Assembly (NCBI GenBank): GCA_965649765.1
Contig: OZ287750.1
Location: 46,314,001-46,378,000 of the forward strand
Origin: Bispira polyomma
Taxonomy: Eukaryota
DNA length: 64,000 nt
Reading direction: 5' to 3'
Under the pieces are notes generated by a model. That model was not told the origin of the DNA. It worked only from the letters and a program-made list of their open reading frames with translations, and made no database searches. The translations under genes and the position numbers were made by a program. Below are positions 1 to 64,000 of this stretch, piece by piece. Every line of letters begins with the position of its first letter. The stretch's first letter is position 1.

Positions 1-1
1 A

Positions 2-2017
2 AATGACTGCCTCTCGTGTGTTTCTGAGACAAATGTACAGTTTAATGGAAGCTGTACAGAATCATGTCCAGCGACAGCCCCATATATTGAAGGAGGCGTG
101 TGTAAAGTCACCTGCCAACAAAAGAGCCATGGCTGGTACTGCGTTGACAATTGTCCCAAGGATTTGTTTACCTTTGGGCACTTGTGTGTTGATACATGTC
201 CACAATCACATCCGTATACAACAAAGGATTATGTGTGTGTTTCTCAGTGTGAGAAATACAGATACAAAAACCATTGCGTCGAAGCTTGTCCATATTTTCC
301 TATGAAGTTGGAGAATGATGGTGAATGTATATTGGAATTCACTGAGAAAAATGGAGCTAATGATACTAGTCAACTATTCTGTCCTGATGGTACCTACATG
401 GAAAGAAACAGCAGCTGTGTAAAGTGTCATTCTAGTTGTAATGGCTGCCATGGGCCAGGATCTACCCATTGTGATCAGTGCAAATTCATAATAGAATCTG
501 ACTGTGTGGATGCATGCCCTAAAAACGCACCATATTTAGATAACACAACAATTACCCCAAGGTGCCTTAGTAAATGCAATGGTACATTAAAACTAGATAT
601 AGAGAAAAATGAATGTGTCCATTATTGTAAAAACAAGGTTGAATACAATGAGACATGTGTGAATAAATGTCCAGGGAACATGGTAAGATCAAAAAAGGGA
701 TGTGTATTGCATTGCAAGGATTCTGAATATCTATTGAACTCCACATGTGTGCAATATTGTCCCAGTGGCTACCAGTATGTTATAAATCACACTTGTTCAA
801 GAAGATGTCCAAATGGAATGGTAATGATGGGCATAAATAAAACAGATGGCTGGCCAGATTACACTAAATATCATTATGTAGCCTGCCTAACATCCTGTCC
901 AGCACATTATGCAGTGGACATGAACAGATGTGTTGAAACATGTCCATTGTCACATCCAGTCGTCTATAACTGGAATTGTGTAAAAGAATGTCCAAAAGAT
1001 AATGTCTTGTCTAAGTGGTATACTTATTCCTCCCAGGATGTTGTAAGCCGGGATGACTCAAATTACCATTGTCTGCCAGCTTGTTTGAAGGGTTATATGG
1101 TAAATCCTGAAAATTCAGAGTGCATTTTCCAGTGCCCGGCTAACTTTTCTTTTGTGTACAATCACAGTTGTGTCAGTGTATGCCCAAATGCTACCTTTAT
1201 TAACAGAAGAATTTTTGATACTGATTCAAATCCAAGCGAAGTTGTCATTTCAGAATGCATGGGGTCCTGCCCAACTGCTAATAAACACTCAAGTAAAGAC
1301 TGCATTATATCTTCCTGTCCAGATGGTTTTAACTCCATTGTTTTGAGTGATGTCAGTAACATATGTGAGTTGAATTGTCCTTCCATTCAAAGTAAACATA
1401 AAACAACCTGCTTAACCAAGTGCCTTAACTCTACAGTATATCATCTAAATCAAGTCAAACAGACAATATCTTGTCACAGCCCTTGCCCAAGTAGAAGATA
1501 TGTAGATATAAGGTCTACTTCGTTTTCTTGTGAGAGTGACTGTTCAGGTTATATATATAACGGCCAATGCATTGACAAATGTCCATCAAATTTCCCCTTT
1601 CTTTGCAAATATGACAATACTTGTTATAATAAATGTCCAAATGACTTGTATGTGAATCAGAGTCAGTATAGAGACTTCATCAGCAGATTTCCTGATAATT
1701 CTGGTCACAAAAAATTGAAAGCTTCGCATAACAGCCCTGTATTTAGTTGTACTGAAAGTTATGACTGTCCATCTGAATTTAAAACTATTCCTGTGGACAA
1801 TGCAAATATTTGCATTAATGAATGTCCAAAGGAGTATCCTTATGTGCAAGATAATTTTTGCTTTAAGCATATTCCTGTTACTCTGAATCATGTATTGCTG
1901 TATTTTGTATCATTTTTGCTATATCTTCCAATAGTAGGGTACAATATCAAAAGGTGTAGAGTCAGAAAGCGTCTGAAAAGGCGTAGACAGGAAATGCAGG
2001 TCACCAAGCTTGACTAA
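2..2017 (+). CDS. Cysteine-rich furin-like (FU)-repeat type I membrane protein, PCSK5-like Cys-rich region; 5' part lies outside the window
   Basis: The frame is open from base 2 (NDCLSCVSETNVQFNGSCTESCPATAPY...) to TAA at 2015-2017. It contains many CxxxCP repeats and a furin-like motif (CVKCHSSCNGCHGPGSTHCDQC), many N-x-S/T sequons, and a hydrophobic segment (VLLYFVSFLLYLPIVGY) followed by a basic stop-transfer stretch (KRCRVRKRLKRRR). No protease domain is visible, so orthology to PCSK5 is not claimed. Confidence 0.85.
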   Translation, partial: NDCLSCVSETNVQFNGSCTESCPATAPYIEGGVCKVTCQQKSHGWYCVDNCPKDLFTFGHLCVDTCPQSHPYTTKDYVCVSQCEKYRYKNHCVEACPYFPMKLENDGECILEFTEKNGANDTSQLFCPDGTYMERNSSCVKCHSSCNGCHGPGSTHCDQCKFIIESDCVDACPKNAPYLDNTTITPRCLSKCNGTLKLDIEKNECVHYCKNKVEYNETCVNKCPGNMVRSKKGCVLHCKDSEYLLNSTCVQYCPSGYQYVINHTCSRRCPNGMVMMGINKTDGWPDYTKYHYVACLTSCPAHYAVDMNRCVETCPLSHPVVYNWNCVKECPKDNVLSKWYTYSSQDVVSRDDSNYHCLPACLKGYMVNPENSECIFQCPANFSFVYNHSCVSVCPNATFINRRIFDTDSNPSEVVISECMGSCPTANKHSSKDCIISSCPDGFNSIVLSDVSNICELNCPSIQSKHKTTCLTKCLNSTVYHLNQVKQTISCHSPCPSRRYVDIRSTSFSCESDCSGYIYNGQCIDKCPSNFPFLCKYDNTCYNKCPNDLYVNQSQYRDFISRFPDNSGHKKLKASHNSPVFSCTESYDCPSEFKTIPVDNANICINECPKEYPYVQDNFCFKHIPVTLNHVLLYFVSFLLYLPIVGYNIKRCRVRKRLKRRRQEMQVTKLD

Positions 2018-5000
2018 CGCCCTGGTCCCACCGGATGTACATTAGGTTAGGTTAGTCACGCAAGGGCCGTGTAAATAATTGCTGCAAAAGTTGATAGAAA
2101 CCCCAAATATATTGCTTTTCTTCACGTGAAAGGCGTCAACAGACATTGAAATTCATGTATTAGTATGACAAAAGCTGTTAAGTCTCGCAGGGGATGCATA
2201 AATTCACGTCAAAGTACATATTTGAACCCGCCAATACACGTAAAAGGACATCATAATGACGCACATTTACACACTGTGACGCATATCCACGTTTCAGTAC
2301 GTCATACATTTGCATCTCTTGCGTGTCCAAATTTCAAACGATTTAAAATTATAAATTTCTTGCATCTCATCTCTCACGCCAGGCTATGTATGTTTATGTA
2401 TATTATGTTAACTCCTGCATACTCCATGCAAACTCTACGTAAGGCACTTAAGTTATTAATTCAAGCATAATAGAATAACCCGTGTATAACAACCAACCTG
2501 TATAAAGCAGCTCACTTCTCTGTAAAGGCCATTTTCTTAACTGCCTTGCCCATTCATTGATTTTGTTGAACTTTAAACCATTATTAATCTTACTTTGACC
2601 TATGTGTTGGATTTGATGTGATTTATTTTGTCAGTGCGCAACAGAAACTAACATTTTGACACTATAACAATACCTTTTGTGAGTAAAATTTTGACAAGTG
2701 TGAAAGAAATCCTTTTTTAATATTTATTCTTGTAATATATAAGCACTATTTTAGATATATTGGTTTCACATAATATTTTTTGAGGCAAACAGTTACAGTT
2801 CTGATATGTTAAAGCACTGAGAAATTTTAACATGCTTGTATAGAAGCGTGTCGGTAATTTTAGAAATACACCTGTTTGGGTGACTAATTTGATTCTTGTT
2901 TCATTTCATTTGATACGATTCTCAAATCAACAAATGGAGTGGTGTGTTATATAGTGCTGCCCATTTAAAACAAGGGTAATAGTGAATTAGTGTAGCAATA
3001 TTCTATATCTGTTATGTTGTAAAACGATTTAGTGTTATACCATAATTATCATTATTTGTATTACATCAATCACACATTGTGTTGGTTAAGTGTGTAAACT
3101 TGTTGTATAAAACATTTGTAATGTGATGAAAATTGTAAATAAACATTACTAATCATGAACTACATACGTGTTTATCTACCTGACCTTCATTGTCGTATTT
3201 ACCTGACCATGTTGTAGCTTCAGTCAGAGGATCTATCTGTTCATGTTGACCTGGGCCTGTCGCCTGAGGGCTTGTAATACGCACAGGAGGTCAAATTTAG
3301 TTGTTCAAATACCACGATCATACTTTATTTTTAGGATTTCAGAAATATAAGTTGATCATCTGTATAATTTTAATTTGTGCTGTTTATGATGTCTATGACA
3401 GGAGAGTATCAGTGGCTGTATCTTCCTATACTACTTCGGAAGTGCATCTTGTGTACTACTTTATACATGAGCTTCCTGTTTAAATACAAATATACCTTAT
3501 GGATACAGATGTCCAATGGTGTAACCTCAGTTTCACATTTGACATTGGAGAGTTGTAACCTCAGTCGGGACTTGTGCTATTTGGTATATATGTACTCTCA
3601 GGTGTAATGTGTTCCGGACTTTGGACCTGTGACAAAAAAGGTAATTGGGATTAAGGATTTTGTATTTGAATTTATACTCGGCTCATTTATCTACCTGCTT
3701 GTATACAAAGTGATAATTAACCTTTACTTGGCTGCTGGAGTACAGCCAACCAGAACTAATAACTGTCATTCCCCTAATCCCAGTCATTCCTATATTCATA
3801 CCCCCCCCCCTCACCGCCCCGCCCCCCTAAAACCAAAGGGAATGCCTTTTTGTGGCCTCCTATTTTCTGTGAGAGAGAAAGAAAAAACTACACAAAATTA
3901 CTTTAGACATACACACCAAGGATTTCCTAGAATATTTATTTGCATGTTTTATTTTCCACTTGACATAACTTACAATTCAACTTACATGATAACATAAAAC
4001 TGATCTACAATAAAACCTGTGTAAAATAAAAAGCTTCACAAAATTACACTAAGTATACCAACCGTAGATTGACCTCTCTAATTTGTATGATTTCTGTTAT
4101 CAAAACTGCTATTATGCAAATATTTGATTTGTGAACCAGTAGGATTTATAAAACCAATATAATAACAAAACAAGCTTCACAACTTGCACTTTTTAACTAA
4201 TTATACAAGCCGAATCTGAACCTTTTTGCTTCCAAGGTGTTTGGATAATAGAAGTTTTCCCCTCTTCACAGGTATCCAATAACTATGTCACAATTTTGAG
4301 AATCATATTTCTAAGAAACACAAATCTTGGAACATTGAAATGGATTGCATACATTTTCGTAGATTACTGTAATTTGTACAGTCAAATGGATACTAATACC
4401 AAGGCTAATAACCTAATTTAATGCAATCCTGACTACAAAAAAAATACAACCACATAAACAATCAATTACATAAAACAAGGTACAACAGATTAACAGTTGT
4501 ATTCTGGCTATATCGTATTTGATCATTATTTAATTCATCAAAGTATCATATTTATTTCAAGATCTCACATTTTTACAAACTGGGTAATTTATTAAAGTCA
4601 TTTATAATTTATTAAATAAAACAAGCATATACGTGGGATTTTGAAAAACCAGTATTTTAAATCATAGATGAGCCTTGGAGTGATTTTACTATTTCCGGCT
4701 TCCTGGTTACAGAGTATTTAAGGTAGAAACGAAAATAATGGATAGGGCTGCATCTAAAATTTCATAAAAGTAGTAAACATTTATAACTTTGGTGAATATT
4801 CACAGATATTAAAGGTGAATGACTACCTAGCAATTTCAGATATCTCAAAAAATCAACAGTTCAGACCTGTTTTCATTAATACTGAAATGTCAGGCTAAGA
4901 TTGATGTTTATTTTAATATATGATTTGTAGGGCCAGCACTTCGCCGGACTTTAGTATAGCCCAAAAAGCTATAAGATAATGTATAGCAAAATAAATAGTG

Positions 5001-6343
5001 GTCTCACTCCAATTGCCTTACTTTTACAGCTCTAATTGTTGTTTAGGGAACTGGAGTCTCAGGCAAGTCTGTGCACACATATGCATTATTAGGACAACTA
5101 CAGAAATATTTTTTTCATAAAAATCATGTAGAATGAGGTCTTACGAAATATTTTATCAAGAGCCATCAATAAACAAATGCAGTAAAATGAGTTGCTATTT
5201 CCTGTTTTTATGCCCTGGATATATATACATAACTTAACAAGAATTGTAATAAAAATGTCATGGATATATTTGCAAAGAAATATATGAGTGTGTACAGTTG
5301 GTAGGCGGGTGGACCCCAGATGTGACACATGTCAACAGTCTGCAAGGTCTGCACAAACTGTGAAGATTTGTTGATTTTTTGGTTTTGTTTTGTTTTTTTT
5401 GCTTATTCATCATAATATACATGAAAAGTAGTCGTCGTTGGTATGATACTACTACTATTTTTTATAAATAGTAGTAGTATTAATGATAGATAAAGATATT
5501 GTATCATCATTTTTTTTTTTTTTTTTTTAAATAGTAGTAGTATTAATGATAGTGGAAATAACTCGGTCAGTGTATGTATTTTTCAGATTTATGGTCTTAA
5601 ATCAAACCACATGGTTACATCCACAGATATAAATACACCAACTCTGAAATATGTTTTCTTGGTGACGTGTCATGTTATCTGTTATATTGAAATATTTTTC
5701 AACTCTTTTGATTGCATTGAGATCAAGAAAGCCACGTCGCAAATTGTGCAGTGATATATGTGAATTTATTTAGCTGTAAAAAAAGCATTACATTTCCAAA
5801 GGTTGCACTGTCGTCAATTTTTAAATTTCAAACAACCGTATCACATTTACAGAAATTACCCCATACATTATTTCTTGGTGGTGTGTCATTTGTGTTTTTC
5901 TTATTTGTGAGGTTGTAAATATCCCACTCTTAGAATTAGGCTCTAAATCATTAGTATTGTTACTATTCCAATTGAATATGTCCCAACCGAATACGGTTAC
6001 TGGTAGACCTTTAACACAACAAAAAATGCTTTATAAAATATGATAATGATTTGTTTAAACAAATGCAATCAAATGAACAAGCAAAATATTCAAATCTTCT
6101 GAAGAATAATCTGTACCAGGATTTCACTTAACCATAGTTTCCCTGTGTAATAGATATTTTTATTACATTTCGAAAGGTCTTTGTCCTCGGACAATGATTT
6201 TGAACCATGGAAAAGATCGTTAGAGTTTAGAGTCCCACATTGTGCAGAGATAAAAAAAGACTAGAATAGAATAAACAAACATATAATATCTTAGGCAACC
6301 AATTATTTTGGCTTTGTTTTCTAATGCTACATTACTATGACAT

Positions 6344-8077
6344 TTACTGGGATGTATGACAGGTATTGTCATAAAACATATGGCAGTATGACTTTGGCCT
6401 TAGTATCAAATCTTTAAGTGCCTCCAGTTCCTTCCAAACAGCAGAGCCTTCACCATGTACAGGAGCAATGGGGTACCTTTGCCGTAAGATGCCCACACCT
6501 GGGATATTTGGCAGGAACACTCTGTGGCCGGATGCCACCATCTTTCTGGGTTTGCCCCTCTTGTCCAACACATAGGTGATGTCGCCATTCGGACTGGAGG
6601 TATCCGCTGGGTCGGGATTAACTTCAGAGCCAGAGAAAAGCCAACTGGGCGTCTGAAAGAACGTCTTGCTGTTGCTACCATTGTACGGTCTGTTGACTGC
6701 ACCATTCTGGCCATTTGCTGAAACTGTTTTACCCTCAGGAGATGCAGCACTACCTTTGTAAGTGATATCAAATGGGTTCCACTTGGACAAGGGGGTGAGG
6801 TATATTATCTCTAAAGGAAAAGCATATGTCCACCTTTGAGTGTTCTTCTCGCATTCTCCACTTGGTTTTGGACACTTTTCAAAGTCCATGCCAATAACCT
6901 TTTTTTGTGAGGTACTGGCCATAAAGACATTCTGATCGGAAAAGCCCCGTCTCTGAATTATGCGACCGCTTGCATCCCGGTTGCGTAGAAGATATTTTCT
7001 GTGATAAAATGCTGTGTTTAGAGGTGATTTAGTCACCGGATCTAAAGCTAATCCTGCTAAACCACCGTCTCTGAGATATCCACCGTAGTTATCTTTACCT
7101 GGAATTTCACGCATGAGATGTTCAAGAAGGTCTGTATTGTGCTTCCTGTCAAGGAACTTGTCAGAATCAACTGGATTTAGGGTAAAGCGAGCCGCCCGCG
7201 TTTGTGCATGGCCCTCCAGTGTCGATCCTGACACCATTCTGGATTTCAAATCATCCACCACACGCAAACGATTCAGTGGTAAATCTCTTTGCAGTGGATG
7301 ACACATTATTCTGTAGGTCCACTGAGCAAATTCGAGACCGTTAACACTGCTGATATTGATGAGTACCTTAGGGAGATAGGCCAAATTTTCGCCCGGATGC
7401 TTCCCACCAGAATATGACAAAAACCGGATGCGTTCTTCCAAATCTCTCCAGTATTTGGCATCAATAAAGTGTCGATCACTATCAAAGTCTTCTACCTCTT
7501 TTGGAGCTTTGATCCAGGCCCCTTCCAGGTAGCATAATACAGGTTTAAAGTATGGCCTATAATCCCGGACTGTGTAGTTCTGATTCTTCCATGCCTTAAA
7601 CCACTGCCTCATCTCTTTCACTTGAGCCTTAATGCTCTCCTGACTGACGACACTTGGTGGAACAGGTGGGAAGTCTATAAACTTAGATGCATGGTAATAA
7701 TGGCTGCTAGTTGATGGCATTTTAAGGAGATAGTCATTATGTCTCGTTCGAAACTCCACTCCATTTAGCACTGCGACAGTTTCTCCCATCCCAATGGTCC
7801 GGATGCTGTTGGCATGATCATGGATAGCAGCAAAACTATATCCAGTATGGCTCGGACTGTGGTAAGGACGACTTCCCTCACTTGTGTAACGTAGTTGCTT
7901 AATACCCGAATCTCCACTTGTGCGGGATTGTTCTTCTATGTAGAACTGCTGTGAGATCATCTGCCTGGCCAGGGTTAAGACGTCATCCTGAGTGATATTC
8001 AGAGGTGGAGAGCTAAGTACCAGTAGAGGAGGTAATGTGTGGAATGTCAGGAACAGGCAGCATAATGAAGTCAGACT
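6344..8077 (-). CDS. Uncharacterised, probably secreted protein (~580-590 aa), main coding exon
   Basis: The 538 aa ORF extends stop-free upstream of the listed Met to 8077 (SLTSLCCLFLTFHTLPPLLVLSSPPLNITQDDVLTLARQ), which looks like a signal peptide. It is preceded by a splice acceptor (tcttttacctatgacag). The composition is globular, with motif-like blocks IHDH, GMGE, VLNGVEFRTRHNDY, PVLCYLEGAW, SDRH and PLEIIYLTPLSKWNP. Confidence 0.85.
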   Translation of the reverse strand, partial: SLTSLCCLFLTFHTLPPLLVLSSPPLNITQDDVLTLARQMISQQFYIEEQSRTSGDSGIKQLRYTSEGSRPYHSPSHTGYSFAAIHDHANSIRTIGMGETVAVLNGVEFRTRHNDYLLKMPSTSSHYYHASKFIDFPPVPPSVVSQESIKAQVKEMRQWFKAWKNQNYTVRDYRPYFKPVLCYLEGAWIKAPKEVEDFDSDRHFIDAKYWRDLEERIRFLSYSGGKHPGENLAYLPKVLINISSVNGLEFAQWTYRIMCHPLQRDLPLNRLRVVDDLKSRMVSGSTLEGHAQTRAARFTLNPVDSDKFLDRKHNTDLLEHLMREIPGKDNYGGYLRDGGLAGLALDPVTKSPLNTAFYHRKYLLRNRDASGRIIQRRGFSDQNVFMASTSQKKVIGMDFEKCPKPSGECEKNTQRWTYAFPLEIIYLTPLSKWNPFDITYKGSAASPEGKTVSANGQNGAVNRPYNGSNSKTFFQTPSWLFSGSEVNPDPADTSSPNGDITYVLDKRGKPRKMVASGHRVFLPNIPGVGILRQRYPIAPVHGEGSAVWKELEALKDLILRPKSYCHMFYDNTCHTSQ

Positions 8078-8193
8078 CTGTCATAGGTAAAAGATACAGG
8101 AGTTTTAGTTTGTATCTTGATGCATGATACCACTGGCTCGTAGATTAAAATATCTCTCTTTACTTTGTAGCATTATTATCACTTGTTGCATAC

Positions 8194-8229
8194 ATTTTTA
8201 ACATCTTCAGTTTTTATTTGTTGAGACAT
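8194..8229 (-). CDS. Candidate first coding mini-exon of the uncharacterised secreted protein (MSQQIKTEDVKN)
   Basis: ATG at 8229-8227, 12 codons, then donor GTATGC at 8193. Phase 0 matches the acceptor at 8079-8078. A TATAAA lies upstream at 8314-8309 with a TTAGTC initiator-like motif about 30 nt downstream. Speculative model. Confidence 0.35.
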
Positions 8230-9096
8230 GACCTATGGTAAAACTGAATATTATCCTGAGAGTGTAACCGTTTTGTGTGACTAAAGTTGCAAGTCACACA
8301 TACCCGCCTTTATAAGTGATATATAGTATCCAAGCCCATTACTAAAAATTGTTAAATTTATCAGATTTTCTTCATTATAATTCTGTTTATAGTAAAAAAT
8401 CTTTCAAATAGATGCTTATTTATCTTTATTGCAGGCTACACAATATGTAACAACTACTTGCTGCAATCACATGTGATATACCCCTTCAATAAAAAATTAA
8501 TATACGAGTATTGTTTATAGATTACAAAGAGATACATAAAACAACTCAAACTGCAACTACACTGTGTGGTTAGAACCTATAAACCTTCACTAATGAATTT
8601 AAAATGTTATCATTAAAAAATTACTATTATGCTAATGCCAATGCTTATTTTTCATGCCTTAGTAAAATCCATTTCCTCATTGTAAAATAAATAAATAAAT
8701 AGAATTAATCCATATCTACTCACATAGTTCATCCTTCAGTTGATGTATATCCCAGAACTCAAATATATGGTACACAGGGTTTAATCTGGTGCAACCTTGT
8801 GGCTCTATTTCAAACAACTGAAGAGCTAAAAGTGTAGAACGGCCTATAAATATCACTGATCAGACATGTACACCAGGACTGAAGAGTTGCACCAGTCCAA
8901 ATGATGGCGATGATGATGATGCTGTTTGTTTTTGTTTACTTTAAGAACAGTTAGGTTAAACAAGAGCCTTTGATGACCTCGCTTTTACGGGAGTTATTAT
9001 TTAGTGTTATTTCTGACTTCCTATGGCTACAGCTGTGTCAATTAGGTGGGTGTTAACACTATTTTATATATATAGCCTTTCCCTGGCTTTATTTTT

Positions 9097-9370
9097 GCGT
9101 GGCCTTGTGAGTATGGAGTTGGTTTTGTGACCAGAAGGTCACCAGTTCTACTACCGGTTAGAGGAGTAGTTTTGGTGATCAAAAGGGTCTCCGGATCGGC
9201 TCCTGGTAATGTTGTTACGTTCATGGGGGGAAAGCATCTTTGAGCAAGATAATCTTTGGACATGTAATGCCATACTGGCGATGACCGAAGGTATGTTGTA
9301 TGAATATCTCTTTTTGAAGACAAAGTGAATTTGAGGATGCAATTGTGTGCTGTATAAATGCTTCAAAAAT
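9097..9370 (+). mobile_element. Degenerate tRNA-derived SINE with an apparently duplicated head
   Basis: Two consecutive tRNA-like segments (ggagttggttttgtgaccagaaggtcaccagttc and ggagtagttttggtgatcaaaagggtctccggatc), then ctttgagcaag. Boundaries approximate. Confidence 0.35.
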
Positions 9371-11039
9371 GATAACAATTGTTTGTTTTTTTTATTTTGA
9401 CAATAGAAGGTTTCTTAATGAATAAGTAGTAAACAGACATTGAACTTAACCATCTTATGGCCATTTTCATAAGCAATATGAAATAGCAAAACAAAATTAA
9501 CATTAGAAAAAAAAAAAAGAAGATATCTGTAATTGTCGTAAATGAGGGGATTATGTCTCAGAGCTTGCTCTGAACTATGAAAATCAAAAAATGTACCCAA
9601 TGTACTTAAGCTAAGGATCCTTTACTGCGCAATGCCTGGCACGTATACTGATATGTATTGAAATTCTATGATCCGCATAAGTTTTGGCTGGCTCCTTTAA
9701 CACATATACTGGTCCGGATTTATTGTGTTTTGGAGGAGATTAGATTCATATAAAACATTTTATATGTGTGTGTGCATAAATGTATATATCTGTATTTCTT
9801 TTAACAGACTAGGAATAAACATTTAGAACTTCCTGGATACTTTCCCACACATTATTTATCATAACGATATCTCCGTAGTCTGCAAGTGTAGGTTTCATAC
9901 AGCATTGGATGTTCAGTGTCAAATGTTGTTTTTTGTTTTTTTTTTTGTATTTCTCTAGGCATTTATTTTACTTCTTTGTCCTACAGTACTTACCTAAAAT
10001 TTATAAATAATATCTAAACCTGGGGAGAAAAAAAAAACTCAAAATAATGTGATTCGTGATCCGTATAGCTAACGTATTCGAAAAAAATCAAAAATGGATT
10101 GTATCGGTAGCTTTTTCCATGCATTTGGAATAAAGCAGTCTCAATTTCAGTCGAATCAGAGAATTCAAACATTTATTATCTAGATGTGTGCACGATTATA
10201 GACTCTTTAGCCTTAGAAAGATTGGCGTAGCTTTGGCGTAGTTTTTATCCTGGCACAAAGCTTTAGACAAACCTATTAGACCTCTTTGGTTTAAATGGTC
10301 ACATTTCCATCAGGATTATTGTTATTTATCTTTGATGGCCAGTCTTTGTGATACTATACATACACAAATTCTTCAGTGTTTTTGAAAACAGTTGGCAAAC
10401 ACATGGCTATTTTATCAAAGGAATAAATTATGTATAATTATACAAGGCACGTTAGCCCTCAATCATTATATTCTACTTAAAATATAACCAAACCATCTTT
10501 TCATATGTGTATTAATGGTATTAAGTTCCTATCATATGAACCAATGTCGGCAGACACCATTCACTAAAGAATTTTGAAGAGTCACTACCAAATTCTATAG
10601 TGGATATAATGTAGTGGATATACTTTATATAAAACAAGACATATATGTCACATAGGTGAAAAAATGCACGACGGTGTAGTGATAATTTGTTTGTGGTTGC
10701 CTCCATTGTTTTTGTGCAGTCACGATCAAAAGGGCCTTCGAACACCATCTTGAGACAGTACGGCAACATCCAGGAGACACAAATCAATCAGCAATGACAA
10801 TAAAGTGAGACAGCATTGAGACAAGGGTAGGACAATGCTAAAACAAATGGCGATTTTTAGTTGTTGCATGACAGCGATAAGACAGATCACTGTGAGACAT
10901 ATATGTGATTTCTGAAGACATCAAGGAGACAATGGGAAGAACATATTGTGATGAAACAACATTTAAGATAGCGACTTGTCACCCAGCCAATTTTCCTATG
11001 AGGTTTTTGGCATTTATTACAAGGATGACTAAAATTATT

Positions 11040-11300
11040 CTAGACTCTGGGTATTTATAAAGCGTATATATCTACCTTTATCTGGTATTCAGATAACTAC
11101 TGAACTCTTTTCTTTACTGCCCACAGCCAACCAGCATTGGTTACCATCATTCCCCTGACTAAAGAGACAGAATTGAGGATGGCCACTGGGGAATGAAACC
11201 AGGGACCTCCCTATCTCGATACCAATCCTCTTAACCAGGAATAGAAACAGAGGGCTTTTTATCACCAGACCGACTCCCTATCCACTAGGCCATGGGAGAC
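11040..11300 (-). mobile_element. Degenerate tRNA-derived SINE
   Basis: The minus strand reads catggcctagtggatagggagtc and tggttaagaggattgg...aggtccctggtttcattcccc (A-box- and B-box-like). Boundaries approximate. Confidence 0.4.
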
Positions 11301-13214
11301 CACGCAAGGTATAGTTTATAGATAGATGATCACCCAAAATGGATGGATACAGTTTTTGCAAAATCTTATATCATGTAAAGATGTTAATATATTTAGTTCA
11401 TATTCAAGGACAAAGCTGAGAGTGTTTTTGAAACATCATCAAAATATAAGATGGTTAGATTTTGTAAATCTCTGAAGTTGTGACTCTAACTATAGCTGGA
11501 TCATTACTATACTATACTGTAAAATACTATACTCAATCATACAATATATTTTTACAATCTGTACATACGTCTTAACTGGCTAAACCACTAACCTTACTTT
11601 TGTTTAGGTTATGTTTGTAAAATAAATTAGACGGGTGCAGAATTAAGTGCATTTCTCCGCCAAAGTGCCGCAAAATTGGAAAAAAATATAATGAATGGCC
11701 TCCTTTCTAATGCGTCAATCCGCTACAAAATTTCAGTTAAATCAGTTTTTGTTAACAAAAAAGCAACGGATACGGGCTAAAATATTTGACACATACAAAA
11801 AGCTGTCCAATGTCATTATGGAGAGTGATATTAGTAAAGTATTTTTTCTATGACTTGTTTCACAGATTTGGTTGTTTTGTCCAAACCTTTTCAGCTGAGC
11901 AAATTTACAATTTCTTCTTTTTTTTCTTTTTTTTTTTTTTGTACGGTATAAAAATTGTAAACTATAAATGGACCAGAAAGTACTATTTTGGAAATATTAG
12001 AAGTTTTGATACAATAAGCTGTTTTTTCCCCAGCTAAATTGCTTTGTAACTGTTTACCTATTTCCTTAGGCTGATGTGATCGCAACAGTCATGTTTGTGT
12101 ATGTAATCAGCTATCATAAACAACTCAAAATTGTCAGAGGCAATATGGTGACTGTAATAATCACTAGAAATCTGAAAACAAAGTTTTTTACTGAACACAA
12201 ACACATGTGCACTTTGAAAACCACAAGAAACAACAATAAAACAGGCCAGTTAAGCACACACACACACATCATCCAGAATATAGTACATAAGCCTTTAAGC
12301 CTGCATACAAGTTCCAGTTTCAATGAACAAAACATTGGGTTTGTTCGGTTTGGATTTATTTTCAGTTTGACGTTGCTTCTGCAAACTGTGTATTAGGGTC
12401 AAATTAGTGGAGGAATCAGTACTGGTGGTACTGGATCAAGGGTTTCTGCATTGGTAAACCACCAACTTTCAGCAAGTCTACTGCTAAATTTCCACCCCAC
12501 ATGTATGTCAGGGGCAGGGGAGGTAATAGTGTTACCACATACTTTACTATCTTGACCCCCAGGTTTTTAGTAGCTTCTGTGATCAATAGAAATTCAGATC
12601 ACACCGACAAAATGTGAAACTGTTTCTGAAAGGTAGCTCGTAGTTTGAGTTGCATGAGGAAAACATTCTGCTCCATACATCATCATCATCATCATTTTAT
12701 GGACAAATTATTATAGCAGAGTTTGATTATGTGTTAATTGAATATATATATTCAGCGTAGTTAGAATGTGACACCAAACGGTGCTGTGGCATAACACATT
12801 TATCTGTGCTGAGTAAGCAACCTCTGAGCTAGGAGCACCTAGGGAACAATGCAGTGATTTTGAATCTGATTGGTTGAAGGTCACAAAACCCCATGAACAA
12901 ATAACCTTCTAATAATTAAAGTTTTAAGTAGAATGTCTAACTTTAAATCTTACACTACTTGCACATATTTTCCACAAAATACAAAGTACACATGTTAAAT
13001 TTCCTTACTTTAAAATTCCAACTGTCCTGAGAAAACAAATGGTGAAAACAAATAGATGGGGGTTATAATTTTGACTGAGTTTAGGAAAACAAAATGGCTG
13101 CCATAGTCATAAGGAGCCTGTTTATTTGCAGCCAACTGACTTCACATTACCACCATCAGCTTGGGTAAGAGGAGGTCTTATTTCTAAAAATAAATTATTA
13201 TCTCTAATAGATGA

Positions 13215-13443
13215 TTGATTTGATTTGTTTTGCGGTTAAAAGTCACTTTTATCACCTTGTATAGGTAATATCATGACATGCAGATTCACTGCTGTATATT
13301 CAGGTGGTCAAGATTCTACACAGTAAACCAGTAACCATCGGCAAGTAACTGACAACTTTTCCCACTTAAAGCCCCGGCCGAGATTCAGACTAGAACCATA
13401 TAGGTGGGAGGCAAGTATGTTAGCACTGTGCCACCGAGGCCCC
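13215..13443 (-). mobile_element. tRNA-derived SINE (family A)
   Basis: Head GGGCCTCGGTGGCACAGTGCTAACATACTTGCCTCCCACC, central tgggaaaagttgtcagttacttgcc, tail aaaagtgacttttaaccgcaaaacaaatcaaatc. These blocks are shared with the copies at 15835, 19657, 44500 and 47630. Confidence 0.7.
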
Positions 13444-13739
13444 TGTATAATTGAAGCACATTGGTGGCGTTCCTTATTATAACTTACGCTGAGGAGGTTA
13501 TGTTGTAAACTGTAATTATTGGTAGTTGGTTGTTGTTTTTTTTTTGCTATCATGAGGAATACACAAAAACTACTGAACCAATTAACTTTGAATTACCTTA
13601 AGGTGGGGCATGAAGTCAAGAAGCAGATCCAGGCGTAAGGGCAGATCTGGTTGAAAATTAAAATGGAACTGTGTTTTTATTGACCTCCTCTACAAACCGA
13701 CTGTTCAAACTATGCTACCCAAATAAATCAAATAGTTTA

Positions 13740-14085
13740 GAAATTATTTAATTGTAGGAATAGATTCACAAACATTGCTCATTCCTGTTAAAGATTAGGT
13801 TGTAGCAAGCTAAACATGCACTTAAAATGTTACCTCCGTGTTGTAGACAATAACTCTTGTATTTGTGGTTTCCCAATCAAAGATCCTGAACATTATTTCC
13901 TACACTGTCCCTTGTAGCCAACCAGATTTATATTTATCTGATAAATGCTGTGCGTGAAATAGGAACTGTTCAGTTATCAGTACATTTACTTTTACACGGC
14001 AGTCCTGACCTAAGTCTGGAGAAAAAACAAACAGTTTTTAATGCAGTCCAAACATTTATTGAAAAATCACAAAGCTTTTTTGTTG
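13740..14085 (+). mobile_element. Decayed 3' end of a CR1-type LINE ORF2
   Basis: Translation across frameshifts and a stop gives RLGCSKLNMHL...CICGFPIKDPEHYFLHCPL...LLHGSPDLSLEKKQTVFNAVQTFIEKS, the Cys/His-containing C-terminal tail typical of invertebrate CR1-clade ORF2. Confidence 0.65.
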
Positions 14086-15834
14086 TAAATTGATACCAGC
14101 GACCTGTTCTGTGTTTTCCCTATCTTATTCGTCCATTACTCATCTGTATATATTTGCTTCTGCAAAAGGACTATGTATAATTATATTTTTCTACAATTGT
14201 TGTCCAATTGTTTATAAAATATGTTTAAATACTAGGTCTTCTTGTATTTTGGCTGTGTATTGTAGAAGTGTAAAAGCTTATCATATTCAAATGTAGATCT
14301 GACATTTAGTTTTAATAATGTTCGTGAGGAATGTGTGATAGTAAAACGTTAAAAAAAGAGTTTGACATTGAAACACAAATATCAAAACTGTTATGATTTT
14401 GAGTGACAAAAAGTCATTATGCTCCCATATAGTATGGAATTACATCTATTTTTAAGTGTGTTGTTTTCGCACGGTGACCATGATAATGCTTATTTTTACA
14501 ATTGAAAAATATTAAGATTATACATACGTTCCTCAATTTTAGGAATAATATTACTTGACTTTTTGTTAACGGAGTTTCCCTTTTTTATTCTAACGGTATG
14601 GCGATATTCTTAAAGTATGAGATGCAACGTTTTAAGTGTTTTAATTTCCAATTGTACATTGATTGTATCAGTTTAGTATTCCAATTGATTGTGTTTCTAT
14701 AACACATAAATCATAATGATCTCATTCACTTAGGTCTTCGTCTAGATCGACATAGAAAATAATATTCACCACTTAAAGAATGTTTGTAAACGATAGTACA
14801 CATGTACATGAATAATATTGATATTTTTGTATATAGGGAACAACTTATCCTTAGCATTAAAATAATATATACTTCAAAACTAATAATTTAGCACGTTGAT
14901 TATAGCTAATTGCAAGTTAAAATCTGCTTCATTGATGCTGGCTTTATAAACCTAATCTATTAGTATTAGTTTGAACCCATATAACTAGCCATTCAAAGGT
15001 AAAGTAGTCTTACATTGCGGTAAACTTTAAATAAACTAGATATATTTGAGATCTAATCTTATCTGTATTTTTTTTATGCTCAGCACCTCAGAGGATGCTT
15101 TGATATAATGTTTCACAAATCTTTCATTCGTTGTGGGGTAGGTTACGCTAAACTTGACTAATGACAAAGGAGCATAGAATATCAACATTTTACTAGTGCA
15201 AGGCAGAGAATTGTGCTTCCCAAAGGTGAAAGATTCACATTGCTTAGTAGAATCGAGTTCCATGGTTTCAGTCGTAAATGAGGACGTTATTATACTTCAG
15301 TCTGGGCTTCTGTTGGATATGCAATAGGTCGTTATGGTCGTGTCTGAAGTTTTTGTTCATTATTTTTTGGTCATAAATACGTTGAGAATTATTTATATTT
15401 ACCTGGTTAAGCAAGTGAATGTTTAGATTTCTTTGTTTACTCTAATTATAAAGACTGAAATTAACATTGACTTGTGTGTTCGGTATCATTATTCTTTTTT
15501 AATGTTAGATGACAATGTTACTGTCACATTGTCCTATATGTCAACAACTTTTTCACCGAAACTACAAATAGTATAGATTTCCTGATTTGTTTACAGGTAC
15601 CTTGGGGCCACCGCATCAATAAATATTTATGGTATTTGGATCCATACCATAACCTGGGTCCTGCAAAACTTCCCCTGTAGCAAAATGCACTTCCTTTTGA
15701 AATATTTTCATGATTCATAAAATGTGATTAACTATGAGGGCTAAGACTTAGACTGTATTATGAGTGTATAGAAAACAGCCTTAAGGAATCTAATGCACTG
15801 ATGGGATTTTAGCTTGGGTTTGTGAGGTCAAGCT

Positions 15835-16930
15835 GGCCTGGGTGGCGCATGGGTAACAGTCTTGCAGCCCACCTCAGAAGTTGCAAGTTCGTGCCTTGGA
15901 CGTGGCTTGTATGTGGGAAAGTTAGCGGTAAACTCACTGAATGACACTGGTTAAAGGGCATTGCTAACCGGCTCCGGTGCGGTACGGTCCGATGCGACAG
16001 AAATTTTAGAAACAATGTAATATATATTGTCTATACATACCTGATCCGTTGCGGTCCGATCCGATCCGTACAGTTCGTAACGAAATTTCTAAAATACAGA
16101 TTTCTCTATTTTTTGTCGGACCGGATGAGGAGGGGGGAGGGGGGGGAGTGGAAATGTAGGGGAAACACACAGATCAAGAAGTGATATAGTTTATCAACCT
16201 ATTATAATCCATTAGTATAATATCCACTTGAGAATATTCAGGCCCATGACACAAAGTTAGCAATTAGTGTAAAATCCAATCAAGAATATTCAAGCCCTAA
16301 CAAATATGTCTTAAAAACAATTAGCAGTAAAACAGTGGCCTAAATCCAATTAACCAGGGACTTTCAATTTGATTTTTGTAGTTCCCCTAAGAGCATAATG
16401 ATATAAAGTGAAATTTGAATGACAGTAATAAATTATGTTGGAATAAATACTAACAAGGATTAATAAACTGAAATTGCCAACATATTTATTAGTTATATTA
16501 GATTGTTTTATTTAAATTTTGAATGTAGACACTTAACATTATGTGGATTGTTTGGATATATTGTGAACATGACAGATGGGGGTTTTGTTGTGCATAGTTA
16601 AATGGATGTAATTAATACTCAGTACTGGGATAAATTATTTCAGGTAAGTAAATTCATAAGTTATAATTTGAATTTATTTGATAATATATGTTAAGATATC
16701 ACATAATCAGACCCAGTACCGGATCCAGTGTAAAAGCATCATACGAAATCGTCGGATCGTATCGGACGTAAATATTCAGACCGTACCGCACCGGAGCTGG
16801 TTAGCAAGACCCTTAACAGTATGGAGAAGTTAAATAAACTACAAGTCTGTACGGGTTCCCTTCACCTGTAAACTATCCCTTGTAATACACGTGTTGAAAG
16901 TGAAGTTAAACCCTAACTAAATTAAAATCA
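15835..16930 (+). mobile_element. tRNA-derived SINE (family A) split by a MITE: 15835-15954 plus 16817-16930
   Basis: Head ggcctgggtggcgcatgggtaacagtcttgcagcccacc and centre tgtatgtgggaaagttagcggtaaact lie left of the MITE. The continuation and the tail gttgaaagtgaagttaaaccctaactaaattaaaatc lie to its right. Confidence 0.7.
15955..16813. mobile_element. Non-autonomous TIR element (MITE), PIF/Harbinger-like
   Basis: TIRs of about 37 bp (agggcattgctaaccggctccggtgcggtacggtccga / tcagaccgtaccgcaccggagctggttagcaagaccct), TAA on both sides (15952-54, 16814-16), subterminal ccgatccg-type repeats, no ORF. Confidence 0.85.
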
Positions 16931-17035
16931 CCCGTTTATGTGCCTATTGTTCCAAACAAGTTAATAAGATATTTTATGAATGAATCACGACATATTCAAA
17001 TATTAGGGACATTTACAGCCAATTCTCAGGAATAC

Positions 17036-19673
17036 TAGGGCCCTTGGAGATGTAGTAGGACCCTTAGAGGTGTAGTAGGGCCCTTAGAGATGTAGTAGGC
17101 CCTTAGAGATGTAGTAGGCCCTTGGAGATGTAGTAGGACCCTTAGAGATGTAGTAGGACCCTTAGAGATGTAGTAGGTCCCTTGGAGATGTAGTATGGCC
17201 CTTGGAGATGTAGTATGGCCCTTAGAGGTGTAGTAGGGCTCTTGGAGATGTAGTATGGCCCTTGGAGATGTAGTAGGACCCTTAGAGATGTAGTAGGCCC
17301 TTGGAGATGTAGTAGGACCCTTAGAGATGTAGTAGGTCCCTTGGAGATGTAGTATGGCCCTTGGAGATGTAGTATGGCCCTTAGAGGTGTAGTAGGGCCT
17401 TTGGAGATGTAGTATGGCCCTTGGAGATGTAGTAGGACCCTTAGAGATGTAGTAGAACCCTTGGAGATGTAGTAGGGCCCTTAGAGGTGTAGTAGGGCCC
17501 TTACAGGTGTAGTATGGCCCTTGGAGATGTAGTAGGACCCTTGAAGATGTAGTAGGGCCCTTAGAGGTGTAGTAGGAACCTTGGAGATGTAGTAGGGCTC
17601 TTAGAGGTTTAGTAGGGCCCTTGGAGATGTAGTATGGCCCTTGGAGATGTAGTAAGACCCTTGGAAATGTAGTAGGGCCCTTAGAGATGTAGTAGGGCCC
17701 TTGGTAATGTAGTAGGCCCTTGGTAATGTAGTAGGACCCTTAGAGATGTAGTAGGCCCTTGGAGATGTAGTAGGACCCTTAGAGATGTAGTAGGCCCTTG
17801 GAGATGTAGTAGGCCCTTGGTAATGTAGTAGGACCCTTAGAGATGTAGTAGGCCCTTGGAGATGTAGTAGGACCCTTAGAGATGTAGTAGGCCCTTGGAG
17901 ATGTAGTAGGCCCTTGGTAATGTAGTAGGACCCTTAGAGATGTAGTAGGCCCTTGGAGATGTAGTAGGACCCTTAGAGATGTAGTAGGACCCTTAGAGAT
18001 ATAGTAGGCCCTTGGAGATGTAGTAGGACCCTTAGAGATGTAGTAGGCCCTTGGAGATATAGTAGGCCCTTGGTAATGTAGTAGGCCCTTGGAGATGTAG
18101 TAGGGCCCTTGGTAATATAGTAGGCTCTTGGTAATGTAGTAGGCCCTTGGTAATGTAGTAGGGCCCTTAGAGATGTAGTAGGACCCTTAGAGATGTACTA
18201 GGACCCTTGGAGATGTAGTAGGCCTTTGGTAATGTAGTAGGCCCTTGGTAATGTAGTAGGCCCTTGGTAATGTAGTAGGCCCTTGGAGATGTAGTAGGAC
18301 CCTTAGAGATGTAGTAGGCCCTTGGAGATGTAGTAGGACCCTTAGAGATGTAGTAGGACCCTTAGAGATATAGTAGGCCCTTGGAGATGTAGTAGGCCCT
18401 TGGTAATGTAGTAGGCCCTTGGTAATGTAGTAGGCCCTTGGAGATGTAGTAGGACCCTTAGAGATGTAGTAGGCCCTTGGAGATGTAGTAGGACCCTTAG
18501 AGATGTAGTAGGCCCTTGGAGATGTAGTAGGCCCTTGGTAATGTAGTAGGCCCTTGGAGATGTAGTAGGGCCCTTGGTAATATAGTAGGCCCTTGGTAAT
18601 GTAGTAGGCCCTTGGTAATGTAATAGGGCCCTTAGAGATGTAGTAGGCCCTTGGAGATGTAGTAGGGCCCTTAGAGATGTAGTAGGACCCTTAGAGATGT
18701 AGTAGGACCCTTAGAGATGTAGTAGGCCCTTGGAGATGTAGTAGGACCCTTAGAGTTGTAGTATGGCCCTTGGAGATGTAGTAGGGCCCTTGGAGATGTA
18801 GTAGGGCCCTTGGATATAAAGTATGGCCCTTAGAGATGTAGTAGGACCCTTGGAGATGTAGTAGGGTCCTTGGTAATGTAGTAGGCCCTTGGAGATGTAG
18901 TAGGAGCCTTAGAGATGTAGTAGGACCCTTGGAGATGTAGTGGGACCCTTAGAGATGTAGTAGGACCCTTGGAGATGTAGTAGGACACTTGGGGACGTAG
19001 TAGGGCCCTTAGAGATGTAGTAGGAGCCTTAGAGATGTAGTAGGACCCTTAGAGATGTAGTAGGGCCCTTGGAGATGTAGTAGGACCCTTGGAGATGTAG
19101 TAAGACCCTTGGAGATGTAGTAGGGCCCTTAGAGATGTAGTAGGGCCCTTGGTAATGTAGTAGGACCCTTAGAGATGTAGTAGGCCCTTGGAGATGTAGT
19201 AGGACCCTTACAGATGTAGTAGGCCCTTGGAGATGTAGTAGGGCCCTTGGTAATATAGTAGGCCCTTGGTAATGTAGTAGGCCCTTGGTAATGTAGTAGG
19301 GCCCTTAGAGATGTAGTAGGCCCTTGGAGATGTAGTAGGACCCTTAGAGATGTACTAGGACCCTTGGAGATGTAGTAGGCCCTTGGAGATGTAGTAGGAC
19401 CCTTAGAGTTGTAGTATGGCCCTTGGAGATGTAGTAGGGCCCTTGGAGATGCAGTAGGCCCTTGGTAATGTAGTAGGACCCTTAGAGATATAGTAGGACC
19501 CTTAGAGATGTAGTAGGGCCCTTGGAGATGTAGTAGGACCCTTGGAGATGTAGTAGGACCCTTGGAGATGAAGTATGGCCCTTGAAGATGTAGCATGGCC
19601 CTTGGAGATGTAGTAGAGCCCTTGGATATGTAGTATGGCCCTTGGAGATGTAGTATGGCCCTTGGAGATGTAG
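17036..19673. repeat. Minisatellite, 19-20 bp unit (consensus ~TAGG(G/A)CCCTT(G/A)GAGATGTAG), about 2.6 kb, roughly 135 units
   Basis: Directly visible head-to-tail array with no spacers. Variant units include CCTTGGTAATGTAG, GTATGG and GAGGTGTAG. Copy number is estimated from length divided by unit size. Confidence 0.97.
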
Positions 19674-19875
19674 AGGTAACACTCTGGCCTTTCACCTGCT
19701 GTCATGGGTTTGTATCGTTGCCATGGCATGTATGTGGAAAAGTTGGCAGTAAACTTGGTGAATGCTAGTGGTTTGCAGTTCAGAAATCTTCACCAACTAC
19801 CCTGTATTGCATTTTTTTTACACTAGTAAACTCCAAGACTTGATGCAAGTTGTTGAAATTAAAGTTAAAACACAA
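19657..19875 (+). mobile_element. tRNA-derived SINE (family A) whose 5' end is the last minisatellite unit
   Basis: GGCCCTTGGAGATGTAGAGGTAACACTCTGGCCTTTCACC, then catgtatgtggaaaagttggcagtaaacttgg, then tail gttgaaattaaagttaaaacac. Collinear with the other family A copies. Confidence 0.75.
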
Positions 19876-20143
19876 TGGGCATAGTAAAATAAATGTTGTT
19901 TAAGAAAACATTATTACCCGGATCGAATAATGTTTGTGATGTGTATGTGAGCATTATGGCTCAAGAAACTCTAAGCTTAATTCTGCACAAAATTAAGCCT
20001 AAAGTTTACAGTGATTGTATTAACTAAGTTTCTAAAATTTGTATACAATGGCTTCCCATGGTCCAGTGGTTAAGGAGTTGACCAGGATAACTTGTTACAG
20101 TACCATGAGTAAACCATAAGCCTGTGTCATAATAAATTCCTTA

Positions 20144-20711
20144 TAGCCCAGTCACACCTACACGTGCTGGAGCTACGTTTGTGTGAGGTTTTCAATTTTG
20201 GAAACCTAGTACAGACGGTAGTAGAAAGTAATGCAAAAGTAAAGATCCCTGGTGCGTTTGTTCCCGGACGTTACTTAACGGATGATATCGTTCCGGAAAC
20301 GTCTTTGTTTGGTCTGCTACGACGATTATTTCAAACTGTTTGAAATAATCGTGACCGAGCTCTCTGTTTCTCAAGGACATCTCCACTCGTCTGTGTAAGT
20401 AGCAGTAAGTAGTGATTCATTTCCACTCATCTGTATTCGTTGTGGAACGTTTCACTAAGCATCATAACGCACCAGAATGAAGCCATAAGTAGCAGTACAG
20501 TAGCGCTACGTAGTAGTAGGTAGTGATATCCTACCAGTAAAGTCTTCATTTTTTCTCCTGCTCCGTGTGTATAAGTACTATAAGTATACTATAAGTACAT
20601 CATCACAAAAACGTCACAATCAACTGCACCTTTGTCAAAATGACGTCACTTTGGCACGAAACAACCCCGGTTTTAGATATATTGCTTTGCTACGTTGTGG
20701 GACGATAGCAC
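20144..20711 (-). mobile_element. MITE family B copy 1 (one terminus degraded), inverted relative to the copy at 45026
   Basis: Begins tta-tagcccagtcacacctacacgtgct. The ~570 bp body is the reverse complement of 45026-45596. Confidence 0.85.
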
Positions 20712-21122
20712 TTAGCCTAAATGGGTACAGACGCAACACCAAGCTAACCCTGTACAAATACTTTAATATAATTATTTATATGTACACTAATCCAATACCT
20801 TTCTATTTCCTTTACAGATGACGTCTACCCCCCCCCCCTCCCCCCCTTTCCCATTTATACTATATATTTTGTTTCTTTTCTTTGGGTCTGGCGGAAAAAT
20901 CATCCTTGCGCGAGATGTGTATACACTTCTGCCTAGTGGCTCAGATGACCACTTAAAATGGCGGTCCTCTGTCACTGGGTCCTATCCCCGGTGGTAGGCT
21001 AAAGAACATTGGGGACTTTGATAAATGGTCACCCCCGAGCCTCTCTCTTCAGTAAGGTAACTCACAGTAAATAATACCAAGTCCACCTGCAACTGATGTG
21101 ACATCCTCCGGTGACCTCCCCC

Positions 21123-21237
21123 TAGACCGAGTTTTCTGTCGCCGAAACGGCCGTTTTTTTCTGATGGTGTGGCCGTTGGCTAGACGAGCGATACATCAGT
21201 AAATAAAAGCATCGTCGAGGACAGAAAACTCGGTCTA
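21123..21237. mobile_element. Miniature (115 bp) inverted-repeat element
   Basis: Perfect 18 bp inverted repeat tagaccgagttttctgtc / gacagaaaactcggtcta with a CpG-rich interior. Confidence 0.6.
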
Positions 21238-21680
21238 ACCTCACCCATGACACAATTAATAAATCCACTCTCATATCTCTTTTAGATTCAAGACGAAAAC
21301 CAGCCAAAACCCAACTGTGTACACAGCTCTTACACACGGCACTCAAAACCCAAATTATACAAGTTCTGGCAAAAGACATCTTAACTAGACAACGTCAGGC
21401 CAAATCAAACCACCTGCGGCGGCATTAATATCTCTAATCTCTGTCACAGTCATTCGTTTCATTGCGAGCTATTGGACTGTCAACATCGTCAATCTTCTAC
21501 TGATATAATATGTAATTGAGATTATTTTGAAGAACTTGCTTCTTTGTTTTAGTTTTATTATAAATAATAATATTTAGTATATTATATTGACATTTATTTA
21601 ATATTCTTATGCCTCCCATGTGGTTGTGTCTGCCCTCACCCAAGGAGGTGTGTGTGTGTGTGTGGGGGGGGGGGGGGGCA

Positions 21681-22183
21681 GGGTCTGTATTCCCCAACAT
21701 TCCCTGTATTCCCTAACCCAGGATTTCTAAGAATAATTCTAAGAATATTGTTATTTCCTAAATTCGTATTCTAAGAATGATCTTTAATTCTAGGAATGGC
21801 CAAGCCCTTACTTAACTTAAGAAAAAGACACGGCATTCTTATGTATTTCATGAATATTAAATTTATGAGCCATTATTTAGGTTTTCCAAATCGGGAGTTG
21901 GATATTTGTGTCACATTCCCCAAGAAGATATGGGATTTAAGTATGAGAATTCACTAAAATCTTATTCTCCATATTTGGATGTAAGCGTATTGTAAACAGT
22001 GGCCACATGATTAATATAAAACATGTGTGCCTACATTTCTGTTTGCAATTCTTAGCAAAGAAAATTCTACCAATTAATTGACTTGTAAATACGATTTCAT
22101 TCTAAGAATGATAAAAATTCTTAGATAAGAAAATTTAAAGAATAATTCTCATTCTAAGAATAAGAATGTTAGTGAATACGACC
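21681..22183. mobile_element. MITE, Harbinger-like TIRs, with subterminal ATTCTAAGAAT motifs
   Basis: TIRs gggtctgtattccccaacattc / gaatgttagtgaatacgaccc, and clusters of ttctaagaat at 21725-21800 and 22100-22165. Confidence 0.65.
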
Positions 22184-24423
22184 CCAAGAGGTGGAAGACA
22201 TTGAGGCAGAGCATTCTGAGCAATCTGAGCAATCTGCATGAGGATGCAGAGAGTTGGAAAACATACATAAAACTGTGTAATAAGTGTGTTAGATATGTAA
22301 TACAAAAGTTAAGACCGACAAACATCCGTGGGGAAAGAGGTGAACACACCACAATTGTCTACCAATAACGACCAATTGGTTATTATGTATTTGGATGATG
22401 AGTAATGGTTTATCATTTCTGATACTACTCTTTAGAAGAGACATGTTATCAATAAGGCTTGCATATAAACAACACGGGGTGTATTTCTCAGATTGGGTAC
22501 AGGAAAAAAAGATTGTAAGGTTTGTTTGGTGTACAAAACATGTTTGTTTATAACAATAGGAATATAGTGTTACTGCTGCAGCCTGCAAGCCTTACTTGGT
22601 GTTGTTTTATCAATGAATGTGTCTTTAAGTAGTTCTTAGAAAATGTATCTTATTTTGTTCATTTGATAAATATATCTAAAATGATTTAGATAAAATTAAT
22701 TTAGAAAATAAAATTTGATATCCTATTATTAGTCAAACATGCGCTGTCGTGTTAGTTGTAAAAACGAAATATTGCTTGTAGTAGATATGTCCATGTATAG
22801 CCATGAATTTATATACCATATATGGCAGTTCATGGTGGGGAACCATTTGAGACCCTAAATGACTGCTGTGGTTTATCGACGCTGTCTCGCCTTATAAGGA
22901 GATAAACACAAACTCAATGCTTTTGATTTCGGGATATATTTACATTGTACAGAATGTTACAGAAAAATACAGTTTTCATGTAATTGGCAGTGGCCTAACT
23001 TTGTGAAAATGTCATTTACATTTATCGTTTATGGATCTTCGAGGTTGTTGATCATATTATAATGAAACTTCCCAAGCAGCTGCTTTTCAAATAATCAGAT
23101 TTTAAGCTTTACGTCCACAATGCAGATCAAAAAGTCACGTTTCCCTTCCATATTGTTTCACATATCATACAATTTTAAAACCTTGATATTATAAGTTATG
23201 ATCGGGTGTTAATTATTAATATTTTATAAATATGGAATTTCAGGGAAAATTATCTTGGTGTAGAACCGACATGTAATGCTTGGTAATTAAAAATAAGATT
23301 TAAAAGAAAATAAATTTCCTCATTCCAGTGTAAAATTTCCACCGAGAGGACACAAAACACGTTCTCCAAAATAATGATTTGATTATTTAAACCTATAATC
23401 TAGGCAGCATTTCCAAAGTGTATTTAAGCTGTTTCAAACAGTTTCCTTTCACATATATCCCCAAACAAACGGAGAACTAATCAATGCATTTCTGGAGCTT
23501 AGCCAGTTTGTCTGGAGAGGCAAGGGAAAATAACTATCTGTGCAAGTACAGAAAAAAAAAATAATATATACTTAGAATACCATGCGATGTATATTTTCTT
23601 CCTCTTTGTTTAAAACGTAATAAATACTTGTACAATAACTGCATCATAACATATTATACATTTGATATATGGACAATTTAGCAAATACAGTTGTATTTGG
23701 AGTTGAAATTAACAGTTAAAAGTTGAATTTTTTACCTGAAACAGGAAAAATTTCATTAAATTACAATTTTCAAGTTTATTGGGGTTAATTGTCACTATTA
23801 GCTATTTTTTTATTTAAAATTTCAATACAAATTCAAATTTCATGTTATATTTTTCTCTATCCCATTCCATTGGCTAAAATTGGTTCTTAGTGTACTTTCC
23901 ACAAAAAGGGTCCATTCAACTCTTTTTCTCCACAAGGTAATATCTATATTTAGACACAATTAACCCTCCTCAGAGGACTAGGAAACGACAGATTGAAATA
24001 TGTGAATGGCTCTATAATGCACAGACTGAGTCATCCTAAAGATACTGACGCCTGTCATTGGAATCTTCCATATATGGACAAAGGCAAGGCCTGCTCTTAT
24101 ATAGTTCTCCCTACTCATCAAATTTGATCAATACAGCTTGTCATGTGAGAATGAGTCCTTGCTATTTCCATATAACCATCGGGAAAACCCTATGTGGTTA
24201 TATGAACTATAGGGTCTACATTTTTTCCCCCTCAAATAATATTACTAATACAGTCCCGTTGTTTATATGTTAAAAGTACTTCTAGAAATGGAATAACTTG
24301 TCTAACTATTACATTTAGCTCATGATGAAAATATACTATGTTATTTCATTGTATATTCAGCATCATCGGCTGCTACGTGTCTTTGGCGATTTGGTCAAGG
24401 ACATCCAGCTCATGATCTGGCTT

Positions 24424-24467
24424 GTAAACAACATGGCGGCATGGGTAACGTGACCCTCCCCACCAAT
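24424..24467 (+). promoter_or_regulatory. Candidate proximal promoter elements of the GADD45 gene (forkhead, YY1, CCAAT)
   Basis: GTAAACA (24424-30) overlaps CAACATGGCGGC (24429-40, the YY1 consensus CAANATGGCGGC); CCAAT at 24463-67. All lie 240-280 nt upstream of the ATG. Motif matches only. Confidence 0.45.
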
Positions 24468-24704
24468 CAAAATAGCAGATTCTTAGGAAAACCTCATGAA
24501 TATGCAGAAGGGGAATTCGTTGTCTGCGCACAAAGAACGACTTTGAGGAAAAATACTGATTACGTTGCATATATGCTGCAACCAAGTAGACCTAGGTCAT
24601 TCCACTGATAAACATTGAACAAGAAAGACGTGTACTTGTAAATTACCTTGCAGAACATAAGAAAATAAAGTATTAACCCAGACAGGATTACTCTAAAGGA
24701 TAAC

Positions 24705-24751
24705 ATGACTCTTACTGACAACGAAATAGAAGTCTCAACAGATATTACAAG
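24705..24751 (+). CDS. GADD45: GADD45-family protein (paralogue 1), coding exon 1
   Basis: MTLTDNEIEVSTDIT(S), a GADD45-like MTL start. Donor AG|gtaatt, phase 2, compatible with exon 2. Confidence 0.75.
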
Positions 24752-27700
24752 GTAATTGCATTAAATTTGTACATTTTTTAGTAGATATTACTTTCATGAT
24801 GCAACAATAAGGTGTTATTGGTGCTTGTTATGTTGGAGATCTTTGTGATGAGTTGTGTACAAAACCATTTTATGTTTGAGTTTCTTTTAATATTCATATT
24901 ATGTCTTTATTATTTGATTGATAGTACAAATAATGTAAAATTTGCAACATAAAAGTTGAGTTAATGCAGCTTCATATATAATGTTTAACTTTGATTGGTG
25001 ATATTTACAGTTATAGTGGGTGTGTACAACGGTACACGTGTTAATGTTGATAAATTCTGATGATTCAGCTTGATTCATCAGAGCTGTAACTGGTGTCTGA
25101 GTCATTACTATCATGAGCCCAGAATATAGTACTCTATGAACTCACATGTGTAGTTTTAAGGTGTACCCCTACAAATGGTTGATAGTGGAGTTTACAAATT
25201 GTAAATAGTGGAGTCTCAGACCCTTTTTAAAAAACACTCTCCAGTGGCAAACAATTAGACTTCTGGTGATTCTAAATTTCTGGTGAAGTTTACATGTTCA
25301 ATTGTGTTAATTGTCTTTGTGTTTATATCTCAGTTAAATTTTTGAGGCGACCTCAAGTAGGGGTTTGCCAAGAGATAGTTAAGTGATTTTTGTTCAGGTG
25401 TGATAGGGGTTTTATGTGTTTTGGTGTGTATTGGTGAGTCACTACAATAAAGCTACTTTAGTTGTAGTCAGGCATATTACTCATTATAAGGCAGACTAAA
25501 CTATCTGTCTGATTACTTTGACATATTCCTAGGAAAGAAGACTTTTAGACCTGCACTCAAAAACTTCAATAGTTGCAAACAACAGTTCAGTGCACTACTT
25601 AATTTTATACTGCATGGGGAACTCGGGAATAAATGAGTGTGATAGAGATTAAGGTCAGTGAGTGCAAAGCGATAGAACGGTTGAAGACGTAATAGATGAT
25701 TTGGAGGCTTTTAAGTAAATGTATAGGAAGATCTAGTGGTGTGTTCTTTTTATGAACCTAATCACACAACAGATTCCACGAAAGTTTATTATTGAAGTAC
25801 ATTTTTATTGTCTACACTCCCAGTAGAAAATAAACACATCTGTTGCATATATGTTCATAAACAATTTGTTTACGTTTCTGCATATTTAAAGAAAGAAAAA
25901 CATCATGAAGAGTTGTTTCTTTCGCAAAGTCTCTTTCAATGAATTTTATAAAATGTTGGGTACTGAATCAATACAGAGCTGCTATATAGTTTCCTTCTGT
26001 TGTAAAGAAACACATATATCTGTTCAGTGCAAAACAAAAGGCTGTTGATCAGTTGTTTCTAACTTGAGATAATTGTTTCTACCGAGTATACTGTTGATGT
26101 GTAAATGTCACATTGCATTTGTGTAAGACCCAAAAGTTGTTGACATCACAAGCATATATCTCTTGATGTCACATACCCACACCACACTTAGGACATGTAT
26201 ATTGACCCTAAAACAACTTCATCAGGTCATGGTTTACCGTCTAGATATCTCCAATTTAGGGCAGGTTGGGAGGGTATACGTGTGTTTGTGGGCCAACGTT
26301 GTTATGGGAGGTTGGGAGAGGTTTGTAGAATTCTACTTAAAAACAAGTTTGATGTTGTCGCTTACGGGGAATTTGACAGACATATATTCTGTTATTTGTT
26401 TACCTTTATATCTGACACCCCTAGAAAAAAGCATTAAACTTAATAACACACAAATAAGGCGTTCACGGACTATAGGGTTTACTGTATGTTAATGGTAAAG
26501 GTTTGTTTAGAAGTAAACATTTATAACAGGGAGAGGAGGGGGAGGGGTTATGCTCATAACAAGCAAAATAAATGCTTATGAGGCATCTGTGTTTTTAACA
26601 ACGAGGCAAAATAATAGTAATACTTCACACATATATAGTATAATGAACGATAAACAAGTAAGACATTACAGTTGCAGTAGTTTTCAAAGAAAAGCAAATC
26701 ACGTATATACCTTACATTATATACACAAATAAATATATATTCTCCTACAAAACCCCAGGAACTTTTTTTAAAGAAGTGCCAATAGAATAGAATCCCAACA
26801 ACAAAGTCGATTATTTATGCTTCTTCATTAATTCACTAGATTTATTGAACTGGTGTTCATAAGTTTTGGTTACAGGAGGAGTAAACAGTTGCTAGGGTTG
26901 GAGTTAATTACCAGTAGAGCAAATAATAAGGATAAGAAATAAGTCTTGTGTAGAATTCTAAGTTAGCTATATTGCTAAGTTATAGCTACAACCCAAAAAA
27001 AATCCAGGGTTCGTCTAGTTTAGACTGGTTTCCAGTTTTTTGGGGCCTTTTCTTCTTTGTGTGGTTGGTTCTCTCTCTCAGAGTTCTCCATTGTGTGTTT
27101 GTAGGACAAAGGCTAAATGATACATATGTGTGTGTGTATACACAGAGCACGAGGTGGGCTGATATCATGTAATAATACACACTGACTGAACATGTGGGTT
27201 TGTTGTCAGAACACAAAGGAGCACTTATGAGCTAGGAACTTGCAACAACGTGGTTTCTGCAGTTGTAACATATATTTAAAGTATACAGAGCTGTTCTATA
27301 GCATTTAAAATCATTGTATTATAAAAAGGACTTGTTGCTTTTTTAATGTGTGATGGAATTGAAGTTAAATTAGCAATTTGAGGGGATCATTTTTCAATTG
27401 AAACTCAAGAAACATATTGTTGCCAAAGGGGTAACATTTCTATTGGATAAATAATTTTTCTGCCAGCCCATATGGGAGTTACATACAGGACAAGAAATCA
27501 AAACAACAGATTTTTTGGAAAGTACATTATATAATAAACAGACTTGGGACAAAGGAATATTATCAGTTAATATATATAACCTCATTTTAGTCAGACTGTG
27601 AAACTAAAAGTAAAAGGTCAGGAATTCCACTAGATTTTAACAGGAAGACTTTCATATATTTGCAACCAGAAATATCACTGTGGTGTGGACTTTGTGAAAT

Positions 27701-27818
27701 GAAAGGGAAGTAAAAAGTTTTTTGTTACAAACAAGAGAGTTGTAGTGACAATCCACTAAAAGTTTTAGTTTGTATATACTTGGACATCTTGCTGATCCCG
27801 AGTTATGCGTTCTTTCAG

Positions 27819-27953
27819 CATGCCCAACAAACTGAAGATGCCCATCACAGACAAAGTAGAGGTGGGCCAGGCACTCAGGGAGTGTCTCATCCAGGCCAGA
27901 GACTCAGGAAGGCTAACTCTAGGCTTAGATGAAGCAGGCCAGTTACTGGAAGT
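27819..27953 (+). CDS. GADD45: GADD45-family protein (paralogue 1), coding exon 2
   Basis: Acceptor ttctttcag; MPNKLKMPITDKVEVGQALRECLIQARDSGRLTLGLDEAGQLLE(V); donor gtaagt. Matches the GADD45 VGxALxxxLxxAxxxxxLTxG motif. Confidence 0.92.
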
Positions 27954-27983
27954 GTAAGTACCATATTGTAATATATAGTAATC

Positions 27984-28122
27984 CAGTGCAAAACTCTATT
28001 ATCCAAATAGATTTGATGAACTTATTTTCATTCTCCCAAATTTGAGATTATTCTCTTTGTTTTATACCATTATTTCTATTATCCAAACCAAAAAATTTGT
28101 TTAGATAATAGAGTTTCTACTG
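27984..28122. mobile_element. MITE family C (Tc1/mariner-like), degenerate copy
   Basis: cagtgcaaaactctattatc / gataatagagtttctactg; same family as 38092-38261. Confidence 0.6.
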
Positions 28123-29284
28123 CAATAAAAAAAAGATACAAGTTTGTATTGATGACCTAATGTCATTGTTGATGTTTATTTGTAATTAAAGTATTCTACT
28201 TCTAAGGTACTATGTAGTCTTCAGCATGTAATTGCATCTACTTGGGGAAACCCACATGATGATTTTGTACTCCACACTCGCCCTGTGACTTGGGGCATAT
28301 GTGCGTAGCAAAATGTGGCAAAATGTTGCTATGATGCAGATAATAGTGCAGTAATTGTTGTGCTAATTAACAAACAAAACACAAAAAAATCTAGGGAAAC
28401 CTAGCTGTTTAACCTACGTCATAGGTTTGGGGATGAAGCCATGGCTAAGTGGGAAACAGTGTTGTACAAATGACAAATACATGTGTAATAGGATTGAACA
28501 TAGATGATGCTTGCATCATACTTTATAACATCTGTTGCAGAGTACTGAATTGTTTGCAAGGTAGCCATAATATTTGTTAGAGCAATCACATTTGTGCAAA
28601 GGTGTTTAATACCATCTGATGTTGATTGTGGGGGGATATTGGCGGGGGGGGGGGGGGGGGCGATGGGGGGATATCTTGGCTTGTCACTCTGTGTGTTACA
28701 GAACAAAGCTCGTCACATTGACGTCAAGAACAGTTGTTTGCCATGTGGGTGCAAAGATTTACTTAGCGGAGGTGTGTGTGTGTAGGACATAACAAATCTC
28801 CACTAGTGTTTGTGGCCCAATTGTTCAGAAGTTGATTTAATTCTCAGAATTCTGTTAGCTTATAGGCAACCATTTCTTTGAATAGCTATTAAAACTTTTT
28901 TACCATGGTAGTTCTAGACATTACAAAACCAGCGTAGAAATAATTAAAACTGGGGCATTCAAAATCACATATTAGGGAATTTTAACACGGTACAGCAGAA
29001 ACTCTATTATTCAAATACAATGGGACAGAGAAAATATGTTCAGATAATAGAAACAGGGTTAAAAAATTATTATTTTTATTTGTATAAAACAATAGGGAAA
29101 TATAAATTTGGCAGGCTGAAATTGAGTTTTTAAAATTAACTGTTTGAATAATAGAATGTCTGCTGTATTTATTTACCAAGTTTTATCCCTTGTTTGGCAC
29201 TTTGGCAACTTAGTGGTGATATGCGCTCTACTGAGTACCTTTCTAGTTTTCTCTATAGTATCTGTTTCTTCTGTCTATTGACAG

Positions 29285-29405
29285 ATGCCCTGATGAGGTG
29301 ATGCTCTGCCTACTGCCTTGTGTGGAGCCCAGTGATGTCACACTACAGATACATGTCACTCTAATCCAGGCCTTCTGCTGGGAGAATGACATTAGAATCC
29401 TCAAG
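29285..29405 (+). CDS. GADD45: GADD45-family protein (paralogue 1), coding exon 3
   Basis: CPDEVMLCLLPCVEPSDVTLQIHVTLIQAFCWENDIRILK contains the GADD45 signature LQIHxTLIQAFCxENDI. Acceptor gacag, donor AAG|gtcagt. Confidence 0.95.
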
Positions 29406-31699
29406 GTCAGTACATCTAGGTCATATACTGAATGGCTGCAGGTCAGAGTGATTGACTGGTTGTGTGACTGGCTGTATGAATGAGTGAGTGCATTAGTGAG
29501 TGCAAGTGATAAAAGTAAAGTAAAAAAAGATGGTTATATGTTTTATGGGCAACAATTAAGCTGATTTCTGTGTACTTATAATTTAAACTACTTCCTAATA
29601 GATAAGCATTATACATACAAAACTTCCCAATGGATAAGCATTATACATACAAACAATGTGATGTAGCTATGCTGTAAGAGAATTAAGGCCATAGAATGTA
29701 TTACCTAGTTGCAAGCTGTATTACACAGATCTCTTGGAGGTTTATCTTTGACGTCAAAAAAGACTTCCAACAGATAAACAGTGCGTTGCTATAGCAAAGT
29801 GTATTTTGAACAAGTTTAGTGACTCTCTCTGTAGCTGTAACTTACTCCGTTCTTTAAGGTGATTTTTTTAAAGGCTAATCGGGTACAGAGGGTAAACAAA
29901 ACACAGCTTGTTGCCATAGTGATGTATATCTCGTTGCCCCAAAAGCCCTTAATTAAAAGCTAAGCAAAATAATAAATAACACAAAAAATATTTACCCCTC
30001 CTTTTTTTTAAATCGGTTGTATATATTGTCTTGTTGTGAACTGAAACTTGTAGGCCAGAGTAAGTCTTAGTGTGTTATGTGTTGTTGTACTTAAATAACA
30101 AAGGGAGAGAGATTTTTGACAAAAACAAAGTTGTAAAAGGAAAAACAGAAATTGTGGATAAATGGCTGTGTTGCTTTTGACACTTTTTAGAGTTTTAAAC
30201 AGTAGTGATTTAATTGGGACTTTTTTTGTTAAATACATCAACAAATAGAAATCCGTATTTTTCTGGCTTTGTTATAAAAGTAAAATTTGCTATCAATTTG
30301 CTTAGTTAGATGGCTAGGGTAGTTCAATGAGTTTATAACCCACTGACCTCCCACCTCTTACATAAGCATAAATTCCCCCTACCATACACATACACACACA
30401 TTTAGTTTTTGTCTGTCCCATCCAATGTCTTCCAGGTTTGAAGTGATAAATTACTCCCCAAAAACCTGCCCCCCAAAACAATGCTAACATGTGACTGTCA
30501 CAAAAAAGGGTCAGGCTTTTCCTGGAAATCAGGATGCTGTGTTTTGTTGTTAGGGGAAACAGTCAACACAGGAAGTTAGAAAGGGTGGGTCATCTCGTTG
30601 AGTATATTGACTCTGAGGGGGTAGGAAGAGAGGGGTGTTTTAGTAGGGTTTATACGAGGGAGTGATGTGTTTCAAAACCCCATTAGTACAGTGTGTCTTA
30701 AGCCCAGGTCAAAACAGCCATAGTGTATCCCAGCTGACTTATTGGGTTGTTTGCCTCTCAATTACTGGTGCCTTCAGTGCTCAGCTTTTACTACTTTAGA
30801 CATTTAATGTACAGCTGTCTAAAGTCAGTAAATGAAGACAATTTTTGCTGCATGCTCCAATTATTCTTAAGCTAAACTCAAGCTCCAGCTAAAAAGTATC
30901 TCACCCAGGCGGGAGGGGAGGAGACATATCACATCTGACTGCATCTTTGAATTCAGTGTTCAAATCTCTATTAAAATAAATGGTCACAAGTATAGGGTTA
31001 CTTCTAGATACATGAGTTACTCATTGCCATCACTTGAGTTTGAGCTTAGGGTTTCTTTTTTAAAATATGGACCCATATTGGCCCTGGATTACTTCCTGTG
31101 TCCTAGCAATAAGTCTTGTGTAGAACTTGCAGAAGAGGAGAAAAAAAACATTGGTACCAATGTGCTATATCCTTGTTGCCTGAAAGTAGATGGCGGGGTG
31201 GGGGCTGGAGAGAGAGGAGGCTTGGAAGGGTCATTCGGTACAGTATATGGGTTTTCGGGTCTTCTTCCCTTGATTGAGTGCTCTGCTATGGTTATGTGCC
31301 CTTTTTTGTACTGCAAGTGCAAAGAAACACACACACACTTACTCAGCCAGGCACTAAGGTCACACCGCTGGGGTTCAATAAGTACATTGCTGTCAGTGCT
31401 CCCAAGATCTGCCAGTCTAGAATATGAACAACAACTCAATAACCAACAGGCAACTACAGTGAATACTTGTGTTATATAACTACATTTTCTGCTCTAAGGA
31501 TTATAAAGAATAATTCCATGTAATATTTTGCCAAAATTCTGGAGTTTCATATGTTGTGCATATAGATATATCAACATTCCAGTTATTAGCCAACAATACA
31601 TACATACTTGTTTAATCAAATGTAAGTCTTGAGTTGTTAAATTATATGTAACGTGTTGTTATTATACAAGGGTTTTATAGTGACCCTAATGTTATTCGC

Positions 31700-31831
31700 A
31701 GGGGTTAATGGTGGCCTTAAAATTGTTCACCCGGCCACAAATTTGTGGTGGCCTTAAAGTTGTTCACAAGGGTTTATGGTGGCCTTAAAGTTGTTCACAG
31801 AGGTTTATGGTGGCCTTAGAGTGGTTCACAG
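31700..31831. repeat. Tandem repeat, ~31 bp x4
   Basis: ggtggccttaaagttgttcaca recurs four times. Confidence 0.85.
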
Positions 31832-32619
31832 TTGAGAACTTGATGAATACAGAGGTGTGTGTTTATGCACTGAGGCTGGTCTGGGGGACTTGGTGTATTA
31901 TTGATTTATTATCTGGTTTACTGGAGGTTTGCTACAAACTTGTATCTAGGGTGAGGAAAACAACCATTTAATTTACATCTCTGCATTAAATGAACTGGTT
32001 TATTGAAGCCACCAATATGAAGTCAGTAAATAGTACTAAATACTCCATAGTAGTAGTAGCTATTGATTCAATGCAGTGACATACTTTATCTATTTGTACT
32101 CCTTAGTTGGAGAGATTCTGGGGGAAAAAAATTTGAAGGGTTAAAATTTGTTTTTCATGTGATGAAAAAGGGTAAATTTTTTCCTGATTCATCACAATAT
32201 ATGACTCTTTGTATTTTAAATCTTTATTTACTAGTTACTAGTAGTATTTCCTTGTAAACCAAATAACTGGGCCTCCAATGCACTTATTATCAACTGTGTT
32301 GAAGTGCTGTCCTTTATGTAACTAAGGGGACAAAGGAGGGGGGTAATTCAGTGCATTGGTTGACATACATCATCAAATGTCTCATAGTGTCTGATAATAA
32401 ATGTCTTCTTAACTTGCGGTGGCCAAACAAAAGTACTTGAGTTTGGGTCTATATTTTGTACCACATAATGGCACATATAACACTCTTCTTATTGGTATAT
32501 AATAATATAACATACAACACACAATAAAGATGTAGTGTAAGAGTAGACATGTGGTGGGAGGTATCAGATTTAATCTAGACAAACCCTGAGTGGCTTTAAG
32601 TGTGGTAGACTTTGGTTCT

Positions 32620-32782
32620 GTCTATGGCTGGTTGTATGGCTATGCTTGTTACATATGTGTGTATTTATGGCTATGTTAATTACATGTATAGCTGTGTGTA
32701 TGGCTATATTTATAACATATATGTGTGTATGTATGGCTGTGTTTGTTACATGTATGTGTGTATGTGTGGCTGTATGTATGGG
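32620..32782. repeat. Degenerate TG/TA-rich tandem repeat
   Basis: Repeated tatggctat...tacatatgtgtg units. Confidence 0.7.
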
Positions 32783-33162
32783 TGTAACCCCCCACACTAT
32801 CTCTTTGTGCGGTGACAATGTACCAGACAGGAATGTGTCCCAGAAATCCACATATGCCTCCATATGATATCAGTATGTTATGTACTTCTAAATACCACAA
32901 ACATACCTTACAAGTAAGTGCAATACAAAAAAGGGAATCCCCTACTTTACCTACTTTACATAACTGGCATAGTTCAGACAATGTTGGCCCCCTTCCTAGT
33001 GAAAAACATGTAGGAACCTATTTTAAATATGGTAAAAAAAAGTGTTTGACATGATGAGTTTAATACAAGCTGATTGAGAGACAAAGATCTATGTATGGTT
33101 TCAAGTACATTTGGTTTAAAACCTTTGTTTGAAATAAGCCCAAAAAGCATCTGGTATATATA

Positions 33163-33506
33163 CAGGGGCGTAGCTACCATTAACGCTAGTATGCCCAGGC
33201 GTACCAATTTAATGACAAGAAGGAAAGAAAAAAATTTAAAAAAAATAAATTTGAAAAAAAAAAAAATTTATTTAAATTTCTTTTTATTCTGCTTTTTTTT
33301 TATTAGTAACACAGATTCTTGTTAAATAAAATTTTATTTGATTTGGTACTCCCAATTAAACCACAATATTATGTTAATGACCCCCCCCCCCCCCCCCCCC
33401 CCCCCCCTCCCCCACGAATTGAATTTTTGATAGGACAAAAAAGAAAGAACCTAAAATATTGGTTTAATTTGGGAGTACCAAATGAAAAATCCTGGCTACT
33501 CCCCTA
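33163..33506. mobile_element. MITE with CAGGGGCGTAGC-type TIRs and an internal inverted repeat around a poly-C tract
   Basis: Termini caggggcgtagcta / tggctactccccta; internal ttggtactcccaattaaacca / tggtttaatttgggagtaccaa. Confidence 0.6.
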
Positions 33507-34841
33507 ATATAGAATAAGTATAACCTCTTTATCCACACACCAGCCAACCTACACATAGTTGAGGTTTTATTCATGAAGTCTATATAGTCTCAGCCTTATA
33601 TTAGATAAAACATTTGGTACATTGTAACTATTTAAAAATAACTGTGATTCACATTTGATATAAAAAAGGCCATTCAAATGCACTTGTTCCATCAGGATTC
33701 ATAGTGTAAAATTTTTCCCCTGAGGCAGAAATTTTTTTAAATGACTGGTTGAACTTTATTGATAGTTACCTTAAATTAGAACCTACCCTATCATTAGATA
33801 GGGATATGTAAGATGTCACCCCCAAACAATGAAGTCACCAGGTAGATAAAAGGCCAGTTGTAAATTCCAGAGGGTTTATATTTAATTCCCAAAAATCTGA
33901 TGTCATCACACCTTGAATTGGTATATATTGATATACTGATAAACAAAATATGGTATTGCTCATGTTGATAAAAGAGTCGTATGTCAAGGTTTAACCTGAA
34001 CTGCATGAACCTGAAGATTGATGATAAGAAAAATTATTTAGAAAAAATTTGATATACATGTGAATGTGACTTTTGTATTTTGAAAGAAAAACAAAAAAAA
34101 AATGAAAGTTGCTTCAGTGCATTGAAAATGATCTGTGAAAAAAAGGAAGTTGCAGAAGTTTATAAATACATGTACATGTACTGTAATATGATTATGGTCT
34201 TGTATCCTATGTAAGAAAGCATGGCATGGAATGGTTGAGTCTATGAGTAGGTGTATGTCTGTGTGTGGGTGTCTGGACAATGTGGCTTTGTAAAGTTGAA
34301 AGAGTCTGAAGTTAAAAGACTATTTATAAAGTTTGAATGTATAAATAAAGTTCAAGTGGGCTGCCTTTATATCAATGGAATGTGTAACAACAAAGTGAAA
34401 ACTAGCAAATTTGAAACTTCAAAGTAAACTGTGTAACTGTGAGTCACTGTTTTATATTTGATGTTGTAAAAGCCGGTTAGTTCTTTATGATTAGTAAACA
34501 CAGTGGTAAATGGATGTCATGAGTAAGATTTAAATAAATAAGATTACAGACTCAAAACAAAGAGAGTGTCACAGTGTTTTATATGATTGCAGTCACACTT
34601 GTACATATACAGATTTACAAACACACCTGATAGTTGTCCTTAGGGAGAGCTTGATCTGCTAATAATAAGTTTTAAAAGCAAAGAAAGAAACCTTGGCCAA
34701 AGTGAGATTAAATAAGTGTTTATTATATCAATATGGTCACATTACAAAGGTAGTGCCTTCCACAAGTTTGACTGCATATTAGAATTTATAGCTGTGACTT
34801 GAGATAATCTATTAACCATGTCATTTCTCTGTCTCCTATAG

Positions 34842-34952
34842 GTTGATCAGGCTGATAAACTGATTACCATCCTCAATGAGATGACAGCCAACAACAACCC
34901 AGAACAGCAGAGGATTATGGGAAATTCCCCCTTCAACTGTGCTCTAATTGAG
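34842..34952 (+). CDS. GADD45: GADD45-family protein (paralogue 1), coding exon 4
   Basis: Acceptor tctcctatag; VDQADKLITILNEMTANNNPEQQRIMGNSPFNCALIE; donor GAG|gtgagt; phase 0 at both ends. Confidence 0.88.
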
Positions 34953-34959
34953 GTGAGTA

Positions 34960-35190
34960 TCTGCTGAACTCTGACATAATTACACAAAATTGTTATGCAA
35001 GTCCAACAACCTTTGACCCAAATTATACAGACTTCTTATATGTGCTTGAACTCTGACCTACTTGCACAGACTTTGTGTAATCTGCATGATGTCTGACCTA
35101 ATTACTACACACTTCTTGTATCAGTCTGTACTCTGACCTAATTAGTATACACTTCTTATATCAGTCTGAACTCTGACCTAATTACATACT
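34960..35190. repeat. Degenerate ~40 bp tandem repeat at the start of intron 4
   Basis: ctgaactctgacctaatt...acacttcttatatc recurs about six times. Confidence 0.75.
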
Positions 35191-35726
35191 TATTCTATCT
35201 TCCTTGTCTCTGATAAGATCTTAGATGGCTTCTGATAACGTATTTAGAATTATATCAGGCAGATTATTAAGCATCCTTGTAATGGAAGTTTATCTCATTT
35301 TATCAGAATATTTTTACCTATTAATTAGTAAATCTAAAAAATGTTAAATCAGTTGTGTCATGTTTAATATATTTGATAAAACAAAATTTTCTTTACACAA
35401 AGAAATAGATAAGGTCTCTTGACTCACATTGCTACAAAGGTTAGTCATAAAATGTATGAAGAGCTCATGTGTATCATTATACAAAACACTGAAATCTCAA
35501 AAGTTCTTTCAAGCCAGAACTTACCCATCATCTTGTGAACCATGACCTCCTTTTTGAAGGCACAGACAGTAAATAATAGGTCACAAATACTGGGGTAATA
35601 AAGTTTAAATCTATACTGGAAAAACTAGGTCAAACTCCCATTCTTCACCAATGTATCAATGTCAATTGAAGAAAACGATTTCTTTACCAATAGACTAATA
35701 TTCTCCCTGCCTCTTCTCTTTTCTAG

Positions 35727-35828
35727 TTCCCTTCCACACAGTGTTCTGAAGCAGATGAAACTGTCCTAGAGTTCCATAAAGTGATGAGCGACAATCTCCC
35801 GCAACCCGTGCTGCAGTTACCGGGCTGA
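35727..35828 (+). CDS. GADD45: GADD45-family protein (paralogue 1), coding exon 5 (stop)
   Basis: Strong polypyrimidine acceptor cttctcttttctag; FPSTQCSEADETVLEFHKVMSDNLPQPVLQLPG* ends in the family's PxxxLP motif. The joined CDS is 516 nt, 171 aa. Confidence 0.88.
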   Translation, partial: FPSTQCSEADETVLEFHKVMSDNLPQPVLQLPG

Positions 35829-36154
35829 GGTAACTCTGTGTACGCTGCTTCTGTAACATAAAGGTGAGCACTAAAACCCAAGTATCTACTAGCGCAAAAA
35901 TGAACCTAAAAATATTATTATAATTTTTTGTTTAAACTTTCTGTGTGTTCTTAAGTGTGTGTTAATGAAGTAGTAATGCATGAATTCTGTGCATAATAAA
36001 ATCATCTGTATGTTTGTAGATACATTAAATAGTGCAAGTTCATTAGTTTTTTTAAGTGTAATTAATATTTATTCTCTTAACTGTTCTATTACTTTATAAA
36101 GTATTTTTTTAAACAGCTGAATTGACAATTTATCTATAAAATAGTCAAAAACTT

Positions 36155-36263
36155 AAATTTGACTCTTATGTTAATGTTTGCTTTAAAATCATTAAAATTT
36201 GACTCGAATGTCAATGTTTGCTGTAAAATCATTAAAATTTGACTCGTATGTTAATGTTTGCTG
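36155..36263. repeat. 40 bp tandem repeat, about 3 copies
   Basis: aaatttgactc starts at 36155, 36195 and 36235. Confidence 0.85.
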
Positions 36264-36281
36264 TTATTTTTGTCTTTTCAG

Positions 36282-37680
36282 CGTTGTGTATACTCCTGTG
36301 TGTGTGCAGAGTATCAAACAAAACCATATGTATGATACAAAAAAATCTACAAAAAATGGAACCACCACCTCAAACTGAGTGTGTTCATAGAATCTCAGGG
36401 GAATACCGAGTCTCTGTACAAAAACTTGTGCCACCTAGCGAGTACAAGGGGAATCGCGTTCCAGTCCTACCTAGTGAATGATGACAATGATGGCAGAATG
36501 TTGTGCTGCTTTGTCCCGGGTACAAAAATCCTTCCGTGAAAGTCTCACGAACTGCGGCCTTACGACAGCCAATCACCTCCCGAAAGGACAAGGCCATATT
36601 TGGGCTACAAGTTGTGGTTAAAGTTGTGGTTTTTTCTGCAAGAGAGAAGAAACAGCCACCCTGTGCTTGTGACTGAACAGTCCTCAGTAAACCAACCTGT
36701 TTGATGACGGAGAGGAGTGGTAGTAGCGCAGAAACAATTATTAGTAAGATGTACATTAAAGAATTCTACAAAGACAGAGAAATACAAACAAAAACCACCC
36801 CACGCAAACAGCAGACTCTGACCCTATATATAAGCCAATTACTTATTCATATTAAGGGGCCAATGGGATGAACTTACTCGGTTCTAATTAAATGGGGACC
36901 AAAGCATTGGTTTTTGTTCCTGGAAACGATTGGATCCAGTACGTCTGTGTTGCAGTAGAGGGGGTGGTCTATTTTTTTCCCAGTAAACTCGTGATTAGTC
37001 AGTTGGCGGCAGTTTCTTGGAAATGGGCTGAGTGAATCACTATAGTAGATGTGATAGACTGTGTGTGTTGGTTCTGGGTTGTGTGAATAAGTGGAGGATG
37101 GATTGGGCAGAGCTTGAATGGAGTGATCATATCCATGGAGAGAGTGTGTATATGTGTGTGTGTATTTATGGCTTCACGCAGGGATCATGTGATTTTGGTG
37201 ACTAATGCCAATGTGTGACTGTATGAGTATTATAGAGTGAGAGACACAAAAACTACACCCTCTGTCAGAATGAGGGGAAAACCCCCACATAACACGTGCT
37301 TGGGTGTGTCATGGTGTGTCATGTGATGTAGACTTTGCAAGTCATGTGACTGTAGACATTAATGTTGGTGATCAGATGTTTTTGATGATTACTTGTAATT
37401 GTTCATATCAACCCAAACAATAGCTTTGCTTTTTTACTCTATTGTATTTAGTATTCTGTTTCAATGCTTGTGTAATATCATATCAATCATAACTAAAATT
37501 TGAAAAAAAAGTATAAAACAGCATGTGTTTGTAATAATGTATTATTCCTTTAATAATGAAAAATCACCTTTTGTATACATTAGTTTAAAATTGTTATTTT
37601 AATTTTCTTTGATTATTGAAAAAATCCTGAACATCCTTTTTGTATACACTACACTATGAAATAAAAAGTTAACTCTCCAA
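36282..37680 (+). other. Putative non-coding terminal (3' UTR) exon of GADD45 paralogue 1
   Basis: Donor AAG|gtgagc at 35864, acceptor ttttgtcttttcag at 36281, AATAAA near 37659 followed by a T/GT-rich tract. Confidence 0.5.
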
Positions 37681-38091
37681 CTTCCTTGTTTTTTGTTAGT
37701 TTGGTTAAGTTTAACTACAAGAATTCCTCTCGGGCTTTGATTTCTTTGCACTTTTCATTCACGAGACTATTGAAAATGTGATAACTAAGCTTTTAAAAGA
37801 CAATTTTCAACAAAAATTTATTCAGTCGACCTGCCTTTAGAAAAAGAAGTTGAAAATGAAAAACAGTTGACACAATTACTCACTGTAATGAGCCAACAAC
37901 TGGGTCACATCACAAATCCAATAAACGTGGTGTGTCTTCTACCTGTCCGATTGCACAATTGAGGTTGTTTCTCAATAAAAATTTATGGCCAAATAGCCTC
38001 TACAAACAACAGAAGTAAGGCTTCCATTTAATTGTTGTAAACTCCTAACATTGCTGATGCTATAAAACTCTACATAACTCGCACAAAAGTA

Positions 38092-38261
38092 CAGTAGAAC
38101 CTCTATTATCCAAATATTTGATTTTACGAATTCAATTTGACTCTCCTAAACTTATTTTTGAAATTGTTTTATACTAAAATGTCACTTCTATTTTATGGAT
38201 CTTCCAGGTGCCAAACAAATTCTTGCTCTCCCAAGATGTCCGTAAAATAGAGGTTCTACTG
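38092..38261. mobile_element. MITE family C (Tc1/mariner-like)
   Basis: Perfect 16 bp TIR cagtagaacctctatt / aatagaggttctactg with TA on both sides. A partial copy lies near 47945-48065. Confidence 0.85.
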
Positions 38262-38434
38262 TATGAGGTCTGGACCCAGTGCTTTAAGAGCAGATCTATC
38301 ATTGTATTTTACATATTACGATTAAGTAGCTATTGCGTAAAAAGCAGTACCACAATATTGCAGCATAAATGATGTAATAAGTCCACAGGATTACATCACT
38401 TGGAAATAGAATCCATCACTTTCTAACACACCTG

Positions 38435-38622
38435 GAGCCATATTCACAATATGTAAAATATTTAAGACTGCCTACTGTTAAGCCTAATATAGAGAGCAAA
38501 GTTAACACTGAACAAAAATCTTTTCACTGAGACCAAAATTTTAACCTTTTTGGCCAAAATCAAACACCGAAGTCTTTAGCTTAAGACTAAGTTAGGACTA
38601 AAACCTTTTGTGAATACGGCCC
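38435..38622. mobile_element. MITE family D (Harbinger-like), copy 1
   Basis: gagccatattcacaa / ttgtgaatacggccc with CTG on both sides. The interior is shared with 55156-55350. Confidence 0.7.
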
Positions 38623-39846
38623 CTGATGAATATGTTTTTTTCCTAACCGTGATCTGTAACTTCTTCTTGACATTGTATCTTCGGAACTAACTGTCCAAAG
38701 TAAAGATTTGTGTTTGGTGGACAAGTTTATTAAATGGTCTACTAGTCTCATGTTTATGATCTGATCTAAGTTTTAACTTTATTGTTTGAATTTTAAGCTT
38801 CAAACCTGATTTTAGTCTTTATTTTGGGGAAAAATGGAAGAAGATATTCAAATAAAGTAAAGCAATTTTGCTTTGAGGGTGATTTTTGCCAACAGAGTAG
38901 AAATGTATTTCAGCGATTAACCTTGTGGCCCATTTTGGACTATTTCCTCTTAATTGGGTCAAGATCAACATATCTGGTAAAGTTTGATATATGTTACACC
39001 TGGAACTTTGTCCAAATGACTAATGGACTTACTCCATCACTACATTGGGCTTTCCTTAATTGTCCCACTATCCATTGCATTTATTGGCTGAGTTAGGACT
39101 GGTCTGACTAGATTAAGTTGACATACTCCACTGGGCTTACTCCATTGGACACAAATGCTATTGGTACAGCAACATTGATGTTCACATTGATAGTAGAACA
39201 GTACCAATAGAATTCATTCTTCATGATCTGCCATCTGTAGACATTGGATTTTTTTAAACAATATTTGCATTTAGTCCTATTAAAATTTAATTAAAGTACC
39301 GTTAAATAATTATATAGTTATTTATATTTATACAAAAATTGTATGATATGTCCAGTAAAGTTACATTTCATCAAAGTTTTCTTCAGCCTAAGAAAGTAGA
39401 ATTGTCTTTTCTTTTTTAACTTAGAATGTCTGTGGCTAATTATGGCTTGATATGGCGATCTCCTGTCATTGGTTCCTGTCCCCAGTGTCACAAAGAACAA
39501 CCTTGGTGACGTTGATTGATGGTGATTAACTTTAACATTCACTTTAACATTAATTAAAGCTTTTGTGTAATAACTAGTAATATTTTAACTGTTAATTCAT
39601 CTTCAGAAGAATTAGCAATATCTTGACTCTTTTGTCAATTCATCACCTTCATAACCATTCTCCAAAACAGTTACCCAAGTCTGATAGAATAGTCTTGTCA
39701 AATGTCCTGTATATGTCAATGTTATTTGTACTGTGTTAGATGCATGTTAATTTGTTATTGTAATATGTTGTGCTTTTTGTTGTTTGTTAAAAAAAAACAA
39801 TAAAAAAAAACAAAAAACATTAATTAGCACTTTGAATACAAGATCA

Positions 39847-40402
39847 TGCCGTGGTCATACTGGCCTCACGTTTCGATTATGCACAAAAAATGGCTAACGA
39901 AATGAAACGTAAGCAGAACGTAGTGTATGTAAGCAAACATAAGCATGTGTGAGTAAGATGGTCCCTTAATATCCTGTTTTTTTCAAAAACGTAAAAAAAT
40001 TTTGGACTGCTCGAAATTTGTTACTTTTCGGCCATTTTCTGAAAACTGTGCTGACACAGTTGGTGTATTCGTGGAAAAGGTATGACACGTATTCAATGCG
40101 TATTTGACATAAAGGACAGGAGTAAAACGTACTGATAAGATTCGAGGAGAGCGAAACAGGTTTCGAAATGTGGCTAACGTATTTTCAAACATGGACAACG
40201 ATATATACATACTTGAAACGGCTATTTAAACGTGTTTAATGCATGTACAAAACATGTACAGATGCGTGCTGAACGTATACAAAACAGCCCATACATTGAT
40301 TTATTGCTACGTTTTCCCAAATTTTCACTTTGTTTGTCTCCTGTTTATTACGTTTACGGAAAGTAAAACATAACATGAACGTAGCTCAGTGTGACCACGG
40401 CA
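39847..40402. mobile_element. MITE, Harbinger-like
   Basis: TIRs tgccgtggtcatactg / cagtgtgaccacggca, flanks TCA/TAA, interior rich in ACGT motifs. Confidence 0.8.
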
Positions 40403-40462
40403 TAACAGTAGATAAATGAGTACAAATGTAAACACAATACAATGAGCCATAATCTATTTCCT

Positions 40463-42360
40463 ATTAATAATAATAATAAATAATAATAAAAGTTCTTCTA
40501 TAGCGCAAAATCTACACAAAGTAATCAATGCACTTAACAGCATAAATTATAAATTAATGTTCAAAAGCACAACTGAAAAAGTGAGCTTTTAGTTTCTTTT
40601 TAAAAACACTGACTGCTGTACAGGTTTTCAGATGCTTTGGTAGAGTATTCCATAGCTTAGGTCCACAAACACAAAATGCCCGATCTCCAAAGGTTTTTAA
40701 CTTTGCCTTAGGAACTGTTAGCAAGTGTTTACTTGATGACCGCAGTAGTCGTGTGCTTTTGTGTGGAAGCAGCAGATCTTGGATATAGGGAGGTTCCAAT
40801 CCTCTGATTGATTTAAACACCAAGAGAACAATTTTGTATTGAATCTGGTATTTGACACGTAACCAATGCAGTGTTCTCAAGCATTCAAGTGAACTTCTGT
40901 GCTCCATATTTGAATCTAACACAAGTCTAGCTGCACAATTTTGAACTCTTTGCAGTTTATCTAATAGTGTTTTTGATATGCCAAAGAGTATACTATTACA
41001 ATAGTCTAATTTTGACATGACGAGGGCTTGAACCACTGTTTTGGCTGCATCCATTGAGAGATTTGATCTAATGTATCTAATGTTCCTCAGCTGAAAGTAA
41101 CAGGATCTGCAAAGTTGACTGACTTGCTTTTTCATATTGAGGTCTTGGTCAATAAACACTCCTAGATTCCTGACATATTTATTTGAACTGATGAGAGACT
41201 CACTCACTTTTATGGAGTTGATTGACATTTTACTTCGGTGGATGGAATTGCCGAGTAGTATAAATTCTGTTTTATCCTGGTCTAATTTCAACTTGTTGTT
41301 GCTCATCCACTTGCTAATAGCATCAATACATTTTTCAAGATTACATACTATATTGGCTTGATTGTCTATTTTGGGACTGAGGGATGTATAGAGTTGTGAG
41401 TCATCAGCATAAAGGTGATATTGAATGAGATGTTGTCCTATAATCCCAGCCACTGGCGTGGTATACTTGCGGTAGAGATCAGGTCCCATGACTGACCCTT
41501 GAGGTACACTATACTTCAAAATATGTGGTTCAGATTTAGCACCATCTATCACTACACTTTGACTTCTCTTATCCAGTTATGAGTGAAACCACCGGTGAGC
41601 TGTGCCTTGTATACCATACATGTCGTTCAATCTATTTAAGAGGATTTTATGATCAACCGTGTCGAAGGCTGCTGAGAGATCAAGAAGTGTTAACAGAACA
41701 ACCTTCTTGTTATCCAGTTCAAGCAGAATATCATTTACCACCTTCAATACTGCTGTTTCAGTGGAGTGACAGGGTCTGTATGCAGATTGATAAGGTTCAT
41801 TTAGGCTATTTGAATCTATGTATTTTGATAGTTGTTGGCATACAACCTTTTCTACAAGCTTTGAGAGAAAAGGTAGGTTTGAAATTGGGCGAAAGTTTTT
41901 GAACACAGGATCAGCCCCTTCTTTCTTGAGAATTGGTGTGACAACAGCTTGTTTGAAAAACTCAGGCATTTTTCCAGTTTGCAGAGACATATTTATTATG
42001 TTAGTTATGCAGAGTAGAAAATCAGACAAGCAATGCTTCAAAAGACAAGTAGGAATAGGATCTCAAAGAGCAGGATTTGGATGGGGCTCTAGTAATGAGT
42101 TCAGCTACCCCATCCTGAGACAATGTCCGGAACTGTGTAAACTGAGCGGTAGATGCTCCAGTAGAGTCCCCTCCCTTCGTTTGTCTACAGTCCAAAAATA
42201 TTTTCCTTATATTATCAATCTTTTCAACAAAGAAACCACTGAAGCTATTCACCAGATCCTGTTTGTTACTGTGTGGTGGTAAGAGTTGAGGAGCCTTAGA
42301 GTGAGTAAGTTTGGCAACTGTCTTGAAAAGGGCCCGACGGTTGCCTTTGTGAGAGTCTAT
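40463..42360 (-). mobile_element. 5'-truncated L2/CR1-clade LINE with a pseudogenised reverse transcriptase ORF2
   Basis: RT motifs FRPISNLPFLSKLVEK, QSAYRPCHSTETA, LLDLSAAFDTVDH, VPQGSVMGP, YADD and RNLGV, plus C-terminal LHWL and GDRAFCVCGPKLWN. There is an in-frame stop at 41577-79 and a +1 frameshift near 42064. The 3' end is gcgctatagaag followed by a (TTA)n tail at 40463-40490. Confidence 0.95.
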
Positions 42361-43016
42361 GTAGGTGCTGAAATACTCTGATATATATATTCAGGTGGCA
42401 TTTTTAATGGTTTTTTATATACATTTAATATTGTGACCGTCTGTTCAAATATAATATATAAATAAAAGAATAAATCTAAAATATAACAAACAAAATACAG
42501 GTGTTTCTGGATTGCCACTAGAATTTTTAATACCAAGTACCATATGCACATATACAATTACGGTAAGGGGGTGGGGGCATCCACTCCCAGAATACATTAT
42601 AAACAGAAATGTTTTTCCATGTTTCCTGCAGTTTAACAAACTTTTTAAAAAGGGAGGGGTCGTGATCCATTGGGAATCCCCTTGAAACTCTCCTGTGCGT
42701 ATGGGCATAGTTCCTTAAATTTTCCGAGCGATATATATGAATCATCCAAAACGGGTTTTAAACATACCCCATTCGTCCATTAAAATGATAAAGACAGTTA
42801 TATTCCGAGGTTTAATATTGTGTGGAATAGTTCACATGTGACAAGCCAAAATTTCCCAATACTTTATTCAATCATCATTAAATTTTAGTCAGAGCCAGTT
42901 ATATAAAACTTTTCACCCATGGACAAAAACCTTATATTGTGTGTAGCTATATTTAGTGATGCATCCCCACAAATTTTATCCAGTAGTGATGTCAATTTCT
43001 TCAACTATAACTCATA

Positions 43017-43170
43017 TGACGTCAGAGGGTCACTTGTGGAGGGTTAGTCATGGACACACTTTTGACGTCACATGTGGAGGGTTAGTCATGGACACTCTTT
43101 TGACGTCACTTGTGGAGGGTTAGTCATGGACACACTTCACACGTTACTTGTGTATGGTTAGTTATGGACA
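43017..43170. repeat. 38 bp tandem repeat, about 4 copies, carrying TGACGTCA palindromes
   Basis: gtcacttgtggagggttagtcatggacacacttttgac units start at 43029, 43067 and 43105, followed by a degenerate fourth copy. Confidence 0.85.
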
Positions 43171-44499
43171 GCCAATAATTTATGATGTCAATATATTTTG
43201 TATATGGCCTTCCATATATTTACATACATACATTATGTGGCTTTTATACACCTTATATTTCTCGCTGAGTCACTCAGCTCAAGTGGTTGTATGAGGTCTT
43301 TCTATTAATAATTAAGCATTCTATATATTTCCATTGTATAAGTATGTAAATGTCGATATCGCCAATGTTATGCAAGTGTGACACATTATTGCACCAATGA
43401 CGAGAGAGCTTTATAAATATTTATTAGAGTAGTAATAAGGAAATACAAACAGACAATACATAGTCTGGTTTAGAAGAATTTCTCTTGAACTCTGTCCAAC
43501 TTAATCTAACCTTGTTTAAGGCTCAATTATGTTTGTCATATAGTTATATTATATTGTTGTTCAATGTACTTACAAATAATTTCCTATTATGAGGTAACGA
43601 AGGGGGGGAAAATAATAAATTTTTTTGGTGGTGGTGGGGAGAGGGGAGGGGGAGGGGGGGGGGGGGGGGGGTATCGAATTCTTGCTGACATAGGGTCTGG
43701 GAGAAACAAATAATTGTTGATCGCTTGTGGACAACTTAGTGGTCTAAAGAGATAAAATACTTTTTTTTATTAGTATTATTAACCCAACTGGAGCCTTTAG
43801 CCAAGAATAAACTGATCCTTGGCACTGCTTATAGATCTGTTGTTGTGAAAAGAAGGAAGTTTAGAGGGGAAAAAAGTGAGCACACGTTTGTTGCCAACTT
43901 CAACTCAAGTACTTTTCCCTGCCTTGTGGAAGATTTATCTCGGGTAGGAAAGTGTAACATATTTTCTTTCCAAAAAGACGGCAAAAAGGAGGAAATTGTC
44001 TTACAAAATTACATAATATAATCTGACATAAAATCCTGTGGAAACTATACCTGATAATTTATTTTTCCTTCTAATTTGATTAATTGGGCTGTTTATGTTG
44101 TATACTGTACACATATCTTTGTAGATGAAACAAGTACAACATATTTGTGTACATATGAACTGCACTGGACTCATTCAACCTCTTCTTTTTACACAAACAC
44201 CTTTATTACGTGGATGGTCCAAATATTTGGTATTGTTTTTTAAACAGTGTCAACAATGCTGGACAACTTTGGGGGCCAAATGACTGTTACTATTTTTAGC
44301 AGCACTTATACTATTTATAAACCAACTGATACTAAGATATGGTATAATGATCACGTGTCATTGTTTTTAACTTTGAGTTATTGACGTGTTTATAATTACA
44401 GTCCCAAATCCCAAACATGTTTACATTTTAAACTATACTTGTGTATGTAACAAATGTGTGTGTGTATGGAAATAGCCTTTCTTCATATAACTCAACTTT

Positions 44500-44715
44500 G
44501 TCAGAAACTCGTAAATGGTATTACTTGTAACAACCTCTGCAGTCGTTGGTTCAAATGCTGCCCCCGACATGTATGTGGGACAGATGGCAGTAAATTTGCT
44601 ACAGGCTGGTGATTTTCAGAGTAATGACGAACTGCTCTGATTTCCTCCCACCAGTGAACTGTCCCTTGTGAAATGACACAAGACCTGTTGAAAAGCACCG
44701 TAAAGCTGAAACTAA
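44500..44715 (+). mobile_element. tRNA-derived SINE (family A)
   Basis: B-box-like ggttcaaatg, centre catgtatgtgggacagatggcagtaaatttgc, tail ctgttgaaaagcaccgtaaagctgaaact. Confidence 0.65.
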
Positions 44716-45025
44716 AATCGTAATATTATACCTAGGTCTCACTTTCACGAATGGCTGTCAGGAATGCACCATGAAGGTCATTGTATCAATCAGTGACAGT
44801 ACATTTCAACTTCATTTCAGATACGCCTATATTTAGCAGCGCTTCTGAACTTCATTGATATCACAAATGTTTTAAACTGTTCAAACTTTCACTTTTCATG
44901 AGGGTTCTTGGGGGGGGGGGGGGGGTATATTGGTTTGTTTCTCGTCAGTAGAAGTTTGTGTTGGCTCATTGTGGCTCGTTTTGACTCATTTTGCGTTGGT
45001 ATCAATTAGTAGCAGTTACTAGTTA

Positions 45026-45596
45026 TAGCCCAGTCACACCTACACGTGCTATCGTCCCACAACGAAGCAAAGCAATATGTCTAAAAACGGGGTAGTTTTG
45101 TGTCAAAGTGACGTCATTTTGACAAAGGTGCAGTCGATTGTGACGTTTTGTGACGTTTTTGTGATGATGTTGGTACTTGTACACACGGAGCAGGAGAAAA
45201 AACGAACACTTTACTAGTAGGATATCACTATCTACTACTACGTAGCGCTACTGTACTGCTACATACGGATGCGTTCTTGTGCGTTATGATGCTTAGTGAA
45301 ACGTTCCACTACGAATACAGAAGAGTGGAGACGAACCACTACTTCCTGCTACTTACACATACGAGTGGAGACGTTCTTGAGAAAGGAAAAGCTCTGTCAC
45401 GATTGTTTCAAACAGTTTGAAATAATAGTGGTAGCAGACGTTTCCGGAACGATATCATTCGTTAAGCAACGTCCGGGAACGAACGCACCAGGGATCCTCA
45501 CTTTTGCATTACCTTCTACTACATCTGTACTAGGTTTCTAAATAATTGAAAACGTCACACACACCAAGCTCCAGCACGTGTAGCCGGACTGGGCTG
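45026..45596 (+). mobile_element. MITE family B copy 2 (complete), Harbinger-like
   Basis: TIRs tagcccagtcacacctacacgtgct / agcacgtgtagccggactgggctg with TTA on both sides. Confidence 0.88.
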
Positions 45597-46489
45597 TTAG
45601 AGACCTTTTGTTGGGTATAAGTGGGTATTCCTTATTGTTTGTTATGTCTTATAAGTGAGTGTTAGTGAATGTATGCATCACTTTTGTGGCGGGTCTGTCA
45701 CAGGTTTGTTTTAAACTCACCTCAACTTCGTTGCAGTGAGGCTGACCGGAGGATTTTTGGCGAGTGAGAGGGGCAATGGGGTGATCTATACGTGGCTGAA
45801 CAATCTGTTTGTGGTGTAAGATGCCACAACAAAGGGTCATGGATGCACATCTGAATGAGACTAGGCCTTAGGTTGCATGTTATATCCTCAAAAGAAATAG
45901 ACAAATCACATGAGATTGTTTTACAACAAATTCAGAGATGTTTAAGCAAGGCTAGTGTAGCACTCTCATCTTTCACAAATAAAAGTGTTGTGTTGATTTG
46001 AATATGTACTTAAACACTCTTTCATTTGTAGTGTTTGTGTAGAACTCTTTGTAATAGTTTATTGCTACCTCAGTAGCACGTATATAGTAGATATATGTAG
46101 TCTTGTTGTTGAATTCCTTAAATGTTTTGTAAACAGATCTTTTTGATGCTGAAAACACTAGGGACATATCGCCTGCAAGGTACACATATAACCGTCAGTC
46201 TAAAAGCCAACGTGGTCAAGTCAATAATTAACACTGTAAGATGCAAAGCATCTATCTTATTATTACTTTCCAAAGATATTTTAACAATACAAAACCAAAT
46301 AGGACAATGTATAATAATTAATAATAATAATAATGAACTCTAATAAAACTACATAATGGTCCCTTGGAACTGGCGTGTTTACTTTATTTACCATCCTAGA
46401 AGGTGGTTGATAAAAGTGATATAAAAACCAAAACAATAATAACGAACCGTCATACTTATTATTCGATAGTCGTCTAGTGGTAGTAAAAA

Positions 46490-47340
46490 TGCCCCAATAC
46501 TAGGTTTACAGTCAGAATTGGGGTGGTTGAATATTAAGTCTCACTATTATTTGTGTACCTTACGATATTGGAATCGTTTAATGAAAATGAGCCATAAAAA
46601 AAGACAGGAAAAAATCTGTGAGAATGATCTTAGAGACAGTAGTAATTATAATTGGTCAGGTAATATTTACACTATAGCAAAGAAACTGAATGCTGCTTAA
46701 TCTTTTGTAAATGGTGATGCATTTGACCTCAAAAATATCAAAGGAAAATTGAATAGCTTAATGCACATTGAATGGTCAGAAAATATACCAAGTATGCCAA
46801 AATTGAGAAACTGTGTTCACTTTAAAAGTGATATTGAAGCTGAAAAATATTTAAAAGTAGCATTAACAGGCTCACAAAGATCACTTCTCGCTCAGGTTCG
46901 TCTTAGCATATTACCACTGGCAATCAAAACTGGTCGAAACTATAAAAAAAACCCTTGATGAGAGATTGTGTAAACTATGTAGTGAAGAATTTATTGAGGA
47001 TGAAATTCACTTTTTATGTGTATGTAATTATTATGATCAGGTGTGTAAAACCTTGTACGATAAAATGAATAAAATGTTGCAGGGTTTTTATGATTTTGAT
47101 ATTTATGTTAAACTTAAGAAAATAATATTAAGAAAACAGTATTGTCCAAACGAACTAGCCTTATATGTAGAAATTATCTGGAATAAGCGTAAGGGATTTA
47201 TTGAGGAACACTAATTAGTCAAACACAACTGTATATGTATTTTTAGTGACTTATAAGCCCACCAGAGGGCTGGGTAACATTTGTTTTGTTTTTGTATCAC
47301 ATGTATCAATGTAATGTTACATGTCACTATAATAAGTAAA
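46490..47340 (+). mobile_element. Decayed 3' part of a non-LTR retrotransposon ORF2 (probably CR1-type)
   Basis: Consecutive broken ORFs: ELGW...LRYWNRLMKM; PKLRNCVHFK...QRSLLAQVRLSILPLAIKTGR; CKLCSEEFIEDEIHFLCVC (CCHC-type motif). These are followed by a short 3' UTR and an AT tail. Confidence 0.75.
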
Positions 47341-48669
47341 CTATATATATATAGTAGGTTTTAGCTGTAATTCTAATTATAAACAGTGTAATTTGACGTT
47401 TCGTCAGTAGGCGGGTGTTAATGAAAGAAAACTAAACCATGCACAACTCACGTAATTATAATAATAATAATAATAGTAATCAGGTGGTTTGGTATTATGG
47501 CATTATAGGTTTTTCAGCAACCTGCCATAAATCTATGTTATAAATCAGAATATTGTACCACACTTGTATTTTGTATTGTCTTGATAAGCATAACTATTAA
47601 AATATAAACTGTATTTAATCAAAGGGGGCCCGCTATAGGTCCAAATCCCTTCGTTCCTCCATGTGGGAAGTCTGTCGGGGAGGTAAAACAGTGGTTTAGC
47701 ACTGGTATTTCTAACTTCTGTCATATGTACAGTTGAAAGAAACGTAAACCCTAACTGAAATCAAATTATTTCAACTTTGTACCTGAACAAAGGCAAATGT
47801 TTCTTTCGTTAGAACATAAATAGAGATTTCTGTCTTATTTATTAATAAGCACATACCATATCAAAGGTAGTGATTGATAGTCAGGTAAATCTGGATATTA
47901 TAAGAACATAGTACATTCCACATATTTGACATATATTGGCCTAATAGTAGAACCTCGATTATCCGATTTTATGGACTCAGTTTGACTCTTCCAAACTTAT
48001 TTTTTTGGTAAGTTTCATACTAAAATGCCACTTTTATTTTACAGACCTTCTGTTATCCTGGGTTTCAACAAAACGAATATCTCAGTCAATATCTCTATCA
48101 ATAAGCAGTGAGTTACTAGTGAATCATCATACCAATACTGTGCATTATCATATAATATGTTGAACCCCAAATGAAACTCCTTCTATGTATTGGAACAATG
48201 TTATTATTTCAGTTTTTTAAATTAAGATGAATTGATTAAACCTTAAGAAATAATATTGTAAAGACGCATATTAGTATACTTTTATTTCAGGTTTCACCAG
48301 AAGTAGATTGTGTAAATTTGATCTTGAATCACAAGGTCCAAATGACTAAACCACAGAAGTGCCACTGATTACGTCATCTACTTGATGTATTACTTCATAG
48401 TTAGAACCAGTTGACACACCCAGTCATTTGACAAGGGGAACAACAATATACTTTACTAGCGAGTAATAATACATGGTGGATATGCAATAGATGTAATGAT
48501 GTAGATAATATAATACAATGAGATGTAATCCTATTTAAACTTATTGAACATGTAGAATGGTAACAATATCTAACAAGTGACACAAAAAACTAGGCCAAAC
48601 AGTAAAGTTGTCAATGAGTGAAATAACCTGGTGTTATGGTTAAAGACATTGTTTTATTCTTGCAGATAA

Positions 48670-49240
48670 TAGTAATAATACCCAAAAGGGCACACTCTGT
48701 ATAGAGTGCATACCTCCGCCAAGGTATAGCAAGAAATGCCAAACATCCATGTACCTGGCCTTCTACCTGGATCCCCTCCAAATTTCAATGGATTCTTTCT
48801 TGTAGTAAATACCACAGCCACCACCAAATTTAGTGTAGTAAATACAACTCCCCTCAACCTACTTTCATGCTTAACAATCGCTGATAAAAGTATAGCCTCC
48901 TTTATTAAAGGTAATAATGATAACAATAACTAGAAGGGCACTCAGTAGAGCACATACCTCCACCAATGCGCCACAGTGCTGAAATAAGGAAACACAAATT
49001 TAGATTGGTCATTCTACCTGGATCTACCTCAAAATGTTAACAGATTATTCCCTCCACCCAATTTAATATGAATTAGCCAAAGTTCAGTTGTGTTTTGTTT
49101 TTTTGTTTTTTTTTTTGTTATTCCTGGTGACAAATAAACCAACAAACAAACTATCACAGGGTGAAAAGTGTATCCGCCTTAAAACGGAGGTAATAATATT
49201 ACTAATAATTATTAAAAAGAACACTCAGTAGAGCGGATAT
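48670..49240 (+). mobile_element. Tandem helentron-associated (HINE/DINE-1-like) non-autonomous elements
   Basis: The head aagggcactcagtagagc(a/g)catacctcc occurs at ~48685, ~48935 and ~49220. 3' ends are gcctcctttattaaaggtaat and ccgccttaaaacggaggtaat (short hairpin). An inverted copy of the head lies at 29210-29248. The classification is inferred from architecture. Confidence 0.5.
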
Positions 49241-49424
49241 AATAAACAAAATATAGCAACCAACTTGTTAGTTACTAGACAGGTATTGCTTCATTGTTGT
49301 AGAGGATGCTGTTACAATAGCATAACATATAACACAATGGTAGTCATGGTTCAAGTGTACCGCTAGCCTTGCTTGAGCTCTATGATAGGACTTTCTGTGT
49401 CCCCTGTAAAATCCACCAAGAGAG

Positions 49425-49545
49425 CTGAGTCCAGAGCTTTCTCTATTGCTGTCCCCCCATATTATGGAATAGTTTCCCAGTTGAGCTTAGATCACTCAAA
49501 ATACTCACTGGGTTTAGGAAAAAATTAAAACTAACTCTTTAAATG
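49425..49545 (+). mobile_element. Small L2-type LINE 3' fragment
   Basis: RAFSIA..LWNSFPVELRSLKILTGFRKKLK. Confidence 0.55.
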
Positions 49546-50899
49546 CCCATACCCACTGTACACCCCTTATCCTTCCTTACGATCTCACAATGTTTTTGTT
49601 TTTTTTTAATTTTCCATTGGTTAATTGATTCTGTTGTTCCACTTTAGAAGATGCCTTGTGTCAATAATATGCGTTAAAATGAGTAAAAAAAAATGAAAAA
49701 ATACAACGATTGTCAGAATGTCTTGTTTTAAAAAAAGATATTACACATATACATTGTGCATGTAATTCAGCATGAGCAAGTAACAGCTTTTTCTTAAACA
49801 GGTGTAGATTTTCAGACCAAGAAAGAAGCTGTTATTTACACAAATACATTGTGCCATAAAAATAAATGTAAACATATTTTGAATTATTTTTTGGAAATAA
49901 ATAATATATGTTGATTTTTAACACGCCTTATTGATGCCAACTTCTAAAGCGCCACATCACTGACAAAGTTGACTCTGTAGTCGGTTTTCAATACAAATTT
50001 GTGATCGGTACAAAAAAAGTCGTACTGACGCAGGATCCCACATGGCACACAACTCTGCACGAGTGATTCTCAATTGACTGTAACCTCTACAGCTGGTACT
50101 TCTTTAGTCCAAGAAGTAGAGAATTGCAGTAATCCAATTGACTGCTTACGATTGCGTTTGCTAGGACTATGGCAGTTTTGATAGGTCGCAAATATAAAGG
50201 TAGCAGGAATGATGCATATTTAAAACTTTATCGTCCAAAGTAACACCCAAGTTATTAAATTCATCAGCTGGGAGTACTTTATTGCTGAGAATGTTTGTAA
50301 GAAACAATGATTTGAATTTACCCCTGTGAGGTTTATCCACAATGAGGCTTTCTTAGAAAAATAAGCCTTTAGCAAGACAAGTATGACACCTAAACCTGTG
50401 ATCAATGTAACCACTTTTTGACAAAATCAATTAGTACTATGTCAACATATAGAACAATTAAAACCAATTAACACAGTACAAAATAGACCATTGTGTCTAG
50501 CCTTCTTAAAGCAGTGGACTTGTTATATTATATGACATCTTTCTCCTGTTGTTTTAAAAATTGATAACATTCTTGTGACTCTTAATGACACTGAGATGAA
50601 TATGACAAAACACCAGTTACAGGTATGTTACCTGTGTAAACTAACAAATGACAAGAGCACTTCATATCATCTCTTACAATCTTTCATATTTTTTGTCATT
50701 CTTCTGACTATTGGTCTATTGGTTAGAAGTACTTGCTAATAAACACTGGTCTCTCGCCAATGTGTGGTCAAATCCTGTTTGCTCCTTCATGTGAAAAAGT
50801 TTGTCTAGTACTTGACGTAGGTCGGTCACGATAGTTAAAGAGTTGGCAATTTTTACATCTAATCTAATCTATCTTTTATAGCGGTTATATCTGTGCTAG

Positions 50900-51945
50900 C
50901 AGATTCTAAGGAGCATGAGACAGATAATCATTTTGACCATTTTATATAGTCATTGGACGTACAGGGGTCATGACCATGTGGACCCCGGAAAAAGGTAAGG
51001 AGGCCAAGGTAGAAAAAAAGGTTTGCTGGATATGTAGGTTTTGAGCTTTTTTCCTAAAACAGACAAGTGAGGAGGCAGTGCGATTATTATTATGAGGCAG
51101 ATCATTCCACAGCTTAGGTGCATCATATGAGAAACTATTGTTAGAATGTCTTTTAGACTTGTGAACTGATCGTACAAAGGTAGCGACACTAAAGGTTGTT
51201 CCCTACCATTTTTTTCCCAAAAAATAAATTTCAATACTTTTTCATGAATTTTTTTTCATTTTTGCATTATACTTTGTTAAATTGTCTATTGGTAAAAATC
51301 TGTCATTTTGTCTTTTTATGAGCCACTCTGCTATAAATATAATGTTTATCTCCAGAAATATTTGATATGTTTCCTATTATTTCAATAGAAACATAAAGTT
51401 TTCGGCCCTAAAAATTCCAAACAAACTGAGATTTAAAAAAAATTTGCGCAGTGACCCCTTGTTTTTTTTCATATTTCGTTAGAGTTCATAATTTACCACA
51501 AACGGGGAAAAAAGAATAAATTCGGTGTGGTGAAATGTTTTTTAATGAAACCTTTTTATGGAATTTTTCCTTCCAAAAAGCAGGCTTTTACATTGAAAAC
51601 AATAGGCAACTAAATGAAAATACATACCATATTCAAAGCTCTGTAGGTTTCGAAAGAGCCTGCTGTGACATAGTTTTTTTGATGTTTTCGTTCAACGTGT
51701 TAATAAAACTTTTCATAAAAAAATTTTGGGGGAAAATCTGTGGTGTAAAAAAAATGGTAGCAAATAACCTTAAGTAAGCATTTTCAGGCCTACTATGACA
51801 TGTATGATGTACGATGATATGCATAGGGAGACAAGTAAGGAATAAAATACCTTAGAAAACCGTAATTGAGATATCTATAGACTAAGGTAGCAGTTTTGAA
51901 TATTGCTCTATACTCAATAGGCAGCCAATGAAGGGATTTTAAGAA
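50900..51945 (-). mobile_element. L2-type LINE 3' fragment split by a MITE
   Basis: LKSLHWLPIEYRAIFKTATLVYRYL...HSRPENAYL (51945-51771) continues as VATFVRSVHKSKRHSNNSFSYDAPKLWNDLP...KKLKTY below 51190. Confidence 0.75.
51193..51770. mobile_element. MITE inserted in the LINE fragment
   Basis: 23 bp imperfect TIRs aggttgttccctaccattttttt / aaaaaaatggtagcaaataacct with TAA on both sides. Confidence 0.8.
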
Positions 51946-53296
51946 AAAAAATTCCCTTGCATTGCCAGTCGCGTTGCTCACATGGACACACTTAGCTATC
52001 AATCCAAAAAATTTCCTGCACAAAAATTCACTGCATTTTTACTTTCAGTCTCAAAAGCTATTCTAAAATGAATCCTTACAAGGATTATTTCCCTATAGAC
52101 AGAGTTCCACATCGCCTTTATTTGAGTTCATACTATGAATTTGAACTTAAGGGGTTTGATGATAATACAGGCCCTGGTGTTTATTTATTTTCCATTTTGA
52201 AATACATCAAATGTGTAAAATTTATACATAACCATTATATTTATGGTTGTTTAACAAAACGAAACCATGTGATAGTCTCTTAGGGGGAAGTAAACTATGT
52301 GTGAGTTTGACATACTTTCGTTTCCTCTGCCATTCATTTATAGGTTCAACTTGTTGGTTCACAGGAATATGTGTTATCTGATAAGTAATTCCCGGACTCA
52401 TGCAGAGCTATCCAGGAAAACCTTATTTACAATAACCAGACAACAATAATAACCATAACACTTTGTCAAAATTGACTTTAAAATAGATATCTGACCCAGA
52501 GAGGACGTCTGTACTGAACAGCTGTGAAATTGATAGCTGATCCTCCTATACAATGCATAGGCAGAAGAATTGCTGGTATAAAAATAATGATAAGGATTAA
52601 CGGCATCAGGGTGGTGTCCTAAAGAATGAGAAAATAGGCGCTTGTCTCCTCGGTGAGGAATTGAGGAGACATCAAGGAGACAGTGGGGAGAACCTTTTGC
52701 TATCACACAGCATTTTGGGTTGCTGCTTGTCGCCAAGCCAATTTTCCTATGTGAATCCATAGTCAATCAACAGGAATGAATATACCAGATTCACAATATC
52801 TTTTCTTGTGATCCATTATAGTTTTTTTTTTTTTTTTGAGGGAGGAGGGGGGGGGGGGGCGAATGATGAAATGATGTAATAAAAGTTATTTGTTACAAAA
52901 ATGTGTTCTAGCTTCTATAGTAACTTTAATCTACTAGGTTACCACTTCATAATAAAAGGCCTGGGAACATACTACGGTCCAGATCTATTAAAACTCATTC
53001 ACATTTATCACATTTTTTGCCTCCAACTCCTGGATTTTATCTTAATCAGTCATAAGCTTTTCCCCCATTTCTCAGACAAATCCAGGGCAAGTTCTTAGTA
53101 CACACTATTTTCTCACACAACTTTCTGGTGTTAGATCGTCATACAAAGCTTTTGGTGCAGATATGCAATACATGAATAGAACTGTAAATGTAAACAATAT
53201 TCGAGATTCATACATACAGTTAGAGGGGAGTCTTACCATGTATATTACACGTGTTTAATTAATACACTACGGTATAAGACATTGACACACTGAATA

Positions 53297-53504
53297 CTGT
53301 ATCAGTGGAAATCTTTATCAGAAATTCATTTTAGCTATTTTACCTAATTAGTTTGAATAGTGGAAAAATAATCATTCCAAGTAAAAAAGATAAATCTGAA
53401 TTGATATTTTAGTCATCAAAAATAGCCAAATAGTAAAAAATAAATCCAGTGAACGTCTCACAAAAATTGTAAATTGGTGACTGTCTAAATATTCAATGAT
53501 ACGG
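53297..53504. mobile_element. TA-flanked MITE (Tc1/mariner-like)
   Basis: ta-ctgtatcagtggaaatcttt / taaatattcaatgatacgg-ta. Confidence 0.55.
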
Positions 53505-53979
53505 TAATGTCATTCGACTGTTCCCTTTTGTGCGAAAAATTGTGCGCATTTATTAAGAGAAAGAAACACATGATGAAGCCAATCAAACGGAGAGGTTCCC
53601 GAACATACGTGAAGGAGGGGGAGAAGGAGGCGCCAATAATCCCTTGGCAGCATGAGTTCATTTAAAAGTCGTCTACTTTACCTTTATTAAATCCTAAAAT
53701 TGCATTTCAACCAGTGCTCCAGTGTTTTGCATATTCTAATTTATTTGATTCTGCAGTGCTTGTAAATCAAATGAGGTTGCCTGGTAAACTTGGGCCTACA
53801 ACAAGGCTACGACATACTGATAATAAGCCCAATATTACAAGTAGCTCTCTGGAATGAGCCACACACCTTTATTATTATTATTATTATTATTAAATTAGTA
53901 TATGACTAGATTCATATACATCATGTCAGTCACTTATTGTTTAAAAAGGGATTATAGTTCTAAATACAAGAAAAATCAT

Positions 53980-54282
53980 CTCCGTGGCCTAGTGGCTAGA
54001 GTGTTTGACTTTGGATCTGAGGGTCCAGGTTCTATCCTGGCCTGGATGTTGTAACACACAGTTGTCCCTCTCTACCCAGGTTTATGAATAGGTACCTGGC
54101 CGGCAATGGGTGTAAGTGTATGCCCCATATGTGGCAGCATGGCTAGACTAGTATGCTTTCTGAGGGAACTGAGACTGAACATTTTGTGGATGATCCGAGG
54201 CTGGGGTGTAAATTGAAAAGTAGGATGAGACCTCAATAGGGGTAATATCAGATTATAAACCTACACACATTTACATTTACAT
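53980..54282 (+). mobile_element. tRNA-derived SINE with a CORE-like centre
   Basis: A box gtggcctagtggctaga, B box ggttctatcc, centre cctctctacccaggtttatgaataggtacc, tail (catttac)n. Confidence 0.7.
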
Positions 54283-55155
54283 TGTAACCAGTTAAATCGT
54301 CCAACAGGGGAGAAAATGTGGGTAGGCCAAAATGACGAGTTTTATTTGTTCCTGAAAGAACTAATTTGTGCCTGGGATTAGTCAACTGATCAGACAGGTA
54401 TCCTGTTCCATCTCACCAGAACAGAAACTGGAAAATTGCACTGTACAATTGATCCTATTAGGATGAAAAGTCACTATTAAAAGTCTATTTTCGCCCTGTT
54501 AAACTACTAGACCTGGTCAGGAAAGATAAATGCGATGGTTGATTGAATGAGATTGCCTTGAATATTGTATAGGAACAGGATGCAATATTTTTTATGGCAA
54601 GGAATAACTCATAATCTGAGTTTGTTGATCAAACTGACATAAAATACAAGTGCATTTTTAACCCATAGCAGTTTGGCCATGTTTGTTTTGCTGGTACGGT
54701 ATAAGAGAATCACAGTTGTCTAGACCTGTCGAGATGTTTACGAATCCTACATAAGTCCGTATTGTGATATCATAAACGACACCCATTTAATACATGACCA
54801 CCGAATGAGTGGTCACAATCCCACCTCGATTGTTACAGTTGGGATTATGTCATTTATGTCATTATGTCATTTATTTTGAGTCTAGTGGGGGGAAGAGGTG
54901 GATGGTGGGTAGAAAAGCTCATTTACCCCTTGACACTTAAACTACCTAGTAGTAGTATAAGGTCAGTTTTATCTGGATCTGACTTGAGCATAGGCTTTTC
55001 CATCTGTTCCCATCCATGGTGTACCCCCCACATTACATCAAGCAACAACCAGAAAAAAAAAACCCGTAAAGTCCACTGTGTTGATACTAAATTTCGGGAA
55101 TTTGATTTTACATCACTTTTAATATCTTTGGGCATGTATTATATGATGACAGCCA

Positions 55156-55350
55156 GGGGCCATATTTACAAAAGGTCTCAGTCTTAACGTGGTATTAAGC
55201 TTACCATTAATGTCTAAAACATTTAAGACTACTTACTGTTAGTCTTAGGGCTAAATTGACACTGAGCAAAGATCTCTTCTTGTTACCATTGGACCAAGAC
55301 CAAAATTGTATTAACATTTTCGGCCAAAATCAATGTGAATACTGCCCCCG
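55156..55350. mobile_element. MITE family D, copy 2
   Basis: ggggcatatttacaaaagg / tgtgaatactgccccc; shares atttaagact..ctactgtta and agaccaaaatt..ggccaaaatcaa with 38435-38622. Confidence 0.65.
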
Positions 55351-58300
55351 ATTTATTGGTGAAAGAAGCCAGTAATATTTGTGGTGCTGATGGAAACCAC
55401 CAGCCTATAGCCAATATATTCAACCTGACAATGTTCCTCTCCAAAAGTAATTAAGCAGCAGGAGTCAACCCCACTGGGGTGGCCATTGCAGTAGGTAATT
55501 GCAAAGGTGGCCATTGCAGTAGAGCCCTGGAGAACACCAAAAATCTCTCCAGTTTCTACGAACACGCAAATTATGCTGACTCACTGCTGTCTTCAGGAAA
55601 GCCCTTTCAAGTGCGTTCAGTGGCTGTATATGATACTAATGTTACATCACCTAAGATTTACGTCTGTAGAACACTTAATCAACTGGCGCGAGATATATTA
55701 TATACATGGATTCTACAATCAATGGTACTATATGATAAGGTAGTAGTATTTCACGTAGAACAAGGCAATCGTGATGCACCCATCGATAAAAAGAGAGATA
55801 AAAACAATTCATTATGGTTGTCTTCGAAGGAGGTCATTATTTGGGCCGAATAAATACAAAACACTTGCTTGGGTCACAAGGCTGTAAGTAGCACATGCCT
55901 CGAGTTGTGTGATCTTAACATGCGAAATAAAACTCCTTTATATTCCCCCAAAAAGAACTACGTCTAATTAGTTGTATATGCAATATACATGTATAGCACT
56001 GATTATTTTGTAACATGTTGGAATTTTAAATTATGGCCCCAAACAAATCATATTGGCTTGCTTTAACACCACAATGTACTCATATAGGTTATGTCTGCCA
56101 GGGATAAAGAAAACCGATCGTAATTGTAACAGGTCCTCTATTTTAGAACCCGATAACCTGTTCATATATCTCATGGGATATAGACACATGGTCCGGTTAT
56201 ATAAGTGTGTAAAAGGAATGCCTAGGTTACATATTCAAGGTTCAGTCCGCAGAACGGTTAATTACGATATAATCCAAGGCTATCCTAAAAATTACCTTGA
56301 TCACTAATAGAGAAACGAGGACATACACCATAACCCAAGGTTTGCCCCTTGATATTTTAAACTGTCCTTAATCAGGAATACCACAGATCTGCTAATTTTC
56401 CATTAAACGTAGTAAAACCTGATTGTGCTGGACGAAGAAAACAAAGTCAGTTACCTGTGATCAAACTGGTGTATACTTATGTATAATTAGCCATAACTTG
56501 TAGCCACGCTTAAGCCATGATGTAATTTTCTAGACATTTTTTACATGATGGCTGTGGGTTTATCTACAAATATTCGCCCGGTCACATATTTCCATTCAGC
56601 AGCTATCTTAGAAAAGTAAGAATTCCCAAACATGGCTGTTTTGGGAGTTTTGATGGTCAAAGATATCCACTTTGTGACATGGATTTGCCTTTTTGTAATG
56701 TAATTACCCTGTTATATTTACAAATAACAACCTAATTCCTACATTAGTGTGCCATTTTAGAAACTAAAGGTCATGTTTAATATGTTGCTTAAATTTATAC
56801 CGCAAATTTGAATGAATTGTTTACATCTGCGAATTATGTGTATGTGACGTTACGTGACGTTGTCACATAGTATGACGTAGTGTGATGGATCTGTGGAAAC
56901 ATAGCTAAATGTTAGTCGATGGCTCTTAACAAGACCAAAGCCAGAAAATTACGTCATAATCACTATTTCAACACATTTTCCCTACGATACTAAGTGCTAC
57001 GTTTTAATGTCCCTAAAGACGTTGGGGTACAATGCTACGTGTACGTGTGACCGGGACATAAATATGTGAAAGGGCCATAACCATTGCTTTATCTATGGTT
57101 TATCTGACAAACAGCTAATTGTACCAGTTGGTTAATGTGTCGCTCTTTTAACAGAAGCACCTGTATTAATACTGGCCATAAAGAAGGCAAGAGTTCCTTG
57201 CTCGAGTACAAGATATGCAACAAGGTGCAGTTCCGTATTGTCAGTACATTCCCAGTTCCCAAGTAGTGTATCATATTCAAAGTTTTTACTAGGCATATTC
57301 ATCTACATTTATCTGCTATTCAAAGTGCCTATTAACATTTAATTGACTTTAATAGCCAACCATCACCAGTAACTGTCATTCACCTAAAGGAAGAAAGTCT
57401 TGGGGATGACCATTTATCAATGTCCCCCAACGGCAGAGTGATAACAAAATTAGTGCTTGCATATGACTTATTTTCTTAAGATCGCAAAATGATTTCTTTA
57501 CCGCTTAACAGGTCATGAGCACAAAAGTATCTTTTAATCACAAAATCATCTGTTGTTTACTAGATAATCAAATAAGGTGATGAGCACCAAAGTTTATACT
57601 CATTCATCTAATTTCCCCATCTTATTAAGGTCCTGCTTCATCTTGTGATCACGACTTATTGAATTGTGTGCACAAGATGATGTGAGTATGATTTAAATAA
57701 GACAGACAAAAATGGTGATTTAAAAAGGACAGTAACAAATGTATTGATGTCCTACTAGGGGCTCCTTGGTATTGTAACTAAGTAATGTAGTATACAACCT
57801 ACTGTACCGTTAATGAAATAAGGAGTTACAAATATTAGGACCAACTGCAAAAGTATCTAAAAATAATCAGCAATTAAAACTTCCTGCTCAAACTCATTTC
57901 AAACAGAAATTAAAAAAAACTACTCGTTTTCATTTATATGCCCCATCATGCATTCATAATGCACTCATTTAGGTTTTACGATATTTCTTGGTAGCAGTTT
58001 ACAACACAAACTTCCTTCAAGTCCTTTTCTCTCAAGCATCATATGAGGGCAGTTTGGCTTTCTAAATAGATATTGGTGCTGAGATTTGCACAGAGAAGAC
58101 TGGTCCAATTTACTAAAGGGAATCATAATGACTTCCTGCATGATAGATAAGAATAAAATAGAAAGACTTGTGAGCCAGTCTATTTACAATATAATTAGTT
58201 GAAGAAATTAGCGGAATAAAACAACCGTTTTTAAGTATTTATTTAAATTGCTTCTTTGTACAATAAAGTGTAATACATAGAACAAGAACAAACACCAGTT

Positions 58301-60945
58301 AATCGTCCGGACTACATCGTTTAGAGGAAGTATTAAAGTAATTCAATGTATTGTGCACATTCACCCAGAAATACTACTCTTTGCAGAAATTACATATTAA
58401 AATAAAATTATACACTATCACACTTCTGCACTAATGTGTCAGCAAATACTAATAATATAGTTGAACCTTTCGTGAATTCATGAATGTTTTATTTGGAATA
58501 CCAGGAAATCCAACCACAATGTGCTGAATGAACAGTTTGTTCGGCACTTAATATTCTGAAACCAATTTCACCAATAAAATATTTTAACACTTAAATTTAC
58601 CACACCCATTCAGCTAAAAGTTAGAGGTATTTCTGTGACAGATATGATTAAATCATCATGGTTCACATACAGCTACATTTTAAGTATACCTTTAACGACT
58701 GCTTACATCCATAATGTACCCATTCATGTTATACCTTTGTATTGTCGCAGACATTTCTGTAACAACGTGCTCGTGTAATTGTCAAAGACGATTTATTACA
58801 GTAAAGGCGTGGTTTACAAAATACTGGAAACAGATAATTAATATCATTTATTTTTCTATTTTAGATACATCTTGCAAATATCTTTTACTTAAATATTTAA
58901 TTCCAAAAACACTTCATTATTGTTTTTATGTTATCAAAAAAATCGTCACAAAATTTTTGTATTGTGATTGGTACAGAAATCAAAATGTTTAGAATGGATA
59001 CGTTTTAGCATCTGTAACGTTTACACTGGTGAATGGTTATGTGGTTTTATTATACTAAAGCTACATGTGTATTACAAAGTCAAATTATTATACACAATGA
59101 TTAAATTACATTTCTGCTCATTGTCAAAACCAACACACACGGCTGAGATTTTACAGCATAGAAAATCATACAAAGTTACACAATAAATAGTATTATTATT
59201 ATTGAAGTATTTATTGATATTCATTTTCTAATGTGCACATTCTTTGAAAGGGATAGTTCTACAACATAGCTTGGGTCATCATAAATAGACAGTGGCGTGT
59301 TCACATGTTACCCAAGGATGTTATCACACCACAGAACCTAACAGCTTTAGCAGAAGTTGAACCGAAAACCTTCAAATCACCAAACCAACTCCCCCAGTGG
59401 GAGTTGAACCGGGAACCATCTGTTGAGACTACAAATATGAACGTTTGGGCTACTAATAAAGTATTATTAGTAGAGATCATTGCAACTGCTTTAACACCAC
59501 TACAAACTAGTAACATATTTCTGTCTGTTACCATACGTTCAATACACTATATATTAATATATTTACAACAACTATAAACTTTTATACAAAATTTGTTTAA
59601 ATACATAATCTTTAGGTGCTTGATTATCACAAGTTCTGCCTTCTCACGGTGTCATATGTTTCTAAAGACAGCAGACATTGTTAACATTGTTAACAGTGTT
59701 AACTATGTATACAATAGACCTCCTCCAACCTGTAGTCCTTATACTACATAAGAACATTATGATTGAAATGGCCAATCTATATATTATAGAATTCAGCAGT
59801 ATTCAAAAGAGGTTAAATGGGAGTTTTGTCATATGTAAGAAATTCACAATATAAATTTAAACAAAATGATTAGATATTTTTTTTGCCAAAACAATATTTA
59901 TTGATACTGACAATAATAACATGCTTATTTAGATAAGGACTTGAAGCAAGCCTGCAAATACCAGTAATACTAGTAATACAAATCACAGCAGATACATAAA
60001 GACTTTTAAAACCCTGAGCAGTGCAATAAAATACTGATACATGCATTTATATTTGCAATATACCTTCAATATAAAGTGTAAATATAAGTGGTCCACAAAG
60101 AGGTTAAAAGCTGCAAACCTGAGACATTTATTACTAACTCCTACTGAGTAAATCCTGATGAAAAAAGATGATTACATTTAATACCCTATTTACTTTTGTA
60201 CCAAAGTCTTCAAAACAAGTTTGGTATGTGCTTGTTTACTGAATAATTTATACTGAACAGTTATATCTAATAAGAAAGATTCTAAATAATGAAATATAAG
60301 TTGGCTTTGATATATTTAAGAAATTTCCAATATCACTTTAAAAATCAGATATGGGATTGGGTATATTTTTTTTCTGCTTTATAAAAATAATTTTATTTTT
60401 TTGGTTTTGGTTGTAAATCCCAAATTAAATTTTTTTGATAATAAAGAACTTAACACTTTTAGAAAGAGGAATCTTCTCTATTTCCTATATTTTATATTGC
60501 ATCATGAACCTTCTTAGGTCTTGTTGAGCAACCAAAAAATATACAACAATGCGCCACCACACAACTGTCCTATATATCCTATCCCACAAGCCGATCTAGG
60601 AGTATTCAGAAGGGACAGGACGCCCACCGCCCCTTTTGTGTTCTAATTATTTTTGGAGCGGCAGCAAACATGACTCCAACAACCAAATTTTACCCTTTAT
60701 GTTCACAAGACATACTGGGTGTGGACACACATATTGCAAATATGGAATTTAAATTTTCGATAATAAAGAACTTAACAATTTCAGAAAGAGGAATCTTTTG
60801 TATTTCCTACATTTCATATTGCATCATGAACCTTGTATTTTCTACATTTCATAATGCACCATGAACCTTCTTAAGTCTTGTTGAGCAGTCAAATAGTATA
60901 CAACAACAGTGTACCCTGTATAACCATCCTTTGTCTTGCCACTGA

Positions 60946-61083
60946 TCACATTGTGTTAACGCGAGGTCTGTGGCCCATGTCTGGCAGTTCTACCACAGCC
61001 TCAGAATCTGACTCCTGATTGCAGATCATGTCATAGTACTTGAGCAATGTCTTGTCAGCTACTGAGTACTCGGTGCGTGGGTA
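60946..61083 (-). CDS. GADD45: GADD45-family protein (paralogue 2), last coding exon
   Basis: Acceptor tctgtctgtttcag; YPRTEYSVADKTLLKYYDMICNQESDSEAVVELPDMGHRPRVNTM* aligns with paralogue 1 exon 5 (FPSTQCSEADETVLEF...VLQLP). Confidence 0.75.
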   Translation of the reverse strand, partial: YPRTEYSVADKTLLKYYDMICNQESDSEAVVELPDMGHRPRVNTM

Positions 61084-61157
61084 CTGAAACAGACAGATAG
61101 AAGACATAGGAGACACTGAAGCGATATACATACTCCACACAAACAAGGCTGTTAATT

Positions 61158-62040
61158 GAAACAAAACAATGGTGCAGAGATAAGCTAAGATACCAGAAAC
61201 AAGGGTAAACTTACTTCAAACACAAGTGAAACAAAACAATGGTGCAGAGATAAGCTAAGATACCAGAAACAAGGGTAAACTTACTTCAAACACAAGTGTT
61301 CTAACACAAAGAATGGTACACATATAAAGACAAAAAAGTACTCCAACACATTGGTACTGATACAATAAATGGTATAAAGATACGCAGATATGAAAGTACT
61401 CCAACACAGGGGTACTGATACAATGAATGGTAAACAGATACACAGATATGAAAGTACTCCAACACAAGGGTACTGATACAATGAATGGGTAAACAGATAA
61501 CCACAAAGGACAAAAGAGTACCCAAAGAAAGCAAATGCAAAGTTTCAAGTAAACAGGTGGGATAAAAATATTAAAAAGAAGATACCATTAGGAAAAAGAC
61601 TGGCTGTCCTTGTCAAGTATCAAAATTTGTGGTAACCACCATTGAACTGCAGCTGCTTGGTATAAGTAAGTACACTGGTAAGAAAATTTAGTACACTTTA
61701 TGGCTACAAGTTCAGTGGTAAAATCAGTGTTGGCATTGTGCTAACAGAACCTAAAAAGGTTGTAAAGTCTATCATACTGCGAACCAATATTTACCCAAAA
61801 AAAGTTTGAAAGAAAGGAATAAATTCTACCATACCACAAACAATCATTATGTAAGCCATATTTATACATATAACCTTAAAATTGTGGAAAGAAAGGTACA
61901 GACGCTACCATACTACTGATACTCAGTGAGTAAACCATATTTATACATATAACCTTAAAATTGTGAAAAGGGGGATATAAACTCTACCACTGACACACAT
62001 TAAGTAAGCCATATTTATACATATATCCTTAAAATGGTGG
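61158..62040. repeat. Stack of intronic tandem repeats: 70 bp x2, 58 bp x3-4, ~75 bp x3
   Basis: Exact 70 bp duplication (61158/61228); aaagtactccaacaca at 61335, 61393 and 61451; taagccatatttatacatataaccttaaa-type units at ~61852, ~61931 and ~62004, with further copies at ~62575 and ~62654. Confidence 0.85.
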
Positions 62041-62244
62041 ACAGTTTCTATGTGATGTGGTTTTTATAAGTAGAAATGATATTGAAACAAATTAAAAGAT
62101 AAAGTTTGCAGTTTTATTTTTGTACAGATTAGTAATGCATACAGTCTACAGTTTTATTTTTGTACAGATTAGTAATGCATACAGAGATAGGTAAACTTTA
62201 GTCATAAAATTTGTAAAACGAGCCCAAACCCAATCAAATGGAGG

Positions 62245-62560
62245 AAGGGATGATGGAAGAGAATGTGGTAGGTATAACAAAGGCAGCCTGTGAGGTAGAT
62301 TGTAAATATGTTCACAAGGCGGAACTTTGCCATAGTTTGTGCGACATGATGTTCTAGAGAGAGACATTGTTGTTAAATCCCAGTGTAGCTCCAGATCTAC
62401 GGAATTTTTGGAAACGTAGAGTATTGTGGTCAATTCCTATGTCTTGTAAAATGTTTTTCAATACTGTTATGATGTGTGATTCGATGACTGGAAAGTGAGG
62501 TGAAGTAGTAACAAATAGTGGTGAAAATGGAGGCAGCTGCCTAGAATTTGGTATTTTGGT
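62245..62560 (-). mobile_element. DIRS-type tyrosine-recombinase retrotransposon remnant (YR C-terminus)
   Basis: SPLF...VLKNILQDIGID...FQKFRRSGATLGFNNNVSL, then after a frameshift NIMSHKLWQSSAL*TYLQ. This fits the degenerate HxxRRxGAT, H-G-x-W-x-S and catalytic Y motifs. Confidence 0.7.
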
Positions 62561-63457
62561 CTGACACTCACTGAATAAGCCATATTTATATATATAACCT
62601 TTAAATGGTGGAAAGAAATGTATAGACTCTACCATACTACTGACACCAACTGAGTAAGCCATATAATTACATGTACATGTCCAACATCAAATGGTTATTA
62701 AAGAAGACTCTTTTGAACCCAATAAAAACAATCAATGCACTAATCAAACTTTACAGCCTTACTAGAGTAGATTTAGTTATCCCTCTATTGATTCATTATC
62801 ATACCTCACAAATTGACCTGTCCATATGTCCAATAATGAGACTGATTAGTTATCTTGCATTAATCAAATGTCCCGTATAACTGATCACATATTAAACACG
62901 GCTCTGTTTAAGAATCCTAATTGATATATGAACTGAAGCAATTTCACAGTCTGACTTCACATAATACAAAAAAAAACCTCTTTACTTTCATGTTGTCTAT
63001 TAATAAGATTTACACTACTTTACTGCTATGCTGCACCCAATCACCACTGGCAGAAATAAATAATACAGAGTACTGGGCTGGTATTCACACAGATTCTTAT
63101 TTTTAAAAATATGACTATAACCTTTGTAGATACACTGCAAATATTGCTTATTTACATAAAATATGGTCCTAACCCTTTGCAGATACACCAGCATTATTGC
63201 ATATTTACGTCAATTATGATAATATCCTTTGAAATACACCACAACTATTGCATATTAACATTACTTGTAGCTCCATCTTTTTCACCTACTAGTTGTGAAA
63301 TAAATACATGCCAACAAAGTAAATTAAATATTTTCACAACGTTAAAACCTGTTAATGGTTAGTTATAGAGATGGATTTCTTGTTCACACACTATACACCA
63401 TACTCCTGTGTCAGGGGAACTATTGATGTATATATATTTTTTCACTTATCACCGTAC

Positions 63458-63532
63458 CTTCAAGATGATACAGGAGAAGTCATTTCCTGGTATAATGGGC
63501 AGCATCTTCACAAGCTTGTTAAAGTCATCGAC
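63458..63532 (-). CDS. GADD45: GADD45-family protein (paralogue 2), penultimate coding exon; upstream exons lie outside the window
   Basis: Acceptor ttttacgtcttcag; VDDFNKLVKMLPIIPGNDFSCIILK; donor AAG|gtacgg; phase 0/0. Aligns with paralogue 1 exon 4 (VDQADKLITIL...FNCALIE). Confidence 0.75.
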
Positions 63533-64000
63533 CTGAAGACGTAAAAGATGGAGGTAGATTAATGATGAGCTATAAAGGGACAAATGGTAGTTTATCTGCC
63601 ATCTTTACTTGTATGTAGTATGATAGTTTCCTGTGGAAATGTGTATTGGTAGGAGCTGACAACTTCGTTATTTGCATCTTAGTAAAAAGTTTACTTGCCT
63701 TTTGTCAATATCACTCTTGTTGAGTCCTCCTTAGTGGTCTTGAATTTAAGAAAAAACTTAAAGCCTAAATTGAGACTTAATACATGTATCTATTGTTGGT
63801 TCCTATTTAATGCAAAGATAAATATCTTATAATTAAGAAAATAGTCTAAGAGTTAAATCTAAATTGAGACTTTTGTTATTTAGTCCAAAGGTATATTATA
63901 GAGTGAGTACAATAAGAAACCAATAGACAAAATATGGGGAGAATAACTTTATAAACCAGCACAATTACCATGAAAGTAAAAGAATTCTCTTACTAAAAAG

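Follow-up and report, generated by a model that had tools for sequence, protein, structure and literature searches.

Minisatellites derived from short interspersed elements (SINEs) are a known kind of repeat. In squamates, the available text of Vassetzky et al. (2023; PMC10702118) describes sSat1-3 as tandem arrays in which a portion of a tRNA-type SINE is repeated and the terminal unit is longer, reaching the SINE end; many low-copy seeds exist of which few expand, and locus-specific unit variants alternate. Their units of approximately 70-290 nt comprise box B or the SINE body, the major ones are multi-locus, and they lean towards subtelomeric regions. Alu minisatellites (Ahmed and Liang 2012; PMC3389668) are, in the accessible parts of that study, mostly single-locus, consist of part of the SINE and have grown in place, the 2,663 Alu-derived repeats having more units in older families. 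Minisatellites from mouse B1 and human Alu (Bois et al. 1998; Jurka and Gentles 2006) are cited in excerpts of PMC9659126 and PMC6947457, and a limpet satellite is described as derived from a Nin-SINE in the excerpted text of PMC11121367. Tandem tRNA-like promoter sequence likewise makes up Hy/Pol III, Xenopus satellite 1/OAX and PolIII/TAN of amphibians, tRNA-related repeats of 200-360 nt that are present in high copy, some of them transcribed in vitro, and for which a SINE origin is doubted (available portions of PMC9659126 and PMC10702118).

We describe here an array of 134 units adjoining a SINE in the genome of Bispira polyomma, located in a 64-kb stretch (64,000 nt) that is referred to as the window. 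Our main reading, to which we assign a probability of roughly 80%, is that the array is a single-locus minisatellite derived from the 17-19 bases at the 5' end of the SINE next to it; it would have arisen by local duplication after SINE insertion and lengthened through slippage and unequal exchange, and it is probably neutral. This reading is carried by the identity and shared register of unit and SINE head, the single locus, the block structure of the array, the loss of promoter consensus, and the recurrence of such arrays at at least 11 other SINE copies. With the parent sequence still attached, the locus documents the birth of a minisatellite unusually clearly. Its distinctive traits are the very short unit, the origin from the start-site/A-box segment, the number of units, and the repeated independent origin of such arrays. 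Jurka and Gentles (2006) reportedly studied minisatellites built from approximately the first 44 nt of Alu, which would be the nearest precedent for head-derived arrays; such arrays are therefore probably not new. A literature search, mostly without subscription papers, turned up no description of invertebrate tRNA SINEs giving rise to minisatellites through their A-box segment.

As in the sSats, the terminal unit runs into the SINE to its end (model positions 3-221), but the unit measures 20 nt and occurs at a single locus. The B. polyomma arrays as a group have units of 11-41 nt, represent one event per array, derive from start site plus A box, and show no significant subtelomeric lean (6 of 15 array loci in the outer 10%; P 0.06). 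Alu minisatellites differ in that Alu is 7SL-derived, in their mean unit numbers of 2.3-2.4, and in that no 5' hotspot is reported in the accessible parts of PMC3389668. By the definitions of Ahmed and Liang for minisatellites derived from transposable elements (TEs), the array has at least two tandem copies of minisatellite size (20 nt x134), and its unit is at least 70% like the TE consensus (13/18, 72%) with a profile match from 19658; at 87% unit identity it falls below their 95% filter, as expected for a long, old array. Inspection revealed no Haber-Louis direct repeats of 5-10 nt flanking the array at 20-nt spacing, just microhomologies of 2-3 nt, so that a seed of this type is not demonstrated. 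In this respect the array resembles the 94% of human TE-derived repeats without a flanking repeat; the origin of 6% of TE-derived cases could be explained, according to the available text of PMC3389668. Compared with the amphibian repeats, the unit contains part of the A box only and the parent SINE is attached.

The array and its parent SINE

In the 64-kb window, TRF placed the array at positions 17036-19673 (forward strand), with a period of 20, 134.0 copies and 87% matches. When the array was split into single units, these proved to be 19- or 20-nt variants comprising SINE positions ~1-18 plus flank; the middle of the array was enriched in 19-nt units and in one two-base variant. The earlier note had divided the unit into 3 nt of flank and 17 nt of SINE; the SINE-head nature of the unit holds, whereas the exact split does not, since on inspection 1-3 nt of flank fit equally well. 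Exact repeats inside the array reach 185 nt (offset 97 nt), followed by 126 nt (offset 155 nt) and 108 nt (offset 369 nt), which points to block duplication, and the identity of 0.76-0.91 between neighbouring units points to gradual growth; the pattern thus shows growth by unit and block duplication with concurrent mutation. Open reading frames over the array were rejected as coding, being merely repeat read-through.

The last unit (19656-19673) continues gap-free into the body of an old full-length tRNA-type SINE of family f2 (19656-19875, forward strand; identified by nhmmer, 29 genomic relatives aligned), the first 18 nt of which are this unit, so that the seamless join reported earlier was reproduced. 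For a profile of f2, 29 other loci were retrieved and 23 of them used, four near-duplicates and two headless copies being left out. This profile matched 19658-19869 at model positions 3-221 (E 2.7e-52), a result that is partly circular because the copies were chosen by likeness to the SINE at 19656. The profile of the related family f1, built without reference to the array locus, matched 19658-19875 from model position 4 (E 1.6e-17). Against the f2 majority, the last unit agreed in register at 13/18 (binomial P 8e-5), whereas the 25 nt preceding it agreed with the f2 flank columns at 5/25; the SINE body at the array end agreed at 49/57, 65/70 and 45/67. The proposal that the unit stems from the A-box segment at the SINE 5' end is thereby upheld.

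Two further SINE copies lie in the window. The comparison copy of the earlier note, called 13442 there, is a separate full-length element of family f1 (13230-13443, reverse strand). The ungapped 40-nt alignment to it could be confirmed (26/40 identical, hand count), but it does not represent the closest family, the copy at the array being nearer f2 than f1. A second copy (15835-16917, forward strand) is split into the pieces 15835-15953 and 16831-16917 by an 861-bp element at 15954-16814. This element has 39-nt terminal inverted repeats that are 90% complementary, its end is high-copy in contigs, and by these features it is likely a non-autonomous DNA transposon.

Relatives of the SINE behind the array are dispersed: a first look yielded 1811 candidates, the best of which are 76-85% identical. 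With first-look counts of 2431 and 1811, these elements are dispersed, high-copy, short and non-coding, as is characteristic of tRNA-derived SINEs. Four related families were found: f1, f2, the young f3 and the older f4. The youngest and commonest is f3, whose copies are 91-98% identical to the consensus and which accounted for 22 of 42 random copies. Together, the first profiles detected 40 SINE fragments in 400 kb of evenly spaced genome samples, which extrapolates to ~100,000 fragments genome-wide. With tRNA spacing in both cases, the f2 consensus has an A box without mismatch at 11 and a B box with one mismatch at 54, and the f1 consensus has one mismatch in each box. Among 44 sequences of 8 tRNA types, tRNA-Thr(CGT) matched the heads best, with a score of 63 for f1 (shuffle maximum 51) and of 56 for f2 (shuffle mean 39.7, maximum 61); judged by these scores, likeness to genomic tRNAs appears clear for f1, while f2 does not exceed the shuffle maximum. 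ARAGORN did not call the SINE heads as tRNA, nor did Rfam on 8 loci, and both programs run on the window returned nothing at the array/SINE site. By description, the four families resemble MetaSINE and related superfamilies (tRNA head, conserved central domain; excerpts of PMC4824008) in their common central segment, their length of ~220-240 nt, and a head nearest tRNA-Thr among the tRNAs tested. Elsewhere in the window, 53978-54048 (forward strand) gave a weak Rfam tRNA match (29.8 bits) that ARAGORN did not call, perhaps a tRNA pseudogene or another SINE head, and tandem tRNA-gene clusters were seen on contigs C3 and C11 (L218-L224, L233-L239, L240-L246).

The array is confined to one place in the genome. 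An exact search of the 1.035 Gb genome with the 17-letter unit core gave 80 matches, all 80 inside 17036-19673 and none outside it, and the reversed-control core gave 0 matches. The birth of a satellite from a SINE promoter, as first proposed, is therefore kept with respect to the SINE-head origin only, the product being a minisatellite at a single locus and not a satellite family. The findings that the earlier note had named as contrary to its reading, namely identical arrays without a SINE or a unit that does not match the head, were sought and not encountered: the core is single-locus and the head is in register.

An independent minisatellite that was abutted by chance by a 5'-truncated SINE, or an assembly artefact, could also place a SINE body behind an array; 5/18 positions of the unit deviate from the family head, and the array length is without long-read confirmation. 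The in-register match of the last unit and the independent f1 profile that spans it argue against this explanation, as do the same architecture at at least 11 other events and the heterogeneity of the units. Moreover, short-read contigs (X1 and X2) carry the left junction, and the 272 nt they cover there show 0 differences; these contigs come from two runs of one sample, may represent the source DNA itself, and do not confirm the length of the array. Altogether, we consider chance abutment or artefact barely credible. In contigs of sample S2 (run X3), 16830-16879, 16930-17060 and 19872-20048 were not covered while exact pieces further right were present, holes that prove nothing by themselves. 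Among the contig loose ends and joints listed, neither an unexpanded nor a second allele was seen.

Promoter state and the GADD45 gene

The A box of the SINE copy (19666-19676, forward strand) carries 2 mismatches. Its B box (19707-19717, forward strand) carries 3 mismatches in an 11-letter scan, two of which hit invariant positions, one being the C in the TC pair. Under four consensus forms, no perfect A box was found in the array, which agrees with the earlier suspicion that the A box is decayed and maybe inert. The arrangement of many degenerate A boxes upstream of one B-box region was likewise recovered, except that the B box is itself broken. In Alu, A and B boxes jointly form the TFIIIC site, and replacement of the TC pair in the B box strongly lowers transcription (available text of PMC4333407). 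An intact A box together with an intact B box, as in an active type 2 Pol III promoter or TFIIIC site, was not found at the locus. The absence of a perfect A box and the single broken B box thus make recruitment unlikely, and judged by the state of these boxes, Pol III or TFIIIC activity at the array locus would be unlikely.

A GADD45-family gene lies further along the forward strand, with its first two coding exons within 27805-29405. Exon 1 (27805-27953) and the splice phase were read by eye, while exon 2 (29285-29405) was identified by search and matches GADD45 alpha and gamma in PDB (E 9e-10). The array had been placed next to this gene, but the likely ATG at 27805 is 8.1 kb downstream of the array, with high-copy repeats between them; an extra upstream non-coding exon may exist. 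Several very high-copy repeats occupy 20108-21287, directly behind the SINE. On the other side of the array, a 578-aa open frame (6344-8080, reverse strand) has no start codon at its 5' end and gave neither a Pfam match nor a useful ESM Atlas match; the array could lie within an intron of the gene to which this frame belongs.

The array might nevertheless have been co-opted as a TFIIIC or insulator site, as a source of small RNAs, or as a length-variable regulator of GADD45. Unit junctions create 29 sites with at most one mismatch from a 12-letter A-box form, and TFIIIC bound to Alu elements can control genes (excerpts of PMC7014570). The lack of perfect A boxes, the broken B box, the distance to GADD45 among high-copy repeats, and the occurrence of similar arrays at unrelated genome places make such a role highly improbable; the suggestion of a TFIIIC/insulator site or small-RNA source is accordingly not supported, and no evidence for a role of the array at GADD45 was found. 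Decay and recurrence argue instead that the array is likely neutral and without function.

Recurrence at other SINE copies

The genome was scanned for sites where a SINE-head motif occurs twice in direct succession, using three variants of a head pattern and one head pattern of a second family; the window array itself matches none of these patterns. The first pattern found one locus, a two-copy seed with a full SINE body (L091). The second gave 191 matches versus 41 in the reversed control; 100 of the 191 were listed, and among the matches listed were an array of 41 nt x15 followed by a SINE tail (L125) and two copies with a weak head (L129). The third pattern gave 74 matches at 16 loci versus 14 reversed-control matches. 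Six of these loci, representing five events, are SINE-adjoining arrays of at least five units: L123 (23 nt x19), L143 (16 nt x46), L145 (15 nt x6), the paralogous pair L146 and L147 (23 nt x23), and L149 (11 nt x23). The remaining loci comprise the two-copy seed L091, two head-like arrays without SINE body that represent one event, and seven loci unlinked to SINEs. At L123, L143 and L125, the SINE behind the array is partly missing.

With the head pattern of the second family, 12 matches at 7 loci were obtained (control 0), and five of the seven are long arrays entering f4 bodies (L205, L206, L210, L214, L215). The other two, L213 and L216, were rejected as duplications, being f3 insertions with target-site repeats. 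At L213:1500-1776 and L216:1502-1745, separate young f3 SINEs lie at the same position inside the f4 A-box segment with the same 14-nt target-site repeat; as the head pattern favours insertions near this segment, an insertion preference is not demonstrated by them. Together, besides the window array, at least 11 further independent SINE-attached arrays of at least five units were found. Unit lengths range from 11 to 41 nt and phases vary, which indicates that the events were independent.

The two body-less arrays, L122 and L142, have flanks 97-98% identical, yet 37 versus 120 units, which suggests that arrays of this class change length quickly; by analogy, the window array is a plausible VNTR. 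Their units of 22-25 nt contain G runs (G4 score 1.4 for L142), and a SINE fragment (positions 83-199) lies ~300 nt behind. Pattern hits without SINE remains were dropped (L124, L127, L128, L133, L134, L139, L140, L144, L148, L150, L151, L092, L095, L126 and others). One of them, L148:511-6496, is a 6-kb array of 21-nt x285 for which no SINE link was found. Three SINE copies have shared flanks on several chromosomes (first, L002, L007, L012-L014, L016, L017, L022 and L024; second, L064, L065, L067, L070 and L071; third, L198, L199, L201, L203 and L204), indicating that they were carried inside larger mobile or duplicated units.

Possible head bias and proposed mechanism

As mid-body controls, two patterns from one segment (~positions 76-96) were used, which gave 13 loci. 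Six two-copy events within SINEs were found (L193, L194, L195, L196, L200 and a sixth event shared by five copies) and no SINE-attached long array. L202 is a 41-unit array that resembles the SINE mid-body with no body attached, and the hits L192 and L197 were unrelated and without SINE remains. The ratio of attached long arrays to two-copy seeds was thus 11:2 for the head, including matches listed for the second pattern, and 0:6 for the mid-body (Fisher P 0.001); counting unattached arrays too, it was 12:2 and 1:6 (P 0.003). Because the mid-body controls do not fit f4, the fair test is that for f1 and f2 only, with 6:2 and 0:3 (Fisher P 0.06). A head bias of long arrays is therefore suggestive only. 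The wider proposition, that long minisatellites are repeatedly born in the start-site/A-box segment of tRNA-type SINEs, with at least 12 independent expansions in several families of one genome and none attached from the tested mid-body segment, is in our judgement an even bet.

Slightly less probable than even is that arrays originate evenly along SINEs and that the choice of patterns explains the apparent preference, an account that disputes the bias only and leaves the SINE-head origin of the window array untouched. With ~100,000 SINE fragments and 146 minisatellite arrays in 400 kb of random genome sample (33 kb, 8% of bases), many SINE-derived arrays are expected, and the reversed controls (41 versus 191 and 14 versus 74) reveal that G/T-rich patterns match unrelated arrays. 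L202 also fits an even origin, and in the available text of Ahmed and Liang (PMC3389668) AluJ and AluY are without hotspot while AluS has hotspots at 59-137 and 176-206. Against pattern choice stand the ratios given above among the matches listed, and the observation that copies with the mid-body motifs are at least as frequent as those with the head motifs (2 and 18 versus 2 and 13 of 59 incidental SINE copies, small counts).

If the bias is true, its cause might be the promoter. Replication forks pause at tRNA genes, and TFIIIC, TFIIIB and Pol III at the start site and A box could stall forks or expose single strands while the promoter works. In line with this idea, 12 of 12 attached long arrays, including the window array and counted among the matches listed, derive from the start-site/A-box segment, and several sibling arrays, among them L146, have a near-perfect A box per unit. 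However, the youngest family f3, with the best-kept promoters, had no long head array in the pattern searches and three two-copy seeds in the mid-body, and two-copy seeds in general were not biased towards the head (2 head versus 6 mid-body). Promoter-breaking changes are, moreover, common to the units of the window array, which implies that most of its growth came after decay. Promoter-coupled instability is thus improbable.

We favour growth in place, which would proceed as follows. After insertion of a SINE, a local DNA duplication at its head would create a two-copy seed. Such seeds may arise alike at head and mid-body, and some would lengthen gradually through slippage and unequal exchange; the head unit, which is G-rich and strand-skewed, would probably expand more readily than the mid-body unit. 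Slow expansion would leave long arrays in old families and none in the youngest; the presence of seeds in f3 and the absence of long head arrays from this family in the pattern searches fit slow growth, and speak against an origin during retrotransposition or through an active promoter. With respect to base composition, the G4Hunter-type score peaks in the first 22 nt of f2 and f3 and is joint highest there in f1, and the head is the most G-rich and skewed 22 nt of f2 and f3, with a tie in f1. G skew was positive in 13 of 13 head arrays scored (0.29-0.98), partly by construction of the patterns. The greater readiness of G-rich units to expand is called into question by the window array, whose G4Hunter-type score is low (0.11) so that G4 as its driver is not supported, by the skew of 0.45 in the mid-body-like L202, and by the random sample, in which neither G+C content nor skew was higher in the 13 arrays of at least five copies than in the 77 short ones (P 0.14).

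The B. polyomma genome thus presents a series from one SINE segment that comprises two-copy seeds, short arrays and arrays of more than 100 units. The head bias, if true genome-wide, would make the expansion step testable in this genome. Should the head indeed be a recurrent birthplace, the ~10^5 near-replicate substrates of different ages would constitute a natural experiment on the causes of expansion, in which G-rich strand structure could be contrasted with occupancy by Pol III factors.
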